Below are positions 1 to 18,242 of a stretch of 18,242 nucleotides of DNA, piece by piece; positions within the stretch are counted from its first letter, which is position 1; each line of letters starts with the position of its first letter. This DNA is from Leptospirales bacterium. Lineage in GTDB: Bacteria; Spirochaetota; Leptospiria; Turneriellales; JAOUFE01. The translations under genes were made by a program, and so were the position numbers. The stretch spans positions 1 through 18,242 of the forward strand of contig JBEQLE010000079.1 of NCBI GenBank assembly GCA_040326155.1. Reading direction: 5' to 3'. Below the pieces are notes generated by a model. It saw only the letters and a program-made list of their open reading frames with translations. It was not told the origin of the DNA and made no database searches.

Positions 1-15
1 TCATGATGTACCTCC
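1..15 (-). promoter_or_regulatory. Shine-Dalgarno site plus start codon of a minus-strand gene that runs off the left edge of the window
   Basis: Minus strand reads GGAGGT-acatc-ATG-A (GGAGGT = 15..10, ATG = 4..2), a 5-nt spacing. Only one codon of the gene is visible. Confidence 0.7.
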
Positions 16-26
16 ATTAAAACTCT

Positions 27-238
27 TCTGCTGCACCCTTATATTGGCTGTTCGGCAACCCACCATGTGGGGCTATTTCGCCCCACTTGGCAGTCAGAAG
101 AAACCAGGGAAGCGGTTGTGTTCTTAGCATTTGATGATGCGGGCCACGAGTAGCTTTCCCTGGTTATATTATCGTACCGTTCACTTACGTTAGCGCTTCG
201 ATAACATGGGTAGCTTTACATATAAGGCCAAGAGCAGA
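27..238 (-). ncRNA. Candidate structured non-coding RNA or leader; possibly an IS110-family non-coding end (bridge-RNA-like)
   Basis: Nested inverted repeats: 27-32/233-238, 37-44/220-227 (8 bp perfect), 46-50/56-60, 67-73/80-86 (7 bp), 102-111/156-165 (10 bp perfect) enclosing 127-130/137-140, and 166-174/199-207. Two stems need G-U pairs that form only on the minus strand. More GC-rich than the adjacent TA locus. The IS110 assignment rests on remembered resemblance only. Confidence 0.55.
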
Positions 239-267
239 TCAAAGTTTGGTAGGCGATGTTCGGGGTT

Positions 268-688
268 TCAATAATATCCATTCAGTAGGTTATTGAACGT
301 TTCTCCCTTTCTTAGTTTATAGATATAGTAATCCGAATCAAAAGTAATAATATCATTAATTTCCTTTTCTTCAGCAAGTAATAATATTGAAGCATCAGCT
401 AGATCCATTGGAACATTTGAATACCGATTCATTAGGTTTAGTATCTTTTGAATGTGATTGGTGTTCAGGTCATAGATTGTAATAGCATGAAGATTTAACC
501 AATTAAAAAAAAGAAGATTGGACTTCCACATTAAAGTTTAGCATATAAGAAACTTCTGTAATAACTGGCCACGTTGTTCTTAACCGGTTTTAAAATTTTT
601 TAATATATTTCAAAGCATTATTATGATATTTATCATCACGATCGAATAAGGCTACAATTGGACCGGTGTCAATGATTACGTTTTTCAT
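268..688 (-). pseudogene. vapC: PIN-domain VapC-type toxin, disrupted
   Basis: From ATG at 688: MKNVIIDTGPIVALFDRDDKYHNNALKYIKKF*NRLRTTWPVITEVSYMLNFNVEVQSSFF. There is an in-frame TAA at 592..590 and a +1 frameshift in the A8 run at 505-512. The sequence then continues as NWLNL...PMDLADASILLLAEE...ITFDSDY to the stop at 268. PIN acidic motifs (DT, E, D-A-D, TFD) are present. Repaired length is 139 aa. Confidence 0.88.
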
Positions 689-917
689 ATATTTTTTTTC
701 TAATTATCTCTTTATAGTTAGTAGACGAATCCTTTCTGCCGCTACCGTGAATTCCAAAAAAAACCTCCCCTAGTTCATAGGGAGTTTTCTCAGAATAGTA
801 GATTGAAAAGTAAATTTCTAAAGCTTGTTTAATAACATCAGATTTAGTGATGTGTTCAGTTTGTGAAATCGTTTCGATTTTCTCTTTGAGCTCACGATTA
901 AGGCGTACAGTAGTCAT
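669..917 (-). CDS. Ribbon-helix-helix (CopG/MetJ/Arc-like) antitoxin of the VapBC pair
   Basis: 82 aa. N-terminal beta-strand MTTVRL followed by helices with the KSDVIKQAL motif. C-terminal YELGE.FFG..GSG..D.S is typical of such antitoxins. Overlaps the vapC start by 20 nt. Confidence 0.85.
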   Translation of the reverse strand: MTTVRLNRELKEKIETISQTEHITKSDVIKQALEIYFSIYYSEKTPYELGEVFFGIHGSGRKDSSTNYKEIIRKKIYEKRNH

Positions 918-918
918 G

Positions 919-955
919 TGTAATACATAGTATATTATAATTTAAATTGCGTCAA
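919..955 (-). promoter_or_regulatory. Sigma70-type promoter of the TA operon with overlapping palindromic operator
   Basis: TTGACG (955..950), 17-nt spacer, TACTAT (932..927), then 9 nt to the ATG with no SD. Palindrome TGTA-A-TACA at 919-927 covers the predicted start site. Confidence 0.65.
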
Positions 956-1565
956 CAAAATATTGCGTAATTTGGGCATCCAAAATATATCATATATTCC
1001 AACTTAATATTAAATCACCTGAACAGGTGAAAATTTATTGGACGCAGTAAACCCAGGCAGGACGCACATCTAAAATGGATATTTTCACAAAGTTTGTATT
1101 TTGTTTATTCCGTTGACGTTCGGTTCATCAAACTGTTAAAAGTACATTCATTTTTTCACAGTTTTAGCATATTTAATCTTCAGTGGAATTTATAATCACC
1201 CCGGTTTTTCAGTAATATCAAAATATTTAGAATTGAAAACGAGTTGATTTGTTCTTACAATTAATATTCACTTGACGGAATATACCAATCGCAGATGCAT
1301 TCTATGGGAAGCATTTGGGTAGTTTGAAGTGAAAAAATTTGGTCGAAGAATCAGTAGGATACAATATAAGTAAAAAAGTCTCTACTGTAAATACAATTGT
1401 TGTAAGATATCATTCTGAGATCTGAGTGGCCGCTTAGGCCACGAACAGATAAAATTTGTGATGTGATGTTGTCTTACGTGAATCAACTCCTTTAGAATGA
1501 TTTGTAACTCGTTTATATAGTACCAAAGATTATAGGATTGAATTCGTTTTACAAGACTCATGTGC

Positions 1566-1582
1566 TATAAGAAATACTTATA
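1566..1582. promoter_or_regulatory. LysR-type recognition box
   Basis: Perfect dyad TATAAG-aaata-CTTATA containing ATAA-N7-TTAT (T-N11-A), centred about 64 nt upstream of the predicted methyltransferase start site. Confidence 0.55.
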
Positions 1583-1603
1583 TCAGCAATACGAACTATT
1601 TAT

Positions 1604-1631
1604 TTGACTTATGGTAAAACTGTGTTATAAT
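1604..1631 (+). promoter_or_regulatory. Sigma70 promoter with extended -10 for the methyltransferase
   Basis: TTGACT (1604-1609), 16-nt spacer, TG-n-TATAAT (TG 1623-1624, TATAAT 1626-1631). ATG at 1638 lies 7 nt after the -10. Confidence 0.75.
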
Positions 1632-1637
1632 TTCAAT

Positions 1638-2345
1638 ATGAAAAAATCAACAATAGCAGAAATTGAACAACGTTTTAATAATGATGTAGATAGGTTTTCC
1701 GACCTAGAAACTGGGCAAACCTCAACAATTGATGCAACTATATCTTTGGATCTTATAACAGAAGCTGCTCGAAGAATGAAACCTGATGCAAAAGCTTTAT
1801 TAGATGTAGGTTGCGGTGCTGGTAATTATACTTTGCAAATGCTCTCAAAATTGCCAGACCTTCGATGTACACTAATTGACTTAAGTAAACCCATGCTTGA
1901 TAAGGCGTTTCAGCGAGTTACAGCTAAGACTAATGCAGAGGTTTCGATATTACATGGTGACATCCGTGTTTTGGAATTAGAAAATAACAGTGTTGATATA
2001 ATTTTGGCCGGTGCAGTGTTACATCATTTAAGAGATGATAGTGATTGGGAATTTACGTTTCAGAAGCTGTTCAATTTACTCAAACCAGATGGGTGCTTAA
2101 TGATATCAGATTTAATCATTCAAGAAACGAAGGTTCTAACTTATCTTATTTGGGAGAAATACAGTATCTATTTGAAGGAAACAGGCGGAACTGACTACCG
2201 AGATAAAGTATTCAAATATATTGACCAGGAGGATTCACCCCGTTCAATGACTTATCAGTTAGATCTAATGCGAAAGGTCGGATTTGATAAAGTTGAAATT
2301 CTGCATAAGAACACTTGCTTTGGAGCATTCGCTGGAATAAAATAG
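1638..2345 (+). CDS. Class I SAM-dependent methyltransferase (CmoA-like fold, substrate unknown)
   Basis: Motif I LLDVGCGAG, acidic IDLSKPML, GDI, and AVLHHL. Start moved from the ORF-track 1611 to 1638 (MKKSTIAEIEQRF) because 1611 lies inside the promoter spacer. Confidence 0.9.
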   Translation: MKKSTIAEIEQRFNNDVDRFSDLETGQTSTIDATISLDLITEAARRMKPDAKALLDVGCGAGNYTLQMLSKLPDLRCTLIDLSKPMLDKAFQRVTAKTNAEVSILHGDIRVLELENNSVDIILAGAVLHHLRDDSDWEFTFQKLFNLLKPDGCLMISDLIIQETKVLTYLIWEKYSIYLKETGGTDYRDKVFKYIDQEDSPRSMTYQLDLMRKVGFDKVEILHKNTCFGAFAGIK

Positions 2346-2579
2346 ATTAAATGACATTTGTGATTAATTTGAAAAATATGTTGGAAAACGGATGGTGGTT
2401 GTTCTACTACCCATAATCGTCGTATTTCTTGAAGATAGTCCACAAGAGAATTTCATCTAACTCTACACGTACCCAGTAATCCCGTAACCAAATAAATGAT
2501 TTTTCTTTTAAAGTTTTTGCCTGCGGTCAGTTCAGCAAAAGAGTTTTCCCGGATGACTACTTTACGTCGGGGTCTCAAA

Positions 2580-2621
2580 AATCTTTTTTACCGCCTTGTG
2601 AAAAAGGCGGTAAAAAAGATT
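2580..2621. repeat. Perfect 18-bp inverted repeat with a 6-nt loop
   Basis: AATCTTTTTTACCGCCTT-gtgaaa-AAGGCGGTAAAAAAGATT, about 25 nt downstream of the ferredoxin stop. It may act in termination or 3'-end protection. Confidence 0.8.
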
Positions 2622-2627
2622 CTCTTG

Positions 2628-2650
2628 AGGGGCAGACTTGCCCCTTTTAT
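2628..2650 (+). terminator. GC-rich hairpin with T tail next to the ferredoxin stop codon
   Basis: AGGGGCA-gact-TGCCCCT followed by TTTAT on the plus strand, between the convergent methyltransferase and ferredoxin genes. Confidence 0.5.
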
Positions 2651-3030
2651 AATTTTCCTGCTTCTTGCATCATTAATTTAATTCGTTCCTGGAAGGAACA
2701 GACTTCTGATAAGATTGTTTCGGGGTCTGGGTCGTTTCGATCTTCGACCAGGTTTCCTTTTATTAGGTGTTCTTGGACAATGGTGGTTACATCTTCTTCT
2801 TTAACTGCGGTGTACCATTTTCCTTCCGGAAAAACCATTACGTTGGCTCCGCGACTGCATGTACCTACGCATCCTGAACCTGTGACGATAATATCTTTTT
2901 CTAAACCAGCTTTGAAGACTTCACTGCGAAAAGATTCTAAAATGGCTCCGCCGCCAAAACCCCCGCAACTCGGGACCATGGGTGGTTTGGCCTGGGTACA
3001 AACAAATATATGGTGTTTTCCTACTAGCAT
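2647..3030 (-). CDS. Thioredoxin-like [2Fe-2S] ferredoxin
   Basis: HIFVC-x10-C ... GC-x3-C..G..V.V.PEG.WY..V...DV..IV.EHL..G family pattern. SD AGGAG upstream. Confidence 0.92.
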   Translation of the reverse strand: MLVGKHHIFVCTQAKPPMVPSCGGFGGGAILESFRSEVFKAGLEKDIIVTGSGCVGTCSRGANVMVFPEGKWYTAVKEEDVTTIVQEHLIKGNLVEDRNDPDPETILSEVCSFQERIKLMMQEAGKL

Positions 3031-3177
3031 GAATTCTCCTGTGAATATAATCTAGCTTCCTTAAAATATTGTTTCGACAGGGGGGACACAATTTTTCTAT
3101 GTGCTGGCAAGCGCGGTTAAGCTGTTGAGTGGTTGAGCGGTTTTATACGATTTTCCTGGAAAGTAGTGTTTTATGTA

Positions 3178-3206
3178 TTGACGTCTGTTTGTATTTGTTT
3201 TAAATT
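3178..3206 (+). promoter_or_regulatory. Putative sigma70 promoter for the HAD gene
   Basis: TTGACG (3178-3183), 17-nt spacer, TAAATT (3201-3206), then 11 nt to the ATG. Confidence 0.45.
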
Positions 3207-3217
3207 AACTTAGACTT

Positions 3218-3913
3218 ATGGATGAAAAAATTGAACTTATAATATATGACTGGGATGGAACTTTGATGGACTCTATTGGCTTGATTAGCCAATGTATGCA
3301 AAAAGCATTTTCTGAGTTGGCTCTACCTGAACTTAGCGACGAAAAAGCAAAATCGATTATCGGTTTAGCGCTCGTGCGTGGAATAGAGGTTTTAACACCC
3401 GGTGCCTCTGTAGCTTTGCGTGAAAAAGTTGTGCTAACCTACAAAAAATATTTTTTTAAATTGTCCGAAACTGGAATGCACCTGTTTCCAGGGGTCGCCA
3501 AAGGGATGAGTCAACTGAAAGCGAATGGGGTAGGCTTAGCGGTTGCTACCGGGAAATCACGAATGGGCCTAGATCGCGATTTTGCACGCATTGATTTCGC
3601 CGATTTTTTTCACGAGACCCGTACAATAGATGAGTGTCGGCCCAAACCAGACCCTCATATGATTGAAGATATTATGCAAACGTTGAAAGTAGACCCCGAT
3701 AAAACCATTATGGTCGGAGATACAAGTTATGATATGGAAATGGCGGAGCGAGCCGGAATAAGGAGAATAGCGGCTTCTTATGGCGCGCATCCGGTCGAGC
3801 AATTAACGCCTTTTAAACCTGAGAAGGTGTTTTCCGATTTTCAGACTTTACATGAATGGCTTTTGTCTAGAGTCGGTGATAACAGTTCTAATTCTGATCA
3901 CGCCAGGGTTTAA
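3218..3913 (+). CDS. HAD-superfamily hydrolase, subfamily IA (phosphoglycolate phosphatase-like)
   Basis: Motif I DWDGTL, motif II VATGK, motif III KPDP, motif IV VGDT.YD. Confidence 0.92.
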   Translation: MDEKIELIIYDWDGTLMDSIGLISQCMQKAFSELALPELSDEKAKSIIGLALVRGIEVLTPGASVALREKVVLTYKKYFFKLSETGMHLFPGVAKGMSQLKANGVGLAVATGKSRMGLDRDFARIDFADFFHETRTIDECRPKPDPHMIEDIMQTLKVDPDKTIMVGDTSYDMEMAERAGIRRIAASYGAHPVEQLTPFKPEKVFSDFQTLHEWLLSRVGDNSSNSDHARV

Positions 3914-5084
3914 ATAAAATGGTGTGAATTGTTGTTTCGTCCGCTTTTTCTATAGAGAAAGTTCCAAAATCGGTTTTTAACACTTCGCCTGTTTCGGGAA
4001 TTTTATGTAGTGCGAACAGTATATAACCTGAAATGGTTTCAAAACCTTCTTTGGGTATTATTACATTAAATTTATCGTTAAAATCGTCCACATCGAGATT
4101 TCCATCTAGCTGAAATTCCTGGCCGGGAAGTTCTACGATGTCGGGTTTTTCTTGTTGTTGTTCGAGGCTGATAATTTCATCGCCTACAATTTCTTCTGCG
4201 ATATTTTCAAGGCTGATCATTCCAGAGACTGAACCATACTCGTTAACTACAAAGACAACGGGGTTTTTCTCATTTTGCATTTTAAATAGAAGTCGATCTG
4301 CGCTCAATGTTTCGGGAACAAAGATCGCGGGTTTCATAACGCCCGATATTTTACTGCTCAATTTAAGTTTTAAGAAATCGGCGACATTTACGTACCCAAT
4401 AATTTGATCGCCTCTATTTTTAAAAACCGGGTATCTGCTGTAACGAGTTTTATCGAGAAGTGAGAGCGTTTCTTGCACCGAACTATCTTTATGAATGGAG
4501 TAAAGATCGGGCAGGGGAGTCATAATTTCTAACGACGCTGTTTTACTCAACGATAGAAGTCCGCGCGAAATAGGTCTTTTTTCTTGTATAAAGTGACTAC
4601 CCAGAAAGTAAACGAAATCTTCTTTATTACCTCCCTTTTTAGGAAAGAGTTTAATAAAGAAATGCGTAGCTAGTCGAAAGAAAAGTCCAATAGGCATAAG
4701 TAAGTAGTGGAAAAACCAGATAACAGGTGCCGTATAAAGTAAAACATGGCTGTGTAATTTACGAAATACACTTTTGGGCAGAGCTTCGGCAAGAAAGAAA
4801 AATAGTAAAATTTCACTGGTAAAGGCAATAACTTTGCCCGTGACACTGTCAGAGTACTGGGAAATTAAAGTGTCCAAAAAAAGTGTAGCCGCTACAATTG
4901 AAAAGTTATTTCCAATAACCATAGAAGCAATTAAATTATCTTTCTGGTGATATAGTTTCAATAAACGCGATTTGTTTTTTCTGGTTACGCCGAAAGGTGT
5001 AGCTCCCAAGAGAGCGATTTCAGCCCCGGAGAAAAAAGCCGATGTAATAACGGCAACGGAAATTATAGTAATATGTAGGATCAT
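3888..5084 (-). CDS. CNNM/DUF21-CBS-CorC 'hemolysin family' membrane protein (Mg2+/Co2+ transporter-like)
   Basis: SAFFSGAEIAL, IGNN, AEALPK, YSRYPV, VVNEYGSVSGMISLENIAEEIVG, and the CorC domain motif FETISGY. Confidence 0.92.
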   Translation of the reverse strand: MILHITIISVAVITSAFFSGAEIALLGATPFGVTRKNKSRLLKLYHQKDNLIASMVIGNNFSIVAATLFLDTLISQYSDSVTGKVIAFTSEILLFFFLAEALPKSVFRKLHSHVLLYTAPVIWFFHYLLMPIGLFFRLATHFFIKLFPKKGGNKEDFVYFLGSHFIQEKRPISRGLLSLSKTASLEIMTPLPDLYSIHKDSSVQETLSLLDKTRYSRYPVFKNRGDQIIGYVNVADFLKLKLSSKISGVMKPAIFVPETLSADRLLFKMQNEKNPVVFVVNEYGSVSGMISLENIAEEIVGDEIISLEQQQEKPDIVELPGQEFQLDGNLDVDDFNDKFNVIIPKEGFETISGYILFALHKIPETGEVLKTDFGTFSIEKADETTIHTILFKPWRDQN

Positions 5085-5097
5085 TTTTTATTATGCT

Positions 5098-6363
5098 CTA
5101 ATTTTCTGTCTCTTCTTCAATTTGATTTTCCGTCACTTTCACAGAAGTAATTATATATTTTTTTATTTTCATTTGTGAAAATATTAAACCGTCAATTAAC
5201 AGTTTTGTATTTGCCTGCGGATAGCCGTCCAGCTTTTCGATTAAATAACCCGAAAGAGTTTCGGAAGATTGTCCAGAAAAAGATTTATGAAAGAACTCGT
5301 TAAAGTCATCCAGGGTGGTGCCACCCATGACCCGATAATTTCGATCGTTAAGTTTTTTAATCGATATGGTCCTGTGTTTTGTCGGTTTGGTTTTTACCGA
5401 TGTATTGAGTTCGCCCATCAATTTTTGAAAAATCTCTTTCATTGTGACAATGCCTGCAAATTCGCCTAGTTCATCTAATATGACAGCCACTTCAATTTTA
5501 GACTTTATAAACTCGCCCAATAGATCTCTTAAAGAGATGGTGGCTGGAAACGACAGTGGTTCTGAAATATACTTCAGAATTTTATTTTGCTTTTTTTTGA
5601 GTTTCGGAACAAGGTTTCGCACATGCAAATATCCCATTATAGAACCGTCTTTCTCATTATATATAAATGAAAGCATGGCTCCCGTTTCTGCAAATTCTTT
5701 TTGCGCTTTTGCTACGGTACAGGTATGAGCCAACATGAAAACCTGGGAACGCGGTATCATTATATTATAGGCTGTATCGTAATAAAAATTTACAGCTCGC
5801 TTTAATAAAAATTGTTCATTTGCATTGAGAATCCCTTCACTTTGTGCATCTTCAACAGAATTAACCAGATCACGTTCTTGAATTCGGGATTTATAATCGG
5901 GTATTCTTTTTGTTATAAGATTTGTGAGTAGATAAATAGGCCATGCCAGAATAACGGATATACGATACCAGAAATAGATAATTCTGGAAACGGACATACT
6001 CCATTTTTCAGATCTTCGAAGCGCAGTAACTTTGGGAATAATCTCCCCAAAAATTAAAAGGATAAACGTAATGACCATAAGGTAGACCAGTTCGGAATGT
6101 TTGTCTAAGGTAAAATTTTCGCGAAGCAACTGGTTTCCAAAATAAGAGAACACTACATTTACAGATAGATTACCAAGTAAAATTACCGATAAAGTTTTTT
6201 CGGGTTTCGATAATAACAGTCTTAAAATTTTAGATTTAGAGGGTTGTTTTTCGGTCAGTCTCGATATTTTACCCTTATCGAGTGAAAAAAGCGCTGACTC
6301 ACTTCCACTGAATAATCCAGATATGACCAAAGCAACCAGTAAAATCAAAAGGGATATTATCAT
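5098..6363 (-). CDS. CNNM/DUF21-CBS-CorC 'hemolysin family' membrane protein (GldE/TlyC-like paralog)
   Basis: SGLFSGSESALFSL, LLGNL, FGEIIPK, IMIPR, ILDELGEFAGIVT, SETLSGY. Confidence 0.92.
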   Translation of the reverse strand: MIISLLILLVALVISGLFSGSESALFSLDKGKISRLTEKQPSKSKILRLLLSKPEKTLSVILLGNLSVNVVFSYFGNQLLRENFTLDKHSELVYLMVITFILLIFGEIIPKVTALRRSEKWSMSVSRIIYFWYRISVILAWPIYLLTNLITKRIPDYKSRIQERDLVNSVEDAQSEGILNANEQFLLKRAVNFYYDTAYNIMIPRSQVFMLAHTCTVAKAQKEFAETGAMLSFIYNEKDGSIMGYLHVRNLVPKLKKKQNKILKYISEPLSFPATISLRDLLGEFIKSKIEVAVILDELGEFAGIVTMKEIFQKLMGELNTSVKTKPTKHRTISIKKLNDRNYRVMGGTTLDDFNEFFHKSFSGQSSETLSGYLIEKLDGYPQANTKLLIDGLIFSQMKIKKYIITSVKVTENQIEEETEN

Positions 6364-6379
6364 TTTTCAATAAAAAGTT

Positions 6380-6898
6380 TTAAGTTTTGAGGTTTTGTAC
6401 GTAATACATTGCCCGTTCGGAATAATCCAGCGCGGTATGTTTTATACCTTCTATTTCCGATTCCTTGAGTGGACGAATGATTCTTGCAGGAACTCCGGCT
6501 ACCAAGGTTTTTTCGGGTACAACAAAACCGGGGGTGACTAATGCTCCGGCTGCTACAAACCCAAAAGGTTCCACGACTGCATTATCTAAAACGGTTGCAG
6601 AAATCCCAACAAAAGAATAGTCTTTTAAAGTAGCTCCGTGTATAACTGCGTTATGGCCAACGGTTACATGGTTGCCCAGTATGGCAGCAAATTTGTCTGT
6701 TGTTACATGAATTACACTGTTGTCTTGTATATTGGTGTATTCTCCGATTTCAACCGGGAAACCGTCGCCACGAATTGTACAGCCGAACCAAACGGATGAA
6801 AATTTTCCAATTTTTACATCGCCAACAATGTCTGCTGAAGGGGCAATAAATGTATTCTGGTCAATTTCAATTTTTTTATCAGGAAGGCGGTATATCAT
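6380..6898 (-). CDS. Gamma-class carbonic anhydrase family protein (YrdA/PaaY-like)
   Basis: Hexapeptide repeats, IRGD, NIQDNSVIH, and VGHNAVIHG, giving the three expected Zn-ligand histidines. Confidence 0.95.
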   Translation of the reverse strand: MIYRLPDKKIEIDQNTFIAPSADIVGDVKIGKFSSVWFGCTIRGDGFPVEIGEYTNIQDNSVIHVTTDKFAAILGNHVTVGHNAVIHGATLKDYSFVGISATVLDNAVVEPFGFVAAGALVTPGFVVPEKTLVAGVPARIIRPLKESEIEGIKHTALDYSERAMYYVQNLKT

Positions 6899-6903
6899 GA
6901 TGA

Positions 6904-9405
6904 CTAAAAATCCATGTTGTAGAATTTAATTGTATCTTCGAGCTCTTTAGGTAAATTTCCATCATTATTCGTTCTGTATTTTTTGTATCGTGGCCCAAGC
7001 TCGTTTGCCTTTCTTTTTTTAATATTTGTAGCTTTTGTAATAATTTCTGTGAAATTTGGTAGTTTCAGTAGTTTTTCACGAATTTCTTTGGCAAATGGTA
7101 TATTTTTTGCCATAATTTTTCGAATGACTTTATTAAATTTTTGAGTTCCTTCGGATTCATATTTAACCCAGTTTAAATAGTCGTTCACAAAACGACTTCG
7201 ATCGTCTCGAAATCGTTTAAATTCAGCAGACAGCTTTTCTTTATGATCAGGCGATAGTTCCCTGTTCTTTTTGAAAAATTGAACATAGTCTATATACTCT
7301 GCGGTTAAAGAAGGAGTAGAAATATTGTTGTAATCTGGCCCTAAAATTGTTTTTGTCAACTCCCAACGGTAAGCGCCGGTTACATGTAAAAGCATGTCGA
7401 AGGAGTTTTCGCTGGCAAAAAGCGGCGCTACAAGACGTCCTCTCGACGTTTTATTGTTCCCTTCACGCTCTTGCCAGAATTGAAATACAAACCCGTAAGA
7501 AGGGGCCATTATAAAGTTAGGAATGACCTGCATTTGTATAAATTCTCGATTAATACCCGCTTTTTCATCTGAATAGAGCACTTCTCGGTGATAAGCACCG
7601 AAATCGGTGTTCAATAGACGCTCTATTTCTTCTTCTAGCCTTCTTTTGGAGTAGTAAGATCGGTCCAGTGGCATCGAAATAGTATATTTATTTAGTATAG
7701 GAAAGTGGGTCATAATGCTTCCCGACGTTAATTTTGTCGTAGAAGTCAACATGTTCGTAATTTCAAACTTAACCCTTGCCTGGGGGGAGTCAAGATCGGG
7801 CGGTAAATCAACCTCTTTTTTCCATTTTGCATCGCGGTGTTCTTGTCGCAAACTTTCAAAAAAAGTAACGCCGAGTTCTGTAACGCTGGTTGTCAGTTTT
7901 TTGTCATAAATTGCTGTTAACCAATCGATGGCATCGTAAATAGGGTATTCCGAAGTTTCACGATGTACGTTTTGAAAAAGGTATACAATTTGCTCTTTTT
8001 CAAGAAGTTCTTCATCAAAAAAACCGGTCAATAAGAATAGTTCAATAATGCGTGGAAGTTGGCTTTTTGTTTGTAGGTGTTTTAAGATCGCTTTCTCATA
8101 CACTTCCCAATACAAAATCGTTAGATGGCGTCGAATTTTACGAACTTCTCCCTCTGAATCGAGCGGGTTGTTAAGAGCTTTGAGCTTGGTAAGCATATCA
8201 AGCATCTCTTTTTGTTTGGCCTGTTCCATCTCGGCATATTGCATTATTTTCTTCGAGGAATCTTTGCAATCAGCTATAATCTGGTCATCCGCATCGAGCA
8301 TGCCCATTCCCGCTGGTTTGGTCAATTCACTTTTTGCGGCAGCTGCATTTTCTTTTTGAGCTATAATGGCAAACTGTTCTATTTTATGAAAGACAGGAGA
8401 ATCGGAACTGAATTTATTACTAGCCCAGATTTTTACAAAACCGTTTTCAATGCTTTTAATTCTTGAGTTGATAAAATTACACACCGTAATGAGATTTTTA
8501 TTTTTATCGTCGACCTCATTTGCCAGTTCTACCTGCAATCCAATTTTTGCAATCCAGCTATAGTCTCCACTAAATAGAAGTCCTGCAAATTGTTCGGTTC
8601 TTTTGTGAATAGAGTCTAAAGCAGCGATTGCCGCTATGCCTTGATTAGCAAGAATTCGTCCCGCTAAAATTAAATAATCAGGATCTTTTTTCGCGATTGC
8701 GGCTAAAATATTTGTATCTAATTGAATTAATCTGGATACAAGTTCCATTTGTTCACTTTTTTCATTTGGCAAAAGTATTTCATCTTTTCCTAATATACTA
8801 GAATAATCACGAGTCAAAAAAGGAAGGTCAATTTCTTCAGGTATTTCCGTGTCAGATTGCAGTGTTCTTACAATATATTTTTTTGCAGTTTCTATAATAG
8901 GGTCTTTAAAGGAGCCCTGGCTGGCCCCTGTGTTAAACTGGTCGGGCAATATTTTACTAAATGCCAGACTTAAAGCTTGCACGCCATGCACGGTTGTTTC
9001 GAGTAGTTCGTTTGCTGCGGTCGATTTTTTATAGTATTCGTTCACTTCTCTTAAGGCTGTTTTTAACATTAAAACGCCTATCGTGGGCTTGCTTACAATA
9101 ATTTTTTTAAAGTTGTCCTGGTTTGTCGGATATATGGAAACTACGCAGTTTGTTTCGGCTATGGCAAAATATAAAGTATTCGTATCTAAAAACAGTGAAT
9201 TCGAAGATATAATAGCTGGACCACTGATACTGATCATGTATTTTGATAAGGTGACATCGCCACCCTGCGATTCTTGCAGGCCGGTCCTAATGGATACTGT
9301 TCCTTTGTGTAAAATAACCAGTTTATCTGGCGGCGTTCCTTGAGAGCGAATCATTTGACCCGCACTTACGTTTTGGTTCACTCCGGTCTTTAAATCTGTA
9401 CCCAT
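6904..9405 (-). CDS. Large protein with an N-terminal cyclic-nucleotide-binding-like (Crp-type) domain and an uncharacterised helical C-terminus
   Basis: Long ORF of about 833 aa. N-terminus AGQMIRSQGTPPDKLVILHKGTV...YFAIAETNCVV matches the cNMP beta-barrel pattern. ATG at 9405 preferred over the ORF-track TTG at 9423. A TTGACA at 9442..9437 would place 9423 inside a promoter spacer, although the matching -10 is weak. Confidence 0.8.
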   Translation of the reverse strand: MGTDLKTGVNQNVSAGQMIRSQGTPPDKLVILHKGTVSIRTGLQESQGGDVTLSKYMISISGPAIISSNSLFLDTNTLYFAIAETNCVVSIYPTNQDNFKKIIVSKPTIGVLMLKTALREVNEYYKKSTAANELLETTVHGVQALSLAFSKILPDQFNTGASQGSFKDPIIETAKKYIVRTLQSDTEIPEEIDLPFLTRDYSSILGKDEILLPNEKSEQMELVSRLIQLDTNILAAIAKKDPDYLILAGRILANQGIAAIAALDSIHKRTEQFAGLLFSGDYSWIAKIGLQVELANEVDDKNKNLITVCNFINSRIKSIENGFVKIWASNKFSSDSPVFHKIEQFAIIAQKENAAAAKSELTKPAGMGMLDADDQIIADCKDSSKKIMQYAEMEQAKQKEMLDMLTKLKALNNPLDSEGEVRKIRRHLTILYWEVYEKAILKHLQTKSQLPRIIELFLLTGFFDEELLEKEQIVYLFQNVHRETSEYPIYDAIDWLTAIYDKKLTTSVTELGVTFFESLRQEHRDAKWKKEVDLPPDLDSPQARVKFEITNMLTSTTKLTSGSIMTHFPILNKYTISMPLDRSYYSKRRLEEEIERLLNTDFGAYHREVLYSDEKAGINREFIQMQVIPNFIMAPSYGFVFQFWQEREGNNKTSRGRLVAPLFASENSFDMLLHVTGAYRWELTKTILGPDYNNISTPSLTAEYIDYVQFFKKNRELSPDHKEKLSAEFKRFRDDRSRFVNDYLNWVKYESEGTQKFNKVIRKIMAKNIPFAKEIREKLLKLPNFTEIITKATNIKKRKANELGPRYKKYRTNNDGNLPKELEDTIKFYNMDF

Positions 9406-9641
9406 TGCATAGATATATTTCAAATTTGTTGGCGAGTGTCAACACACTTCAAGTGAATTCAAAGTTAAATTACAATAAATTCAATATATAAACTCATGAA
9501 TGGAGCGGGAACGGCAGATAAAAAACTACGTAAATAACAGTTGACCAAGCAATGAGCTGCTTTTTTATTTCCGTGTAGTACTTATAGTACCCATTCGGTG
9601 GAATGGAGCAGATAACAAAATTCGACAAATAAAGATGAAAA

Positions 9642-11162
9642 ATGACACTAAAAACTATTGAAATTATGGATACAACGCTGCGAGACGGGGAGCAGACAAA
9701 TGATGTCTCTTTTTCCAGTTCTGAAAAATATCAAATTGCTCGAATTTTATTAGAAAAGGTGGGAGTCGATCGCATTGAGGTGGCTTCTGCTCTGGTTTCG
9801 GAAGGTGAAAAAGAGGCGGCTACTCGTATTTTACAGTGGGCTGAAGAACATAACTATACGGACCGCGTTGAAATTCTAGGATATGTGGATGACACACGCT
9901 CGGTAGACTGGATAAAAGAGTGCGGTGGGCGGGTTTTTAATATGCTTACCAAAGGAAGCCTGAAGCATCTTACTCACCAGCTTCGAAAAACTCCAGAAGA
10001 GCACATAGATGGTATCAGGCGCAGTGCGCAATATGCAAAAGAGAACGGATTTATTGTAAATGCCTACCTGGAAGACTGGTCTAATGGCTATAAAGACTCC
10101 CGCGATTATGTATACAAATTGATTGAAGCCATGAGTCACATGGAGATCGACCGCATAATGATACCCGACACGCTCGGTGTAATGTACCCGGAGGAAGTAT
10201 TTCAAGCCATTGAAGATTTAAGGAACCGATTTCCGGATGTCCACTTCGATTTTCACGCTCATAACGATTATGGTCTTGGTACCATCAATACAATGGAAGC
10301 TGTGCGCGCCGGGGCTAAAGCGGTTCATGTGACTGTGAATTGTCTGGGGGAGAGAACCGGAAACGCTTCGCTTGCTGAAGTGGTCGCCGGGTTACACGAT
10401 TTTTTTCAAATAAAAACGAATGTTCAGGAAGAACACCTTCACCTGGCATCCAGGGTGGTAGAAAATTTTTCGGGTAAAAGACTGGCAGATAATGCTCCCA
10501 TTGTGGGTGAAGATGTATTTACACAAACATCTGGCATACATGCCGATGGCGATAAAAAAGCAGGTTTATATGAAAGCGCCCTTATGCCCGAAAGGTTTGG
10601 TCGAAAACGGGTTTACGCTCTAGGGAAAATGGCCGGTAAAGCTTCCATCGATCAAAATCTGAAAGAACTTGGCCTGGAACTAAGCGACGAAAATCGTAAA
10701 AAGGTTCTCGATAAAGTTAAAAGCCTGGGTGATAAAAAAAAGAAGGTTACCATGGAAGATCTTCCTTTTATTATCAGTGAGGTGTTAAATCTTCCCGTAC
10801 ACGAGGTTGTTAAATTTAAACATGTGAGAGTTAAATCGGGAATGGACCTTACTCCTTCTTGCACTTTAATATTATCTTATAAAAGTAAAGATTACGAAGT
10901 TTCAGGCACCGGTGATGGCGGTTACGACGCGTTTATGAATGCGATTCGCGAGTGGGGAAATAAAAATAGTATTGCCTTACCGTTGCTAAAAGATTATGAA
11001 GTACGTATTCCTCCCGGTGGGCGAACCTCAGCACTGGTGGAGTGTAAAATAATCTGGGAGAAAGTAGAGGGCAAAACTATAGTAACAAGAGGCGTGGACC
11101 CGGACCAGACGATGGCGGCCGTACAGGCTACCGAGAAAATGCTGAATTTATTATTGGATTAA
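9642..11162 (+). CDS. cimA: (R)-citramalate synthase (alpha-IPM synthase family, Leptospira/Bacteroidetes type)
   Basis: DRE-TIM motif DTTLRDGEQT, YLEDWSNG, HAHND, GERTGNA, FTQTSGIHADGDKK, YALGKMAGKAS, and a C-terminal regulatory domain (GDGGYDAFM, RIPPGG, DQT.AA). Confidence 0.88.
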   Translation: MTLKTIEIMDTTLRDGEQTNDVSFSSSEKYQIARILLEKVGVDRIEVASALVSEGEKEAATRILQWAEEHNYTDRVEILGYVDDTRSVDWIKECGGRVFNMLTKGSLKHLTHQLRKTPEEHIDGIRRSAQYAKENGFIVNAYLEDWSNGYKDSRDYVYKLIEAMSHMEIDRIMIPDTLGVMYPEEVFQAIEDLRNRFPDVHFDFHAHNDYGLGTINTMEAVRAGAKAVHVTVNCLGERTGNASLAEVVAGLHDFFQIKTNVQEEHLHLASRVVENFSGKRLADNAPIVGEDVFTQTSGIHADGDKKAGLYESALMPERFGRKRVYALGKMAGKASIDQNLKELGLELSDENRKKVLDKVKSLGDKKKKVTMEDLPFIISEVLNLPVHEVVKFKHVRVKSGMDLTPSCTLILSYKSKDYEVSGTGDGGYDAFMNAIREWGNKNSIALPLLKDYEVRIPPGGRTSALVECKIIWEKVEGKTIVTRGVDPDQTMAAVQATEKMLNLLLD

Positions 11163-11172
11163 CAAACTGCAT

Positions 11173-12075
11173 ATGGAATTTTCAAAGATAATTATCGTGT
11201 ATAAAAAAAGTACATATCATATGTACAAAGAAAAACCTTTTTTTAAAAAATTGAAAAATAAGAATATGCTTTTATACGATCAGCTGGTAAAAGCCCATGA
11301 TGAACATTATGCATCTGTAGATTTGTTACTTAAGCAACTCGAACCTTTTAAGAATATAATGAAAGTTCATAAAAGAGGTATCAACCGAATGCCAACGGTA
11401 AAACCAAACGACCTGGTTATATCCCTCGGCGGTGACGGAACTTTTATTTATACATCGCATTCTATAAAAGAAGGCGCTATTTTAGGAGTAAATTCAGCTC
11501 CCGATTTCAGTGTCGGTCACTATTGTCGACTGAATGTCTATGACAAAAAAAGCAGTTTAAGAAACTATGTGGAAGAAATTTTATCTGGTAAACGTTCTCC
11601 CCAACCATTGAGTCGATTACAGTTTGTAATTAATGAAAAACCGGTGGAAATCCCCATCGTAAACGATGCTCTTTTAATTGATAAAAACCCAGCAACCACA
11701 ACACGTTATATATTAAAATGGAATGAAAAACTGTCCCAGCAAAAATCTTCAGGAATCTGGATAAGTACTGCAACCGGTTCTTCGGCTGCGTTTAGCTCTG
11801 CGGGTGGTAAACGTTTTAAACAGACAGATAACAAAAATCTGAGGCAATTTGGTTTTGTAGTTCGTGAAATGTACAGTCACACCGGCGATTTAATACGCGG
11901 GGGAATGGTAAAAGAAGGCGATTCATTGGAAGTGGATTTTGGTACGATTTTTGGACAAATTTTTATCGATGGCGGACAAAAACAGATACCTTTGAATATT
12001 GGAGATGAGATCAGTGTAAGGTTTCACCCGAATAATTTGAATACATTTTTGCCGGGCGGAAATAAACGGAGTTAA
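11173..12075 (+). CDS. nadK: NAD(+)/NADH kinase
   Basis: LGGDGTF, GVNS, VND, SSGIWISTATGSSA, SAGG, IDG motifs. Confidence 0.9.
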   Translation: MEFSKIIIVYKKSTYHMYKEKPFFKKLKNKNMLLYDQLVKAHDEHYASVDLLLKQLEPFKNIMKVHKRGINRMPTVKPNDLVISLGGDGTFIYTSHSIKEGAILGVNSAPDFSVGHYCRLNVYDKKSSLRNYVEEILSGKRSPQPLSRLQFVINEKPVEIPIVNDALLIDKNPATTTRYILKWNEKLSQQKSSGIWISTATGSSAAFSSAGGKRFKQTDNKNLRQFGFVVREMYSHTGDLIRGGMVKEGDSLEVDFGTIFGQIFIDGGQKQIPLNIGDEISVRFHPNNLNTFLPGGNKRS

Positions 12076-12076
12076 C

Positions 12077-12487
12077 ATGAAAGCAAAAGTTATCTGGAAA
12101 AAAAATATGGAATTTTCCGGCGCGGCAGATTCGAATCATTTTGTTGCCATGGACGCGAATGAAGAGGTTGGCGGACATGACAAGGGCGCCCGACCGAAAG
12201 AGTTATTGTTAATTGGTTTAGGCGGATGCACCGGTATGGATGTTATTTCCATATTGAAAAAAATGCGCGTAATTCCGGCGGAGTTTGAAGTTGAAATTCA
12301 CGCAGAGACTACAGAGGAACATCCCATGCGATTTAAAACCATACATGTTAAATATCATGTAAAGGGCGAGGTTGACCTCGATAAAGTGGTTCGAGCTGTT
12401 GAACTTTCTCAAACAAAGTACTGCGCCGTTTCAGCAATACTAAGGGAGTCGGCAGAACTTACTTATGAAATTGTTTACGTGGAATAG
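12077..12487 (+). CDS. OsmC/YhfA family protein
   Basis: RPKELLL.GLGGCTGMDV..IL.KMR ... AVELSQTKYCAVS, with the two conserved cysteines. Confidence 0.93.
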   Translation: MKAKVIWKKNMEFSGAADSNHFVAMDANEEVGGHDKGARPKELLLIGLGGCTGMDVISILKKMRVIPAEFEVEIHAETTEEHPMRFKTIHVKYHVKGEVDLDKVVRAVELSQTKYCAVSAILRESAELTYEIVYVE

Positions 12488-13695
12488 TGAAAAACCTGTC
12501 TTTTGTGAATTCTCCTGGCTCGCCTTCGGCAGAAGATGATTTTTATCAGTTTTACAAGTCACGAAATTTTGAACAATCCCGGCGATTCGGGGCGGGGTAT
12601 TCTTACTCCCTTCGTCCTGTTGCTGAAATTTTAAAAGCCTTAGATTCTCCCGACAACCATTATAAAACAGTACATATTGCTGGCACGTTGGCCAAAGGTT
12701 CCGTTTCCACGTACTTATCTCGCATGATGACCTCTTCGGGGGAAAAAACAGGTCTTTATACTTCACCGCATTTAACAAGTTTGTACGAAAGAGTTGTTAC
12801 AGACAGTGAACTTATTTCTGAAGCAGATTTTACTTCAGCATGGGAACGGGTGCGAAAGGTCGATACCAAAAATCGTCTCAGTTTTTACGACGCTTTGACT
12901 CTAATTGCAATTTTGTTTTTTAAGGATAAAAAGGTTGAATGGGCTGTGTTCGAAACAGGCTTAGGCGGGCGGTTAGATTCTACCAATGTTCTTTCGCCTC
13001 AGTTTTCAGTAATTACTAAAATTGGAATTGACCATGAGAATATTCTCGGGAAGGGACTCGAAAATATAGCCAGAGAAAAAGCGGGCATTTTAAAAGAGGG
13101 TATCGTGGCGTACTCGATGCAACAAAGTTCTGAAGTGAAGCAAGTATTATTAAAAACCGCAGAAGATAAAAAAACTCATATTGAATTTTTCGACTGCGAC
13201 AAAGAACAATACGCCGACTACCGAATGTATAATCTTGACTTTTGTAAATGGGTATACAAAAAACATTTTAACCGGGAAGCTGCGTTTATACCTGTTGATC
13301 TTTCGGGCAGGCTTGAAACCATTTGTACAAAACCTGAAATTATTTTTGACTCAGCGCACAACAAAATGGCGGCCGATCAGTTATATCAATGGGTTAAAAC
13401 ACAACCCGGTACATGGTCTATCTATTGCAATACGATGCAAGAAAGAGATTTAAGTGAAATTCTATCGCCTTTTTTACAAAGTAAAGAGTTCGAAAATAGA
13501 ATTTATATATTGAATGGCCAGTTCAGCGCCGATGCCCTACATAGGGAAATCCCCAAAAAATTGAAAGATAAAATTATTGAAATTGGCGATGAGAAGAGTT
13601 TATGGCAAGCCTGGAGCATGAATAAAAGCCACCTTGTTTTTGGCAGTATGTATCTGTACGCCGCCATGAAAGATGCCATCAGAAAATATTTATAA
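12487..13695 (+). CDS. folC: Dihydrofolate synthase/folylpolyglutamate synthase
   Basis: HIAGT..KGS, GLYTSPHL, ETGLGGRLDSTNV, IGIDH, IAREKAGI, GRLE, DSAHN, FGSMYL. The GTG start shares a base with the OsmC stop (TAGTG). Confidence 0.92.
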   Translation: MKNLSFVNSPGSPSAEDDFYQFYKSRNFEQSRRFGAGYSYSLRPVAEILKALDSPDNHYKTVHIAGTLAKGSVSTYLSRMMTSSGEKTGLYTSPHLTSLYERVVTDSELISEADFTSAWERVRKVDTKNRLSFYDALTLIAILFFKDKKVEWAVFETGLGGRLDSTNVLSPQFSVITKIGIDHENILGKGLENIAREKAGILKEGIVAYSMQQSSEVKQVLLKTAEDKKTHIEFFDCDKEQYADYRMYNLDFCKWVYKKHFNREAAFIPVDLSGRLETICTKPEIIFDSAHNKMAADQLYQWVKTQPGTWSIYCNTMQERDLSEILSPFLQSKEFENRIYILNGQFSADALHREIPKKLKDKIIEIGDEKSLWQAWSMNKSHLVFGSMYLYAAMKDAIRKYL

Positions 13696-13729
13696 GAAAA
13701 GCAAAAAGACAGGAAAAGATTGTACTGGT

Positions 13730-16480
13730 TTACTCTTCGCCTTTTATTTGAACGCTTAAGAGTTTACTTACACCAGGGTCGTCCATGGTGACGCCAAAAA
13801 TGGAATCTGACTTTGTCATTGTTTTTTTATTGTGCGTTATAAGAATGAACTGGGTCTGTTTTCGGAAACCTTCGAGCAGGTGTAAAAAACGAGCCACGTT
13901 CTGGTCGTCGAGTGGCGCGTCAATTTCGTCTAAAATACAAATGGGCGAGGAGCGCACCATGTAAATTCCAAACATAAGGGCGATGGCTGTAAGAGCTTTT
14001 TCTCCGCCTGACAATAGCTTCAAGGAACGTGGTCTTTTCCCCGGAGGTTGCACCTGAATTTCAATTCCACTCCGTAGCGGAACTTCCGGGTTTATTAAAT
14101 TTAGTTGTACGTCGCCGCCGCGAAACAGAGTGTTAAATACACTTTTGAAATTTGCCTGAATTTTCTCAAACGATTCAGTAAACATTTTTTCCGATTTTTC
14201 AATGATCTCGCCAATAACACTTTCGATTTTCTGTTTCGCTTCGAGAATATCGTTCAGTTGGTTTTTATTATGCTCATATAAAGAGTTGATTGTTTGCCAC
14301 TCTTCGGTTGCCAGCGGGTTGATGGGCCCTAAATCTCTAATTTGTGATTTTATTTCGTTAAAAAGACCTTTTTGTTTTGAAATATCTATATTTTTACTTT
14401 GAAACTTTTCTGCTAAGTCGTCTGGTAGCAGGTTGTAGTCATTATAAATATCTTGTAACAAAGATTCTTTGCTGCCTAAAAGTGTACCAATTTTTACTTC
14501 TAATTCGCTGGACGTGGTTAAATATTCAGTTGTTTTACTGTTTTCATTGTATATCTGGCTTTGAAAATTTTTCTTTTTTTCTTCAATTCTTTCAAGGTTT
14601 TCTTTAATGGAATTTATACGTTGAATCTCTTTTTCAATATTTTTATGTGTTTTTTCAATTTCAATGGTGATATCTTTTTCAAGTTTTGTCAATTGAAGAA
14701 GTTCGCTTTCGAGGCCTTTGAATTTATTTGTGAAGTAGTTTAATTGCGTCTCTTCATGCTCCATTTGTTGCTGAAGTTGTTTTTCTTGTTCATGAATACT
14801 GGTTTTTTTTACTTCGTAAGATTTTATATCACCTTGTATTGAATCTTTTTGGGAGCCCATGTAAGCAAGTTCTTCTTTCATGCTCTCAAGCTGGGAACTA
14901 ATTTTCCCAATATTTAAATTCCCATTATCAATGTCTCGGTCCAAAGCAAAAATTCGCTCGTCCATAGCTTCTTTTCGTGCGTGTACGCCGCCTTTTTCAA
15001 AAAGGTTATCCCAGAAATCATGTTCGAGTTTACCATATTCGCGAATTCTGTCTATCCATTCTGAGGTTTTTAAAAGTCCAGACAGGTCTTTCATGGCGCT
15101 GGAAACTTGCGTTGCATCACCAGACGCGTTATTGATTAAGTTTTGAAAGGCAACAGAAAAGGTTTGTATTTCACTTTCAAAAGATGAACTTTTCTGGTCC
15201 ATTGCGCTGAGATAACCGGACCAGTTTTCTTTTTCTTCTTTTAAAAATACAAGTAAGTCACGTACAATAATTTCATATTCTGTTCTGCTTTCTTTTAATA
15301 ACTTATGCTTTTGAGCTACTTCCTCTCTAATTTCAGCTCGCGTATTTGTGCGATCTTCAATTGCTTTATTCTGATCCAGAATATTTTGATTTAAAGTGTC
15401 AATAGAACTTTCTGCATTTTCGAGCTGGTTATCAAGTTGTAAATGAAGTTGTTGGTAGTTATTTTGACTTTTTTTAAGGTCGCTAATGCGTTCTCGAATT
15501 TTATCCATTCGCTCATTCAGAGAACTCATGTCATCTTCTACTGTTTTTTTACGGTTTTCGAGTTCTGAAATCTCTCTTTTCCATTGGATAATTTTTTCAC
15601 CACTGACTTGATTATGAATATCTTTTTCATGTAAGTCATGGGAAAGTTTCTCTTTTTCTGAATTCAGCTCTTCGGCTTTTTCTTCCCAAAGTATAATCTT
15701 CTGGCGACTTTTTTCTCGTTCATGAGTTTTTTTAGAGAGTTTTTCGTTGAATTTAACCAGAGTGTCGTTTATATCTTTAATGGTAGCATAACGAATATTT
15801 AAGTCAAACTCTAGCTGTTTATCATTGAGTTTGTTGTACTGTTTGGTTCGTTCCGATTGATTTTTTTTAATGGTTAATTCTCGTTCGAGTTCATGTATAA
15901 TGTCTTTCAAACGCGTCATATTGGAGGCTGTATTTTCGAGTTTTTTCTCAGCTTCTTCGCGTTGAGATTTAAAACGGGTTATTCCAGCTGCTTCTTCAAA
16001 AATCAAGCGACGATCTTCGGGTTTACTCGATAAGATCATATCCATCTGACCTTGTTGCATAAAAGAGTAGGAAGCTTTTCCAAGCCCCGTATCCATTAAA
16101 AGTGTTTCCAGTTCTTTTCGTGTAATTCGATTGTCGTTTATAAAGTATTGACTTTGACCGTCTCGATAAAGTTTGCGGGCAATTTTTACTTCATCAATTT
16201 CTAATGGGAGAAGTTTATCTTTATTATCAATGACTAAGTGAACATAGGCGTAGCCTGATGGTTTTTTTTCTTCTGTGCCGGAAAATATAACATCTTCCAT
16301 CTTATCGCCCCGCATGGCACGAACGGATTTTTCACCCATCACCCATTTAACAGCATCTAAGATATTGGATTTTCCACACCCATTCGGACCTACAATCGAT
16401 GTAAAAGACGTGTTAAAGTCAATTTTTGTTTTGGATGCGAACGATTTAAAACCTAATATTTCTAATTCTTTTATAACCAT
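13730..16480 (-). CDS. smc: Chromosome segregation protein SMC (short, 916 aa)
   Basis: GFKSF, Walker A GPNGCGKSN, Q-loop QQGQMD, FEEAAG, coiled coils, LGPIN, signature LSGGEK, Walker B ILDEIDAPLD, ITHN. Confidence 0.95.
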   Translation of the reverse strand: MVIKELEILGFKSFASKTKIDFNTSFTSIVGPNGCGKSNILDAVKWVMGEKSVRAMRGDKMEDVIFSGTEEKKPSGYAYVHLVIDNKDKLLPLEIDEVKIARKLYRDGQSQYFINDNRITRKELETLLMDTGLGKASYSFMQQGQMDMILSSKPEDRRLIFEEAAGITRFKSQREEAEKKLENTASNMTRLKDIIHELERELTIKKNQSERTKQYNKLNDKQLEFDLNIRYATIKDINDTLVKFNEKLSKKTHEREKSRQKIILWEEKAEELNSEKEKLSHDLHEKDIHNQVSGEKIIQWKREISELENRKKTVEDDMSSLNERMDKIRERISDLKKSQNNYQQLHLQLDNQLENAESSIDTLNQNILDQNKAIEDRTNTRAEIREEVAQKHKLLKESRTEYEIIVRDLLVFLKEEKENWSGYLSAMDQKSSSFESEIQTFSVAFQNLINNASGDATQVSSAMKDLSGLLKTSEWIDRIREYGKLEHDFWDNLFEKGGVHARKEAMDERIFALDRDIDNGNLNIGKISSQLESMKEELAYMGSQKDSIQGDIKSYEVKKTSIHEQEKQLQQQMEHEETQLNYFTNKFKGLESELLQLTKLEKDITIEIEKTHKNIEKEIQRINSIKENLERIEEKKKNFQSQIYNENSKTTEYLTTSSELEVKIGTLLGSKESLLQDIYNDYNLLPDDLAEKFQSKNIDISKQKGLFNEIKSQIRDLGPINPLATEEWQTINSLYEHNKNQLNDILEAKQKIESVIGEIIEKSEKMFTESFEKIQANFKSVFNTLFRGGDVQLNLINPEVPLRSGIEIQVQPPGKRPRSLKLLSGGEKALTAIALMFGIYMVRSSPICILDEIDAPLDDQNVARFLHLLEGFRKQTQFILITHNKKTMTKSDSIFGVTMDDPGVSKLLSVQIKGEE

Positions 16481-16513
16481 ATTACCAACATTGCAGAATG
16501 TTCTTGCCCGATA

Positions 16514-18238
16514 ATGTTCGTTCGCGTGGCATGGTATATGCCGAGTTCAGAAATTATTATTACGGGCGAGAAAGCCGAATACACTCTAAAGTCTATAGAT
16601 GGGCAATATTCCATCAGCTTTCGCGATGAAAAGAAAAATAAGCAACGACCTGTAAATAGTGCAAGAGATCCTAAAAGAGAGTCGGACCGTCTTCTCGGTT
16701 CTTTTTGCCTGAAAGAGGGGCTTATTGCGCTTGTTCAAGGTGGAGCGGCTCTTAATTCGCTTGAGACACTGGTACACCAGAAAAAACAACATGGTGGGTT
16801 AATTATAGCGGTAGAAAGTGACAATATGTTGGCTAAAACCCTGCAAAATGAATTTCCGTCTATTTTTTCTCAGGTATTATTTATTTATCCGGAATGTGGT
16901 TTTGATATAAATGATGTTTTAGAAGAAATTGAAATAGAAAATGTAGCCGGATATCGCTCTTTTTCACTGCAAGGCTCCGTGCAAATGGACAACCAGTATT
17001 ATTCGAGTGTGTTTGCAGATTTTAATAAAAGTTTTTCTTCGAGAGTTTCAGATCTGTTGACTCGAATTGAATTTGAACCCAGGTGGATAACCAACGCTCT
17101 GGTCAATTCAGGTAGAATAAAAAATGCAATATTTGCCAATCAGGTTTTCGGGTCGGGGAAGGGGTATCATGCGGCTCTAATTTCATCAGGACCGAGTTTA
17201 CGAAGTTCTATAGATGTATTAAAACAAAACCGTGATAACTTTTTTGTGGCGGTGGTAGATTCTGCCTACAGGGTTTTACTGCGTCATGGCATAACTCCCG
17301 ATTTAGTTTTTAGTCTCGATTCTCAGGGATATACGTTGCGACACATCTGTGGATTACCACAGGGGAATAAAGGTCAACCTCCGTTTTTATATGCCGACCT
17401 GGTTTCTAACCCGCAGCTTCTTTACCGGTGGAAGGGACCGCTTATACTCGGAACTACTGCTCAGTATTCTGGTGAGCGTCGCGTAGTTACCCCCGGTTGT
17501 GACTACATTGAAGATAATCTAGACCTTCGTTTTGGTGACGTCCAGTCGGGTGGGTCGGTGGCCACCTCTTTGTTCGATCTATTACGCACAATGGAATTTG
17601 ACTCGATTACTTTATTCGGGCAAGACCTTGCGTTTACACATCGTGAAATTCATACCATGGGAACCCACCATACCGATCTATGGCTTTCGAAAAATACAGA
17701 CAGGTTAAACTCGCTGGAAAATATTAGCCACAAGGTAATGCGGAAACGAAAGATACACTGGGAAAAGTCCAACGCGGGTGAAGAGATACCGGTGGATTAT
17801 GTTCTATCGTTATATCGTCATTGGTTTGAAAAGGCGATTGAAAAATTATCGATTCCGGTTTACATGGCTTCTGATCTGGGCGCAAAAGTAGAAGGTACGA
17901 TTATGGGTATTCCCGATATAAAAAGTAAATCTGTAGAGGTAATAAAAAAGTTGGTTCGTATTTCCGAAAAATCGCATGAAACTAAAAATAAAACTGAAAA
18001 TCGGGCCCTTGATTTGTTTAATTCCATATTAAAGTCACAATATAATGCCGGACTTATAAAAACATTTTCTTTTTTACATAAAATTGGAAGGAAATTAATT
18101 ATAAAGCAAAATAGAGAGAGTGTTTCTGCCGCTGAGCAGACAATGGATTATGAAAAAGAGATAGAACAAGAAAGAGAAGTTTTCTGGGGTCGTTTACAAA
18201 AGAAAATTAAAATATATAAAGCAAAGGCGCAGTTTTAA
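16514..18238 (+). CDS. MAF_flag10/DUF115 family protein (motility-associated factor glycosyltransferase or MptE-like)
   Basis: SSGPSL, VDSA...L...GITPDLV.SLD, GGSVAT, FGQDLAF family motifs. Start is uncertain (16514 or 16538). Confidence 0.82.
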   Translation: MFVRVAWYMPSSEIIITGEKAEYTLKSIDGQYSISFRDEKKNKQRPVNSARDPKRESDRLLGSFCLKEGLIALVQGGAALNSLETLVHQKKQHGGLIIAVESDNMLAKTLQNEFPSIFSQVLFIYPECGFDINDVLEEIEIENVAGYRSFSLQGSVQMDNQYYSSVFADFNKSFSSRVSDLLTRIEFEPRWITNALVNSGRIKNAIFANQVFGSGKGYHAALISSGPSLRSSIDVLKQNRDNFFVAVVDSAYRVLLRHGITPDLVFSLDSQGYTLRHICGLPQGNKGQPPFLYADLVSNPQLLYRWKGPLILGTTAQYSGERRVVTPGCDYIEDNLDLRFGDVQSGGSVATSLFDLLRTMEFDSITLFGQDLAFTHREIHTMGTHHTDLWLSKNTDRLNSLENISHKVMRKRKIHWEKSNAGEEIPVDYVLSLYRHWFEKAIEKLSIPVYMASDLGAKVEGTIMGIPDIKSKSVEVIKKLVRISEKSHETKNKTENRALDLFNSILKSQYNAGLIKTFSFLHKIGRKLIIKQNRESVSAAEQTMDYEKEIEQEREVFWGRLQKKIKIYKAKAQF

Positions 18239-18242
18239 ACCG

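Follow-up and report, generated by a model that had tools for sequence, protein, structure and literature searches.

The window, by which we mean the whole stretch of DNA analysed, comprises bases 1-18,242 of contig C148 from genome G000, which is assembled in 171 contigs. At its left edge, the minus strand carries an ATG preceded by the Shine-Dalgarno sequence GGAGG, both confirmed from the sequence as the initial annotation had reported them, so the gene that they open runs off the contig start. The left non-coding end upstream of this ATG is about 220 nt long and adjoins the 5′ half of a REP-like genome repeat (Table 1). Further along the minus strand, 268-531 and 669-917 hold a ribbon-helix-helix ORF (RHH_1, E 1e-4) upstream of a PIN-domain ORF, the latter matching profile positions 58-115 of 120 only, below the Pfam cut-off. 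Judged by these matches, the two ORFs are probably a VapBC-like pair with a truncated or frameshifted toxin gene, and a 71%-identical paralogous stretch was found on contig C111.

We assign window 1-226, on the minus strand, to the left non-coding end of an IS110-group insertion sequence that encodes a bridge RNA, with a probability of about 0.92. An IS110 bridge-RNA-like element had been the first choice of the initial annotation, and five lines of evidence agree on it: the gene family, the presence of several copies in the genome, the covariation of the stems, the covariation of the guides, and a covariance model built without any sequence of G000. Of the recombinase of this copy, the ATG alone lies on contig C148, since the assembly broke where the recombinase gene starts, and the opposite end of the copy appears to be carried by contig C40. 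The features of IS110-group bridge RNAs were found wherever they could be tested, the exceptions being the off-contig recombinase, the core dinucleotide and transcription.

Table 1. Features of the element and its flank in the window (positions in window coordinates)
Feature	Position	Strand	Basis or remark
Recombinase ATG	2..4	-	Read from sequence; remainder of the IS110 gene lies past the contig start
Shine-Dalgarno GGAGG	11..15	-	Sequence and conserved GGAGG alignment columns
U-run	16..24	-	UUUU at 19-22; adjoins the DBL closing stem; sequence
Bridge RNA core (TBL and DBL)	20..167	-	Covariance model R1
DBL (donor-binding loop)	25-100	-	
DBL closing stem, 3′ strand	25..34	-	Partner of 90-100; helix 3, 11 pairs, 99.0% paired, 6 double-changed
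Right donor guide and handshake segment	35..45	-	Reverse complement contains CCTTATAT; own left terminus at 220-227
DBL small apical hairpin	46..60	-	Fold and alignment
Left donor guide AUGGUGGGU	58..66	-	Same sense as right end ATAGTGGGT; one G-for-A difference
Extra GC-rich hairpin in DBL 5′ strand	67..86	-	Gap columns in the 34 other alignment rows
DBL closing stem, 5′ strand	90..100	-	Covariation
TBL (target-binding loop)	104-163	-	
TBL closing stem, 3′ strand	104..113	-	Partner of 153-163; helix 1, 7 pairs, 5 double-changed
Right target guide and handshake segment	114..126	-	Reverse complement GGTTGTGTTCTTA; 4/5 tested positions match the C40 right junction
TBL apical hairpin GCAU-N6-AUGC	127..140	-	Helix 2, 4 pairs, 100% paired, 3 double-changed
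Left target guide region UACUCGUGGCCC	141..152	-	8/9 positions match own left flank
TBL closing stem, 5′ strand	153..163	-	Covariation
5′ stem-loop	166..207	-	Fold and alignment; longer than in most relatives
-10-like hexamer AAAGCT, TGT before it	212..217	-	Columns 9-14 of alignment A2
Left terminus	219..226	-	Right donor TATATG (224-219) and core dinucleotide read as CT (226-225); copies diverge upstream
Flank, 5′ half of REP-like repeat	227..258	-	Left target CTCTTGGC at 234-227

To identify the gene that begins at the contig edge, we examined the other copies in G000 and the full-length relatives. Contig C29 (6377-6610) holds a copy 91% identical over window 1-235, and its contig stops 36 bases into the gene. 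A second copy on C161 (512-695) is 76% identical over 1-175 and is followed by a truncated ORF of 199 aa that belongs to DEDD_Tnp_IS110 (PF01548, E 7.7e-30). The metagenome contig L027 (1456 bp) contains a complete element of 1397 bp, of which the left end is 87% identical to that of the window and the right end 91% identical to C40. The first 12-13 residues of the L027 recombinase are those read in C29 before that contig ends, and its 394-aa ORF carries both PF01548 and PF02371. As such, the gene family proposed by the initial annotation was found in sister and full-length copies alike. Going by L027, the element of the window would be about 1.4 kb in size. The left end is followed by the gene, and the right end runs for 12 nt past the stop codon; this long left end and short right end, as read from the sequence, is the IS110-group layout described in PMC11208160.

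Among related genomes, 4 of 41 gave a match and, within the order, 5 of 34 did so at E <= 1e-40 (G000 included in both counts). One Spirochaetia MAG contig encodes a 394-aa ORF with both IS110 domains, and PF01548 and PF02371 were both present in P0001. A protein search at E <= 1e-30 returned 167 homologues, almost all 394 aa long, and a precomputed column gave both IS110 domains for each of the 120 listed among them. When the L027 protein was compared with the solved IS621 recombinase (8wt6), phmmer aligned the two at E 4e-14 and placed D8, E56, D96, D99 and S311 of L027 opposite D11, E60, D102, D105 and S241 of IS621, the IS621 numbering using a +2 chain offset for 8wt6 that was derived from the alignment itself. 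The catalytic roles of these IS621 residues are described in PMC11208158. All five residues are invariant across an alignment of 32 homologues, which also served as the seed for a metagenome scan that yielded 80 loci. At one of these loci, L044, the donor-binding loop (DBL) and the gene are kept, and unrelated repetitive sequence stands in place of the target-binding loop (TBL) and the 5′ stem-loop; this left end may be truncated or rearranged. In four public sediment-type runs, contigs with relatives of the left end were present whose matches stop at 227, 243 or 259 and whose continuations differ, and no joints were found in the contigs from these runs.

The region upstream of the gene is more strongly structured than shuffled sequence, as had been claimed for it. 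The minus strand of 1-260 folds at -90.4 kcal/mol compared with -67.0 +/- 4.7 kcal/mol in 200 shuffles (z -5.0), none of which was as good. The plus strand is nearly as good (z -4.6), so fold energy alone does not assign the strand. To examine which helices are conserved, we used the 42 of 75 sources that had left-end landmarks and dropped 6 exact duplicates; with the divergent L057 omitted and C29 and C161 added, alignment A2 comprised 37 left ends. RNAalifold on this alignment returned the TBL closing stem, the TBL apical hairpin and the DBL closing stem. Over the 22 pairs of these three helices, 97.7% of the cells were paired in the 37 aligned left ends, compared with 90.5% in shuffles and at most 58.5% in slid controls. 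Changes on both sides were observed at 14 pairs (7.1 in shuffles), and the covariation score was 0.289 compared with 0.156 in shuffles that ignore relatedness, none of 500 being as high. The conserved helices also contain G-U pairs, for example 14 at one pair and 7 at another, which fit the minus-strand sense.

Several of the stems first drawn from the single sequence correspond to these helices. The pairing of 102-111 with 156-165 around GCAT-N6-ATGC is the TBL closing stem with its apical hairpin, both supported by covariation; the pairing of 166-174 with 199-207 belongs to a real and conserved 5′ stem-loop; and the GC hairpin is real, at 67-86. In the case of the closing helix (27-44 with 220-238) that was thought to enclose four stem-loops, the strands are indeed complementary, with 8 bp at 37-44/220-227 and 6 bp at 27-32/233-238, but they do not form a conserved RNA helix. 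We rejected it because 227-238 lies outside the element, with flanks that differ in C29, C161 and all homologues, because 25-34 pairs with 90-100 in the covariation-supported DBL closing stem, and because the 8-bp part is the donor guide matching the left terminus of the element itself. The 6-bp part is a chance pairing between a strand of the DBL stem and flanking host DNA that is found in no other copy. The count of four enclosed stem-loops needs correction as well.

The extra 20-nt hairpin at 67-86 separates the left donor guide from the DBL closing stem. All three G000 copies have it, the 76%-identical C161 included, and all 34 other aligned elements lack it (34/34); two sediment contigs likewise lack 21 letters at 64-86. 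The RNA, composed of the 5′ stem-loop, the TBL and the DBL, would be roughly 180 nt long. The U-run that follows the DBL closing stem may mark where the RNA ends on its 3′ side or may act as an attenuator, judged from its letters, and a consensus terminator scan of 1-400 gave no minus-strand terminator.

We then compared the region with RNA family models. Release 15 of Rfam gave no match at gathering score in the whole window, and hence no curated family, and at E up to 10 the stretch 1-400 gave three chance-level matches only, all at 253-334, outside the RNA of the element. A covariance model of our own (R1), built from 34 metagenome and relative sequences and none from G000, matched window 20-167 on the minus strand with 83.6 bits (E 1.2e-20) over the full model length; C29 scored 81.7 bits and C161 57.2 bits. 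Model R1 gave no match around two unrelated IS110 genes of the genome (on C100 and C104) or at the remnants described below. The initial annotation had kept open a retron or DRT ncRNA, which would be an msr/msd RNA or a DRT-type ncRNA lying before a reverse transcriptase gene. Such systems share with the locus only the general picture of a structured ncRNA before a gene. Since the sister copies and all homologues have an IS110 recombinase gene downstream and no reverse transcriptase there, and since Rfam gives no retron match, we give this reading next to no chance.

According to the cited parts of PMC11208160 and PMC11208158, in each IS621 loop the 5′ strand shares its sense with the left half-site and the 3′ strand forms the complement of the core and of the right half-site, with a short handshake segment that matches the other partner. 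To see whether the loops of the present RNA relate to DNA in the same way, we compared them with the flanks and ends of the elements. The 5′ strand of the TBL (A2 columns 82-90) matched its own left flank at 7.08 of 9 positions compared with 4.82 for non-cognate flanks in 36 loci, a difference reached in 0 of 20000 permutations. Likewise, the reverse complement of the TBL 3′ strand matched the 5 nt after GGGTGT at 3.96 of 5 positions, compared with 2.07 for non-cognate loci (26 loci, 0/20000). The permutations ignore the relatedness of the elements; the flanks, though, lie outside the element. Low scores on the left side (3-4/9) were obtained for C161, L032, L033, L054 and L076. The left target guide of the window has one mismatch to its flank. 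The contigs C148 and C29 differ mainly in their guide loops, and each loop fits its own flank, at 8/9 and 9/9, respectively. The right target guide of the window copy differs at one position from that of its near-twin L027, and its comparison with the C40 junction presumes the linkage between C148 and C40 that we infer.

The donor side follows the same rule. The left donor guide and the right end share 9/9 positions in L057, with ATAGGGAGT in both, and also in L015. The right donor guide tracks the left-end variants in L057, L029, L016, L058 and L050, and 9 positions are shared at both donor sides in L057. The rule fails in L047 and L054 and, for the left donor guide only, in L050 and L058. 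As such, covariation of the guides with the flanks and with the element ends was observed in the same RNA that shows covariation of its helices.

Outside TTATATG (window 225 downwards) at the left and GGGTGT at the right, the copies diverge. At both junctions T is constant, whereas the base before it differs, being CT at the left and GT at the right, and neither loop pairs its 5′ strand with the core T. We tried several registers for a fixed 2-nt core by hand, and none pairs all four guides with the same dinucleotide. We therefore leave the core as xT, and the placement of CT at the left terminus, as read from the sequence, is a provisional register. By reading, the guide-matched flank and TTATAT are separated by one extra nucleotide in about 15 of the 37 loci (G 7, A 5, T 2, C 1). 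An A or T at this position is usually matched by the next RNA base, and a G never is. The extra base may come from a target loop that is one base longer or from a donor-type core GT kept at the left junction.

The flank of the element belongs to a REP-like repeat with 50 copies in G000 at up to 3 mismatches, C148:232-250 among them, whereas the reversed control gave 0. In intact copies a short hairpin comes next, followed by TCGGGTCTCGC. Written as a consensus, the repeat is approximately CGCATAACAAATTTTGATCTGCTC, a variable short hairpin and TCGGGTCTCGCA, sometimes followed by GCTCGACCACATTTTGGGGCT. Within the repeat, the copies of the insertion sequence occupy three different points, those of the C148/C166, C29 and C161 types. 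On C40, the element is flanked on its right by the corresponding 3′ half of the repeat. When the two flanks were joined through one CT, they formed the hairpin TGGCC-TGTTC-GGCCA, and a paralogous copy of the repeat has the same form, ACGACC-TGTTC-GGTCGT. Furthermore, L027 is inserted in the same repeat at the same place. Based on the joined-flank hairpin, the paralogous copy and the placement of L027, we read the target of the window copy as the loop of a REP-like hairpin, reconstructed as ...CTCTTGGC-CT-GTTCGGCCA... (CT-GTTCGG). The empty target was reconstructed from C148, C40 and the paralogous repeats because an orthologous empty site was not found in the 12 relatives searched with flank 226-1500, which gave paralogous pieces only.

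We also compared the left and right target guides with each other. In 21 of the 37 elements, the first five bases of the two guides (A2 columns 82-86 and 121-125) agree at at least 4 of 5 positions. Overall, 124 of 185 positions agree, which was reached in 0 of 20000 permutations; the copy in the window has 0/5. Since the guides start alike, the RNA would read both arms of a short inverted repeat, with the crossover at the 3′ edge of the loop. We tentatively suggest, at odds slightly short of even, that this is a clade of bridge recombinases specialised for hairpin loops. A loop that can have either 5 or 6 nt would account for the shift in register, by one nucleotide, at the left junction. If the clade is so specialised, the copy in the window would read one arm and the loop of the REP-like hairpin, and the structure of the target DNA, or a symmetric read-out of two arms, would be part of site choice in the clade.

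With respect to expression, A10 and T14 of A2 columns 9-14 are invariant in the 37 sequences. These columns read TATACT in one subfamily and the TGT-preceded AAAGCT, a weak -10 hexamer, in the subfamily of the window. All right ends listed contain TTGACA overlapping the stop codon, and by hand count TTGACA and A2 columns 9-14 are 17 nt apart once the right and left ends are joined through one core. IS621 has a circle-dependent promoter (PMC11208160), and the arrangement of TTGACA and the -10-like hexamer fits such a promoter. A consensus promoter scan of 1-400 gave no minus-strand site in the integrated copy; considering that a missing promoter in the integrated copy is what the circle model predicts, this result is not a positive test. 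By analogy with IS621, the element would be excised as a circle, and TTGACA, from the right end, would then come together with the -10-like hexamer, from the left end, as a promoter transcribing the RNA. The RNA, with ends as predicted above, would then be loaded onto the DEDD/Ser recombinase, which would catalyse insertion of the element by recombination at the xT core.

The position of the U-run, after the DBL closing stem and just before the Shine-Dalgarno sequence, would also suit a structured 5′ leader without guide function, whose sole role would be to control how the transposase mRNA is translated or terminated. Furthermore, IS110 non-coding ends were earlier thought to regulate recombinase expression, as recounted in PMC11208160. 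However, a leader of this kind leaves unexplained why the loop sequences track target flanks and element ends across dozens of loci, and the new cis-regulatory leader suggested by the initial annotation is not needed to explain the data. We consider it very improbable and retain the assignment to a guide-bearing bridge RNA.

Besides C29 and C161, G000 contains remnants on C149 and C166. At C149:74345-74505, about 21 nt from the left terminus are joined directly to the final 42 nt ahead of the ATG, with 31 codons after these, and the entire bridge RNA is deleted. At C166:648-706, about 32 nt of the left terminus alone remain, inside the REP-like repeat. Contig C97 holds a fragment of the recombinase gene. 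Contig C40 starts within the 3′ end of the gene and reaches ...TTGACATAGTGGGTGT near position 180, and short solo right ends occur on C67, C94 and C170. The solo right ends on C67 (~679, minus strand) and C94 (~38941, minus strand) are about 26-36 nt long and are joined upstream to the repeat's own ...CGCA(C/T)AACAAATTT; the end of the recombinase gene carries the same AACAAATTTT as this upstream junction. Because the gene ends with the same AACAAATTTT, the two sites resemble scars of deletion between two 10-nt microhomologies, and from their sequences they look like deletions that removed the whole element save the right end.

Family searches of G000 identified C161, C100 and C104 with PF01548 and C100, C97 and C104 with PF02371. 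The hits at C100:34646-35524 and C104:23530-24417 are two further full-length IS110-family recombinase genes, with open frames of 374 and 375 aa, respectively. As these two genes belong to other IS110 lineages, an intact recombinase gene of the present clade is absent from the G000 assembly in the PF01548 and PF02371 searches.

These findings raise the possibility that window 1-226 is a bridge-RNA left end but a dead relic, with a recombinase that is lost or broken and an RNA no longer made or used. Decayed copies are present in the genome (C149, C166, C161, C97 and the solo right ends on C67, C94 and C170), the assembly has no intact gene of the clade, and the right target guide is one position off that of the near-twin L027. 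On the other hand, the three conserved helices and both guide loops are intact in the window, which model R1 matches over its full length, and the guides of C29 and C148 differ, each suited to its own site. In addition, the breaks of C148, C29 and C40 all fall where the element begins or ends, as those of collapsed near-identical repeats would in short-read assemblies. We regard a relic as unlikely, and we continue to read the window as the left end of an element that encodes a bridge RNA.

Since bridge RNAs were already described in 2024, and most IS110 elements were predicted to have one (PMC11208160), the present RNA belongs to a known class and is not a new kind. In this class we now place a 220-nt structured region that was unannotated and has no Rfam family, and the guides, the target and the ends of the element were assigned base by base. 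Several contig breaks and a set of scars in a spirochaete-type genome are thereby accounted for, and a 50-copy REP-like repeat is identified as the landing pad. With about 35 distinct natural guide/target pairs, the clade is well sampled, and it brings in natural guides that are longer and targets in hairpin loops. It may help in understanding or engineering bridge recombinases, and the known mechanism is unchanged.

Taken all together, the element resembles IS621 of E. coli, as far as that system is set out in the cited parts of PMC11208160 (Durrant et al. 2024) and PMC11208158 (Hiraizumi et al. 2024), in many respects. Both encode their ncRNA in a long left end, ahead of the gene for a DEDD and Ser recombinase, and both RNAs have a 5′ stem-loop and, after it, a pair of internal loops. 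Within each loop, the 5′ strand runs in the sense of the left half-site and the 3′ strand forms the complement of the core and of the right half-site; the stretches that adjoin the right guides on their 3′ side match the non-cognate partner, as in the handshake of IS621. Both have TTGACA in the right end, a -10 hexamer in the left end and a core with an invariant T, and the target of both is a REP-type repeat. In contrast with IS621, the recombinase is of 394 aa, compared with 326-328 aa, and distant at the E-value given above. The guides appear longer, at 9-10 nt for the left target guide and about 6-7 nt for the right, and so does the handshake-like complementarity, of up to 4-5 nt. Furthermore, pairing of the loop 5′ strands with the core T and a common first core base at the two junctions, CT and GT here, set IS621 apart, and the G000 copies have the extra hairpin in the DBL.

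The IS110 element ISPpu10 of Pseudomonas putida (bioRxiv 10.64898/2026.03.19.712850) likewise targets copies of an intergenic stem-loop repeat. As described there, the stem-loop of ISPpu10 is a GC-rich 5′ extension beside the target, whereas the insertion point here is inside the hairpin loop, and unlike ISPpu10, the guides read both arms in many of the present relatives. The seekRNA of the IS1111 group (Siddiquee et al. 2024, PMC11187229) shares the recombinase family and the RNA-guided choice of target. IS1111 elements carry their RNA in a long right end and have subterminal inverted repeats (PMC11208160). We rejected an IS1111-group seekRNA element here, the RNA being in the left end and the right end being 12 nt; by reading, no terminal inverted repeat was seen between the ends of L027 (TATATG... 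and ...GGGTGT). As such, the element is a further member of the IS110 elements with bridge RNAs and a distant relative of IS621, distinguished in that its guide matches are longer, its targets are hairpin loops and its donor loop carries a lineage-specific hairpin.
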